In this document: one piece after another, positions 1 to 64,000 of the stretch | How positions within the stretch are numbered: position 1 is the stretch's first letter | Layout: every line of letters begins with the position of its first letter | Assembly (NCBI GenBank): GCA_021513715.1 | Contig: CP084167.1 | Coordinates: 1 to 64,000, forward strand | Length of the DNA: 64,000 bases | From: Candidatus Heimdallarchaeum endolithica | GTDB lineage: Archaea > Asgardarchaeota > Heimdallarchaeia > Heimdallarchaeales > Heimdallarchaeaceae | Reading direction: 5' to 3' | The notes under the pieces: generated by a model | The model's input: only the letters and a program-made list of their open reading frames with translations | Told to the model about the DNA's origin: nothing | The model's database searches: none | Program-made: the position numbers and the translations under genes

Positions 1-63
1 TAAACCGTATGTTTGGGCGTACAAATGTACGCCCATCCCCATAAGAATTTTTCGATTATATTT
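1..63 (+). repeat. attL-like direct repeat (may extend upstream of the window)
   Basis: TAAACCGTATGTTTGGGCGTACAAATGTACGCCCATCCCCATAAGAATTTTTCGATTATATTT matches 30330-30392 except C32 vs A30361; contains palindrome TGGGCGTACA-AA-TGTACGCCCA (14-35). Confidence 0.9.
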
Positions 64-75
64 TTTTAACATAAA

Positions 76-91
76 ATCCGACAAGTCGGAT
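76..91. promoter_or_regulatory. Palindromic operator/origin-like site ATCCGAC-AA-GTCGGAT
   Basis: Perfect 7-bp inverted repeat upstream of the first ORF; the half-site ATCCGAC also occurs at 30314-30320. Confidence 0.5.
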
Positions 92-119
92 CTAAAAAAA
101 TACAGGGAGGGATGAATAA

Positions 120-1697
120 GTGTCCATTGATTCTTCACCTAGACCATTCTACAACACTTCTGAGTCAGATAAGAATATTTTAAAAGAAAATCTGACAACT
201 TTCCTGACATATCAGCTTCCTAAGAAAAGACGTTCTGTGATTGAGAAGTGTGTAGATGTTATTCTCGCTTTATATAGTCGGCAAAACTTTGAGTGGCATG
301 CAGCTGGTATAGCTTCATATTATGGTAAGGATCGCAGGCACTATATTGACCACATAAATTTACTTGTTTCACTAGGTGTTGTTAGTAAAAAACAGAGAAT
401 TGACGGTTTTGTGCCTATTATTTTAAATCACAATGTCGTGAAACAGCTTAAAAAAATCGAACGGGGTATGGGTTCATATTCTAATACTAAACTTTCCCGC
501 CGTAAAATCAATAATAAGTTGTCGGGAAAAGCTTCCAATGTTCGTTCTCATCGTATTATGGCAACTTATTCCCATAGCCTTTCTTCCAAGCAATTTTCTT
601 ATTTAGCGAAAAGATATGGTATTGTCAATGGTCGAGTAAAATCCGACATTGTTTTTGAAGATAAACATTTTGTTCTTCTCTGGTTCAAGGATAAAGTTCA
701 GATACATACTCCTGTATATTATTCTGATTTAGAAGATTTCAGTGTAATAGATGACAGAATTTCTTCCGATCTTGGAAGATTAACTGTATATTTAGAACGA
801 AAGTATCTTATGCCTGGTAGGATGGAATTGAAAGATGCTGTAAAATATGAATATGTTAATGGTAAAATCCCACAAAAAACAATACATGGGGTTAGAAAAG
901 AAGTTGAAGTTCAACACCCTTTTCTTGAATATGTTGCAGACTTAATACAATCACAGAATAGTGGACCAGTAATTTACCCTGATTGGAAAAGTATGCCTAA
1001 ATATCCAGGAATAGAATTTAATGGTGGATACACATATGATGGTTGTGAAAGAGAAGGATATGGTGATCAGCTGTTTGATGAATTGCTACATTTTCCAGAA
1101 ACATTTGAAAGATACTGGAATGAGAATAGAGCAAGTCTTTATGCTACAAATATTCATGTTGATCAAGTAGCAAATAAACTATTAATTAAACTTGAAAATA
1201 TAGAATCAAAAGTAGATAACTACACTGATGTACTTGACGACATACAATACGAATTAGCCGATTTAAAACAACAAAATGATTTTTCTCATGAATACTTACG
1301 TTATCAAAACAGCAGTATAGAAAACAAACTAGATAAAAGCTTAGAAGCAAGTACTGAAATCATAAGAGGTATTAACAGGATAGATAAGAACAACGAACTT
1401 TACACTGAACAAAACAGAGCTGAAATTCAGCTTTTGCATTTTGCAATAGAAGTACAGAAACAGAAATTTTACGAATCACCATTTGAGAAAAAATGTAATG
1501 ATATTTTATCGCTGCTGGAAGATGGGCCAGTTAGCTACAAAGAGATAGCAGAATATCTAAAGCTAACTCAAGCAGCTGTTAGTAGATATCTCAATTATCT
1601 CGAAATTAATAGAAAAATTGAAAGCTACAGAAAGAAAATAGGGAGGGGAAGACCAAAAAGAATTTTCAAAATAAAAAAAGGAGATGATAAAAATTAA
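120..1697 (+). CDS. Protein with N- and C-terminal winged-HTH domains and a central coiled coil; replication initiator/regulator candidate
   Basis: N-terminal HAAGIASYYGKDRRHYIDHINLLVSLGVV; C-terminal SYKEIAEYLKLTQAAVSRYLNYLE...GRGRPKRIF; GTG start with GGAGG upstream. Confidence 0.6.
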   Translation: MSIDSSPRPFYNTSESDKNILKENLTTFLTYQLPKKRRSVIEKCVDVILALYSRQNFEWHAAGIASYYGKDRRHYIDHINLLVSLGVVSKKQRIDGFVPIILNHNVVKQLKKIERGMGSYSNTKLSRRKINNKLSGKASNVRSHRIMATYSHSLSSKQFSYLAKRYGIVNGRVKSDIVFEDKHFVLLWFKDKVQIHTPVYYSDLEDFSVIDDRISSDLGRLTVYLERKYLMPGRMELKDAVKYEYVNGKIPQKTIHGVRKEVEVQHPFLEYVADLIQSQNSGPVIYPDWKSMPKYPGIEFNGGYTYDGCEREGYGDQLFDELLHFPETFERYWNENRASLYATNIHVDQVANKLLIKLENIESKVDNYTDVLDDIQYELADLKQQNDFSHEYLRYQNSSIENKLDKSLEASTEIIRGINRIDKNNELYTEQNRAEIQLLHFAIEVQKQKFYESPFEKKCNDILSLLEDGPVSYKEIAEYLKLTQAAVSRYLNYLEINRKIESYRKKIGRGRPKRIFKIKKGDDKN

Positions 1698-2127
1698 TTT
1701 AGAAGACAGAGTAGCAATTTTAGAAAAGAAATTTGATATTTTATTACGCTATTTAGAACAAATACGACAAGTAACTGATATTTCTATAATATCAGAAGAT
1801 CAGCTACTGTCGCTTATTGAAACTGCAGCTAAACAAGCTTTAACTGAAAAAACAAAAATGAAACAGATAGAAGAAAAAACTAAATCTTCCTCCTCACCTG
1901 CACTTGGAGACAAGATATCTATAAGTGCTTTACAAGAAAAAACTGAATATACTTTTGTTATATCTGAATGGATTACTCGTAAAAAGAATTTACCTGGTAA
2001 TACATTCGCAGCAAAAGTTTCTCAAATTACTGATAAAGCTCTCAAAGTTACTATTAATTCTCAAATAGTTTGGCTTCCTAAATCACAAATAAAGGAAGTA
2101 TATATCTATGAAGGAGGGGAAAAATGA
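1684..2127 (+). CDS. Hypothetical virus-type protein (TDKALKV...VWLPKSQI motif)
   Basis: Overlaps neighbouring ORFs; C-terminal WLPKSQ motif is of a type seen in small phage proteins. Confidence 0.6.
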   Translation: MIKINLEDRVAILEKKFDILLRYLEQIRQVTDISIISEDQLLSLIETAAKQALTEKTKMKQIEEKTKSSSSPALGDKISISALQEKTEYTFVISEWITRKKNLPGNTFAAKVSQITDKALKVTINSQIVWLPKSQIKEVYIYEGGEK

Positions 2128-2309
2128 TGGGAGAGACAGCTTTTCCTTTACCTGATAACTGTGAAGAGCGCTGTTTAAAATGTGATAAACAAGCAATTTA
2201 TCATGTAGTGAAATATGGCAGGACATATAGTCACGACTATTTTTATTGCGAAAAACATCTTCCAAAACGTTTCCAGAAGAGTTTAGAAGGGGGTGAGAAT
2301 AATAGCTAG
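2124..2309 (+). CDS. Small zinc-finger protein
   Basis: CLKC...CEKH; ATGA overlap with the upstream stop; GGAGG SD. Confidence 0.6.
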   Translation: MMGETAFPLPDNCEERCLKCDKQAIYHVVKYGRTYSHDYFYCEKHLPKRFQKSLEGGENNS

Positions 2310-2478
2310 TATAAGTAAAACAAAAAACGTAGATGAATTACAAAACTGTTTTAGTAATCTATCTAGAATTGAAAAGATTAAAGTCAAAAATTGTTTCAGA
2401 AATAGATATTTTGAATATAGATATTGTCCAATCTGCCCCTATTTCGAAATATGCCAAAAATTGGAACAGAAGCAATAA
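2293..2478 (+). CDS. Small Cys-rich protein
   Basis: C...CPICPYFEIC; GTG start after GGGG. Confidence 0.45.
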   Translation: MRIIASISKTKNVDELQNCFSNLSRIEKIKVKNCFRNRYFEYRYCPICPYFEICQKLEQKQ

Positions 2479-2512
2479 TGTTATAAACTTCATCTTATTT
2501 TTTTATGTGAAA

Positions 2513-3229
2513 ATGGATAATGAAAAAACACAAGATAAACCTCAGTTAGATCTGAAGACAAGTATTTTTGATATGCCTGTGGGTAAAAATTTTCTTACTT
2601 TAATCTCTGTCTATTCTTTTTTATTAGCGGTTTTTGCTCTAACCTACGATAAAAATTGGTTCTTGTTTCTCACTCTAACAAGTTATGTGATATTATTATA
2701 TGCTGGAATAGCGTTGGTTATTATTGGTATAAGCCTTTTATCCTATTATAGTAACTTAATTAAAGCGAAACAGTTTGAATTTGTTACTATTAATACTATA
2801 ATTCAATTAGTGAGTTTTTTTGCTTTTTCATATTTTCTGAATAGTATACTAGCAAAACGTTCATGGACTGGCATAATCTCTGTTTTAATTATTGAAGCAC
2901 CTCTTATTACAGTAATTATTTATCTCCATACTTTTAACACAGCCTTTTATTTGCATGAAAATTTTGGAAGAATTGATTTCACTAGCAGCTTAAATCATAA
3001 ATTCTTGGTGTCCCATAGTAGTAAATTTTGGCCTTGGATTTTGATCATTAATGATATTGCATTTTCTACAATATATGGTATTTACATGTTAAGCAATAAC
3101 CTTGTAACTATTATTGATAGATTGTTTGTTGGTCAGTTAATTGCTGGTTTATGCTGTGTTTCACTGCTATATTGTATTGATTTACTCAAAGCATCAAAAA
3201 CATCTAAAAAATCAAGGAAGGAATGTTAA
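2513..3229 (+). CDS. Multi-pass membrane protein
   Basis: About 6 hydrophobic segments; start moved from 2333 to ATG 2513 (MDNEK). Confidence 0.7.
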   Translation: MDNEKTQDKPQLDLKTSIFDMPVGKNFLTLISVYSFLLAVFALTYDKNWFLFLTLTSYVILLYAGIALVIIGISLLSYYSNLIKAKQFEFVTINTIIQLVSFFAFSYFLNSILAKRSWTGIISVLIIEAPLITVIIYLHTFNTAFYLHENFGRIDFTSSLNHKFLVSHSSKFWPWILIINDIAFSTIYGIYMLSNNLVTIIDRLFVGQLIAGLCCVSLLYCIDLLKASKTSKKSRKEC

Positions 3230-3342
3230 AGCTTTATATAGCATATCGTATTCTAATATTTTTTGCCTAATAAAAGAGCTCTCCGCCCATAAAAAAATAG
3301 ACCGTAGCTCTTTGCATACTCTATTACGATCATAAAATGAAA

Positions 3343-3436
3343 GAAAGCTGCAATGAAGCAATAACATAGTGCAATAATACCCCACGTGGCGTGTCACATA
3401 CGTAAGTTGTGAGTCTATGTGAGCTGAGCAGCTTTC
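3343..3436 (+). ncRNA. Putative kink-turn-closed structured RNA or leader of the virion operon
   Basis: GAAAGCTGC/GCAGCTTTC stem, AAT bulge, tandem GA/GA, AGC/GCT; internal stems ACATAG/CTATGT, CACG/CGTG and TCACA/TGTGA; GC-rich island in an intergenic gap. Confidence 0.6.
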
Positions 3437-3516
3437 GAGTGTACATGTTACTTACTAATTCCTGTTTCTAATTTTCAACATACTAGAGGGACTGGGAGCT
3501 CAGGAGCAAAAAGAAA

Positions 3517-5013
3517 ATGAAAACAGAAAAAATGAAAATAAAAAACACATTTGTTGTTCTTGTAGTATTGACACTTTTTGTAACTACAAGTTTTGCTTTT
3601 ATGAATGTTAAAGCTGAGTCATCTGATGATGAGTTAGCTTTTCCTGAAATAACAGTAACTACTACTGCTACAGTCGATGTTAGAACAGATGTTGCTTTAT
3701 CTCTCCAAGCTTTGCAATCGATACCTGTTGTTCCTGAAGGACAGATAGGTATTCATGCTATTAAACCAACAAAAACTGGTTTATCAATAACTTTGACTGG
3801 CCGAATTGGTATGACTTCTGATAGTGAATGTCTTTCTGACGTTGCAATTGGACCTGAGATTGATCATGAGGAGAAAAAAGATAGTTGGCAGTTAGCGCTT
3901 TTTCTTGACAAAGGAACTAATCTTTATGAAAACACTACTGATGTTAGCGACACTTTTGCTATTTCTAATGATTTTAACAGTTTAACATATCAGTATTTAG
4001 CTATTAGTCGTGCTCGTAGTAGAGCTACTTCTAATAGTAGTATTGTTGTTACTTACGCTGATTCTCTTAGTGCTAACATAAGTGACAGTGACGATGTCAC
4101 CAACGTTACTATTTACAACGACTTTTTACCAACTCGTCAATTGCTCTGGTTCAGACTTGACCTAGAAATCAGTAATTCTAGTCGTCCATATATTTTGAAC
4201 ATTGCTGGCGATGAATTTGATGCTGATGCTGTATATGTTTTTAGTATGCCTTCAGAGCAAGATTTTCGTGACACACGTTATTTAGAAGTTAAGTTAGGTA
4301 CTGATTCCTGGGTTAACATCTCTGAATTAAATGCTGCAGAAGACTGGAAAGAAATAGCGACCCATCAAACTGATTATACTGAAAAATGGACTGATAATAC
4401 TGTTAAAGGGGCTGGTTTTGAGACTGTCGATAGTTTTGAAGATAGTCTAAAAGAAGCATGGGTTGCTATAATAAATAACGAAATAGGTGCTCTTGATGGC
4501 AGTAGTTATTCTTCTATCAGTACAGGTCAAATAGTTGATTATCGTATAAGTTCTGCAAGTTTAGATACAATGCTCAACGCACAATTATCTTCTGCAATAT
4601 ATTCTTCAGTCAAAAACGCTGCTGCACAAAGTAGTGATTTAAACACTTATACTCGAGCTGCTAGAGCTAGCACTATACGAAGATTTACAATAACGACTAA
4701 ACTTAGCCCTAAGACAATTGAAGAAAATAACAGAGCTGAAGATGTAACAGAACAAGATAATCTTATTTTAGCTTCAGCAATGAAGGCGAAAGGAAAGGCA
4801 ACTAGTTTCTCAACTAACATTCTTGATAAAATAGTAAGTGCAACAGGTAAAATTTCTAAGCCCTTAGCAGTTTGGTTAGCAAAAGAACGAACAGCATGGA
4901 ACAACCTTGGTGTTAGTGACAACTGGTTACTTATCGGAGCTGTCGCAGGTGTAACAGCTGTAGTAGGATTAACTGTTTTCTTTATTTCCCGAATAGCTCA
5001 TAAGAGGAGATAA
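3517..5013 (+). CDS. Signal-peptide, C-terminally anchored surface protein, paralog A (putative virion envelope protein)
   Basis: N-terminal signal (..MNVKA-E); C-terminal TM WLLIGAVAGVTAVVGLTVFFI plus basic tail; motifs shared with the next gene. Confidence 0.75.
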   Translation: MKTEKMKIKNTFVVLVVLTLFVTTSFAFMNVKAESSDDELAFPEITVTTTATVDVRTDVALSLQALQSIPVVPEGQIGIHAIKPTKTGLSITLTGRIGMTSDSECLSDVAIGPEIDHEEKKDSWQLALFLDKGTNLYENTTDVSDTFAISNDFNSLTYQYLAISRARSRATSNSSIVVTYADSLSANISDSDDVTNVTIYNDFLPTRQLLWFRLDLEISNSSRPYILNIAGDEFDADAVYVFSMPSEQDFRDTRYLEVKLGTDSWVNISELNAAEDWKEIATHQTDYTEKWTDNTVKGAGFETVDSFEDSLKEAWVAIINNEIGALDGSSYSSISTGQIVDYRISSASLDTMLNAQLSSAIYSSVKNAAAQSSDLNTYTRAARASTIRRFTITTKLSPKTIEENNRAEDVTEQDNLILASAMKAKGKATSFSTNILDKIVSATGKISKPLAVWLAKERTAWNNLGVSDNWLLIGAVAGVTAVVGLTVFFISRIAHKRR

Positions 5014-5015
5014 AA

Positions 5016-6590
5016 ATGAATAAAAGTCACTTTTTTACTTTTTTATTTATTTTTTCAATTATTGGTGGTGCTTTTGTTCATATTGACACATATGCTTCAT
5101 CTGAAGATGAATTATTAGCTAAGTTAACGCCTGAAGATATAATACCTGAAGCTTTGGGTATTTTCTCTGCTGATATAGACGTAGAATATAGCAGAACGGG
5201 ACAAACATTGCGTTCTACGTATCATATTGATACAGTGATTCAAGCTCCTGTAATAAAATCGGATGACACAGGTAAAATAGCTCTCAACCCTCGTGATTCA
5301 ACAGAGGCCGACAAAGAAGATTTTGGTATTCCCCAGCTCGCTGGAGACAAAGCTTATCTCGTTAAAAGCACTACAGACACAGAATATGCAAAACTGAACA
5401 TTTTAGACAACTTTGCTGTCGAAAATTATCAATATTTACTTTTAGAGAACGCTATGAGTATAAGCTCTAATGCAATCACTGTCAAAGTTTCTTTTGCCAA
5501 TTCTCTCACAGCAGATATTAGCAATGCTACACAAACAAATAATGTAACCCTGACTAGTACAATCTATGCTATTAGACAAACTCTTTGGTGGAATCTTGCA
5601 GAAGAAACAACTAGTGCTTATCCTTATGTGATTAACATTGAGATAACTCAAGTAGATTTGTATGGTTACTATATTTTCAGATTTGAGAATAATCGTTATG
5701 TCATTGACACACGTTATGATATACTCTATCTTGATACTGATGACACACCTATTACAACTTTATCAGAGAGTATAAATACTGTAGAGCATAACTATGAGAG
5801 ATATGTTAGACCGCATACTGATGATCTTTCTCTAAAAGCTACTGTTCTAGATAATCTCAATGAAACTAAGATGATGTCCGTACAAACTCCGATAGAATCT
5901 ACAAGCGATATGTATGTTCGTGCAGTCGGTTGGACTAGGGCTGATGATTTAGAAGATGATCTTAAAGAAGCTTGGAGGCAACAGCTGAATCTTCCAGAAG
6001 ATGCTCGCATAGTTGGATACAATCTAACTAAGGGCTACATACAATGGATTCTAAATTGGGGACTAGTGAAACTGCTCAAGCGTGAGCTTCAGGAGCAAAT
6101 GGAATTCTCAAGCGACTATGTCACTCTGGTCAACAACGCTCTCAGAAAAATCCTGCCACTTTGTGCAGTTGCTAACGACGAAGACGCTTTTGATGCTGTA
6201 AAATTATTTGTTTCTGGCTATGAAACTCGAGGTTTCTGGGATACTATCAAAAGCACTGTAAAATCTACAACAAGTGCGGTTGCAACGGTAGCAAAGAAAG
6301 TTGTTGATTTACCAGTGAAAACTATTGATGCGCTTGGAAACGCTGCAGCTAAAGTAGTTACACCAGTTGCACAAACGGTGCAAAGCGTTACTCCGCATGT
6401 CACTAATATGATCAAAGATAATGTAGGACACATAACTAATGGTGTAGTTGGTGTAGCTGGTGCCGCTAAAGATCTGGGTAAAGGAATTATGGATAGTCTA
6501 AAAGTACCACTAATGATCGTAGCTGGTGTGGCAGGAGTTGGCATAGTCATTTTCTTGATTATTCGCTTTGGTCCAATGTTGAAAAAATAA
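5016..6590 (+). CDS. Signal-peptide, C-terminally anchored surface protein, paralog B (putative spike/fusion protein)
   Basis: Signal peptide and C-terminal TM; YQYL, RQTLWW, PYVINI, DTRY and EDDLKEAW are shared with paralog A; long amphipathic pre-TM segment. Confidence 0.75.
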   Translation: MNKSHFFTFLFIFSIIGGAFVHIDTYASSEDELLAKLTPEDIIPEALGIFSADIDVEYSRTGQTLRSTYHIDTVIQAPVIKSDDTGKIALNPRDSTEADKEDFGIPQLAGDKAYLVKSTTDTEYAKLNILDNFAVENYQYLLLENAMSISSNAITVKVSFANSLTADISNATQTNNVTLTSTIYAIRQTLWWNLAEETTSAYPYVINIEITQVDLYGYYIFRFENNRYVIDTRYDILYLDTDDTPITTLSESINTVEHNYERYVRPHTDDLSLKATVLDNLNETKMMSVQTPIESTSDMYVRAVGWTRADDLEDDLKEAWRQQLNLPEDARIVGYNLTKGYIQWILNWGLVKLLKRELQEQMEFSSDYVTLVNNALRKILPLCAVANDEDAFDAVKLFVSGYETRGFWDTIKSTVKSTTSAVATVAKKVVDLPVKTIDALGNAAAKVVTPVAQTVQSVTPHVTNMIKDNVGHITNGVVGVAGAAKDLGKGIMDSLKVPLMIVAGVAGVGIVIFLIIRFGPMLKK

Positions 6591-6618
6591 ACAATATTTT
6601 TTTTCCAGGTGAAAAACG

Positions 6619-9600
6619 ATGAAGCGAAATATAATCTTATATAGTCTAGTAATGATGCTTATCATTTCAAATGTTATAAATATTAGTTTAAAGCAAGATG
6701 ATGGAAACACACAAAAAGAAACAGACAACATAAATTCATTATATCCTGAAAAAGATGATGAGATTGCCGATACTCAAGAAGAGTCTTATTTACAACAGTC
6801 AGATTCAAGTGCTTTACGACAATCTTATGCAACAACAGATAATTCTTACAAAGTTAACATGGCAACTCAGGTTGATACTTCAACTTGGTATCAGGGTGAA
6901 ACAATCAAAACTGAAATGAAATTTAATAAACAAATACCAGACTACTACACATATACATCAGAGTTATATCACTCTGGTTCAACTACTCCATTTGAAGATG
7001 TTGATATTGCAATTATTAGTCCCGGCGCATCGCTAAAAGATGATTCATCAAATACTTATATCACTTTTAGTCCAGATTCTGATATAACTATAGCAAACTA
7101 CATAAGAACAACATTTTATTCAAAGATATATGCTGGCGGATCAGGGGCTCTTTATGCTCAAGGATATGCTCGTTGGTATTACTCTGGTTCAAGTTACTAC
7201 TCAACATCAGTGACAAGTGATTCATATACAATTTCTACAAGTTATTTAGACGGAAGTGGATATTTACACATATATGTAAATATTTACGCAGACGATAGCG
7301 CTGATAAACTTACTTTTATGGTTGGATTTATGAATTATGAAACAGGAAATTATGAAACTGTTTTACAGATTGAAAAAACAGGTTGCGGTTCCTCAAATTT
7401 TCATTTGGCAACAGCTGTTATTGACTACTTATATTTTCAACGTGAAGAAATAATTGATAATGTCAGATCAACTTACAAATATACAACTCAAACAACAAAA
7501 ATACATAAATTAGAAATTTATTCAATTGCAAATGTTGAAAGTATAAGCATTTATTATCCAAAACATATGATTTTTAGTAGTATTAGTCCTACAGCAAGTT
7601 ACTCACTTAGTTCAAATATTCTTACAATTGATAATCCTGTTGAACTAAAATATTCTCTTTTTTTCTCTTCTAATTCATCAAATTTTCTTGCTTTGAAAGA
7701 TGTAAGTTCTGAATTTCAGAACAATATTGGTTTTGAAAAAGGTTTGTTTTATGATTGGAAGAATGCAGAAAATTCGCCATATGTTTTTGAAACAATAGAA
7801 CACTCATCATCTATCGTATCCGAAGGGATTTTTTCTCTCAAGTTAGCATCAACTGATACGGGTAGTGATTTGATATATTTTTATTGTAATAATTTTGAAC
7901 CTGGAGAATATTATATCTCATTTGATTATTATATATCTAATCTTGAATATGGCTATTACAATCCTTCAGAGTTGCGTTTTAGCTATTATAGTTCATCAAG
8001 TTGGCGGAAAACAGTGCTTGGTACATCAGATTATTATATCGCAAATAGGTGGCAGAAAGCTTTCATATATGCGGATATTATACCTGACTCAAGTAACAGA
8101 ATATTCAGAATATATTCTTATGGTGCAAAGGGCGAATTTTACTTCGATAATATTAAAATATGGAAAGTTTCTACAGACATCAAAACAATTTGTTCGAATA
8201 AATATGAAATTAGCTCAACCTTCATAAGTTGGGACGGTTATAAAAATCCGTCACTTTCAAATCATAAAGTTAATTTTGATATATATGATGCCACTACACA
8301 AACATTAGAAGAAAGTTACTCGCTAGCAACTAATGAAAACGGTTTAGCAACTTGGACTTTAAATCAAGAATTAGAAGAAAAAGAGTATGAAATAAGAGCA
8401 TATACCTATTCAAACTGGTTTGGAGACCGTATTGAGGCACAACTTGGGGATCGATGGGATTTTGAAGACTCTGATACATGGGTTGGCAAATCAGCTGATT
8501 TATTTGAACAAAAAGAATATTACGTGCACGCATACGACGATGGTGATGCCGCTTGGCATGGTATGCGTACTCTTGCTGATTTTCAGATATATGATAGCGA
8601 TGTATTTATTTATCGCATCAAGGGAAGTACGTCAGATATATCTTTTAATGCTTTTTGGGTATATGATGGTAGTGTATCTTACTCACGAACAATTACATTT
8701 TCTACACCAGGATCATGGGAAATATATACATGGAATTGGGGTTATGATTTTTCTGTTTCAGAAATACGTTTCGAAAGTAAATCTTCTGGTGTAGCTTTTG
8801 ATATTTACATGGATTATTTGAAAATAGTTGATGAATCATTTTTCAGTCCTTTTTACTTTACTCCTGAAATTTTTACAAGTGATCCTGTTTTATATGAATC
8901 TTCTGATTACTTTGTTCTTTCATCAACAAATGATGATTATAATTATGAAATTTTTTCTGATAATCAATTCATAGGTTACTACAGTGATTTAGAGATTATT
9001 CCGAAGAATCTCACAGCAGGTAATCACAATCTTACAGCTGTTTTATACTCTGATTCTCAAAATCAGGCATATATTCCTTCAACTTATGAATATCTTTATA
9101 CAATCACAGAATCTGAACTTTGCACACTGACTTTTTATGATCAACAAGGCAGATATATAGATGCGAGAACTTTTGTTATATTTGTTAATTCTGAACGTAT
9201 ATATGGAGATTCTTTCATCTGGTCTGATGTGTCGCAAACTATCAATTTAGAAATACAAGATATATTTGGACATGTTATTTACTCAAATTCAACAGAAGAA
9301 TATGAGAGATTCAAAGATTTTGTTCTTGATTATTATTCTGTGAAAATACAAAATCAACAAGAGTTACCTGTTTGGGTTTCTATATCTTCAAACGGACAAA
9401 TATTCTCAAGCTGGATTTTTTCCTGGGAAGTTGAGGAGTTTCGTATCTACTCAGGGAGTTATACATTTACTGTGTATTATTGCTCTGATCCAACAGCAAG
9501 TTTCACACAAGTGACAACGAACGGAACGTATGTAAGTTATGCTTTTGACGTCAATTCTGACACAGCGCTGATTGTGACAGGATATACAATTGCCGATATC

Positions 9601-12087
9601 TTTGGAAATACAATGTCGTTGATGAATGATCTTGAACTAACAAACAGTTCTATTCATACACACCTTGAGAGTCAGACAAACAACATCACTATCCAAATTG
9701 ATAATACTAATACAAACATTGATACTCAAACAAATAATATCGTTATTGAAATTACGAATACAAACAGTACATTATCTCAGCAGCTGAACACAATCACAAC
9801 TGACATTGCTAATCTTCAAACAAATATTACGCTGCAAATTAATGATATCAGTTCGGAAATCAATAACTTACAAACAAATATTACTATACAAATTAACGAT
9901 CTTAATCAGACTGTTTTAAATGTCCAGACTAATCAGACGTTGCAATATAATGAATTGACTAGTTTAATCAACAACTTTGAAAGTAGTATGGACTCACAGC
10001 TTAACAGTATCAGTGTAAGTATTACGAACCTTCAAACTAACATGACTTTACAGTTCAATGATATAGATACAGCAATCACTAATACTGAAAGTAATATTAT
10101 TTCACAGATTAATAATCTTGAGACTATCATTAACAACTTTGAAACTTCAATGGATTCGCAGCTTAATTATCTATATCTGAATATTACTAACTTACAAAGC
10201 AATGTCACATTACAGTTTAATTCTATTAGTTCGGAAATCAATAACTTACAAACAAATATTACTATACAAATTAACGATCTTAATCAGACTGTTTTAAATG
10301 TCCAGACTAATCAGACGTTGCAATATAATGAATTGACTAGTTTAATCAACAACTTTGAAAGTAGTATGGACTCACAGCTTAACAGTATCAGTGTAAGTAT
10401 TACGAACCTTCAAACTAACATGACTTTACAGTTCAATGATATAGATACAGCAATCACTAATACTGAAAGTAATATTATTTCACAGATTAATAATCTTGAG
10501 ACTATCATTAACAACTTTGAAACTTCAATGGATTCGCAGCTTAATTATCTATATCTGAATATTACTAACTTACAAAGCAATGTCACATTACAGTTTAATT
10601 CTATTAGTTCGGAAATCAATAACTTACAAACTAATATGACTATACAGATAAACGATCTTAATCAGACTGTTATCAATGTTCAAACTAATCAAACGTTGCA
10701 ATATAATGAATTAACTTCGTTAATTAATAACTTCGAGACAAATATGGATTCACAGCTGAACTCTATCAATATCTCTATTACGAACCTTCAAACTAACATG
10801 ACTTTGCAGTTCAATGACATAAGCAACCAAATAACTAATATTAATAGCACTATTACAGAGCAATTAAACGAAATAGAGGTTTTAATCAACAACTTTGAGA
10901 CAAGTATGGATCAACAACTTAATTCTCTGAATGTCTCAATTTTAAACAATAGAGCAAATATAACAATGCAAATAAACGAGCTCGATATTGAGATACAAAA
11001 CGTTCACACAGAAGTGATTGCTCAAGCAAATAACATAAATGCGAATTTAGAGAATGTCAACGCAACAATATATACACAAACTATTGAAATACTTAATTCA
11101 ATTTATAACAATAACGCGACTATTTATAATCAAACAGTTACTTTGTTAAACGCTATAAGTCAAACAAATAGCACACTGTATGAACAATCGATTAGTATTT
11201 TGAATCAAATTGATTTGACTAACGCTACACAAGTCACTTTACTTTTGCAAACTTACGAATACTTACTTGACCAGGAAAACTATTATACAATTTATTTCAT
11301 CTTGACGAATCTTCAGGGTGTTGGATTGAATTTTGAAACAGCTGCAATATATGTAAATAACTCGCTTATCTCTGATTTTAAACAGATTTACTATAAAAAC
11401 AGCTTATTGTTTATCGAAGTTAGAGACTGGTTTAACAACACTTTGTTACTTACTAATATAACTGTAAGCATTAATAATCAAATTATTACTCTCAATTTAC
11501 CTTTAGTCGAACAAACATTTGAGAACGATTATGATGTTCCTGTAGAAGTCACCTTGATAAGTGTTTATAATGAAAATGAAACAGTTGGTTACACTATTTA
11601 CGCTCATTCTTCAATTACTATACTGCTTTTTGCTAATAGTTATCATGTAAAAGTAACACCCCTTGAAGATAGTTACACTAATGCGACACATATTACATAT
11701 TATTATCCTGAAACGAAGAAATTTCAAGATTTAGGCTACGATTCAAATAAGGTTTATAAAATAACCATGAGCACCAAAACAGAAGAACTCTACAGTTCTG
11801 ATGAAATCGATGCTACAGCACAAGCAAGAAACGCAAAAATGATGCTTATTATGAGCGCAATACTGAACGCGCTATTAATCACTTTTATTGGGTTTATCTC
11901 ACGTTACGGTATCGTTAAAACCTGGAATATCATTGCGACACCAATTTATTACTTCTTGAAATTCTTTACTGATTTATTCGAATTACCTGCACCTAAGTTA
12001 TTTATCAAAGATGAGGGGGGCATAGATTTTGTAACGGTGGAACAACAAAGAAAGTTCCATGAAAGAAGAGCAAGAGGTTTGATATAA
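6619..12087 (+). CDS. Giant membrane-anchored adhesin/fibre with CBM-like beta domains and an 18-aa-periodic coiled-coil stalk
   Basis: Signal peptide; GFEKG...YISFDYY...WQK...FYFDNIKI (CBM4/9-like jelly-roll signature); ~550 aa of 18-residue repeats rich in N-x-T; C-terminal TM. Confidence 0.8.
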   Translation: MKRNIILYSLVMMLIISNVINISLKQDDGNTQKETDNINSLYPEKDDEIADTQEESYLQQSDSSALRQSYATTDNSYKVNMATQVDTSTWYQGETIKTEMKFNKQIPDYYTYTSELYHSGSTTPFEDVDIAIISPGASLKDDSSNTYITFSPDSDITIANYIRTTFYSKIYAGGSGALYAQGYARWYYSGSSYYSTSVTSDSYTISTSYLDGSGYLHIYVNIYADDSADKLTFMVGFMNYETGNYETVLQIEKTGCGSSNFHLATAVIDYLYFQREEIIDNVRSTYKYTTQTTKIHKLEIYSIANVESISIYYPKHMIFSSISPTASYSLSSNILTIDNPVELKYSLFFSSNSSNFLALKDVSSEFQNNIGFEKGLFYDWKNAENSPYVFETIEHSSSIVSEGIFSLKLASTDTGSDLIYFYCNNFEPGEYYISFDYYISNLEYGYYNPSELRFSYYSSSSWRKTVLGTSDYYIANRWQKAFIYADIIPDSSNRIFRIYSYGAKGEFYFDNIKIWKVSTDIKTICSNKYEISSTFISWDGYKNPSLSNHKVNFDIYDATTQTLEESYSLATNENGLATWTLNQELEEKEYEIRAYTYSNWFGDRIEAQLGDRWDFEDSDTWVGKSADLFEQKEYYVHAYDDGDAAWHGMRTLADFQIYDSDVFIYRIKGSTSDISFNAFWVYDGSVSYSRTITFSTPGSWEIYTWNWGYDFSVSEIRFESKSSGVAFDIYMDYLKIVDESFFSPFYFTPEIFTSDPVLYESSDYFVLSSTNDDYNYEIFSDNQFIGYYSDLEIIPKNLTAGNHNLTAVLYSDSQNQAYIPSTYEYLYTITESELCTLTFYDQQGRYIDARTFVIFVNSERIYGDSFIWSDVSQTINLEIQDIFGHVIYSNSTEEYERFKDFVLDYYSVKIQNQQELPVWVSISSNGQIFSSWIFSWEVEEFRIYSGSYTFTVYYCSDPTASFTQVTTNGTYVSYAFDVNSDTALIVTGYTIADIFGNTMSLMNDLELTNSSIHTHLESQTNNITIQIDNTNTNIDTQTNNIVIEITNTNSTLSQQLNTITTDIANLQTNITLQINDISSEINNLQTNITIQINDLNQTVLNVQTNQTLQYNELTSLINNFESSMDSQLNSISVSITNLQTNMTLQFNDIDTAITNTESNIISQINNLETIINNFETSMDSQLNYLYLNITNLQSNVTLQFNSISSEINNLQTNITIQINDLNQTVLNVQTNQTLQYNELTSLINNFESSMDSQLNSISVSITNLQTNMTLQFNDIDTAITNTESNIISQINNLETIINNFETSMDSQLNYLYLNITNLQSNVTLQFNSISSEINNLQTNMTIQINDLNQTVINVQTNQTLQYNELTSLINNFETNMDSQLNSINISITNLQTNMTLQFNDISNQITNINSTITEQLNEIEVLINNFETSMDQQLNSLNVSILNNRANITMQINELDIEIQNVHTEVIAQANNINANLENVNATIYTQTIEILNSIYNNNATIYNQTVTLLNAISQTNSTLYEQSISILNQIDLTNATQVTLLLQTYEYLLDQENYYTIYFILTNLQGVGLNFETAAIYVNNSLISDFKQIYYKNSLLFIEVRDWFNNTLLLTNITVSINNQIITLNLPLVEQTFENDYDVPVEVTLISVYNENETVGYTIYAHSSITILLFANSYHVKVTPLEDSYTNATHITYYYPETKKFQDLGYDSNKVYKITMSTKTEELYSSDEIDATAQARNAKMMLIMSAILNALLITFIGFISRYGIVKTWNIIATPIYYFLKFFTDLFELPAPKLFIKDEGGIDFVTVEQQRKFHERRARGLI
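9850..10631 (+). repeat. Exact 378-bp tandem duplication (126 aa = 7 x 18 aa) plus the start of a third, diverging copy
   Basis: 9850-10227 identical to 10228-10605 base by base; identity continues to 10631. Confidence 0.95.
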
Positions 12088-12088
12088 A

Positions 12089-13645
12089 ATGAGTCAACAA
12101 TTAACAACATTACAAGAATCTGATTTGAAATTTAAGTTAAAAGTTAGATATGAATCTGAACCTAATACTATACTTGAGACTGCACATTTGATAAGTAAGG
12201 ATCTGCGAGTAAAAATCAAAGATGTTGGCATTCTTTTTGAAACTAAAGGAAAAGCTTGGGTTGTTGAAACCCTTGAATTGAACGAGGAAAAGATGCTTTC
12301 TACTGTCATACAGCAGACTGTTGGTGGAGCTTGGATTGCTTTTGAAGTAGTCCATGAGAAAGATGTGGCAATTGAAAAGATGTTTATTGAAGTAGAACGT
12401 GCAAGCAGAGATTTATCAATCATGATGTATCCCATGTATTTTGTTATTGGTGTTTTAATGGTTATTGAGTTCTTACTTATTAAAAAGACAGTTTTCGAGA
12501 AAGAGCTGATTATACTAACAAGACAAGACTGGCAAGTAATCATGTGGATTAGCATAGCAGTCATTGGTTGGTTTGGTTTTCTGTTATATTACGTTCGTAA
12601 GCAACGTATTCATGAAGCTTATTTTCAGTCTATAGGTCTTGATTACACTACAGAACGAACACTTGATTTTTACTTTTTGTCTCAAACAATATTCAAGCAA
12701 AAAAAGACCCTACGTTACACCATAACTCTTCAATGTCTGAGAGGGTATTATTATCACCCTGATCTTCCTGAAAAAGTTTTTTTTAGTCAAGACAGGACAG
12801 ATATTTTAACTTTAGAAGACATTAAACATCAACTAAAGCTTGCTACAGATGCAATTAAAGTTCTTGAAGAAAAAGAATTTGAAATCTATGAAGAAATAGA
12901 GACAATTAAAAGTGAAGAGAGAGAGTTACAACGAGCTTATTTACAACACGATGATATTGAATTAGAAGAAAGATTAAAGGAAATCAGTACTTTACTTAAA
13001 CAAAAGAAAGACCAGATCGCAGAAATACAAAAAGAGATAGCAAAAACAAAAGAAGAAAAGCTTAAACGTAAAGCAGTTTTACAAAAAGAGTTTTTTGATA
13101 TTATAAAGAATGTTTTTGGTTTAGAATTTACTACAAAACATAAAGAAAAGAAAAATGAATTTTTATACGCCTATGATCATATACAAAAGCTTCGTTCTGT
13201 TGTAGCAGACTTGAGAAATCAGAACATCACACTCAAACAAGCTCTTGCAGGAACATATAATACTCTTACTCAATTACAGGATACATTTAATCAACAAGTT
13301 GCAGAAGAAAGTGCCAGGAGAACATCAACAAATTATGAATATTTGATTACTGACGAAGACAAACTAGCTCAAGCTCAAAATAACAAAAAACAGCAAAAAC
13401 AGAGTTCTTCAGTTAGTGGAGATATGATTCTTAACGCATTAATCAAACTAGCTGTATTTGCAGGAGTAATTGGCGGACTTGTATACGCAATAATTACAAT
13501 TATCAAAAACGTTGCTGCACTTAACCCTCTTGTTGCTGTTCTAATAATTCTTGGTATGGCCATCGCTTTAACAGTTGCTTACAAACTGACAAACCGTTTC
13601 ATTTCATTTGCTACTGATACAAATGCCAGGATAAAACTTCAGTAA
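12089..13645 (+). CDS. Membrane protein: 2 TM, long coiled coil, C-terminal hydrophobic helical hairpin
   Basis: Hydrophobic segments near aa 110-170 and 446-500; E/K-rich coiled coil between them. Confidence 0.75.
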   Translation: MSQQLTTLQESDLKFKLKVRYESEPNTILETAHLISKDLRVKIKDVGILFETKGKAWVVETLELNEEKMLSTVIQQTVGGAWIAFEVVHEKDVAIEKMFIEVERASRDLSIMMYPMYFVIGVLMVIEFLLIKKTVFEKELIILTRQDWQVIMWISIAVIGWFGFLLYYVRKQRIHEAYFQSIGLDYTTERTLDFYFLSQTIFKQKKTLRYTITLQCLRGYYYHPDLPEKVFFSQDRTDILTLEDIKHQLKLATDAIKVLEEKEFEIYEEIETIKSEERELQRAYLQHDDIELEERLKEISTLLKQKKDQIAEIQKEIAKTKEEKLKRKAVLQKEFFDIIKNVFGLEFTTKHKEKKNEFLYAYDHIQKLRSVVADLRNQNITLKQALAGTYNTLTQLQDTFNQQVAEESARRTSTNYEYLITDEDKLAQAQNNKKQQKQSSSVSGDMILNALIKLAVFAGVIGGLVYAIITIIKNVAALNPLVAVLIILGMAIALTVAYKLTNRFISFATDTNARIKLQ

Positions 13646-13662
13646 AATTTTGAGGTGAAATA

Positions 13663-14133
13663 TTGTCAAGTACATTCAACGATTTGGAACAAATACTCGA
13701 GCTTGTAAGAGAAGAAGTAAAAAACGCAATAGATGAATATAAGAAAACAGCTCCTGAATTTAAAAAGCAAATAGATGAATTATTCTCTTTTAGTGTCGAT
13801 TTTGAAAAAAGTACAAGTAAAATTATACAGTTAATCATGGACTATGCAGAAAAACCTCACAATGCTCTTCCTATTATCCCAAGCATAATGGATACTACCC
13901 AGGATTTAATCACAACACAAAAAAACTACGATAGAGCAAAAAGATTTCCCCATTTGTTTCCTTATAACTTAACTGCTCTACGGAGCCAATATTTACAACT
14001 TAAACAACTATGGAACAAAAAAATTTGGATTCTTATAGTTAGAGCAAAACTTAGTACTCGTGTACAACGGAGTATTTGGTCAGCTCTTGAAAAACTCAAT
14101 CAATTTGATTTTGGAGGAGATGCAACGATATGA
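13663..14133 (+). CDS. Hypothetical helical protein
   Basis: GAGGTG SD and TTG start; ATGA overlap with the next gene. Confidence 0.65.
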   Translation: MSSTFNDLEQILELVREEVKNAIDEYKKTAPEFKKQIDELFSFSVDFEKSTSKIIQLIMDYAEKPHNALPIIPSIMDTTQDLITTQKNYDRAKRFPHLFPYNLTALRSQYLQLKQLWNKKIWILIVRAKLSTRVQRSIWSALEKLNQFDFGGDATI

Positions 14134-14852
14134 ATAGGCAGTTTAGGAATAATTTACTAATAATTTTTGTTATTTTTGTTATTGTTACATTCTTTATTCA
14201 GCAAGAAACAATTGTTGTTGAAGCTGCAAGAAATAAAACAACTGAAGGAATTTATACTGTTATTGATTATACAAGTGAGCTTTTCCCAGATTATGAAGAA
14301 TTTACAATCAGCTTTTTCATTAAGAGAACAGATTACCTTTTACTTGAAAAAAATGAGAGTTTCTTTATTACAGGATACCGTATAGTTCTCAACACTACCT
14401 TACTAGCTTATGTTGCTTACCATGACGTATTTGATTATAAACCAGAGTTAGAAAAAATTACACTTACATATGACAGAAGCGACTGGAATCTCACACAAAG
14501 TGACTATAATGCTGAACATAAACTAACAATACAAATCAGTTCAGTAGCCATTGATCCAGAAGGTAATGAGAAAAGAATAGCTGATGATATAATAACCACT
14601 ACTGTTTTTTTCGAAAGAGAAGCTACAGCTCAAGAAGTATTGAGCATTGTATTATTTACTTTAGTTCCGCTGATTGTTCTTTCAATTATTTTTGCCATTC
14701 ATCATAGATTGAATGAACGAACTTTTGAGAATGTTACCTACAGTAATATGCTCTACTTTATGTTCAGAAGAATTAAAAAGAGGAGAGTCAAAAAGTATGG
14801 TAGATATTATAGAAAAAAACACATTAAAAGGAAAAAAGCTCAAAGAATATAA
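14130..14852 (+). CDS. Membrane-anchored protein with a very basic cytoplasmic tail
   Basis: N-terminal signal/TM, C-terminal TM, tail RRIKKRRVKKYGRYYRKKHIKRKKAQRI. Confidence 0.7.
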   Translation: MNRQFRNNLLIIFVIFVIVTFFIQQETIVVEAARNKTTEGIYTVIDYTSELFPDYEEFTISFFIKRTDYLLLEKNESFFITGYRIVLNTTLLAYVAYHDVFDYKPELEKITLTYDRSDWNLTQSDYNAEHKLTIQISSVAIDPEGNEKRIADDIITTTVFFEREATAQEVLSIVLFTLVPLIVLSIIFAIHHRLNERTFENVTYSNMLYFMFRRIKKRRVKKYGRYYRKKHIKRKKAQRI

Positions 14853-15396
14853 AAACTATAAAGAGCATAAATACAGGCAAATAGCTGAAACTTCGAGATA
14901 TATCTATGTACGTTCATTCTATCCCATGAATAAAGGCTCTTCTGCAGTGAGGACAATTATTGACATTCGTTTTTACAAAAATAACAAAGTAAAAGATATA
15001 CGCAGTTATTATGTAGATAAAAAAGGAATAAAGCATCTTTTAGAGCTGATTTCTTTTAGTTCAAATAAAACTAAAATTTTACAAGTTGATATTCATGCAA
15101 TAATGAGACTTTTCAAGGATTTTAAAACACATTTGGCAATTAATCAAAAAGGAGAATACATTCTTCAACATTTAAAACTAACAAATACTTTAGAGCGATA
15201 TGGTCTTTCAGCTGAACTCTACCTTAATAATAAATTAGCTGCTTCTACGAGTTATTATAATCCAAGACTACATAAATACAGAGAAAAAGTTGCTGAAATT
15301 AATGGCCCTGGATATAGACTTACTTTTCGAATATTAAATGAAGTAAAATATAACCTCCATGGGAAAAATTATCTTAAAAAGTTTTTTAGGAGTTGA
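14797..15396 (+). CDS. Basic hypothetical protein
   Basis: AGGAG upstream of ATG 14797; K/R/Y-rich. Confidence 0.6.
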   Translation: MVDIIEKNTLKGKKLKEYKNYKEHKYRQIAETSRYIYVRSFYPMNKGSSAVRTIIDIRFYKNNKVKDIRSYYVDKKGIKHLLELISFSSNKTKILQVDIHAIMRLFKDFKTHLAINQKGEYILQHLKLTNTLERYGLSAELYLNNKLAASTSYYNPRLHKYREKVAEINGPGYRLTFRILNEVKYNLHGKNYLKKFFRS

Positions 15397-15665
15397 AATA
15401 AATTGAACAACTCTTTATATGCTCTTTTGGGTGCTTTTTTATCATACCAGGAAACAAGATCATATATCTCCCAGATTATATTGCAAAGCTCTTCATTATC
15501 ACTTTCTATAGGATCACTTAATTCTATTAATTCTTGTAGCATCTTAAAAGGAACTTTACGCTTTTTTACATCCTTTTCATATTCAAGTAAGAATTTGGCT
15601 AAAGCTGTAAAGGATTTAGTGAAATCATCTTTTTCTTCTACCATTTTGATTTTTGCACTCATCAA
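15369..15665 (-). CDS. Hypothetical protein
   Basis: Natural charged composition; preferred over the antisense ORF 15403-15756. Confidence 0.55.
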   Translation of the reverse strand: MMSAKIKMVEEKDDFTKSFTALAKFLLEYEKDVKKRKVPFKMLQELIELSDPIESDNEELCNIIWEIYDLVSWYDKKAPKRAYKELFNLFQLLKNFLR

Positions 15666-15745
15666 TTATATTTGCTACATGCAATCTAATAAAGGTTGTT
15701 TCTTAACATATTTATTTTTTGATAAAAACTTAAGGGGTAATATAA

Positions 15746-17707
15746 ATGAGTATTAATGGTTTTTCAGCTCGTCCCTCTACTTTTTACGATGTTTCTAAAC
15801 TTTTCAAATCTTCAGAAACGAAAAAAATTGTTAGAAAAAACGTTTCTTACATAATAAAGAAAGAATTTGAGTATGTAATCACTAAACAACTCAATATAGT
15901 CATAGATATTTTTGGACTTCCTGGTTCAGGTAAAAGTGAGAATGCTTTTGCTCTCTGGTTCCTCTGGAAAAAAATGAATAAAGAGCTTTTAGATAGAGAA
16001 GTTCATTTACATATCTCTTTCAATCGCTATGAAACAATCAATGCTGTGAAAAAAGCTAAGCCTGGAGATTTGATAATTCAGGACGAAGATAGTCGGTTAA
16101 GTGGCCATGGTTCTCAAACAGCTGTTGATCAGATGAATAACGTTATTGATCATATTAGAGAGACACAAATCAGTTTTATTTTTGTTAGCCCTCACCCTAA
16201 ATCTACTTTAGCTTTAGCAAACTTAAAACTTGAGCAATTACTGAAAAATTATGATAAAAGGCAAAATTTTGCTCTTTTAAGAAATAATGCTGATAAGCTT
16301 CTTGGACATGTAATAATCAATTTACATAATGATGAGGAATTTAGAAAACAATATAGAGCTCTAAAAACGCAAAATCTTGAAAAATTGAAACAGAAACAAG
16401 GAAGGGATAGTGTCCAAATTTCTATTGAACAACTTGAAGAAGATTCTAACTGTATAATCAATGCAAGTATAGAACATAATATTTCTATAGAGCAAAAAAG
16501 AGATGTTGAGCTTTTAGCCGCTCTAAGTGGAGTTAGCGGTCATACAAAATATATTGATTATCTTACTAACTACATCCTGAAAAAGAAAGTTTCTCAAAAC
16601 AACTTTTTTGTTGATGATGAGAAAAGTATCCCTAACATCTCAGACAGTTCTAAGTTTATTTTGTTAAGAGATTTAATTTGTTCATATTTTACAACAAAGC
16701 TAAATGTTCCCGAACCCTTCTCAAGAGTTGCTACTGCCATGTTACTCTGGGAAAAAGAATTATACACTCTTAAAGGTCAAAAGCTTTATCCTTCCACTGT
16801 TAAACTTGATTTAGTTAAGCGTACAGATATAGCTAAAATGTGGGCAGATAAAGTATCAGCTCAATCAATTTATCAAGCCATCAGTCAATATGCAGATCAA
16901 TATCACGAGTGCTGGAACAAACTTACTACTCACGATTTAGAACAAATAGGTGAATTTTATGCCTATAAATGCCTAAAGGGCGCTTTATCTAATTTTTCCC
17001 AGATTGCAAACCTAAACCCCCCTCTCTTTTCTTCTTCTTCTTCCCCCCTTTTTCTTTCTCTTTCTCTTTCTCTTTCTCTTTCTCTTTCTCTTTCTCGTCA
17101 GGTTCGTGATTCTTTCAACCAGGATTCTTCTTTGAAGCCTTACGATCTTGCTCTTTTTTCCGATCCTGATACTGCTGGTGATATTTCTGATAGTGATTCT
17201 GCTGATGCTCTTGCTCTTGATCATTTTGCTTTGGCCCTTTTCAATCATAAACTCCTTACTACCAAACGTAGCAGTAGTGAAAAAAGGTTTGGTGAGAAGT
17301 TAGATTCTCATCCTGGACTCAAATTTATGTGGAAGACTGAAACTCGTCCTTTCCATGAAACTATTTCTTTGTTTATTCCTGGAGAAGACCAGGAAAGAAA
17401 ACTTCAGGAAGCTTTTTACCGTGAAAAATACACCGAACTAGTCCAAAAATTACATTCTCTCCTTAGTCCTTTATTAACTGAAGAAGAGAAAACAAAAGCA
17501 AAAGCAAAAGCAAAAGAAAAAGAAAAAGAAAAAATGAAAGAGAAAATTCCCCGGGGAATAGAAATTTTTCTGGAAGGTTTAGGTTCTGAACTGGACTTCA
17601 ACAATCTGACACTCGAACAAGTAATTATACTTACAGTAATACAAGAGGAGAAGGTTAGGTCTGGAAAAGAGAACAAAAAAAAGAAGAGGTTTGATATAGA
17701 TGTGTAG
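15746..17707 (+). CDS. Zot/pI-like P-loop ATPase with a C-terminal extension (possible PD-(D/E)XK-like domain); putative morphogenesis/extrusion ATPase
   Basis: Walker A GLPGSGKS, Walker B LIIQDE, downstream R...FIFVSP; lies at the end of the membrane-protein operon. Confidence 0.65.
   Translation: MSINGFSARPSTFYDVSKLFKSSETKKIVRKNVSYIIKKEFEYVITKQLNIVIDIFGLPGSGKSENAFALWFLWKKMNKELLDREVHLHISFNRYETINAVKKAKPGDLIIQDEDSRLSGHGSQTAVDQMNNVIDHIRETQISFIFVSPHPKSTLALANLKLEQLLKNYDKRQNFALLRNNADKLLGHVIINLHNDEEFRKQYRALKTQNLEKLKQKQGRDSVQISIEQLEEDSNCIINASIEHNISIEQKRDVELLAALSGVSGHTKYIDYLTNYILKKKVSQNNFFVDDEKSIPNISDSSKFILLRDLICSYFTTKLNVPEPFSRVATAMLLWEKELYTLKGQKLYPSTVKLDLVKRTDIAKMWADKVSAQSIYQAISQYADQYHECWNKLTTHDLEQIGEFYAYKCLKGALSNFSQIANLNPPLFSSSSSPLFLSLSLSLSLSLSLSRQVRDSFNQDSSLKPYDLALFSDPDTAGDISDSDSADALALDHFALALFNHKLLTTKRSSSEKRFGEKLDSHPGLKFMWKTETRPFHETISLFIPGEDQERKLQEAFYREKYTELVQKLHSLLSPLLTEEEKTKAKAKAKEKEKEKMKEKIPRGIEIFLEGLGSELDFNNLTLEQVIILTVIQEEKVRSGKENKKKKRFDIDV
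17054..17095 (+). repeat. (CTTTCT)7 microsatellite inside an 80-nt pure pyrimidine tract (17017-17096)
   Basis: Read directly; encodes (LS)7. Confidence 0.95.
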
Positions 17708-17885
17708 AATGTTTTCTAATCTTGAACTTGCATATATACTTAAAACTGCTAATCTTCTTTTTCTTTACCCAAATTTAGAAGATTTATATTTCTTCAATGA
17801 ACAGCTCAAAAATCCAAAAAATATTATTGAACTTGATCCAGTTCAGGATAAAAAATTAATTGAATTTCTGTTGAATTTGGATTGA
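17700..17885 (+). CDS. Small hypothetical protein
   Basis: Overlaps the ATPase stop; GAGGT upstream. Confidence 0.45.
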   Translation: MCRMFSNLELAYILKTANLLFLYPNLEDLYFFNEQLKNPKNIIELDPVQDKKLIEFLLNLD

Positions 17886-18081
17886 TTAATATATTTCAGA
17901 ATCTAATCAAGAGTAGATAGAAATCTTTGAAATTCCTCTTTTGACTTGGGCACTTGTTTATAAACACTTTAAATTCTTGCCCGTGAAATAGTTAATTTCT
18001 AAGTAAGAATATGCGTTTTGGTATGATTGGCTGAAGACTAACAGAAAGAAATATTAATGTCAAGTATATTAAATAAATAAT

Positions 18082-18720
18082 ATGGAAATTAAACATTATT
18101 TATCAAAAAATTTTACTAATAAAGATTTCCCTAGTGAATACTCTAAATGGTCATTGGATGATAAAATTAAGTTATTTATAGATAGAGTCAAATATTGGCA
18201 GTTAGATATTGCGAATAAAGTAATTAACGGATTTGAAACAACAAAAGGACTAAAATTTACAGGAATACCAGATTCAGGTTTTGCAACATTAAATATCTTA
18301 TTTGTATATTTTGAGACGATTGGAAAATATGGCTATAGACCACTAGGTAAGCCAAAGGAAAAGTTTATCGCAGGTTTTAAAGCAGTACATAACGACTTAA
18401 AGTGGAACTATGCAACTTCTGAAAATGAATTAGTCACAATAGCTAAAAAAGTCTATGAAAAGGTGAGATGTGGTGTTTATCATGTAGGTATGACAGAACA
18501 AGATATTAGTTTGACAAGTGAAACAAAGAACCCCTTCGAAATAATATGGAGTAAGGATAAAATTAAATACATTATAATAAATCCTCATGAATTAGCTAGG
18601 GATTTGTTAAAGCATTGTGATATTTATGAAAAGAGATTAAGAGATTCAAGTGAGGAAAAATTGAGAAAAAACTTCGAGAAAGGTTTTGATCTAGATAATG
18701 AACCTAAGATGGACACATAA
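18082..18720 (+). CDS. Putative HEPN-family RNase
   Basis: Helical protein with FETIG (E) and YEKVRCGVYH (Rx4H). Confidence 0.55.
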   Translation: MEIKHYLSKNFTNKDFPSEYSKWSLDDKIKLFIDRVKYWQLDIANKVINGFETTKGLKFTGIPDSGFATLNILFVYFETIGKYGYRPLGKPKEKFIAGFKAVHNDLKWNYATSENELVTIAKKVYEKVRCGVYHVGMTEQDISLTSETKNPFEIIWSKDKIKYIIINPHELARDLLKHCDIYEKRLRDSSEEKLRKNFEKGFDLDNEPKMDT

Positions 18721-18934
18721 TAACTGTAATTTTACCCCTCTATTTTACCCTCTATTTATTGTGAAAAAGCATAAAATTACTCTGTCTTGTAGCTTAAAGA
18801 GTTCAATGGAAATAATCATTTTAAAGAGCATATGCCCACGGAAATAAAGAATTTAGTAATGATTATAATTTTTGTCTCGTTTTTTATAACTTTCAGATGA
18901 AAACGAAAATAATATAAAAAATTTATAAAACCAC

Positions 18935-18947
18935 CGAAAGGTTTAAA
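18935..18947 (+). promoter_or_regulatory. Archaeal BRE-TATA promoter (CGAAAG-G-TTTAAA) for the MTase
   Basis: The same CGAAAG+TATA layout occurs at 24142 and 31473. Confidence 0.5.
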
Positions 18948-18983
18948 GCTCGGCTCATCTAAGTATAACTAAGGAGCTGGAAA

Positions 18984-19961
18984 GTGATTATTTTGGCAAG
19001 TAGTATTGAGAACCAACCGATATCTAAAAAGACAAAAGGGAAAAGAAAATATATTCCAGGATTGGCAGCTTTTAAATTTAAACCTACAGATGATTGGACA
19101 GACTATCAAGCAAAAGAATTATACAAAAAAAAGGAAAGGAAAGGTCTTAATACTATATTTTATGAAGATTGTATTAATGGAATGGAAAAACTACCTGCTG
19201 AATCTGTTGACCTTATAATTGCTGACCCACCTTTTGGAATAGAATTTGATTCTATGGAAGAATTATATAATCGTGATTCAGATTTTGTAATTAACAATTA
19301 TCATGAAGTTGATAAAGAGGAATATGATCTATTTACTGAAAAATGGATTAGTAAGTTACCTAAAATAATGAAAGATACATCTTCCGCTTATATTTTTAGT
19401 GGTTGGAACAATTTAGAATTTGTGCTAGCAGCAGCTAGAAGAGCAGGTCTTACTTTGATAAACCATCTAATTTGGACCTATTCTTTTGGTGTCTTTACTA
19501 TGCGAAAATATGTTTCAAGTCACTATCATATCTTATTTTATGTTAAAGATCCAGATAAATACTATTTTAATAAAATCATACATTACCCATTAGATTCAAT
19601 TGAAATGAAAAGAAATTATAAGAGAGGAAAAAAGAAAAACTCTACAACACTTCCTAAAGAATTGGTAAAAAAACTAATGGATTTTAGTTCACGTCCAGGA
19701 GATATTGTTTTGGATCCTTTCATGGGTAACGGAACAACAGCAGTCGTTGCAAAAGGGAATTATAGACATTATCTAGGCTTTGAAATTAATGAAAGATTAA
19801 AATCTGTTATTAATAAAAACTTGGATGATATGAAAATAGGGGCGCTTTACCAACCATATATTACTCTAAAACCCTCTCTGCAAGAGTTAGCCAAAAAATA
19901 CCCTAAGGCTTATAAAGTTATAAAAGAAGAAGGAAACCCAAAGAAATATTGGGAGATCTAA
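18984..19961 (+). CDS. N6A/N4C DNA methyltransferase (beta class)
   Basis: Catalytic DPPF precedes SAM-binding VLDPFMGNGTT. Confidence 0.92.
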   Translation: MIILASSIENQPISKKTKGKRKYIPGLAAFKFKPTDDWTDYQAKELYKKKERKGLNTIFYEDCINGMEKLPAESVDLIIADPPFGIEFDSMEELYNRDSDFVINNYHEVDKEEYDLFTEKWISKLPKIMKDTSSAYIFSGWNNLEFVLAAARRAGLTLINHLIWTYSFGVFTMRKYVSSHYHILFYVKDPDKYYFNKIIHYPLDSIEMKRNYKRGKKKNSTTLPKELVKKLMDFSSRPGDIVLDPFMGNGTTAVVAKGNYRHYLGFEINERLKSVINKNLDDMKIGALYQPYITLKPSLQELAKKYPKAYKVIKEEGNPKKYWEI

Positions 19962-19964
19962 TGA

Positions 19965-20726
19965 ATGAATCCAAAAGAAGAAGCAAAAAAGATTGTGGAT
20001 TTAATTTTTGAAGAGTTAGGTACTGCAGGTATTACTCGAGGTCCTGTACCCTATGTCGATGGTAGATATGCTATTCAAGAAATGAAAGAAAAAGAATTAC
20101 CATCATGGAAAGAAAATGAATGGCAAGGCTATTATTTGAAACATTTAGTGCGGGAACTTTGTGATGAAAAGTGTCCAGGAATAGAATCCTATACCGAAGG
20201 AAAAAACTACTTGGTAAAAGGAGAATATCTGTGGGATGTTAGAAATAAAACAGCAGATGAAGAAATTCCAACAATACTATTTAGTAATCAAGTAATGAAT
20301 AAACTCTTGGATGAATTTGGAGGAATAGGAGTTATAATTGCTGATTCTGTAGCTTACTCTGATGAAAATGGTGATTTTAGAAGGTGGCACGAGGAATTAA
20401 AAGGAGGAGAATCAGAATACACCAAGAAAAGAAAAGCTGAAGGACGGCCACCAAGAAAAATGAAAACGGCTTTCGTGATAATTAAAGTAGGTGCATATTA
20501 TTTTACTGAAGATGATTTTAAAAAAGGAGTAGCTCAAGGATGGTTAGATCGTAGTTTTCAACGAAATATGCGACAATTTAATGGAAGTTCAAGAGGGGGA
20601 AAATGTGTTGTAGATTTTACTAAAGTACCAAAAAAGAATCTTCTATTTATTCGTAATTTTAACTATGACCGAGATGATTTTGCAGCAATATATGGAAATC
20701 CTGATATCTATGAACCAGAAGAATAA
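19965..20726 (+). CDS. Putative cognate type II restriction endonuclease
   Basis: Directly downstream of the MTase; EWQGYY...WDVRNK...FRRWHEELKGG pattern. Confidence 0.55.
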   Translation: MNPKEEAKKIVDLIFEELGTAGITRGPVPYVDGRYAIQEMKEKELPSWKENEWQGYYLKHLVRELCDEKCPGIESYTEGKNYLVKGEYLWDVRNKTADEEIPTILFSNQVMNKLLDEFGGIGVIIADSVAYSDENGDFRRWHEELKGGESEYTKKRKAEGRPPRKMKTAFVIIKVGAYYFTEDDFKKGVAQGWLDRSFQRNMRQFNGSSRGGKCVVDFTKVPKKNLLFIRNFNYDRDDFAAIYGNPDIYEPEE

Positions 20727-20757
20727 CTACTTTTTAAAAAGCATCTCGTCTTTTTTA

Positions 20758-21747
20758 TTAAAACCACTCTTTTAGTTTTTCTTCAAATTGTTTAGTAAAT
20801 CTTTTTGTTATTTCATCTTTAGTATCAAACGTTTTAAAGACAACATCACTAAAATCGCTAAATAATTCATTCAAGAATAGATGCACATTTTTTCCTGTAA
20901 AGTCTTTATCAATAATTATTAAGCTCCCACTTGTGACTCTTACTGTTTGTTTCATGCGGTCAAATAATAAAGCAGAGATACTGCGTTTTTTTTCATCATG
21001 AGTTCTAATAGGCGTTTTATCAATGATTGTTGGTATAAAATCTGGTCGTAAGTAGGATATATATTGATACATCTGCAAGATCTTTTCACGATTTTTTTGT
21101 ATCCAATCTAATTGTTCAGTTCTTTTTCGTAATCTTGAAACATACAATAGGAATTGCTTGAAAAACTCGTAACGACTACTAAAACGGAAATAGAAAGCTT
21201 TATGGAAAAATTTTACACATTCATGGTCTTGTCCAATAAAAAGATTAAATATTTTAGTTTGATGGGGCTTTAATTGACTATAAAAGTTATCAAGTATTTT
21301 CAACAATCTTAGTTGATCTATGTTTTCTTTGCCTTTAAGATAATCATGTAGATTCTTTCCCATATATGTGAAAGTTTCTAAATAGATATTAGGCATATCA
21401 TTGATAATCTCATCTCCTGAAAACATCAAATATGCTGGAATATCCAAAGAGTTATGTTCTAAATGAACATAACCTGGAACTTCAATTGAATGAACAAAAG
21501 TATTCCAACGCTGATCAATTGTTTCATGATTAAGGATATCACGAACATCAATATCTTCTAAACTAGTTGTTGTTTTAATTATTGTACCAAGCTTAGGTAA
21601 AGGATAACCTCTCCAGACATTAATAGTTCCTTTAAATTTGAAAAAATCATTTTGACTTAATGCTCTATAGAATTGCTTAAAAATGGGCAATCCTTGCCAA
21701 ACACGATTATTCTTACTTTTTTCTTTTATTTCGATATATATGCCCAT
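20758..21747 (-). CDS. Hypothetical protein (second gene of a two-gene unit)
   Basis: 329-aa ORF starting 2 nt after the upstream stop. Confidence 0.7.
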   Translation of the reverse strand: MGIYIEIKEKSKNNRVWQGLPIFKQFYRALSQNDFFKFKGTINVWRGYPLPKLGTIIKTTTSLEDIDVRDILNHETIDQRWNTFVHSIEVPGYVHLEHNSLDIPAYLMFSGDEIINDMPNIYLETFTYMGKNLHDYLKGKENIDQLRLLKILDNFYSQLKPHQTKIFNLFIGQDHECVKFFHKAFYFRFSSRYEFFKQFLLYVSRLRKRTEQLDWIQKNREKILQMYQYISYLRPDFIPTIIDKTPIRTHDEKKRSISALLFDRMKQTVRVTSGSLIIIDKDFTGKNVHLFLNELFSDFSDVVFKTFDTKDEITKRFTKQFEEKLKEWF

Positions 21748-21749
21748 TC

Positions 21750-22241
21750 TTATCTATCCTTCAGATTTTTTTCTACTTGAATAATTTTTCTAGTTAGTGT
21801 TTCTAGTTTATTACCATAATAACCTACAAAAACATAACTATTACTCTTACTACCTATAAGAAAAGGCTTCTTTGTAGGTTTATAGATAAGTATCCAGTTG
21901 TTATCTCTTTGGAAGTTTTTACTTGCTAAACGCTCTACTAAAAGAAAAGCCCGTTTGACAATACTACCTCTAGATTCAATAAGACTAGCCATAGCTTCTA
22001 ATTGTCTGATCCCTTTATCTATTCCTTGAGTAGTCTCTTCGATAATCACCCAAGGACAGCTATTATAATGTGCTCCACCATCAACACAAATATGATTATT
22101 ATTCAAATTAAAAAATTCCCTTAAACGTTTTTCAGAATGGAAAACTTCTGAATGATTAAATTTAATAGATTCATAGCACGTTAATACCGCTCCCACGCCG
22201 CCCTTTCTTAATTTAACAACTTTTTTTCCTTTTTTTCCCAC
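21750..22241 (-). CDS. Putative PD-(D/E)XK-like nuclease
   Basis: CVDGG...VIIEE...IDKGIRQLE; GGAGG SD and GTG start. Confidence 0.45.
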   Translation of the reverse strand: MGKKGKKVVKLRKGGVGAVLTCYESIKFNHSEVFHSEKRLREFFNLNNNHICVDGGAHYNSCPWVIIEETTQGIDKGIRQLEAMASLIESRGSIVKRAFLLVERLASKNFQRDNNWILIYKPTKKPFLIGSKSNSYVFVGYYGNKLETLTRKIIQVEKNLKDR

Positions 22242-22365
22242 AGCAAGCCTCCTCCATTTATCATTCCTTCCTACTGTTTTTCAAATCCCTCTTCTGTTTG
22301 AATAGAAGGATTTAATTATTCTTTTTTCTTTAATTATCATGGGTGCGCACCCTCATTCCTTCCTG

Positions 22366-23235
22366 TTATTTTTTGACATATTTTAAACTCTCCTCAAAGT
22401 TTTGTATTATGTACTTAATAATTTTCAGCGTATGAGGATAGAAGAACTGTTTGCTTTTTTTCTCAGCAATTCTTGAAAAAACAACATCATTAATTTGTTT
22501 AATCAATCGTGTTGGATTGGTATTTAGATTTGAAATTCCATTGTGTCTTGCAAGTTCAAGAAGGAAAGGTTGTTCCAACTTCCTAAGAACTTTTGAGGGA
22601 TTCTTTTCCCATAGTTCCAAAAATAGTTCGTAATTTTTGTCATTGTTGTCTCCAGGAGTGACTTTTAAGGATACCAAAGCGTTTTCAAGTTGGTTGGTTT
22701 TTGTTTTCTTTAGAGGACTAAAGGCTTTGTTAATAATCTCCTTGATTGCTTTCTGCTTTGAATATTTAGCAAGGTATAAGTCATATTCTTTAACAAGAAA
22801 TTCCCACAAATTTGGCTTAGTATTATATGAGATATAAACAAAATCACCGTAGTCAAAGGGAAGTTTTCTCTTAACTTTACGACTGTTTTTCAAAATAAAG
22901 ATTTTCTTACCAAGAGCGGTCATTAAACCAATTTCAAAAGACACATTCTCGTTTGGCTTAGGAGGTAAAATAATAATGCCAAAATCACATAAAAAAGAAA
23001 AATTCAAGATTTGCTCAAGCCTGGTGTCACCAATACGTTCATCTTTTGGCTCTAACCACGCTATCCTATATTCGTCACAGAAAGATTTGATAGATTGTAA
23101 GGTGTAAGTGTCTTGATCCTCACTCGCATATGAACGGATAATAAAGGCTATATCCCTCTTTCCAGAAGCGTAAATCTTTTTTCTTTTTTCTATTATACTT
23201 GAGTAAGATAAACTATTTAGTTGATACATTACCAT
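22366..23235 (-). CDS. TIR-like / nucleoside 2-deoxyribosyltransferase-fold protein (putative defence effector)
   Basis: AFIIRSY...CDFGIIIL..PNENVSFEIGLMTALGK...LPFD. Confidence 0.7.
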   Translation of the reverse strand: MVMYQLNSLSYSSIIEKRKKIYASGKRDIAFIIRSYASEDQDTYTLQSIKSFCDEYRIAWLEPKDERIGDTRLEQILNFSFLCDFGIIILPPKPNENVSFEIGLMTALGKKIFILKNSRKVKRKLPFDYGDFVYISYNTKPNLWEFLVKEYDLYLAKYSKQKAIKEIINKAFSPLKKTKTNQLENALVSLKVTPGDNNDKNYELFLELWEKNPSKVLRKLEQPFLLELARHNGISNLNTNPTRLIKQINDVVFSRIAEKKSKQFFYPHTLKIIKYIIQNFEESLKYVKK

Positions 23236-23300
23236 TCCTTCCTTTCATTCCTTCCTTAAAGCAAAAAAATAAAATATCTAAACGGTTCTTTGTTTTGTTC

Positions 23301-23867
23301 TTATTCCTCCTCTTCTATTATCTTCTTCAGCCTATCACCTTTAATTAACAATATTCGCTGTTTTTTCTTAAATTTCTTCCCTTCTTTATAGTCATATCTA
23401 CAATTAATAGTTAATTTTATTTCTTTAATCGAGTTGACTTTAGTTTTAGAAACATAAACTATTTTTTGTTCTTTAACTTCATTTGGTGAAAGTGAGAAAT
23501 TTAATGATGATTCATCAGGTTCATATAATACTGCTTTTAACCTTTTCTTTGCATCATTGAATAAATCTAAATAAGGAATAAGTTTTACAGAGTTAGTTTG
23601 TGTTCCCCAATTTTTTATTGCAAAAGAAAACTCAAACATTGATTTTGTTTCATATTTATTCGATTGTTCTTCAATAGTTTCAGGACCAGATAAATTGAAT
23701 ACTGATGGAATGTATTTTCCAATATAGTTCACTTCAATTTCTGATATAATTATTTGACTTCTTTTTTTTGAACGTTTAACCTCAATTATTTTTAATATAA
23801 GCAAAGAAAAAGAAATAAAAAAAGCAAGTATTGTAATGATATCATTTAATATCTCAAAATTAACCAT
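23301..23867 (-). CDS. N-terminally anchored beta-sandwich protein (possible superinfection exclusion)
   Basis: N-terminal TM; FAIKNWG...LSPNEVKEQKIVY Ig-like pattern. Confidence 0.6.
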   Translation of the reverse strand: MVNFEILNDIITILAFFISFSLLILKIIEVKRSKKRSQIIISEIEVNYIGKYIPSVFNLSGPETIEEQSNKYETKSMFEFSFAIKNWGTQTNSVKLIPYLDLFNDAKKRLKAVLYEPDESSLNFSLSPNEVKEQKIVYVSKTKVNSIKEIKLTINCRYDYKEGKKFKKKQRILLIKGDRLKKIIEEEE

Positions 23868-24141
23868 TCAATTCACCATCCCGTTTCCTCATCTTCTATT
23901 CTCTTCCTTCCTTTTTTGCCATTATTTCCTCATATTTTTCTCTTATCAGTGTTCTAATTACCTCTGAGTTGTTTTCAAGCAAATAGTACTTTTTTACTTC
24001 CAAAAAAAGCTTAGCCAATCTTTTGGATAGTTTTATTCGTAATTCCGTTGGTGTCCCTTCGTTAGATTCCATGTCTATCCATGTCCATTTCTGTCTTATA
24101 AAATTGTTTAGACAACAGATGGAGCGAATTGGACAAATTGT

Positions 24142-24156
24142 CGAAAGTTTTTTATA
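24142..24156 (+). promoter_or_regulatory. BRE-TATA promoter of the rightward early operon
   Basis: CGAAAG-TTTTTTATA about 30 nt before ATG 24187, flanked by TTGT..ACAA operator-like sites. Confidence 0.6.
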
Positions 24157-24186
24157 GCCGTTTTGTTAGACAATATACGGATACAA

Positions 24187-24390
24187 ATGTCCTATGAAAT
24201 CCGCACTCGTTTCGAAAATGAATCCGCACGCAGGATGGTTGCGGAAGTCAAATCCTTCTATGGGCTACAAAATGATTCAGAATTAGTTCGCTTTTTGATT
24301 CATAAAGCCTATAGAGAGATAAAAGCGCAGCTCTCTGAAAAATCAGGGAGTCAAGAGAACAAGCAACAGGAGGTAGTTTGTTATGAATAA
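24187..24390 (+). CDS. Ribbon-helix-helix transcription regulator
   Basis: YEIRTRF...YGLQNDSELVRFLI. Confidence 0.65.
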   Translation: MSYEIRTRFENESARRMVAEVKSFYGLQNDSELVRFLIHKAYREIKAQLSEKSGSQENKQQEVVCYE

Positions 24391-24640
24391 CCAAAAAACC
24401 GCTCCTGAAAAAAAAGTTTCTCCTGCTGATATAAAAGAGCAGCTTCTTCTTAATGATCTTGCAAAAGAAATGAAAAAGTTATCCCTTAAAGGGTTAAGAG
24501 AGCTTATTTCTACTGCACGTGAGTTGAAGAAGTCTAAAGAGGAAGAACTACGTAAGAAGAAAGAATTAGAATTAGAAAAAGCTAAACGTCTTCTCAAAGC
24601 TGCAGGTTATACTGTTGAAAAAAAAGGGAGGAAAAGCTAA
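24383..24640 (+). CDS. Small basic coiled-coil protein
   Basis: GGAGGT SD; part of the coupled operon. Confidence 0.7.
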   Translation: MNNQKTAPEKKVSPADIKEQLLLNDLAKEMKKLSLKGLRELISTARELKKSKEEELRKKKELELEKAKRLLKAAGYTVEKKGRKS

Positions 24641-24933
24641 TGCATATCTACGCTGGTAACTCTCCTAAAACAATTAAGAAGAAGCTTATTAACGATTTTA
24701 AAGCTGATTTAAGTTGCGATAACAGGGTAACTCCTGAAGAAGCTGAAACCATTATCACTAAATTATCTAACCGCATGAGATTTGATAATTGTCCCTTACA
24801 TAAAAAAGCTGTTTTACCTAGTACTTGCCAATTTTGTAATTTTGGTCACATGTTACATTGTCACCATCCCTATACTTGTAGTGATCCCAAAGCTGGATGT
24901 AGTCATTATTTCCTGGAGGTAGAAGAATCGTGA
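24640..24933 (+). CDS. Cys/His-rich metal-binding protein
   Basis: CQFCNFGHMLHCHHPYTC...CSHY. Confidence 0.7.
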   Translation: MHIYAGNSPKTIKKKLINDFKADLSCDNRVTPEEAETIITKLSNRMRFDNCPLHKKAVLPSTCQFCNFGHMLHCHHPYTCSDPKAGCSHYFLEVEES

Positions 24934-25214
24934 GTGCATCTGTTATTGATAATCGCCAAACAATAAATCGTAAAGAAGCTTTTTGGCTTGGTCACATTTG
25001 TGATGTATGCAAAACTGTTAGAACACTTCAGACCTATTCTAGTAAATATATCTGTTCTCGCTGTCTTTCCCATCTACAAGACAAATATAGAAAATGGAAG
25101 AATGAAGTGTGTCTAAACTGTAAAAGATCTGATTGTTTTCTTTGTGTTATTCCTGAAACTCGTAATATTTCTTTTGCAGAGTGGCTAGATAGTTATTTAG
25201 AACTGGAGCGATGA
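24930..25214 (+). CDS. Zinc-finger protein
   Basis: CDVC, CSRC, CLNC and CFLC motifs. Confidence 0.7.
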   Translation: MSASVIDNRQTINRKEAFWLGHICDVCKTVRTLQTYSSKYICSRCLSHLQDKYRKWKNEVCLNCKRSDCFLCVIPETRNISFAEWLDSYLELER

Positions 25215-25453
25215 AAATGGAAGGTAAAGTTAAACTTAGTATTAACATCAGTTTTGAAGATGATGAAGTCGATTCTCTTAAGCGTAGTTATTCCAAATCA
25301 AGGGAATTTCATTATCAAGAAGATTTGTTCACAGAAATTCAGGAATTATATACAATTTTGAAAAAAAGGATTGAATCTGATCTTCCTGAAATAAAAAACA
25401 GACAGTCTAGTCTAGATCAGCATTTTTTAGTGGAAGGTGAAAAAATTGAGTAG
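25211..25453 (+). CDS. Hypothetical protein
   Basis: ATGA overlap with the upstream gene; GGAG SD. Confidence 0.6.
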   Translation: MKMEGKVKLSINISFEDDEVDSLKRSYSKSREFHYQEDLFTEIQELYTILKKRIESDLPEIKNRQSSLDQHFLVEGEKIE

Positions 25454-25958
25454 TTCGAAAATAGATAAATTTAGATCTGAAAGAGATTTTTTGAAAAAAG
25501 AGCTTTACGCTCTCAAGAAGGAAAATAGCTTATTGAAACAAGCTCTTGTACGTGATGATAAAAAGCGTCAGCGTAATAGGAGAGCTGAAGAGATCGAAAA
25601 ACAGCTTAAGAAAGCTGAGGTTAACGTTATTAGCATTGATAAACTAAAAGCACAATTTTACAGAAATCGTACTCTTGAAGATACTCTTGCTTTTCAAAAA
25701 AAACAAGTTCAGGAAGCTTATGACATATACACTCGTTTAGTTTCTAAAATGCAGAGGACAGAAAAAGAGCTCCAAGAAGCCGAACAACTTTGTCTGGAGC
25801 TTCTTTCTCTATATAAACAACGAAAGTTGCCTAAAAAACTTTTTCACGTTAAACAAGAAGATGCTGTTCGTTATGTTTATACTGAGTTTCAATGCTTAGA
25901 ACGAATAGCCAAAACAGCTTGGATAAAGTTTCTTAAACGAATAGGGAGGGGGAAATAA
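25437..25958 (+). CDS. Coiled-coil protein
   Basis: Heptad-rich; part of the coupled operon. Confidence 0.65.
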   Translation: MKKLSSSKIDKFRSERDFLKKELYALKKENSLLKQALVRDDKKRQRNRRAEEIEKQLKKAEVNVISIDKLKAQFYRNRTLEDTLAFQKKQVQEAYDIYTRLVSKMQRTEKELQEAEQLCLELLSLYKQRKLPKKLFHVKQEDAVRYVYTEFQCLERIAKTAWIKFLKRIGRGK

Positions 25959-35712: not shown

Positions 35713-36210
35713 CTAGGTACTTAACCATTTGTTAATATTTTCTCCATTATACTCTCTTGGATCTTTATATCTTATTCCCAAATGCTTGAAACACTTTTTA
35801 TCGCTTGATAACATGACAATGTTATCAATGTCTTTGGTTAATAAAGATATTTCATCAACGTCACAATTACATAAATTAAAGTCAATAATACTAAAATTTC
35901 TTAAAAATTTTCTAACATCATTATTGCTTAAATAGAGAATATCTATTCGATTTTGATTGAAAAAACGCATTATTCTTTTTATTTTATTATTAAAATCATT
36001 CCACGTTAGATCCTTAAAGATTGTACATCGTAGATTCTTTATTATTTCAAAAAAAACTGTCATTGTAATATACATTCTTTTATTGTGTTCGACCATTTCA
36101 TATAAAAATTTTGAAACTGAATTGTAAGCTAGTTGCTCTGAAGTTAAATCTCTGAACATATCAATAATAACTGTTGCATCAATGGGATAATAATGTTCAG
36201 GATAATACAT
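35713..36210 (-). CDS. PIN-domain (VapC-like) ribonuclease
   Basis: IDATVIID, VFFEI, DVDE, SSDK. Confidence 0.75.
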   Translation of the reverse strand: MYYPEHYYPIDATVIIDMFRDLTSEQLAYNSVSKFLYEMVEHNKRMYITMTVFFEIIKNLRCTIFKDLTWNDFNNKIKRIMRFFNQNRIDILYLSNNDVRKFLRNFSIIDFNLCNCDVDEISLLTKDIDNIVMLSSDKKCFKHLGIRYKDPREYNGENINKWLST

Positions 36211-36211
36211 T

Positions 36212-36589
36212 TTAATCTTCTACTAATGATTTCATTGCTTTCTTAATTTCTTCTGCACTTGATGCAATTTTCCCCATTTCTATTGTTTGTATTTTTTCAT
36301 CAACAATTTGAAACCATAATTTAGTTCCAACCTTCCAATTTAATTCTCTAATTATTTCTTTAGGTATTTTTACAATATTACCTGGTTGCAATATTGCTTC
36401 TTTTTCTATTCTAATTGGTAAATGTTTTATAGGCTCATTTAACTTTCTTGTGATTTTTAACTCTCTGCTTTCCTTAATTTCATAAAAATTGGTATATTGT
36501 TCATTAATCTCAAGACCATTAAATGATACATTTTCGTATTGTTCATCATATTCACTTTCATAAAGGCTTGTTCTACTCATTTCTCTCAC
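36212..36589 (-). CDS. AbrB/MazE-type antitoxin with an N-terminal extension
   Basis: IVKIPKEIIRELNWKVGTKLWF. Confidence 0.75.
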   Translation of the reverse strand: MREMSRTSLYESEYDEQYENVSFNGLEINEQYTNFYEIKESRELKITRKLNEPIKHLPIRIEKEAILQPGNIVKIPKEIIRELNWKVGTKLWFQIVDEKIQTIEMGKIASSAEEIKKAMKSLVED

Positions 36590-37197
36590 CGTTCTTCAAT
36601 TTTAATCTTTATTTCGTTTAATTTGCTAATCAATTTTTCTAATTCAATTTTAGAAAGTGATAGTGTTACTATCCTTGGTTCAAGCTGGTTAGCAATGTAA
36701 TAAAGATAAAGATTTGCTTGAATTTCTTCTATATCGCTATTTTTACCAATGTAAATTTTTTTTGAGATATCATAATCAATTTTTGCTAGAACATTTGAAA
36801 CTCTGTTTGTGGCTGAAATTAGATAAATTTTCAACTCTTTGTTTAGTAAATTGATGATTTTTTTAAGCTTTTCAATTGTTTCACTAGAATATTTTGTTAT
36901 CTTAATTTCTCCATTCTTAAATTCATCATATATTGCAGCGATGATATTAGTTAGTAATATGCCAATTTCTTTACCAGATAAACCAATTTCTTCTTCAGGT
37001 TCAAAATATCGAGCGATTTTAATACCAAAACCATCTTCCATTGTGTCAATTCTTATCGTATTCTCTTTTATTGCATTTTGAATTATTTTGCTTAATTGTT
37101 TAGTTTGATTGATATCAAACTTTTTAATTATTTCTTCATCTTTTTGTATTCTTTTATTTTTTGCTTCAATGATATCATTTAAGTTTTGGTTTTCCAT
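36586..37197 (-). CDS. Hypothetical protein with a COMM-domain-like C-terminus
   Basis: LAKIDYDISKK...ANLYLYY...IVTLSLSKIELEKLISKLNEIK. Confidence 0.55.
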   Translation of the reverse strand: MENQNLNDIIEAKNKRIQKDEEIIKKFDINQTKQLSKIIQNAIKENTIRIDTMEDGFGIKIARYFEPEEEIGLSGKEIGILLTNIIAAIYDEFKNGEIKITKYSSETIEKLKKIINLLNKELKIYLISATNRVSNVLAKIDYDISKKIYIGKNSDIEEIQANLYLYYIANQLEPRIVTLSLSKIELEKLISKLNEIKIKIEER

Positions 37198-37513
37198 AAT
37201 TTGTTCTTTCCTTAGATTATTTGATTCCTCTAAACTTAAATAGTTTTAGACTAATATTAATTTTTTTTTAGGAATAATTTTAAATGTTACTTACCTTTTT
37301 TTAAATAAAAGTTACTCTTTTAATCTACATTCTATCTTTCAGGTGAAACACAAAAGTAAGAAAAGATATGTTACTTATGAATTATTGTTCAATTTTGTAT
37401 TATAACAATTTTAATTTTTCACATTTTTATTTTATGTAGAGTTTTTATCAAAAAATTATAATGAAGTTACTTTGTTAATTGATGTTATCCTTTTTAATAT
37501 TGATAATTTTAAA

Positions 37514-37575
37514 GGGTCACCTTAGCTTCTTCATGGCATTGCTCACGCTTCACCAAATGCCTTACGATCATCCCC
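37514..37575 (-). ncRNA. Putative small k-turn / box C/D-like RNA
   Basis: GGG-GAT-GA-TC...GGT-GA-CCC closing k-turn; internal GGCATT/AATGCC hairpin; GC-rich island in AT-rich intergenic DNA. Confidence 0.5.
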
Positions 37576-37606
37576 ATATATTTTGTACGTACAAATGTAC
37601 GTACAA
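37569..37606. repeat. att-like motif: CATCCCCATA plus palindrome TTGTACGTACA-AA-TGTACGTACAA
   Basis: Shares CATCCCCATA and CGTACAAATGTACG with the provirus terminal repeat, in swapped order. Confidence 0.7.
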
Positions 37607-37884
37607 TAAAATCATTTTACTTCTCTCTTCTAAATTTTTCTAAAGATGTCTTTTTATTAAATATTAGAAAGTGGGATGATTCTTCGTTAAAGTTAACCAT
37701 TTTGTTTTTCAAAAGGAAGTATATAAAATAACTGTAAAACTTATTCAAGAAAAGAAATATACTGATTTATTTCGTGAGGAGAAGAATAAAAAAAAGTAAT
37801 TGTGCAGATATTGCCTATTCTCTCATAAAAAAACTAAAAGAAATGAACAAAAAAGAGTATAAATCCTATAAGCATTACAATTAA

Positions 37885-38265
37885 TCAAATGATAAACAGA
37901 TACAGATCTAATGTTTTTATTGTTAAAGAGTTAAGCATTTCTTGAGCCTTTGTCTGATTTATTTTCTTCATTTTAAGAAAAACTAGTAGTAACGAGATGA
38001 AAATTATAGCTATAGAAATAAAACATAAAATTATTCCAGAAATAACTATTATTAGATCATTAATTAAAATCTCATTATCACGTAATTTCTGAAATGCAAG
38101 AAGGGAAATTAAAGCAAATAACAAAGTAAAAAAAGTTGCAATTAAAACTTCTATTCCTAGTTTTAATAGTATAGGAGTTAACTTTTTACCATCATATAAT
38201 CTATATTCAGAAAACTGTTTACTATCGTATAATTTAGATTCAGTATCAGATTCCGAGTTATTCAT
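37885..38265 (-). CDS. Two-TM membrane protein
   Basis: Two hydrophobic helices. Confidence 0.6.
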   Translation of the reverse strand: MNNSESDTESKLYDSKQFSEYRLYDGKKLTPILLKLGIEVLIATFFTLLFALISLLAFQKLRDNEILINDLIIVISGIILCFISIAIIFISLLLVFLKMKKINQTKAQEMLNSLTIKTLDLYLFII

Positions 38266-38377
38266 TGTATTTCACTTTAATTAATGTTAAATATTTATAT
38301 TTTTTCACCAGAATCTCAATAATTAAAAGTGCTAATGAACCTATTACTCCTAGAAAGCAGAAAAACAATTAGCATGT

Positions 38378-39235
38378 TTATACTTTTAATTCTACTTTGA
38401 CAAAATCCTCTCTTTTCATCATTTTTTGCCATCCATCAATTAAGTATAATAAATTTAGAATAAATAATAAAACTGCTTGGATTATAAGTATAAAATATTC
38501 TCTTCCTTCTAATAGAGGATAAAGTCTATTCCAATTATTGTGAATATCTCCGTTCTTAATCTCCATAAACATTCCATCTAAAATTATTGTAAAGATGAGT
38601 AAGAGAGGAAGTTGTAAGAATAAACCTAATATAAAAGGCTTGGCTTTAGCTTTGACCAGCTTTTTTTCATTAAGATAACCTGTAATTGTAATAAATCTAG
38701 CAACAGACCAATAAGCTGCTGTGAACATGGTAAATAAAGCAAGAACTATAATTAAGCCTATAAGTAGTCCTTCTATTATATTGGGAGAATAAGAAAAGGG
38801 TGAGGGTTTATCAGGATAATTCTCAAAGAATCTATTTTCAAGTTTTTTTACAGAACCACTATGGTGAATGATAAGGAGTAGTATAATGCTTAAGATAAAA
38901 ATTTTGCTAACTTGAATTAGAGAAAGAGACCATTTACCTAAAAAAATCTTTATCCTGTCATCCTTATTTTTCCATTTTAACACTATAGATTCGTGATCAA
39001 AAAGAACATAAACTAAAGTATAGCACACTACGATAAAGATAAAGGCCTTTAAACTATCGAGAAAAAAGTAGTAAAAGTTAAAACTACAGTTTAATATGCT
39101 AAAAAAGAATAAGTAGATAAAGAACGTAACACCTACACTAAATTGCATAGAATTAAATCTATTACGCAATCCTTCATTACTTCTTATGAAGTTCATAGTT
39201 CTTTTGGGTGATGCTAAATTATTCATAAATGTCAA
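38378..39235 (-). CDS. Multi-pass membrane protein
   Basis: About 6 TM segments. Confidence 0.7.
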   Translation of the reverse strand: MTFMNNLASPKRTMNFIRSNEGLRNRFNSMQFSVGVTFFIYLFFFSILNCSFNFYYFFLDSLKAFIFIVVCYTLVYVLFDHESIVLKWKNKDDRIKIFLGKWSLSLIQVSKIFILSIILLLIIHHSGSVKKLENRFFENYPDKPSPFSYSPNIIEGLLIGLIIVLALFTMFTAAYWSVARFITITGYLNEKKLVKAKAKPFILGLFLQLPLLLIFTIILDGMFMEIKNGDIHNNWNRLYPLLEGREYFILIIQAVLLFILNLLYLIDGWQKMMKREDFVKVELKV

Positions 39236-39692
39236 ATCGTTTTAAATTCTTATCTTTAAAATCTTACTTAATACAATAAAATGAAAAAAATGGAGTTAAC
39301 CAATTACAACGTCATCATCTGCTATATCAAAAGTAAAACCAGTAACCCACGAAGCAACTAAAAGGATTGATGCAGCTACTCTAAGTGTAGTTGCTAAACC
39401 TGCTGCTCCTAAAGCATCTGCTACATGTATTATTGAAAAAATTCGAACAAGATTAATGTAAATTTATTCACTTAATGTATTTCAAGTAGATGGCTTAATT
39501 GAGAGTGCACTCGGGACAAATATGCCGTAATTCCGTGCAAGTAAAATTAAAAATAAAGAATATAAACAAAAGCCAAAAAAGATTGTGAAACTGTTATGAT
39601 TTTATTATTTGCTATAATAGTTGTGTTTGTTATTTACAGTGGACTGTAATTTTGTTACTTTTCATCAAAATGAAAAAAAAAACAGAAAATAG

Positions 39693-40199
39693 TTAATCAT
39701 TTTCTCCTTGTTTCAGAAATTTTTTTACTAAAGCACGATAGTATGGCTCTAAAACAAAGTTAATTTCCCTCTTTAACAGCTCACCACGATTATAAAAACT
39801 GGTCAATTGTGGAAAACTAGAAAATAGCAAAGTTTTAACTTCAATGTGGATTTTACTGGCGATATCAGAATTTTCAACATACTCTGTGTCGCAAAGTAAG
39901 ACAAACAACCCATTGTCAGGTGCCTTTGAAATAGTGATTATATAAGTTTCAAAAAACATCTTGTTTATATTGTCTCCTATGATCTCTTTGGCAAAACTGT
40001 TAATTGCTGTTAACAGTCCTGATACTAAAATGCTATCTGACAGAGATTTTTTTCCTTGTTCTTTTTCAAGTTTAAGTTTATCTTCATCATATGGGTAGTT
40101 AAGGATAGGGATTCCACTGCTATCTATTAACAAGAAAGAAAAAATTGGCCTAGGATAAGGATGCCATGGAGCAGTTCGACCATTTTCCATAGTTATCAT
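39693..40199 (-). CDS. Longin-like domain protein, copy 1
   Basis: FLLIDSSGIPI...DSILVSGLLTAINSFAKEI, a pattern typical of Asgard longin-like proteins. Confidence 0.75.
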   Translation of the reverse strand: MITMENGRTAPWHPYPRPIFSFLLIDSSGIPILNYPYDEDKLKLEKEQGKKSLSDSILVSGLLTAINSFAKEIIGDNINKMFFETYIITISKAPDNGLFVLLCDTEYVENSDIASKIHIEVKTLLFSSFPQLTSFYNRGELLKREINFVLEPYYRALVKKFLKQGEND

Positions 40200-40264
40200 A
40201 ATTTTAACCTCCCATTTTTACCTCCTTCAGTTGTAATAAATTGAAAAAAATAAAGAAATTTTTA

Positions 40265-40582
40265 CTATCTTCTGAATAATCTGAATCTACGACGACGTTT
40301 TTGCTGTTTGATATCAAATTTCTGTAATAATTCCATTGACAAATGATTTCCCACATCCGCTACACGATGAGGATAGTATTCTTTATAGATCTCTAAAATT
40401 TGATTAACTAGCATAGGAAGATCTTCTTTAGTTAGTTCTTCAGGTTTCTTATTAATCTGTTGACATGCCAACTCAACAGTATAGTAAGCTGACATTGAAA
40501 CTTTTGCTTCTAAGGCTTCAACCACTCTATAAAATATCTGTTTTTTCAATCTTAATGCTTCACTTTCACTCATTTTTTTCAC
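40265..40582 (-). CDS. Hypothetical protein with a polybasic C-terminus, copy 1
   Basis: Near-identical to 42091-42408. Confidence 0.75.
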   Translation of the reverse strand: MKKMSESEALRLKKQIFYRVVEALEAKVSMSAYYTVELACQQINKKPEELTKEDLPMLVNQILEIYKEYYPHRVADVGNHLSMELLQKFDIKQQKRRRRFRLFRR

Positions 40583-41176
40583 CTAATTTTCTGATTCTTT
40601 ATGCGAAATAGCATATATACATTCACAATTTTCCAACATATGCTCGATCTGTTCTTCTGATAGTCCCAATGCTTCTATTTCTCTTTTGCATAGTCTCATT
40701 TTTCCTCCTCTTTTACAACCAAGATGGATATAGTTGAAAACATATTCCCCATTTACAGTCATTGAAGAGATTATCATCTGTCTTATCTGCTGTGATATGA
40801 AGCAACCTATATCTAAAAAGCAGTTTCCTAAATTGTCTCCTGTTTGAAAATTTTTTAACACTTCATCAACTTTAAGATCGCTGTCATCATTGGCTAGCAT
40901 ATCTGCCATTGTTTCGCCAATTTTGCAAGTTTTCACAGCAATAATGTTTGCACCTATTCCCTCCACATCTGTTGTAGAATAATCGTCTACATAGGTTAAA
41001 GGAGAATTATTGTTGTGTATATCATCATAAAATTCCACTTCTGAAGAATAGTTTTTATTGCCGACTTCATCTACAATTTCTTTACCCAATTTCATTACTG
41101 CCATTACAATTTCATTAATGGACATACCCTCTTTCAGGTATTTTCTGATTTCCTCCTTACTAAATTTGCCCAACAT
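40583..41176 (-). CDS. Cys-containing V4R/MetOD1-like protein, copy 1
   Basis: IIAVKTCKIG...GCFISQQIR...GCKR...CIY; family assignment tentative. Confidence 0.55.
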   Translation of the reverse strand: MLGKFSKEEIRKYLKEGMSINEIVMAVMKLGKEIVDEVGNKNYSSEVEFYDDIHNNNSPLTYVDDYSTTDVEGIGANIIAVKTCKIGETMADMLANDDSDLKVDEVLKNFQTGDNLGNCFLDIGCFISQQIRQMIISSMTVNGEYVFNYIHLGCKRGGKMRLCKREIEALGLSEEQIEHMLENCECIYAISHKESEN

Positions 41177-41314
41177 TACACATCACCAGTTTATGAGTAG
41201 AATTGTAGTATTCTTACTCTGCTGACAAGTATATCTCGAGCAAGAACTAAAATAATTAAAGTAAGTTTTCTAATTTATTTTTTTTTATAAAGGCAAAATA
41301 CCGACATTATTCAT

Positions 41315-41498
41315 ATCACCCGGAGTATCGTAGTAGTATTGAACATGTCTTTGGTTTCCTCAAACTCTCTCTTCCCCTGTTCCTTTATCGTTTACCCTTC
41401 AAGATTTTCTTTATGCTTTACAGTTCTCTCCTCTGTTGCAACTACCTTTTACTTCTTCGGACCGTTTAGTAGGTGAAAAAGAATTTTTGGACATGCTT
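41315..41498 (+). mobile_element. 3' remnant of the IS5-like element
   Basis: Matches about 45430-45614, including the right TIR AATTTTTGGACATGCTT. Confidence 0.85.
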
Positions 41499-41557
41499 TA
41501 AATAATAAACAAACAAATAAATGCACTTTCTAAAGAATAAAAAAGAAAAAAAGATTG

Positions 41558-42064
41558 TTAATCCGTTTCTCCTTGGCTTAGAAATTTTTTTACTAAAGCA
41601 CGATAATATGGCTCTAAAACAAAGTTAATCTCCTTTTTCAAGAGAGCTCCACGATTGGAAAAAGCAGTTAGTTGTGGAAAACTAGAGAATAATAAAGTTT
41701 TAACTTCAATGTGAATAGTATTTGCAATATCGGAATTTTCAATATACTCTGTGTCGCAAAGTAAGACAAACAACCCATTGTCAGGTATCTTTGAAATAGT
41801 GATTATATAAGTTTCAAAAAACATCTTGTTTATATTGTCTCCTATGATCTCTTTGGCAAAACTGTTAATTGCTGTTAACAGTCCTGATACTAAAATGCTA
41901 TCTGACAGAGATTTTTTTCCTTGTTCTTTTTCAAGTTTAAGTTTATCTTCATCATATGGGTAGTTGAGGATAGGGATTCCACCGCTTTCAATCAACAAGA
42001 AAGAAAAAATTGGTCGAGGATAAGGATGCCATGGAGCAGTTCGACCATTTTCCATAGTTATCAT
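41558..42064 (-). CDS. Longin-like domain protein, copy 2
   Basis: Near-identical to 39693-40199. Confidence 0.75.
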   Translation of the reverse strand: MITMENGRTAPWHPYPRPIFSFLLIESGGIPILNYPYDEDKLKLEKEQGKKSLSDSILVSGLLTAINSFAKEIIGDNINKMFFETYIITISKIPDNGLFVLLCDTEYIENSDIANTIHIEVKTLLFSSFPQLTAFSNRGALLKKEINFVLEPYYRALVKKFLSQGETD

Positions 42065-42090
42065 AATTTTAACCTCTCTAAAAATATTGT

Positions 42091-42408
42091 TTATCTTCTG
42101 AATAAGCTGAATCTACGACGACGTTTTTGCTGTTTGATATCAAATTTCTGTAATAATTCCATTGACAAATGATTTCCCACATCCGCTACACGATGAGAAT
42201 AGTATTCTTTATAGATCTCTAAAATTTGATTAACTAACATAGGAAGATTTTCTTTGGTTAGTTCTTCAGGTTTCTTATTAATCTGTTGACATGCCAACTC
42301 AACAGTATAGTAAGCTGACATTGAAACTTTTGCTTCTAAGGCTTCAACCACTCTATAAAATATCTGTTTTTTCAATTTTAATGCTTCACTTTCACTCATT
42401 TTTTTCAC
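42091..42408 (-). CDS. Hypothetical protein with a polybasic C-terminus, copy 2
   Basis: Near-identical to 40265-40582. Confidence 0.75.
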   Translation of the reverse strand: MKKMSESEALKLKKQIFYRVVEALEAKVSMSAYYTVELACQQINKKPEELTKENLPMLVNQILEIYKEYYSHRVADVGNHLSMELLQKFDIKQQKRRRRFSLFRR

Positions 42409-43000
42409 CTAATTTTCTGATTCTTTATGCGAAATAGCATATATACATTCACAATTTTCCAACATATGCTCGATCTGTTCTTCTGATAGTCCCAATGCTT
42501 CTATTTCTCTTTTGCATAGTCTCATATTTCCTCCTCTTTTACAGCCAAGATGGATATAGTTGAAAACATACTTTTCATTTACAGTCATTGAAGAGATTAT
42601 CATCTGTCTTATCTGCTGTGATATGAAGCAACCTATGTCTAAAAAGCAGTTTCCTAAATTGTCTCCTGTTTGAAAATTTTTTACACTTCATCAACTTTAA
42701 GATCGCTGTCATCATTGGCTAGCATATCTGCCATTGTTTCGCCAATTTTACAGTTTTTCACAGTAATGATATTTGCTCCTGCACCTTCAACATCCGTCGT
42801 AGAGTAATCATCTACATAAGCTAAAGGTGACTCGTTGCCATGAATATTGTTGTAAAATTCCTCTTCTGAAGAATAGTTTTTATTGCCGACTTCATCTACA
42901 ATTTCTTTACCCAATTTCATTACTGCCATTACAATTTCATTAATGGAATACCCTCTTTCAGGTATTTTCTGATTTCCTCTTTACTGAATTTGCCCAACAT
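42409..43000 (-). pseudogene. Frameshifted copy 2 of the 40583-41176 gene
   Basis: Two 1-nt deletions relative to copy 1, near 42683 and 42948. Confidence 0.75.
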
Positions 43001-43358
43001 AATACACCACCAATTCAAAAGAGCCTTAAATGTCTAGTTAAACCTCTAATGAAGGTTTTGTTCTTGTAAAACAAGAATCATTAAATTATTAACGTCACAA
43101 ATTTTATATCTTGTTGTAAGGGCAAAATTTAATTTAAAAAAGAACTGTGTTCTGATAAGAAATACAGTATTTTACACGTGTTTGAAGTATATGTGAACAT
43201 TTTTACCTTCATTTTAAATTTATTAAAATAATCAGTTAAAAAAACAAAAAATTAAATGCTTTATCATTATATTTTTAAGCTAGAATCTCTGAACATATGT
43301 TATCAATTTAATTAATTGAATATTTAATAGATGTCTTTTATAATTTCTTATTTAAAAT

Positions 43359-44534
43359 CTAAACACTTTTTCCTCTTGAGTAAATGTATAATGTAGCTTT
43401 TTCATCAAATTCTTCTAACCATTCTTTCACTTCATGAGAAAAAGACTGCAAATCACTATCACTAATATCTAAATAATAAAGGTTTTTCAATTTTGATATG
43501 TTTTTTGGAAGATCTTTTAATTCATTACCATAAAGTTTCAAAGTCTGTAGAGTTTTAATATAACATATTTTCTCTGGTAAGTACTTGAGTTTATTATTAC
43601 CTAGATCAAGTATTTGAAGACTTGTTAGCTTATCTATATTATTTGGTAATTCGCTTAACTGATTACTTTTGAGGTCTAATATATTTAATTTGGTTAAATC
43701 ACTAATACACTCTGGTAATGATGATAATTTATTTCCTGCTATGTTCAATAGTTTTAAAGTTTTTAATTTGCAGATTGATTCTGGAAAAGTAGTTAGGTTA
43801 TTATACGCAAGATGAAGAAGATACATGCTTCTTAATTTTTTAAAGTTGTCAGGTAAATTATGAAGAGAATTATTGTTCAAAAAAAGCTTTTGAAGCCTGC
43901 TTAATTCTCCAATACTTTCTGGTAAAAATTCGATATTGTTAAAAGTTAACTCCAACATTTCTAAATATCTTAAATTTCCTATAGTATCAGGTAGAAAGGT
44001 TAAACAGTTTTTGTTTACACTTAGTTCCTTTAACTTTTTTAAGTTATCAATACTTTCAGGTAAAGAAGTTAATTTATTGTTATATAAGTTCAAGACTTCT
44101 AGTTCTGATAAATCACCAATTGATTCTGGGAGAGTTGTTAAATTATTTCCACAAATTGTTAATTCTTTCAAATTTTTCAAATTAGTGATATTTTCAGGTA
44201 AATATTTGAGTTCATTAGAAGTCAATTCTAAAACTTGGAGTTTAGATAAATCACCAATTGATTCTGGAAGAGACTTCAAATTGTTTTGCCTTACATATAA
44301 TTCTACTAAATTTGTTAGTTCACCAATGGACTCTGGGAGAGATTCTAGTTGATTATTGTTAATTTGTAACGTTTGCAGATTTTGTAATGAAATTATGTCA
44401 TGAGGAAACTTTGTTAGTCCTTGTTCGTATAAACCAATTCCTGTAATTGTTTGATTTTTATAAGTTATTCCAAAGGTTTTATGTTGAATACTATCAACTA
44501 CAGGCATTTTATCAAAATCAAGTTTTTCTTGCAT
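43359..44534 (-). CDS. Leucine-rich repeat protein (23-aa LRRs)
   Basis: Repeated LxxLxLxxNxLxxLPESIGxL. Confidence 0.95.
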   Translation of the reverse strand: MQEKLDFDKMPVVDSIQHKTFGITYKNQTITGIGLYEQGLTKFPHDIISLQNLQTLQINNNQLESLPESIGELTNLVELYVRQNNLKSLPESIGDLSKLQVLELTSNELKYLPENITNLKNLKELTICGNNLTTLPESIGDLSELEVLNLYNNKLTSLPESIDNLKKLKELSVNKNCLTFLPDTIGNLRYLEMLELTFNNIEFLPESIGELSRLQKLFLNNNSLHNLPDNFKKLRSMYLLHLAYNNLTTFPESICKLKTLKLLNIAGNKLSSLPECISDLTKLNILDLKSNQLSELPNNIDKLTSLQILDLGNNKLKYLPEKICYIKTLQTLKLYGNELKDLPKNISKLKNLYYLDISDSDLQSFSHEVKEWLEEFDEKATLYIYSRGKSV

Positions 44535-44610
44535 ATTGCAACTCCTTATATTATCTTACAAAACATATGAAGAATTGTATTTAAATAAAACTCTTTTTTT
44601 TAATTCAATT

Positions 44611-45614
44611 AAGCATGTCCAAAAATTAATTTTTATTAATGTGGGGGTTTATGTCGGAATTATGACTTACTTTCAGATCATAGACCCCCACAAAGTAAGA
44701 GAATTCATAATCATTAATGAACCTTTCCTTAAGAAACTGGTGAAAGAGGAACCGAGAGAAAGTAAGAGAGGGAGAAAAAGAATAGCAGAAAGGTGGGTGA
44801 TACTGGCTTTAGCAATTATTGCGAGAATAGAAGGAATAGCTTGGAGGAAGTTAGAGGAAAAGTTGGCTTTATGCGATTTTTTGATAGAAGAGGGGTGGAT
44901 GAAGAAGATTCCTTCCAAATCTACTTTTCATGCAGTGTGGAGAGCGACAGAAAGTAAGTTGCTGGAGCGGTGGATAATAGATTTAGGTAGGGAAATAGTG
45001 AGGAAAAAAGGCTTGAAAGCTATGGCGGTGGATAGTTCAGGGTTTAAAATTCGTCAGGCTTCTGTTTGGCGTTTTCTCAAGTGGGCAAGAGGAGGACTAA
45101 AGAAAACCTCTAAACTTTTCTGGAAGATACACCTTATAGTTGGTTTACCCTCTCGAGCTATAGTCTCTCTCGCTCATTCTGCTAGTAACACTCACGATAG
45201 TAAAGTCTTCGGTTTGCTCTGGCAGAAACTTCCTTCTGCACTCTTGAGACCTTTCTTGCGATTTTATGGAGACTGTGCCTACTGGACAGAAAATATCGTT
45301 GGACTTCTTAGCCAACATTCCTTTTTCCCTGTTATTCCCCCAAAAAGTAATGCTCGTTATCCCTCTCCTCCTCCCCTCGGACCAATAGTTCAAGCTCATC
45401 GTCTCTACCCTGGTCTGTATCGTCGTAATCATCACCCCGAGTATCGTAGTAGTATTGAACACGTCTTTGGTCTCCTCAAACTCTCTCATCCCCCAATCCT
45501 TGATCGTTTACCCTCCACCATCCTCTCTACCTTGTACAGTTCTCTCCTCTGTTACAACTACCTTTTACTCCTTCGGACCGTTTAGTAGGTGAAAAAGAAT
45601 TTTTGGACATGCTT
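44611..45614 (+). mobile_element. IS5/IS4-like (DDE_Tnp_1) insertion sequence, apparently intact
   Basis: Perfect 17-bp TIR AAGCATGTCCAAAAATT; 6-bp target-site duplication TCAATT (44605-44610 / 45615-45620). Confidence 0.9.
44662..45585 (+). CDS. DDE transposase
   Basis: AVDSSG, KIHL, HDS, GDCAY, YRSSIEHVF; start placed inside the TIR at ATG 44662. Confidence 0.88.
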   Translation: MTYFQIIDPHKVREFIIINEPFLKKLVKEEPRESKRGRKRIAERWVILALAIIARIEGIAWRKLEEKLALCDFLIEEGWMKKIPSKSTFHAVWRATESKLLERWIIDLGREIVRKKGLKAMAVDSSGFKIRQASVWRFLKWARGGLKKTSKLFWKIHLIVGLPSRAIVSLAHSASNTHDSKVFGLLWQKLPSALLRPFLRFYGDCAYWTENIVGLLSQHSFFPVIPPKSNARYPSPPPLGPIVQAHRLYPGLYRRNHHPEYRSSIEHVFGLLKLSHPPILDRLPSTILSTLYSSLLCYNYLLLLRTV

Positions 45615-45654
45615 TCAATTTTACAAATAAAGTTTATTCAAAAAATATAAACAG

Positions 45655-46689
45655 TGTTTACTCAATAGACTTGGGTTACACTTTTGAGCACTAGAGATAC
45701 ATAGGGGTGTTTCATGAATCTTTCTCCTGGGGTGAGGAAGTTAAGAGACTGGTGAAGACGACTAAAATTGTAGTAAGAGCGGTAGGTGAAGAGATCTGCG
45801 TTGCAGTATTTTAGACCTAATCTTTCTATCTCACGGATGATGGTTGGGTCACATGTAGTCTTTCTACTTTTCCACATGTTTTGGGGTGAAAAACTCTAGC
45901 TCTGATGTACTTTATTCCATCTGTTTAGTTTGGCACAAACGGGAGAAGGTACTTGTTTCTCCTCTAACGGAAGAGAAGAGTGCTCCATTGTCCGTGAGGA
46001 TAGACTCGGGGTAACCGTATCTTTTATTGCATCCTCTAGCAAACTTATTATCTGCTCTTTTCTTGGTGCAAAAGGGTGGAGTTTAGCTCCTAGGCTAAAT
46101 CGTGAGTGGTCGTCTATCAAGGTTATTTGATGTCGTCTATCCTTGTTCTTCTACCCAGAATGGTCCTTTCACATCTATTTGTCAGAATTCGTTAGGTTTT
46201 TGACGTTCAAAACTCTTGTATCGAGGTCTCTTCCTCTTTTTTCTATTAACCCATAAAGGAAGACCTAACTCTTTTATTACTTTCGTCACTGTCGTCTGGG
46301 AGAGTGCTTTTCCTTCTCTCTTCAACAAATAAGCTATCTTCTCTACATTCATTCCTTGTTTTATTCTTAACTCCCTTATCCTCTCTTTTAACTCCTCATC
46401 TACTTTCCTGTGTATAGTTTTTGGTCTGGAAGATCTATCTTTCCACCATTCTCCTTCAGGGTTCTCTTTGAACCTCTTCAACCACTTATACACAAACTTC
46501 CTACTCACCATATTCTTGTGAGCTACCTTTTTTATCTTCTCTCCTTCCAAAGCTTTTTTAACCACAATCTTTCTTAGTTTCTCCAGGTTACGTTCGTTTT
46601 TGTTCATAATATATCACTTACCCACGTAACCCACTTCTATTTATTTGTTACCAATGTGGTTGAGTATACAAATGTGAGTGGAGTATACA
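45655..46689 (-). mobile_element. IS481-family copy 2, degenerate, with a duplicated terminal end
   Basis: Highly similar to 30400-31413; transposase split into 46182-46607, 45896-46120 and 45662-45877; two tandem ...GAGTATACA ends (46670, 46689). Confidence 0.88.
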
Positions 46690-46742
46690 AAGAATTTTAA
46701 TTTAATGATAATACTTATTAGAGTACATGAAATCTCCAAATT

Positions 46743-47198
46743 GTGAGTGAATTGGATATAGAACATAGTGCTGGTATAGTTATTTATAACTCTGGCAGAT
46801 ATTTATTATTAAATTATGGTCGTAGTTGGAATTCTCCTGATCGTTGGGGTTTAACCAAGGGTCACATTGAAAAAGGAGAAACAATAGAACAAGCTGCTTT
46901 AAGAGAAGCTTACGAAGAAACTGGAATAAAACAGATAAAAATCTGTAAGGGATTTAAGAACAAAGTTACTTATTACTTTAATCGAGGAGATAAGAGAATT
47001 AAGAAAACAGTTGTATATTTAATCGGTTTAACAGAAACAACCAAAGTTCATATTTCAGCTGAACATACTGGATACTACTGGGCTAGTTATGAAAAAGCTT
47101 TAGAGATGCTAACTTTTGAAAATACAAGAAGAGTAATTAGGGCAGCAGAAGAATATCTGAGAGAAAACGATCTAGCTGTAGATTTCTATGATGATTAA
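46743..47198 (+). CDS. Nudix hydrolase (Ap4A hydrolase-like)
   Basis: KGHIEKGETIEQAALREAYEETGI; SAEH. Confidence 0.9.
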   Translation: MSELDIEHSAGIVIYNSGRYLLLNYGRSWNSPDRWGLTKGHIEKGETIEQAALREAYEETGIKQIKICKGFKNKVTYYFNRGDKRIKKTVVYLIGLTETTKVHISAEHTGYYWASYEKALEMLTFENTRRVIRAAEEYLRENDLAVDFYDD

Positions 47199-47244
47199 TT
47201 TATAAAGAAAAAATGTACTATAAGAAGTTTCTAAAGGTGAAAAA

Positions 47245-47811
47245 ATGGTACTAACTGAGGCAGATTTAGTAGCAAAGACTCCAATTAAAAAACCAAAAAC
47301 ATTTAATCCACTTGGAGCAGTTCTTACAGGATTCTTTATAGCTGAAGGCTTTGTATTAATATTTAATTCTTTAGTAAATAAATCAATAAATGCTTGGTAC
47401 AGTCTCCTAGGAACTGTTTTAGTCCTTTTTTCAATACTGTCCTACTCAATTTCTGTTTCATTAACAACAAAGAAGATAGAGTTTTTCAGACAATTAGAAA
47501 AAACCTATGACCTAAAAAAGAGTTTAATTGTTGAATCTATTTTATTTTACATAGGTTTTACTCCTGTATATGGGTTCTTTTTTGCCTATGGAGTGAAAGG
47601 TGTTCCTCTCTGGGTCTTTTTTGCAGTAATTGTTTTTTCTTGCCTTACATTTTCTGTATTTATGATCTTTAATATTCATTTATTACAAAGAGAAGAATCT
47701 AGAATGTTTCACCTTTTACAATCCTTCTATCAACCCAAAAAATGGCTATTATTGCTTATTTCAGTACTAATAATTGTTTCATCTCTAGTTTTTCTCATTT
47801 TTGTTTCTTAA
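47245..47811 (+). CDS. Multi-pass membrane protein
   Basis: About 5 TM segments. Confidence 0.7.
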   Translation: MVLTEADLVAKTPIKKPKTFNPLGAVLTGFFIAEGFVLIFNSLVNKSINAWYSLLGTVLVLFSILSYSISVSLTTKKIEFFRQLEKTYDLKKSLIVESILFYIGFTPVYGFFFAYGVKGVPLWVFFAVIVFSCLTFSVFMIFNIHLLQREESRMFHLLQSFYQPKKWLLLLISVLIIVSSLVFLIFVS

Positions 47812-47842
47812 AAAATAAAGAGATAAAAACAGTAGTTAAGCA

Positions 47843-48235
47843 CTAATAAGAGAGAATTTTAAATCCTTGTCTCAAAATAGAATCTTGAAGTTCTTTAAAA
47901 GCTTTTAATGCTTCATTAAAGTCTGTTTTTGATACTTTTGTTTCTACTGACTTTAGTCCTGCACCTCGAAACTTCCACAACTCTACACTATACATAAATT
48001 TCTCTGGATCTGGAATGTGTAAACCTGACCTATCGTATACATATCCTGATCTTTCCCCAAAAGAGAGCATTAGAATAAACCAATAATGTGGTCTTACATC
48101 TTCATCATCAGAAGGCTTTTCAAGAATAATTGTTTCTTCCATCTGTGCACTTTTTGTTTCTGCAGACAATTCCAATTTCTTTAAGTTACGATAAACTTCT
48201 GGAGGTAATTTACGAATTGACATAGTTTTGTTCAC
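47843..48235 (-). CDS. Hypothetical protein (weak WGR-domain-like C-terminus)
   Basis: YSVELWKFRG...FNEALKAFKEL...QGF. Confidence 0.55.
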   Translation of the reverse strand: MNKTMSIRKLPPEVYRNLKKLELSAETKSAQMEETIILEKPSDDEDVRPHYWFILMLSFGERSGYVYDRSGLHIPDPEKFMYSVELWKFRGAGLKSVETKVSKTDFNEALKAFKELQDSILRQGFKILSY

Positions 48236-48389
48236 CTAATATGAAACAAAAGATATTATGATACATAAAGTTACCTTATTAAAAATTTTTTGAATGGAGT
48301 TTCAAAATGCATTATCAGAATCAGATTTAAAAAGGATTTATAAATGAATATCTCCTTATATAATTAAAATAAGAAAAGAGCGCAAGAAT

Positions 48390-50972
48390 ATGGAAAAACC
48401 TCTCTCTATCATAATTACAGATGTAGACTTTTTTATTCAAGAGTCAACAGAAGAGAGAAATGAGCCTGTTATTCGAATTAAAGGGCGTAACAAGAAAGGA
48501 GAAGTTGTTGTTTTCCATGTTAAAGGGTTTTTCCCCTATTTTTATGTTAAAGATTTACCTCAAACACAAAGCACGATACAAAATTTACTACAAGTTAAAC
48601 CTGAATTTGGAGATTGGATCATAAGAACTGAACATGTTTTAAAAAGGACTTATTATCAATTAAGACCTATATATTTATACAAGATTTTAGGTAATAATCC
48701 TTGGAAAATTAGAGGTTTTAGCAGGTTTCTTATGAATAAAGGGATAAAATGTTATGAGAATGATGTCCCTTTTGTTTCCAGATTCTTAATTGACACTGAT
48801 CTACGTGCATTAAATACTGTGATAGTTTCAGAGTATGAATTCTTGAAAAGAGAGAATGAAATTGACTATTATACAACTTATTATTCAAATATTTCTCCTT
48901 CAGAGGAAGAAACAGAGTATTTTCCATTAGTTGTAGCTTTTAAAATATTCATTGAGTTATCAGATAAAGGAGAAAAGAAAACACGAGCTACTTACTTAGA
49001 AGAAGGGACTAGACGGATAATAGGAGCTAGTATTACTTGGGGAAAAAAAGGAGAAATAAAAGGTAAGAAACACTTTATTTTAGAAAATGACTCTGATGAA
49101 GAGGAAGTAAAACTTATTCTTGACTTCTGGAATTTTATTCATTCTTTATCTCCTGATGTATTAGTCAGTTTTAAAGGAAACTCAATAGACCTTGCATATA
49201 TTATAAAGCGAATGAACCATTTTGAGCTCCCATTAAGTATTTGTAGCCCTTATTCTAATGGGAAAGTAAAAGAGCCTACCACTTTCTATGGTTACCGAAT
49301 TTCAGGTTACATGGTCTATGATCTAGTTTCAAGATCTAGATGGATGAGATTAAAAACTGGTCAATCTAGATTAACTGATCTTGTTGCTGCATATTTAGAT
49401 GAGAAGAGGAAAGTTACTTCAAGTGAAATAAACAATTTGTGGATTGATGCAAAAGTTAAACACGATTCTCAAGCTAATCTGAAACTTGAGAAAACAATTG
49501 ATTCAGATAGCGCTTTTATCTATAAACTCTTTGTTGTTTTAGGTTTTGATGAGTGGTTAGAGGTGATGAAAATTGTGGGTATTCAACCTTCAAAAGGTAT
49601 CTATTCTACTGCTCGTCATCTTGGAGAATTTGAATTAATGAGAGTTATACACAAAAATAACACGATTATTCCTAGTCTTCCTTCCCCTAAAGAAAAAGAA
49701 AGAAGAAAAATAAATAGACCTTTGGCTGAAGGAGGATTTGTTATGGAACCAAAAGGAACATTACATAGGGCAGTTTTAATAGCTGATTTTACAAGTATGT
49801 ATCCTAGTGTAATAGTCACACATAATATAGGAGGGGAAAGTTTCAAAGGTCTAACTTACAGTTACTATGAGCGTTTTTATCATAAACCTGAAACAGCGTT
49901 AAGAGTGATGGAAAAGAAGTTGTTATCTGAACGAAAAGAATTGAAAAAAGAGATAAAAGAGTTAGAATTATTCATTCGTTCTTTTCCTGAAAAGAAAGAT
50001 GAGATTAATAATAAACTTAGAAAAATGAAAATAAAATCTAGCGCCTTAAAAGTAATAGCAAACTCATTATATGGAAGTCACAACTATATAGGTAGCAGAT
50101 TTTATAATACTGATATTTCAAATGCTATTACTCACTTTTCTAAAGTCTATATTGAGAAAGTAGCTAAACTTGCTCAAGACTTCAGTGGGGGAAAAGTTGA
50201 AATTGTTTATGGAGACACAGATAGTGCTTTTCTCAAACTTCATGATGAAGAAAGTGTTTTTTCAGCTTATGAGAAGGTAAGAAGGGGAGAGCAATTTAGC
50301 CTTGATTATGTTCCTGAAGCTAAAGATTTGCTCTATTACATCAATTCGAAACTTCCTGAAGATATGACACTTGAATTCGTTGATTTGGCCTTGAGGATTG
50401 TTTTTGCTAAAGAAACGAAGAAAAGATATAGTTATGTTAGTGTTGTGACAGGAAAATTGGAAATTATAGGTTTTGAAGCTATACGTTCAGATTTTAGTTC
50501 TTTTGCAAAGAAAGTTCAAACACTTGCTTTAGAGAAATTATTACGAGAAGGAAGTTATGAAAAAGCAAAAAGGGCTGTTATTAATTTCTGTAAGGAATTC
50601 CAAAAAAAGAAAGGAAAAGAACTTTTCCAACTTGTAACAATATATGGTCCTGTTAGAAAGCATCCTTCAGAATATAAAAGCAAAACTCCTGCAATTGCTG
50701 CTTTGTTAGAATATTCCAAAGTTAAACACATTTCTATAGAAGAGTTGCAAAAAGAATATCAGCGTTTTCCATATGTTATTGTTAAAGGACCAGATGATAA
50801 AAATATCCACAAAAGAGCTAGGCATCCTTCTCTTATTAAATCAATAAATGAAATAGATCGAGACTATTACATTGAACAAGCTTTACGCTCTATTCAAAGG
50901 ATTGGAATAGAAATTAAACCTTCAGAAATTGCTTTAGATGCAATTTCAATATTAGATTTTTCACTAGATTAG
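48390..50972 (+). CDS. polB: Family B DNA polymerase with degenerate exonuclease motifs
   Basis: DFTSMYPS, KVIANSLYG, YGDTDS, KKRY; ExoI reads AFKIFIE. Confidence 0.93.
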   Translation: MEKPLSIIITDVDFFIQESTEERNEPVIRIKGRNKKGEVVVFHVKGFFPYFYVKDLPQTQSTIQNLLQVKPEFGDWIIRTEHVLKRTYYQLRPIYLYKILGNNPWKIRGFSRFLMNKGIKCYENDVPFVSRFLIDTDLRALNTVIVSEYEFLKRENEIDYYTTYYSNISPSEEETEYFPLVVAFKIFIELSDKGEKKTRATYLEEGTRRIIGASITWGKKGEIKGKKHFILENDSDEEEVKLILDFWNFIHSLSPDVLVSFKGNSIDLAYIIKRMNHFELPLSICSPYSNGKVKEPTTFYGYRISGYMVYDLVSRSRWMRLKTGQSRLTDLVAAYLDEKRKVTSSEINNLWIDAKVKHDSQANLKLEKTIDSDSAFIYKLFVVLGFDEWLEVMKIVGIQPSKGIYSTARHLGEFELMRVIHKNNTIIPSLPSPKEKERRKINRPLAEGGFVMEPKGTLHRAVLIADFTSMYPSVIVTHNIGGESFKGLTYSYYERFYHKPETALRVMEKKLLSERKELKKEIKELELFIRSFPEKKDEINNKLRKMKIKSSALKVIANSLYGSHNYIGSRFYNTDISNAITHFSKVYIEKVAKLAQDFSGGKVEIVYGDTDSAFLKLHDEESVFSAYEKVRRGEQFSLDYVPEAKDLLYYINSKLPEDMTLEFVDLALRIVFAKETKKRYSYVSVVTGKLEIIGFEAIRSDFSSFAKKVQTLALEKLLREGSYEKAKRAVINFCKEFQKKKGKELFQLVTIYGPVRKHPSEYKSKTPAIAALLEYSKVKHISIEELQKEYQRFPYVIVKGPDDKNIHKRARHPSLIKSINEIDRDYYIEQALRSIQRIGIEIKPSEIALDAISILDFSLD

Positions 50973-51085
50973 AATAAACTTTTTTTAAAAATTAAGATAG
51001 TATAGAAAAAAATTTTGTTCTTTTTTGATTTTTGCTTGATAAGTTAATTTTTTATATGTTAATAAAAGTATTAAATTAGAAAGAG

Positions 51086-51325
51086 GTGAAAGTATTGGCA
51101 CGATGTCCTGATTGTGGAGGAGAAGTTAAGTACAAGGCTCCTTTTATGGTTTGTATGGATTGTGGTCTTTCGTTTAGACGAGATGAATTTGAAAAAATGG
51201 AGAAAAAAATAAAGCAGGAATTAAAAACTGCAGTTGGTTTAAGTGAAGAAGAAAAGCAAAGAGAAGACAGGGAGAAAAAGCGTTCTTATTATCGTTGGTT
51301 GATGAAAAGGGAGGACGAGGATTAG
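51086..51325 (+). CDS. Zinc-ribbon protein
   Basis: CPDCGG...CMDCG. Confidence 0.75.
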   Translation: MKVLARCPDCGGEVKYKAPFMVCMDCGLSFRRDEFEKMEKKIKQELKTAVGLSEEEKQREDREKKRSYYRWLMKREDED

Positions 51326-51326
51326 A

Positions 51327-51587
51327 ATGACGATTATTGCTCAACATCTTAAATGTGATTTAAGAAAAAAATGTGCATCATGTAGCAAATATCTTTTTTC
51401 TCCAAAACAAAGAGCTAGATATTTTTACTGCCCAGAGTGCAAATATGACATTCTTTGTGATAGAGGGTTGATTCAGAACTTTACTACAGATAAAAATGGA
51501 ATGATTAAAAAGCAAAATCTATGTATGATCTGTAGAACTGAAGTTGAAGAAAGAATGTGGCCCGATGATAGCGAGAATATTGAATAA
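51327..51587 (+). CDS. Zinc-finger protein
   Basis: CASC, CPEC and CMIC motifs. Confidence 0.7.
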   Translation: MTIIAQHLKCDLRKKCASCSKYLFSPKQRARYFYCPECKYDILCDRGLIQNFTTDKNGMIKKQNLCMICRTEVEERMWPDDSENIE

Positions 51588-51610
51588 AAATAAAAAAAGA
51601 GAAATTAAGT

Positions 51611-52987
51611 TTAATGTATAACATAGAGACCTGGGTCATCCATGACATAGATTGTTGCATCTGGATTTTTATCTAAATATGCTTTTACTTCTTTTCTTAA
51701 AGCTTCCAATGGATCATCATCTGGTTGATTAATTGGAACAATTCTATAATCTTTTACCATTTCTGGATCCATTGTTGAAAGAAGTTTTAGATTTCCTTCT
51801 CCAATCGTTTTGACAATTCTGAGTAAATCTACCGGCTTTTGGTTACCAATTTTGAAGGTCTCTTCACTGCAATAGTTGTCAAGCACATATTCTAAAGCTT
51901 GCTGAAGTTCCATGTCTTTGCTTTCTTGCATAACTTTTTCATAATTAGCGTTTCCTATTCCATCGGGACATGGAGCTACTGCGATGATTTCTCCCTTTCC
52001 ATCTTTTCTACAAGCATTCCAAGCAGCGTGAATTCCTTTTCCTGTTTGATAAAGATTTATTCCCCATGATTGATTTCCTATGATAACAAGATCACTAGGT
52101 TTTTCTACCTCTACAGTTCTCATTGGAACAATATTTTTTACTCCTTCTTCATGTAAAGCTATTAAATCTCCTGCGTTGATATAGACTATTTCTCCTTCAG
52201 TTACTATAGTATCTATACCGAAAATAGTTACTTTTTCTTTGAGTATTTTTACCATCTCTTTAATATCAGAGATTACAGGATTTGTGTCATCTGCATTTCC
52301 TAATCTACAACCCGGAACAAAACCTAGTTCACGATCAAACATACGTGGATGATTGATTCTTACTGTATCTCTTGCAGCAATACCAGGGCAGATTTCTTTA
52401 ACTGTACCTGCGACTCCAGCAAAATAATGCAATTCAGTATCTGTAATTGGGATAAGAATTGAACTTTCAAAAGCCAGTCTGTTGAAACCCATAGGTGTTC
52501 CTGCTGGACTAGTTCCAATCATTTCTACATCTTTATCACAATCATGAATTACAACTAGTTCTCTATAATCTTTGAGTATTTCTTCTCCGAAAATCTTTGG
52601 TAATTCATCTTCTCTTGGCTTTCTATGTGTTCCAGCAGCTACTAAAAGGCGGATATCCTCTTTTGCAACCCCTAAATCAAGTAATTTTTTCATGAAATAA
52701 GGTAGTACTTTTTTAGTATGAACATTGGGTCGTGTATTATCGTCAACTGCTATAACAATAAGCTTCCCAGGTTCATATTTCTTTTTTACAAGTTCTGTAA
52801 AAGTTATATCGTATCCTATAGGATTTTCAAGTACGTGATCGATAGCTTCCTCTAAAGTTCCTTCATACTGTTTTTTTCTACTAAATTCAGGAGGATGCAA
52901 AAACTTTGTTTTTTCTTTATACTCACTTGGAATAAAGTGATTAAGAAATTTGTCCCCCCATGATATAGGTGTATCTAAATATTCCAT
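51611..52987 (-). CDS. larA: LarA-family nickel-pincer racemase/epimerase
   Basis: VDDNTRP, AAGTHR, HDCD, HYFAG..GTVKEICPG, NLYQTGKG. Confidence 0.85.
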   Translation of the reverse strand: MEYLDTPISWGDKFLNHFIPSEYKEKTKFLHPPEFSRKKQYEGTLEEAIDHVLENPIGYDITFTELVKKKYEPGKLIVIAVDDNTRPNVHTKKVLPYFMKKLLDLGVAKEDIRLLVAAGTHRKPREDELPKIFGEEILKDYRELVVIHDCDKDVEMIGTSPAGTPMGFNRLAFESSILIPITDTELHYFAGVAGTVKEICPGIAARDTVRINHPRMFDRELGFVPGCRLGNADDTNPVISDIKEMVKILKEKVTIFGIDTIVTEGEIVYINAGDLIALHEEGVKNIVPMRTVEVEKPSDLVIIGNQSWGINLYQTGKGIHAAWNACRKDGKGEIIAVAPCPDGIGNANYEKVMQESKDMELQQALEYVLDNYCSEETFKIGNQKPVDLLRIVKTIGEGNLKLLSTMDPEMVKDYRIVPINQPDDDPLEALRKEVKAYLDKNPDATIYVMDDPGLYVIH

Positions 52988-53231
52988 TTTCTTTCACCAG
53001 AAGGTTATTTCTAAGGTTGAGGAACAAAACCTAATATAAATTTTTGTTAAGAGATATATAAGAAGTTATTAATTGAAGCTTAATCTAAATTCATTTCCTT
53101 AATACTTTTTTTTTAAAAGTAATAAAAAACTTATTCTTTTTTCGCTTTAAGAAATAGTAAACTCAATGATTTAACAAAAGTGTTTTATCTTCTTCAAAAA
53201 ACAGTACCATAAGATAGTTTAGGAGATTAAA

Positions 53232-54119
53232 ATGAAAATTATTCCTGGTCCAGCTTCAATTGAACTCGCAGAAAGAATAGCAAAAGATCTTGGTCTTTCA
53301 ATAGTGAAATATAGTTACAAACATTTTTATGATAATGAAACGTATTTAAGAGTTGATGAAACAGTTAAAGACGAAGCAATATTAATAATACAGTCTACAC
53401 ATTTTCCTCAAGAGAAACATTGGTTAGAGCTGTTTATACTTTGTTCTACACTTAAAGATTTAGGGGCTTCTGAAGTAATAAGCATAATTCCTTATCTATC
53501 CTATGCAAGAGCTGATAAAAGAAAAATAGAGGGTGAAGCACTTTCTCACCAAATTTTAATTGAACTTTTAGAGAAGAGTGGTTGTGATTGCGTTATAACA
53601 ATGAATGTTCACAATCCTGAAGCTTTCTATTCTTCTTCTAAAGGAATTGAAAAGATAAATATTAATCTCTTTCACCATATTGGAGCTGAATTAAAGAATA
53701 AGTACAAAAACTTCGTTGTTGTTGGACCAGATAAAGGAGCAGAAGAAGATGTAAGAACATTAGCTAAACTGCTGGAAACAGATTATCTCCTTTTTGAAAA
53801 AGAAAGAGATGCTTTAACAAATGAAGTAAAAATGAAAACGCCAGATTATAATTTTGAGAATAAAGATGTTTTATTGGTTGATGATATAATTACTTCAGGA
53901 GGAACAGCAAAACTTGCTTCCAAGCTTATTTTGGAAAAAAAACCACGAATACTTCAGTTTTTGTGTATTCACGCTTTATCCAAAGATGAAGTTTATTTAG
54001 AATTGAAAAATATGGGAGTAGAAAAAATAATAAGTACAAACACAATTCCTAATAAACAAATAAAACAGTTGGATATCGCTCCTTACATTGCTAAATATAT
54101 CAAAGAAAAGTTTCTTTAA
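53232..54119 (+). CDS. prs: Ribose-phosphate pyrophosphokinase
   Basis: IPYLSYARADK, GPDKGA, LLVDDIITSGGT. Confidence 0.93.
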   Translation: MKIIPGPASIELAERIAKDLGLSIVKYSYKHFYDNETYLRVDETVKDEAILIIQSTHFPQEKHWLELFILCSTLKDLGASEVISIIPYLSYARADKRKIEGEALSHQILIELLEKSGCDCVITMNVHNPEAFYSSSKGIEKININLFHHIGAELKNKYKNFVVVGPDKGAEEDVRTLAKLLETDYLLFEKERDALTNEVKMKTPDYNFENKDVLLVDDIITSGGTAKLASKLILEKKPRILQFLCIHALSKDEVYLELKNMGVEKIISTNTIPNKQIKQLDIAPYIAKYIKEKFL

Positions 54120-54154
54120 TAATAATTTACTCTTTATTCGATCTTTATAACCTC

Positions 54155-55204
54155 GTGATTAATATGAAAAAATATCTTGTTTATCTTTCTGGAGACTATC
54201 TCGATTTAGCTTTTGAAGAGTTAAAAGCTAGTTTAGAAGCAGAAAAAATAGATTATTTTAATATAGAACTAAACTCCCAAGTTGCTGTTTTTGAAAGCCA
54301 AAACTCTCCTTTAATTGCTGTAAAACGTTGTGCTTATTCACATTTCTTAGCTGAACTTTGTTTTATAGGAGAGATCGAAAATAATAGGCTAAACATTCAA
54401 GTTCTTACTCTTCCAGAGCTAGAAGAAAAAAAATCGATAAGAGTAAGAATCAATAAGGTAGGAAAGAAAAAGACGAGTTTTAGTACTTCTAAAATGGAAA
54501 AAACTATTGCAAAAGAAATCTATGAACATTATCAAAACCACGATTTTGAAGTTGATCTTATAAATTCAGATTATACTTTTAGAGGAATATGTGTAGAAAA
54601 CAAGTTATTCGTTGGTTTTGAACTATATATTCAAGATAAAAAAGAAATTGTTAAAAGAGAACCAGGAAAAAGACCAGTGTTCAGACCAGGAGCAATGAAA
54701 GTTAAATTTTCTCGTTCTCTTGTTAATCTCTGCAGAGTTAAAAGAGATTCGATTTTTTATGATCCTTTTTGTGGAGGGGGAGGGTTATTGCTTGAATCTA
54801 CTCTTTTAGGAGCCTATTCTATTGGTTCAGATTTGGATTACAGAGCAATAGAATGTTCAAAAATTAACCTAAAAGCTTATGTTCAAAAAAAATACGCGTT
54901 AATAGTAGCTGATTCTAGAAAATTGCCAATTATTTACGCTGATGCTATTGCAACAGATCCTCCTTATTCTATACAATCCTCAACGCATGGAGAAGAAATT
55001 CTTTCTTTGCTTTCTAAATTCTTAAAAGAAGCTCAAAATATCTTGAAGAAAGGTTCTTATTGTGTTTTTTGTTCTCCTAAAAAGAATCAACCAGAAAAAA
55101 TAATAGATTATTTTCCTAGCTTTCATTTAAAAACAATGATTGATACTAGAATACATGGGTCATTAACTCGACGCATAATTGTATTGGTGAAAAATAGTGA
55201 CTGA
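54155..55204 (+). CDS. trm11: tRNA (guanine10-N2)-methyltransferase
   Basis: THUMP-like N-terminus; DPFCGGGG, ATDPPY, IHGSLTR. Confidence 0.85.
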   Translation: MINMKKYLVYLSGDYLDLAFEELKASLEAEKIDYFNIELNSQVAVFESQNSPLIAVKRCAYSHFLAELCFIGEIENNRLNIQVLTLPELEEKKSIRVRINKVGKKKTSFSTSKMEKTIAKEIYEHYQNHDFEVDLINSDYTFRGICVENKLFVGFELYIQDKKEIVKREPGKRPVFRPGAMKVKFSRSLVNLCRVKRDSIFYDPFCGGGGLLLESTLLGAYSIGSDLDYRAIECSKINLKAYVQKKYALIVADSRKLPIIYADAIATDPPYSIQSSTHGEEILSLLSKFLKEAQNILKKGSYCVFCSPKKNQPEKIIDYFPSFHLKTMIDTRIHGSLTRRIIVLVKNSD

Positions 55205-56132
55205 GAAAGTTGAAGTAGTTTTCTTAGGTACGGCAGCTTCATTACCTCAGAAGAATAGAATGCAAAGTTGCACTGCTATTAGGTTTAGAGATTATACCTT
55301 AATAGTAGATATGGGAGAAGGTGCTCAAAATCAAATTAGAGAATACAAGATTAAAACTTCAAATAAAGTTTACATTCTTCTAACTCATTTACATGCAGAT
55401 CATACAATTGGTTTAGTAGGTTTCTTGTCTAGTAGAAACTTGTTAAAAATAGAAAAAAAAATCACTGTAATTGGGCCTCCAGGGACAAGACGTTTTTTTT
55501 ATTTTATGTTCTTGTCTTTCAACTTTCTTCCCAAATTTGAACTAGAAATCATAGAAACAGAAGGAGAAATTGTCCTTAATATCCAGGATTTCTCAATTAA
55601 ATCTTTTAAAGTTAGACATTCTTCTCCTGTAAATCTAGGATATAAAATAACTTTTTACCCTACTTCCTTCGCTAAATTTAATCCTGAAAAAGCAGAAAAA
55701 AAAGGTATTCCAAAAGGATTACTTTGGAAAAAACTGCAAGAGGGTTTCTCTGTAGAGGTTGATGGAAAGAAGATTCTACCATCTGAAGTCTTAGAACCAA
55801 GACAGTCAAAAGAAGTAAGAATCACTTTTTCTGGTGATACTCGCCCTTGTGATAGTTTAATTAATAATGCAAAAGAAGTGGATTTGTTGGTTTGTGATGC
55901 TACTTATCCTGAAGAATGTGGTGAAAGAGCAGAAGAATTTTTGCATTCAACAATTGAAGAAGCTGCAGTAGTTGCAATGAAAGCAAACTGTAAACAGGTA
56001 GTTTTCACACACTTTTCAGAGTTTTATACTGATTTTGAATCGAGTTTAAATAGAGCAAGAACTATTTTTCAGAACTCTTCATTAGCTGAAGAAGGAAAAA
56101 GAATAATCTTAGATTTTTCCTACAATTCTTAA
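55197..56132 (+). CDS. rnz: Ribonuclease Z
   Basis: FLGTAAS, THLHADH, exosite GIPKG..WKKLQEG, SGDTRP, THFS. Confidence 0.93.
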   Translation: MTEKVEVVFLGTAASLPQKNRMQSCTAIRFRDYTLIVDMGEGAQNQIREYKIKTSNKVYILLTHLHADHTIGLVGFLSSRNLLKIEKKITVIGPPGTRRFFYFMFLSFNFLPKFELEIIETEGEIVLNIQDFSIKSFKVRHSSPVNLGYKITFYPTSFAKFNPEKAEKKGIPKGLLWKKLQEGFSVEVDGKKILPSEVLEPRQSKEVRITFSGDTRPCDSLINNAKEVDLLVCDATYPEECGERAEEFLHSTIEEAAVVAMKANCKQVVFTHFSEFYTDFESSLNRARTIFQNSSLAEEGKRIILDFSYNS

Positions 56133-56584
56133 GAAAAACTATAAATCTCCCTAAAACTTCTAGGACTTAATTCTTTTCCTTTTTCAGTTTTTGGAGCCAG
56201 CCAATCTAGGATCTCTTCTGCAGTGTTTTTCTCTGTTTGTAAGCGAATTTCAACATGACCAAAAGGTGATGAAGTATCTTCTGTTACTACTGCAATTCTT
56301 TTAGAATAGAGAGCTTGTTTATGTAAATATAAAAGTAATGTATATTCATCTTCAATAACTGCGCAAGCTCTTACAGTATCTAAGAATTTCTTTTGCCTGA
56401 TATCAGAAAAGATTCTCTTAAGCAGTCCAATGCCAATATTTGAAGAGTATAAGAAATTGTTTTCTCCTTCTTTTATTAATTTTAATTTAATTTTTTTATC
56501 AAAAAGATTTTCAAAACATTTCTCGATTTTTTCTTTTTCTTCAGTTGGATAGATAGGAGTTTTAACAGAGATTGTTAAAGTCAT
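56129..56584 (-). CDS. UPF0201/DUF54 putative RNA-binding protein
   Basis: PIYPTEEKEKI...LDTVR...LHKQA...WLAP. Confidence 0.85.
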   Translation of the reverse strand: MTLTISVKTPIYPTEEKEKIEKCFENLFDKKIKLKLIKEGENNFLYSSNIGIGLLKRIFSDIRQKKFLDTVRACAVIEDEYTLLLYLHKQALYSKRIAVVTEDTSSPFGHVEIRLQTEKNTAEEILDWLAPKTEKGKELSPRSFREIYSFS

Positions 56585-56588
56585 TTTT

Positions 56589-57158
56589 TTATACCTGCTC
56601 AAAGTGATTGAAAAAATCATAAACTTTCTTTTTGAAATCATCAAAATTGCTGTTATTTTCGATCATATAATTGGCATAAGCTATAGCTTCTCCAAGTCCT
56701 ACGCTTAATTCTATTTGATCTCTTCTATTAAACTCTTCAATAGTTGAAGGAGCATCAGAGCGTTTTCTTTTCTGTAAGCGGTTTAATCTCAACTTAGAAT
56801 CAGCATGAACTGCTAAAACAGAGAACAGATTTTCAAACTTTTGTCGAAAAGTTACTACTTCAGCTTGACTGCGAATACCATCAATAATAAATTTACTTTT
56901 TCCTTCTTTGGAAATTTTTTCTATTTCATCAACAGTTGCAAGAGCTACAGCATTAGGTCCATGCCTTTTTCTTAGTTCCTGCATCATCAAGTTACAATTT
57001 TCAGGAGTTGGTTCTTTTCCCTCCTCTCTAACTTTTTGTCTAATAACATCTCCCATAATTACAATAGTATAACCAAAATCTTTCCCTATCTTTGCTAATT
57101 CTGATTTTCCTGAACCAGGCATACCAGTAATTCCTATAACTCTGAAAATATTACTCAT
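56589..57158 (-). CDS. UPF0200 dephospho-CoA-kinase-like P-loop protein
   Basis: GMPGSGKS, MGDVIR, IDGIRS, RDQIEL. Confidence 0.88.
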   Translation of the reverse strand: MSNIFRVIGITGMPGSGKSELAKIGKDFGYTIVIMGDVIRQKVREEGKEPTPENCNLMMQELRKRHGPNAVALATVDEIEKISKEGKSKFIIDGIRSQAEVVTFRQKFENLFSVLAVHADSKLRLNRLQKRKRSDAPSTIEEFNRRDQIELSVGLGEAIAYANYMIENNSNFDDFKKKVYDFFNHFEQV

Positions 57159-57266
57159 TCGCTTCAGTTTCTTTAAAACTAAAGCGAATAAAAAGATTTA
57201 GATTATTTGTAGAGACATAATATAAATTACAAAAAAAAATATATAGACACCTTTTTTTTTAATTCT

Positions 57267-57833
57267 GTGAAAAGAGTATTTATATCAATTGATGTAGAAA
57301 ACGAAAAAGTAATTCAAAATATTAAGCAAGTTCAAAAAGAACTTTTAGAGACAGGGTCATCTATCAAGCTTGTTGAACTCTTTAACTTACATCTTACTTT
57401 AGAGTTTCTTGGTGAAATTAATGAGAAAGAAGTAGAGTACGTAATGGATATTATTTCAAGCTTATCTTTTGCTGAATTTAGCCTTTCTTTTCACTGTCTA
57501 GTGAGTTTACCTAATGAGAATTATATTAGAGTAATTGCTACAGAGGTTGGAGGACAAGTTGATATTCTTAAAAACCTTCAAAGTGAATTGAGAACAAAAC
57601 TAAAGAAGGGGCGATTTAAAGTTGATAAAAGAGCCTATACTCCCCATTTGACTATAGCAAGAGTGAAGTCTAGTAAAAACAAAGAAAAAATACTTAAACT
57701 TCTACATTCAAACAAAGAAAAAAACTTTGGAACAATAAAAGTAGATTCAATTAATTTGAAAGAATCTATTCTCACTCCTAAAGGTCCCAAATATATTACT
57801 TTATTCAAAAAAAAGGTAGAATCTAATGTCTAA
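57267..57833 (+). CDS. thpR: RNA 2',3'-cyclic phosphodiesterase (2H family)
   Basis: NLHLTLEFLG and PHLTIAR; LTPKGPKY. Confidence 0.92.
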   Translation: MKRVFISIDVENEKVIQNIKQVQKELLETGSSIKLVELFNLHLTLEFLGEINEKEVEYVMDIISSLSFAEFSLSFHCLVSLPNENYIRVIATEVGGQVDILKNLQSELRTKLKKGRFKVDKRAYTPHLTIARVKSSKNKEKILKLLHSNKEKNFGTIKVDSINLKESILTPKGPKYITLFKKKVESNV

Positions 57834-59316
57834 AAGTGTTAATGAAGAAATAGAAAAAAAAATGGATGAAATAGAGAATGCTGTAGTTGAGCAGCTTATT
57901 ATTGATGAAGAATTTCATATGGAAGTAGAAGAGATATTAAATATTCTGATTGAAAAAATAAATTCTGATCTATCTTCAATAGGTGTAATAGGTAGAGTAG
58001 AAAAGCAGGGTTCTTTTGTGAGAAGAACTTACTTAAATGAAGATGACACTTATGACTTGGTTTTAATTCTGAAAAAAGATGAAAAACCAAATGTCCCTAG
58101 AATATTAGATTTATTAGTTGAAAGACTGAAGAATGATAGGATACAAAAACAACCAATACAAATTACAAAAATTGTAGGTAAGTTACCCTATTTAAGAATA
58201 ATTGCTAATGGAATATTGGTTAATTTATTTGTAGGATTTGATATTTCTCCTGAGCAATCTAAAATGTCAATCTTTGACTTGATTCCTCTACATACAAGTT
58301 ATATAATCACACATATGAGTTCTAATGAAAAGAAAGATGTATTACTTTTAAAGAAATTTATGAAAAGTATTGGTGTTTACAGAAATGAAATTGGTGCTAT
58401 AGGTTTTAATGGATATTTGTGTGAATTATTGATTCTCTTTTATGGTTCGTTTCGAAACACAATAAAAGCTATTGCTAAATGGAAACCTCGTGTCTTAATA
58501 GATATGAAGAAAAATAAACAAGTAATTGAAGATGTTGATGCTCAAACAATTGAGCTTCTAGGCGGATATTATCCACTTTACGTGTCTGACCCTCTCGCTC
58601 CAAGAAATAATGTAGCTGCTGATGTTTCGATTAATCAATTTAATTCAGTCATTTCAGCTGCAAATGTCTATTTGTATGCACCTAGTTTGTCATTCTTTTT
58701 ATATCAACCTGTAACTCTTCCTTCTTTTGAGACTCTAGTTCAGAAAATAAAGATGTCAGGTAAAACAATCCTAGTTTTAAGTTTTTATAGAAGACATCAG
58801 GAATCAGAAATTTGTTGGCAACAAGCATTGAACATGAAAAAAGCTTTTACTAAAGAACTTGAGAGAAACAGATATCTGATAGAAAGAATTCAACCATTTA
58901 TAACTGATGAATATTATGGTATATTTATTTCTCTATTCAAATCTAAACCTCAAGTGACTGTTAGGAGAGAAGGCCCATCAATTTTTGATGGAAAAGCTTC
59001 TGCAAACTTTCTAAAAACCTTTAGTACTCATGTGGATGTCGTTTCTGGTCCTTATATAGAAAACCAAAAATGGGTGATCTATTTTGCAAATAGAGGGCAA
59101 GATGTTATACTTTTTCTACAATCATTAGTTCACTCTAATACTTTTATCTTGGAAGTTGATTCATTTCTAAAACTGGAAATAAAAAATAAACTAAAGATTC
59201 ATTCTGTTGAAACAACCTTGAAAGACCTGTATAATACTGACATTGAATTTGCAGAACAATTTTATCTTTTTGTAGAAAGAAAACCTTTGTGGATTTTGAA
59301 TATAGGAAAACAATAA
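57826..59316 (+). CDS. cca: Archaeal class I CCA-adding enzyme homolog with a degenerate active site
   Basis: GSFVRRTYL, LLKKFMKSIGVY..EI..GFNGYLCELLI; conserved position after thpR. Confidence 0.85.
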   Translation: MSKSVNEEIEKKMDEIENAVVEQLIIDEEFHMEVEEILNILIEKINSDLSSIGVIGRVEKQGSFVRRTYLNEDDTYDLVLILKKDEKPNVPRILDLLVERLKNDRIQKQPIQITKIVGKLPYLRIIANGILVNLFVGFDISPEQSKMSIFDLIPLHTSYIITHMSSNEKKDVLLLKKFMKSIGVYRNEIGAIGFNGYLCELLILFYGSFRNTIKAIAKWKPRVLIDMKKNKQVIEDVDAQTIELLGGYYPLYVSDPLAPRNNVAADVSINQFNSVISAANVYLYAPSLSFFLYQPVTLPSFETLVQKIKMSGKTILVLSFYRRHQESEICWQQALNMKKAFTKELERNRYLIERIQPFITDEYYGIFISLFKSKPQVTVRREGPSIFDGKASANFLKTFSTHVDVVSGPYIENQKWVIYFANRGQDVILFLQSLVHSNTFILEVDSFLKLEIKNKLKIHSVETTLKDLYNTDIEFAEQFYLFVERKPLWILNIGKQ

Positions 59317-59425
59317 GCATCTTTTTTTCTTTTTCTTTATTAGTTTTTTTAATTTAAAACTGTTCTCTGTTTAAACAATAAGTAAACTTTTATATAAAAT
59401 GTTTTACAAATAAAGATGAATCAAG

Positions 59426-59782
59426 ATGAATGAATTTACAGGAATAGCAAAAATAATTTTTGATGAACTAATGGAGGAAATAGAAGAAGAACTTGAAGAA
59501 ACCTTCAGTAATCTGCTTTCTGAAGATAAACTTACAAGTCTAATAGAAACAATACAAGAAAATACTAAAGTAGAAGTTACAGAAATAATAAATGAAAACT
59601 ATTCTGAAGAGATGAATGCTGTAAGAAAGATGATACTAGGAGAAAAACTTTCAAGAATTGTAACAAGAGAAACAAGAAAAGTGTTAGAAAAGTTATCTTT
59701 GGAAATAATTAGTTTATCAATGGGATTAATAGAAACTCTAAGAAACGAAATTATTGGAGAGGTTTTTGAAGAAACAGAGTAA
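59426..59782 (+). CDS. Acidic helical hypothetical protein
   Basis: 118-aa E-rich ORF. Confidence 0.6.
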   Translation: MNEFTGIAKIIFDELMEEIEEELEETFSNLLSEDKLTSLIETIQENTKVEVTEIINENYSEEMNAVRKMILGEKLSRIVTRETRKVLEKLSLEIISLSMGLIETLRNEIIGEVFEETE

Positions 59783-59995
59783 AAAAAATATTTCCTCCCC
59801 AATCTTTTTCTCTTTTACTAACATAACTTTTGTATAATTTTTGTGTGAGTTAATTTTGCTATCAGGAAAGGCTTATGATTTTTCGAAAAGTATTGATATC
59901 TTTTGTAGTTTTAATATAATTAAACCAAAAAAAAGTAGTAGGACTTTCTTAAATAGAAAAGAGAAGGAAATATAATTTTTTAATTATTTAACTTC

Positions 59996-61627
59996 TCAAT
60001 AAACTCTTTTTTTATCTTTGAAAACAAATAGTTTTTTTGGGTCTATATAGACTTTTATCGTATCACCGACTATTTTTGAGATTATTTTATCTAGTCCTTC
60101 TACAACATCAATAAGGAGAATAGTTTCGTCTTTAAGTAATCCTGTTAATTTGGCTTCTTTACCTAAATATTCTATCGTATGTATCTCGATTTCTAATTCA
60201 AAACAACCATCAATATTCCTCAGATAGACGTCTTCTGGCCTTACAACGATCTGTAATTCTGATCCTTTATCAATCTCCTCTTTGATTTCTATATTGATTT
60301 TTTCTCCTCCCTTTAATTTAGCAACTCCATTTCCTTCGTAATTACCTACTAAGGTTGTTGATTCACCAATAAATTGAGCTACAAAGAGTGTTTTTGGATC
60401 GTCCCATACTTCTCTAGGCTTACCATATTGTTCAATATATCCAACGTTCATAACAGCTATGCGGTCACTAATTGCTAATGCTTCAGTTTGGTCATGGGTT
60501 ACATATACTGCAGTCATTCCTATTTTTTTAATTATAGAACGAATTTCTGTTCTGAGTTCTTTTCTTAGTTTAGCATCTAGATTACTTAAAGGTTCATCAC
60601 AAAGTAGAACATCAGGTTCAACAACTATAGCTCTGGCAAGAGCAATCCTTTGTTGTTGACCTCCACTTAACTCTGGAGGATTTTTATATGCTTGGTCTTC
60701 AAGATGAACCATTCTAAGAGCATCAAAAACTTTCTTTCTTCTAAAAGCCCAATCAGGATCTATTTTTTCTTTTGCGTCTAAATATGCTTTATTACTTTCT
60801 GAAAAAGGAAGCTTGATGTATTTCCATAATTTAATTAAAAACCAAGTAACCTTTGCAATTGATGATGAATGTTTTTCAAAGTATTCTTTCTGTTCTTTTT
60901 CTATTGTTTCAGAGACATATTCATAGGTTAAAGGATGGAAAATAAAGAAAGGTCGAGTAAAAGGAAACAGTAGAATATAAATTGGTTTCCTGTATTTTAT
61001 TTTCTCTTCTTTTGTTTTTGATTCTGGTAACCAATTAGGGAGTTGTCTGACAACATAGGTATAGTGATCTCTAATTGCTTTCTTTAAAGTTTTAAGAACA
61101 TATTTGATGTTTTTAAATTTGATTTTTGGGTCATTAAGAGTTTGTTCAACTTCTTCAGCAGATAATTCCCAACAAGTGGCTGTTTCTTTTCCTTTACAAA
61201 AGCTAACAATGTATTCAGCAATCTGTTCTAACTGTTTTGTTGCACCATAACTTGAGAATGAAATTTCAGTAATTATTTCTTTCTTTTCTTTAATGAAGAA
61301 AACAATTTTTTCCTTTAATCTTAATTTCAGTCCATACTCGACATTACCAAAAATAGTCATATGAGGCCATAAAGCATAGTTTTGAAAGATCATTGCAGTG
61401 TTTCTTTTTTGTGGAGGAAGTAAAGTAACATCTTTATCCCCTAAAAATATCTGACCTTCAAAAGGTTCAACGAATCCAGCTAACGAACGAAGTAAAGTGG
61501 TTTTTCCACAACCACTAGGACCAAGTAAAGTGGTTATCTCTCCATCAGGTATTTCTAAATCAATATTTCTTACTGCAATAAAATCATCATAAGCAATTCC
61601 AATATTTTTGTATTTTACAGAAACCAA
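59996..61627 (-). CDS. MalK/PotA-type ABC ATPase with a large insertion
   Basis: GPSGCGKT, FQNYALWPH, LSGGQQQR, DEPLSNLD, VTHD, C-terminal TOBE-like region. Confidence 0.9.
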   Translation of the reverse strand: MVSVKYKNIGIAYDDFIAVRNIDLEIPDGEITTLLGPSGCGKTTLLRSLAGFVEPFEGQIFLGDKDVTLLPPQKRNTAMIFQNYALWPHMTIFGNVEYGLKLRLKEKIVFFIKEKKEIITEISFSSYGATKQLEQIAEYIVSFCKGKETATCWELSAEEVEQTLNDPKIKFKNIKYVLKTLKKAIRDHYTYVVRQLPNWLPESKTKEEKIKYRKPIYILLFPFTRPFFIFHPLTYEYVSETIEKEQKEYFEKHSSSIAKVTWFLIKLWKYIKLPFSESNKAYLDAKEKIDPDWAFRRKKVFDALRMVHLEDQAYKNPPELSGGQQQRIALARAIVVEPDVLLCDEPLSNLDAKLRKELRTEIRSIIKKIGMTAVYVTHDQTEALAISDRIAVMNVGYIEQYGKPREVWDDPKTLFVAQFIGESTTLVGNYEGNGVAKLKGGEKINIEIKEEIDKGSELQIVVRPEDVYLRNIDGCFELEIEIHTIEYLGKEAKLTGLLKDETILLIDVVEGLDKIISKIVGDTIKVYIDPKKLFVFKDKKRVY

Positions 61628-61900
61628 CTTTTTCTACCTTGACCGCTTTTATTTTAATTTTGAAGTTAAGTTTAAAAGTTTTTTTAGAATAACCTTTCCG
61701 TTAGATAGACAAATAAAAGAAATAATATGAAGAAGAGATATTTAGAAAATTTATCCTTAGAATACTTTAGATTCGTATAAATATTACTAATCATACATTT
61801 ATAGTAATTTTAACTAAAAAGATAAAAATTAATAATAGATTCAATTCATATTATTGTTAACTAAATTAAAGTTTTAACATAATTCAAGCTTGGGGTAAAA

Positions 61901-62902
61901 ATGGAATTGCAAATGAGTAAAAACATTACTGAACTATCAAACAATCTTACTCTCTTAAAATATAAATTCCAAAACAAATTTGAAAGAGGAATTGGTTCTC
62001 CAAATAGCCTAATTGTTGAAGAAGATGATGAAATAGCGATAATAGATCCTGCAACTTGGACACACAATTTAAAGTTATTTTTGAAGTATAGAGATATAGA
62101 TAAAATTAAAGATAATTATTCAGTAAAAAAGATATTTTTGACCCATGAGCATTGGGATCATATATTATCTAGTAGTTTCTATCAAGAAAAACTTGGTTTT
62201 ACAATTTTGTGCCATAAACTAGAAAAAGATGCAGTTGAAAATGAAGAAATTCTTTTTACTCATATGTTTGACGATTACTCTATTTTAGAAAAAGAAATGA
62301 GAATATCTACAATATCTAAGAAAATTATAAAAAAAGCCATAACCTGGATGTGGGGACCGTATAAGCCTATGAAAGTTTCAAACACTCTAAAAGAAGGGGA
62401 TAGTTTTTTTGATAATCCGCAAATAAAAGTAATTGAGACTCCTAGCCATACTTTAGGTTCATTAAGTTTCTATATTCCTTCAGAAAAAATATTGTTTTCT
62501 GGAGATTTAATAGACTTAGAACTAGGTGTAGGACTAGATTTAAACAACCCCCATTCAAGTGTAAAGGCAGGATTGCGTTCTTTAGAGAAAATAAAAAAAC
62601 TTGATGTAGAAAAATTAATACCTGGACATGGAGAAATAGTAGAAGGAAAGAAAATAATACAAGACCTAATTGAAAAACGAATTCAAGAAACGAATTGTGT
62701 TTATAATAAGTTAATAGAACTCCTAGAAACAAGTCCTAAAACTTTAAGGAGTCTAATAATTGGAGTCTTTCCTGAAAGTAGATGGAAAATTAATGTTTAT
62801 TATTTACGTAAATATTTGATTTTTGCCTATCTGAATGAAATAAATAAAACAAAGGGTTTAAACATAGAGCAAAAGATGAATAAGACTCTAATTTCTTTAT
62901 AA
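61901..62902 (+). CDS. Metallo-beta-lactamase-fold hydrolase
   Basis: THEHWDH, SHT, SGD, PGHG. Confidence 0.9.
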   Translation: MELQMSKNITELSNNLTLLKYKFQNKFERGIGSPNSLIVEEDDEIAIIDPATWTHNLKLFLKYRDIDKIKDNYSVKKIFLTHEHWDHILSSSFYQEKLGFTILCHKLEKDAVENEEILFTHMFDDYSILEKEMRISTISKKIIKKAITWMWGPYKPMKVSNTLKEGDSFFDNPQIKVIETPSHTLGSLSFYIPSEKILFSGDLIDLELGVGLDLNNPHSSVKAGLRSLEKIKKLDVEKLIPGHGEIVEGKKIIQDLIEKRIQETNCVYNKLIELLETSPKTLRSLIIGVFPESRWKINVYYLRKYLIFAYLNEINKTKGLNIEQKMNKTLISL

Positions 62903-62908
62903 GAAAAA

Positions 62909-63973
62909 TCAAAGAGGAACAAGGATATCGTACAAATTATTATCTCCTACTTTTTCTTTTAATAGTTCTTTTAATTTTTGATTAATATCACGATAAAAAT
63001 GGAGTTTCATTTCAGAACTTAATTGCCAAGTGTTCAACTCTTGATTTACAATTAAAATATTTTCTTTCATCCTTTTAATGGCATCTTCCATTGAAAAAAT
63101 TGATGAGAAAAGGATTCCTAGTTCTGAAATGTTTAGATTTATTGTGTTAGGTGTTAAATTTTGAACTTTTTGTAATAGTGAAAGAGTATATTTAAGTTCT
63201 GGAAAACTGATTAATTGTCCTTTCAATTCTTGGATTGTAAATTGTCCTATAATGTTAGCATCGATTAACTGTCTAAAAGGTTCAGTAAGTTCGTTGTATT
63301 CTCTAAAATAAGAAACGGTATAAAGATTTTCTAGTTGTTCTCTTATTTCCTTTGTAATAGTGTCTAATGATTTATTTGGTTCTTTATTTTTCAGAGCTAA
63401 ATTGATAGTAGAAGATAAATGAACAAGAGAATCTTGGATAACATCAACTTCTTCATTTTCAAGAAGTTTGATTTTAAGAATATCAAAAGGCAACTCTGGA
63501 AGAGCTATATAGAACTCTTCTTCAGTATCATTGTTATGTAATGAGTCATCTAGTAGAAACTCTCTAAAATAAAGAGAAAACTTTGATAATTGTCGTTTTA
63601 AGCTTTCACTTCCCACAAAAGCTTTTTTCCTTAAACCTAACTGTTGTTTTAAAATTTCTAATAAAGATGGTATCTCAATTTTATTAAAAACAACTTTATT
63701 TTTATCCAAAGAAGGAACCCATTTGTCTGAGGAGCCATATTCAACAGCTATTCTTCCTGCAGTAGTTGTTTCTGAAAATAATGCTTCCATTCCATAACTA
63801 AGAATTAAATTAGTTAGTGGAATATATGTAGCTTCACTTTTTCCAACTACTGCAATTCTGATAAAACCATATCCTGGGTAGATAGAATAATTTCTTACAA
63901 TTTCACGAAGATCATTATTTGTAATTAAGGATAATGTCATTGGATGTGTTAATTCTATGGTGTTTCCTACCAT
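62909..63973 (-). CDS. Hypothetical protein (may extend beyond the window)
   Basis: 354-aa ORF near the window edge. Confidence 0.6.
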   Translation of the reverse strand: MVGNTIELTHPMTLSLITNNDLREIVRNYSIYPGYGFIRIAVVGKSEATYIPLTNLILSYGMEALFSETTTAGRIAVEYGSSDKWVPSLDKNKVVFNKIEIPSLLEILKQQLGLRKKAFVGSESLKRQLSKFSLYFREFLLDDSLHNNDTEEEFYIALPELPFDILKIKLLENEEVDVIQDSLVHLSSTINLALKNKEPNKSLDTITKEIREQLENLYTVSYFREYNELTEPFRQLIDANIIGQFTIQELKGQLISFPELKYTLSLLQKVQNLTPNTINLNISELGILFSSIFSMEDAIKRMKENILIVNQELNTWQLSSEMKLHFYRDINQKLKELLKEKVGDNNLYDILVPL

Positions 63974-64000
63974 GAAAAAGTATCCTATTTCAAAAAAGTC

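Follow-up and report, generated by a model that had tools for sequence, protein, structure and literature searches.

HeimV1, a provirus of Candidatus Heimdallarchaeum endolithica, carries upstream of its putative virion operon a kink-turn (k-turn) that is real and lies far above chance expectation. Judged by comparison with related viruses, the leader RNA that contains it is likewise real, selected and undescribed, the motif itself being known: k-turns, including those in archaeal leaders, have been reported before (PMC5539422, PMC4247193). The original prediction, a stand-alone 94-nt element (3343-3436), was right about the k-turn but wrong about its extent, as the feature reaches well beyond these limits and the k-turn forms the central arm of a leader of ~252 nt. 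The reading we favour, to which we give about an even chance, is that of an L7Ae-bound architectural arm within a structured leader that acts in cis at the 5' end of the envelope/morphogenesis operon of HeimV1. All positions refer to the forward strand of the window, that is, the whole 64,000-nt stretch of DNA analysed.

Proviral setting and downstream operon

The window is the beginning of a single-contig 3.33-Mb genome that is terminated by a tRNA-Gly(CCC). Positions 1-30395 fit the provirus HeimV1: they are bounded by 66-bp direct repeats (1-66 and 30330-30395) and contain an integrase gene (29372-30277). HeimV1 has been described as a 30-kb provirus with circular replication and a defined origin, in a host genome rotated such that the tRNA stands last (PMC8813620). 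The repeats, the integrase and the agreement with this description place the element inside HeimV1, and the claim that it is virus-encoded holds. An insertion sequence (30400-31413; more than 20 genome copies) is found directly outside the right attachment site. At the left end of HeimV1, positions 184-210 match a distant relative (L171:780-806) over 27 nt at 93%, possibly reflecting a replication or recombination signal. Beside the integrase region, an ASCH-domain gene (28395-28730) possibly encodes a viral RNA-binding protein; near the leader of the relative L010, a KTSC-domain gene is found in its place.

The leader lies within the 287 nt that separate the end (3229) of a variable gene for a membrane protein from gene 1 (3517-5013, forward strand), which encodes a protein of 498 aa with a signal-like N-terminus, a beta-sandwich domain and a C-terminal hydrophobic helix. 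Gene 2 (5016-6590) is a paralogue of gene 1. Both belong to an operon of ~12 kb, whose genes follow one another closely between 3517 and about 15400 and whose products are mostly membrane-anchored. These products resemble envelope or surface proteins, and the proposed assignment as virion operon is plausible. A first structure model of the gene-1 protein was poor (pLDDT 46); a second (pLDDT 81) matched only generic carbohydrate-binding-like beta-sandwich structures (Z up to 7.1), which leaves capsid, spike and fusogen as candidate identities. We note that the 3' part of gene 2 (6228-6590) encodes an end that is nearly invariant relative to L010 over its last 75 residues (72/74), the remainder being ~50% identical, pointing to an amphipathic and membrane segment with a key function. 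Two host CRISPR spacers match the operon, one exactly over 34 nt in gene 1 (3794-3827) and one at 85% in the repeat region of an 1822-aa gene (10225-10264), which indicates that the host targets its own provirus.

The k-turn arm

The arm consists of a 5' strand (3343-3369; C-stem, AAU bulge, G1b-A2b, NC stem, a 4-nt loop side and upper stem) and a 3' strand (3415-3436; upper stem, NC stem, G2n-A1n and C-stem). The C-stem (3343-3351/3428-3436) comprises 9 bp and is followed by the bulge AAT (3352-3354), the tandem G-A pairs (GA 3355-3356 with GA 3426-3427), the NC stem (AGC 3357-3359/GCT 3423-3425) and the upper stem (ACATAG 3364-3369/CTATGT 3415-3420). The apex in HeimV1 is made of two inner hairpins, with ACGT at 3384 and 3400. 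Each of these elements lies where it had been predicted, and the ATG at 3517 confirms that the arm ends 80 nt before the first gene of the operon. To call the motif a textbook k-turn is justified, since a canonical stem, a 3-nt bulge, the pairs G1b·A1n and A2b·G2n and an NC stem make up the standard k-turn sequence definition. The minimum free energy (MFE) structure has the claimed shape (-27.6 kcal/mol, z -2.5), the shorter arm of L010 reaches a fold z of -5.2, and the pairing probability of the C-stem in predicted folds is 0.94-1.0 at 37 C. A strict k-turn pattern, requiring at least 9 Watson-Crick C-stem pairs plus 3 NC pairs, was sought in the 3.33-Mb genome in both orientations; of its two occurrences, one falls in the provirus, and 60 Markov copies of the provirus yielded none. 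A relaxed scan yielded a second candidate k-turn register (3328-3334 with 3416-3422), which competes with an 11-bp stem in L010; the same two segments could also pair as a pseudoknot, a C/D-like G·A/U·U helix.

At -1b·-1n the k-turn carries C-G, and at 3b·3n A-U. A Watson-Crick pair at 3b·3n blocks ion-induced folding, and L7Ae folds such turns (PMC4382518, PMC6298567); kinking is therefore predicted only with protein, not in ions alone. The host does provide an L7Ae, as the original prediction had supposed, with the recognition-helix residues N-E-K-R, and no L7Ae-family gene is present in the provirus. A turn of a kind that L7Ae can fold, in a host whose L7Ae retains the recognition residues, makes it likely that the arm is a docking site for host L7Ae. 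The host l7ae gene itself has a possible k-turn-like hairpin over the Shine-Dalgarno (SD) sequence of its 5' UTR (L165; G000:C1 near 1778990-1779030, minus strand), with a 4-nt bulge and A-U at 3b·3n, suggesting that l7ae of Heimdallarchaeum may be autoregulated from its own leader hairpin.

Within the arm, a switch had been proposed in which the upper stem gives way to a mutually exclusive pairing of TCACATA (3394-3400) with TATGTGA (3416-3422). Seven pairs can indeed be drawn in HeimV1 and L018, but the fold has a predicted probability of 0.00 and an energy 6.4 kcal/mol higher than that of the MFE structure. It also leaves both k-turn stems formed, so that L7Ae could not distinguish the two states. 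The apical segment that holds the inner hairpins and the alternative fold (3370-3414) is moreover variable: 32 nt of it are absent from L010/L011, in which a plain 11-bp hairpin replaces both inner hairpins. In favour of a switch in the apex, a distinct competitor, 3383-3387 with 3417-3421, is just 0.9 kcal/mol above the MFE and breaks the NC stem; it exists only in HeimV1 and L018. We regard the TCACATA/TATGTGA switch as extremely improbable.

Conservation among leaders with the k-turn

Leaders of this type (type A) comprise those of HeimV1, L018 and L010/L011, i.e., three distinct sequences, whose folds are all predictions. The gene-1 protein of L018 is 97% identical to that of HeimV1, with differing upstream DNA, and the protein of L010/L011 is 54% identical. 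The HeimV1 and L010 proteins are ~1 change per site apart. Seven leader blocks are identical at 146 of 151 positions between HeimV1 and L010, as opposed to 39 of 91 in the three linkers plus promoter spacer and 54 of 97 at the four-fold sites in gene 1 (p = 4e-22 for blocks against linkers and p = 8e-16 for blocks against four-fold sites, the sites not being independent). The k-turn core is invariant in all three leaders, with 22/22 identical positions in the 3' strand, so the expected conservation in relatives was found. All 18 arm pairs are invariant too, which speaks for strong selection but offers no covariation as proof of the pairing.

Predicted promoter, leader blocks and closing helix P1

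The predicted operon promoter is an archaeal TATA box, TTTATATA (3233-3240), identical in the three viruses and followed by a poorly conserved spacer of fixed length (24 nt). Conservation starts at G3265, 24 nt past the box. In host leaderless genes, starts peak 21-22 nt after TATA boxes of this kind, and in T. kodakarensis transcription starts ~23 bp after TATA (PMC4247193). From this spacing we infer a transcript start at 3262-3265 and thus a structured, non-coding 5' leader of ~252 nt (3265-3516). The genes upstream differ among HeimV1, L018 and L010, and those of L010 are encoded in the reverse orientation, which means that the leader must have a promoter of its own. A sigma-70 promoter/terminator scan was set aside as unfit for archaea.

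Several invariant segments flank the arm. Block a (3276-3288, within the invariant stretch 3265-3289) pairs with block c (3488-3501, assigned from fold probabilities) to form the closing helix P1. Block c abuts the SD sequence AGGAG (3502-3506), which is located 10 nt before the ATG, a spacing within the host range, and is complementary to the 3' end of the host 16S rRNA. Block b (3301-3311) is an invariant island (11/11) between diverged linkers and pairs with 3275-3280 in short nascent transcripts, which is exclusive with P1. The pre-arm segment (3326-3342; 17/17 identical with L010, 16/17 with L018) has no convincing pairing partner. Downstream of the arm, a U-rich stretch (3463-3475), with U4-U5 runs in all three leaders, might act as a leaky terminator. 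Words resembling SAM-I in the 3' linker were dismissed, being unconserved among relatives.

In the predicted folds of all three type-A leaders, P1 has a pairing probability of 0.97-1.0 at 37-60 C and sets the predicted 5' end against the SD, which follows the end of the arm by 65 nt. In folds of truncated transcripts, which describe equilibrium rather than kinetics, the a:b hairpin reaches 0.7-0.99 at most lengths in HeimV1/L018 and 0.03-0.98 in L010, where it is unstable at intermediate lengths; block b is displaced once block c is made. At equilibrium, a:c is favoured over a:b by 4-6 kcal/mol. With P1 formed, the SD is mostly open (0.7-1.7 kcal/mol to open, the first three bases being about half paired), and the cost of freeing the 30S footprint is 8.6-11.5 kcal/mol, compared to host quartiles of 6.3, 8.1 and 10.4; forcing a:b lowers it from 11.5 to 6.2 kcal/mol. 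Since the SD is largely open, any effect on translation is probably one of tuning rather than shut-off, and may be small.

Other leader designs at the same locus

Relatives of gene 1 (13 at 41-97% identity, plus more distant ones) turned up in 8 genomes out of 400 from the phylum, each of them a member of the class, and their upstream regions show three leader designs. Type B, present in at least 11 relatives, is 100-135 nt long and, where upstream DNA was available, starts ~24 nt after a TATA-like box. A covarying helix (121 of 132 standard pairs, with double-sided changes) closes it on the SD, which is itself partly occluded (4.8-9.8 kcal/mol for the eight leaders computed). No consistent k-turn was found in type-B leaders, and a type-B covariance model, built on a rough alignment, did not match the leaders of HeimV1, L018 and L010. 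Examples of type B (L016:9870-10003, L014:1949-2068, L021:4873-5003) share the words UCRARAUC, UGUUCCA and AGGGCYAGA; L009 has a minimal form, and in L190 the leader precedes a 287-aa family member. The model also matched L196 (G075:C226:968-1064; E 2e-7) in a genome without a gene-1 match. Two host tRNA introns (G000:C1:2267632-2267748 and about 1945300-1945420) share an 11-nt complementary word pair, one word of which resembles AGGGCYAGA; with 26 genome copies of the 9-mer, the likeness is probably due to chance.

The third design is found in basal relatives, whose leaders are short. Two of the three (L150 and L171) have a hairpin just before the SD, which in L150 contains the pair AGAGCU/AGCUCU, as in a:b. 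In the gene-1 tree (midpoint root), the type-B relatives group in a single clade; its sister is L010, and HeimV1/L018 fall outside. Type A is therefore either the older state or was exchanged, with the diverged linkers arguing against a recent exchange.

Comparison with known RNA classes

An Infernal-type comparison with Rfam gave no covariance-model match at gathering score (best E 1.5, searched to E = 10), and no likeness to SRP or RNase P RNA was seen. A model of the arm, run under strict filters on the host genome as well as on 83 genomes from the class, found only the element itself, and hence no host origin. The 3' arm occurred in none of the matches listed from a metagenome DNA scan with an unspecific 17-mer, and scans of viral contigs gave no true match to the element. 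CRISPR repeats found in the host scored at background against it, so a CRISPR-repeat mimic (RNA anti-CRISPR) was rejected. Block b as a guide to host 23S rRNA (10-11 nt complement) was rejected too, as 8 of 40 shuffles pair equally and no box D follows.

Archaeal box C/D sRNAs share with the arm a bulged strand at the 5' side, a box D CUGA at the 3' side (perfect at 3424-3427) and a closing stem. However, the box C of the arm (AUGAAGC, invariant) agrees with RUGAUGA at 5/7 positions only; the U·U pair, internal C'/D' boxes and a free guide or target are absent, and no guide of at least 10 nt beside box D is complementary to rRNA or tRNA (5S rRNA left out) above chance. The arm was hence not classified as a box C/D sRNA, nor as a box H/ACA sRNA, given that the consensus fold has no conserved lower stem and Rfam no match.

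The AAU bulge is that of human U4 snRNA. With the U4/protein-dependent class of standard k-turns (PMC4382518), the HeimV1 k-turn also shares the 3-nt length of the bulge, the tandem G·A pairs, C-G at -1b·-1n and a Watson-Crick 3b·3n; in contrast, it resides in a predicted viral mRNA leader, has no spliceosomal context and has an unusually long C-stem of 9 bp. The k-turn in the 5' UTR of archaeal l7ae (PMC5539422, PMC6298567) resembles it in leader position, A-U at 3b·3n and likely L7Ae binding. Yet l7ae leaders are weak hairpins over the SD, whereas the HeimV1 arm is predicted to be stable without protein and is separated from the SD by the 65 nt given above, in a 250-nt multi-arm leader; it should thus work unlike the l7ae leader, and an assignment to the autoregulatory l7ae type was rejected. 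Riboswitches with k-turns (SAM-I, T-box, lysine, glycine, c-di-GMP-II, cobalamin) likewise have a long conserved leader with an architectural k-turn, but the HeimV1 leader has no counterpart in Rfam, its k-turn is predicted not to be of the ion-folding type, and no ligand pocket was identified. The maturation-gene leader of the levivirus MS2 forms its long-range helix at the ribosome-binding site only after a delay, imposed by a transient hairpin (PMC4615214). The predicted HeimV1 leader shares with it the multi-arm architecture, the closing long-range helix and perhaps a transient hairpin holding the 5' partner; MS2, however, pairs its whole 7-nt SD and has no k-turn, while the HeimV1 SD is mostly open, and the comparison concerns the way of working only, not homology.

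Proposed mechanism and alternatives

In the favoured reading, transcription would start near 3265, the arm would fold as a stable hairpin, and the 5' end would pair with the stretch before the SD to form P1. Host L7Ae would bind the k-turn and lock the kink, turning the leader into a compact RNP. The role of this RNP would be architectural, namely to shield the 5' end of the ~12-kb message and to set ribosome access to gene 1. The nascent a:b hairpin may delay P1 and thereby give a short window of ribosome access, and the leader would not repress by covering the SD in the manner of the l7ae leader. A cis-acting leader is supported by conservation that extends from the predicted +1 through the SD, by P1 in all three leaders, and by distant relatives having their own leader closed on the SD, with pre-SD hairpins in two of three basal relatives. 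The near-invariance of unpaired stretches, which exceeds the needs of a scaffold, counts against this reading, as do the missing covariation in three distinct sequences, the mostly open SD, the instability of a:b at intermediate lengths in L010 and the lack of a k-turn in most relatives.

The extreme conservation would also suit an independent sRNA of ~200 nt, either terminated at the U-rich stretch or processed out of the leader, which would bind L7Ae as a decoy or as an orphan C/D-like RNP with Nop5 and fibrillarin. Both proteins are encoded by the host, the polarity is like that of a terminal C/D motif with a perfect box D, and the U4-U5 run is found downstream in all three leaders. This explanation seems unlikely: box C is imperfect, C'/D' boxes are missing, the would-be guide is variable, internally paired and without rRNA or tRNA complement above chance, and conservation extends past the U run to block c and the SD, which pair with the 5' end. 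The invariance of unpaired segments to the same degree as helices could, on the other hand, point to an archaeal-virus riboregulator of a new class. L7Ae would assemble an RNP in which the invariant core senses a ligand, either a metabolite or a viral protein, and P1 gates the virion genes, a:b versus a:c (P1) being the expression platform that silences them in the proviral as opposed to the replicating state. Three conserved, mutually exclusive blocks with an AGCU core, one abutting the SD, the lowered 30S-footprint cost upon forcing a:b and the ASCH-domain protein of HeimV1 agree with such a switch, which we nevertheless consider rather improbable, both as a description of the leader and as a rival to an architectural role, because a:c is clearly favoured, the SD stays mostly accessible in both states, the k-turns of riboswitches as a rule fold in ions while this one should not, and Rfam gives no match.

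Invariance without covariation, which agrees with recognition of DNA by a protein, several short palindromes and circular replication from a defined origin (PMC8813620) would fit a signal at the DNA level, such as operator palindromes or a hairpin in single-stranded DNA that serves as origin or packaging site. We hold this to be quite improbable, as the tandem G·A geometry exists on the forward strand only, relatives differ by 32 nt in the spacing of the arm, and conservation begins at the predicted +1, with RNA-like closure at the same place in each relative group. Repression of the l7ae type, by which L7Ae binding would shut gene-1 translation and tie virion synthesis to free L7Ae, draws on the same 3b·3n pair in the A. 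fulgidus l7ae leader and on the many archaeal mRNAs bound by L7Ae (PMC5539422); it requires a weak hairpin over the SD, whereas the HeimV1 arm is stable unaided and distant, and is thus very unlikely. We give equally little credence to the absence of any function, with the identity arising because co-occurring viruses recently exchanged the region. The leader type does depart from the protein tree (HeimV1/L018 and L010 do not form one clade), and the contigs are from closely numbered samples, but linkers and promoter spacer have diverged as four-fold sites have, which is unexpected after recent block transfer.

Implications

Epstein-Barr virus encodes a C/D-like RNA, and viral k-turn RNAs thus have precedent. 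Regulatory RNAs of archaeal viruses are, to our knowledge, barely described, and within the literature searched, which excludes most subscription journals, we found no description of structured RNAs in Asgard viruses or of k-turn RNAs in archaeal viruses. The virus family considered here has three leader designs at one locus, one of which covaries and has no Rfam entry, and as short RNAs these designs are testable in vitro without host culture. If confirmed, the favoured reading would mean that a virus of Heimdallarchaeia builds an RNP on its own mRNA with host L7Ae, a relative of the eukaryotic 15.5K/Snu13.
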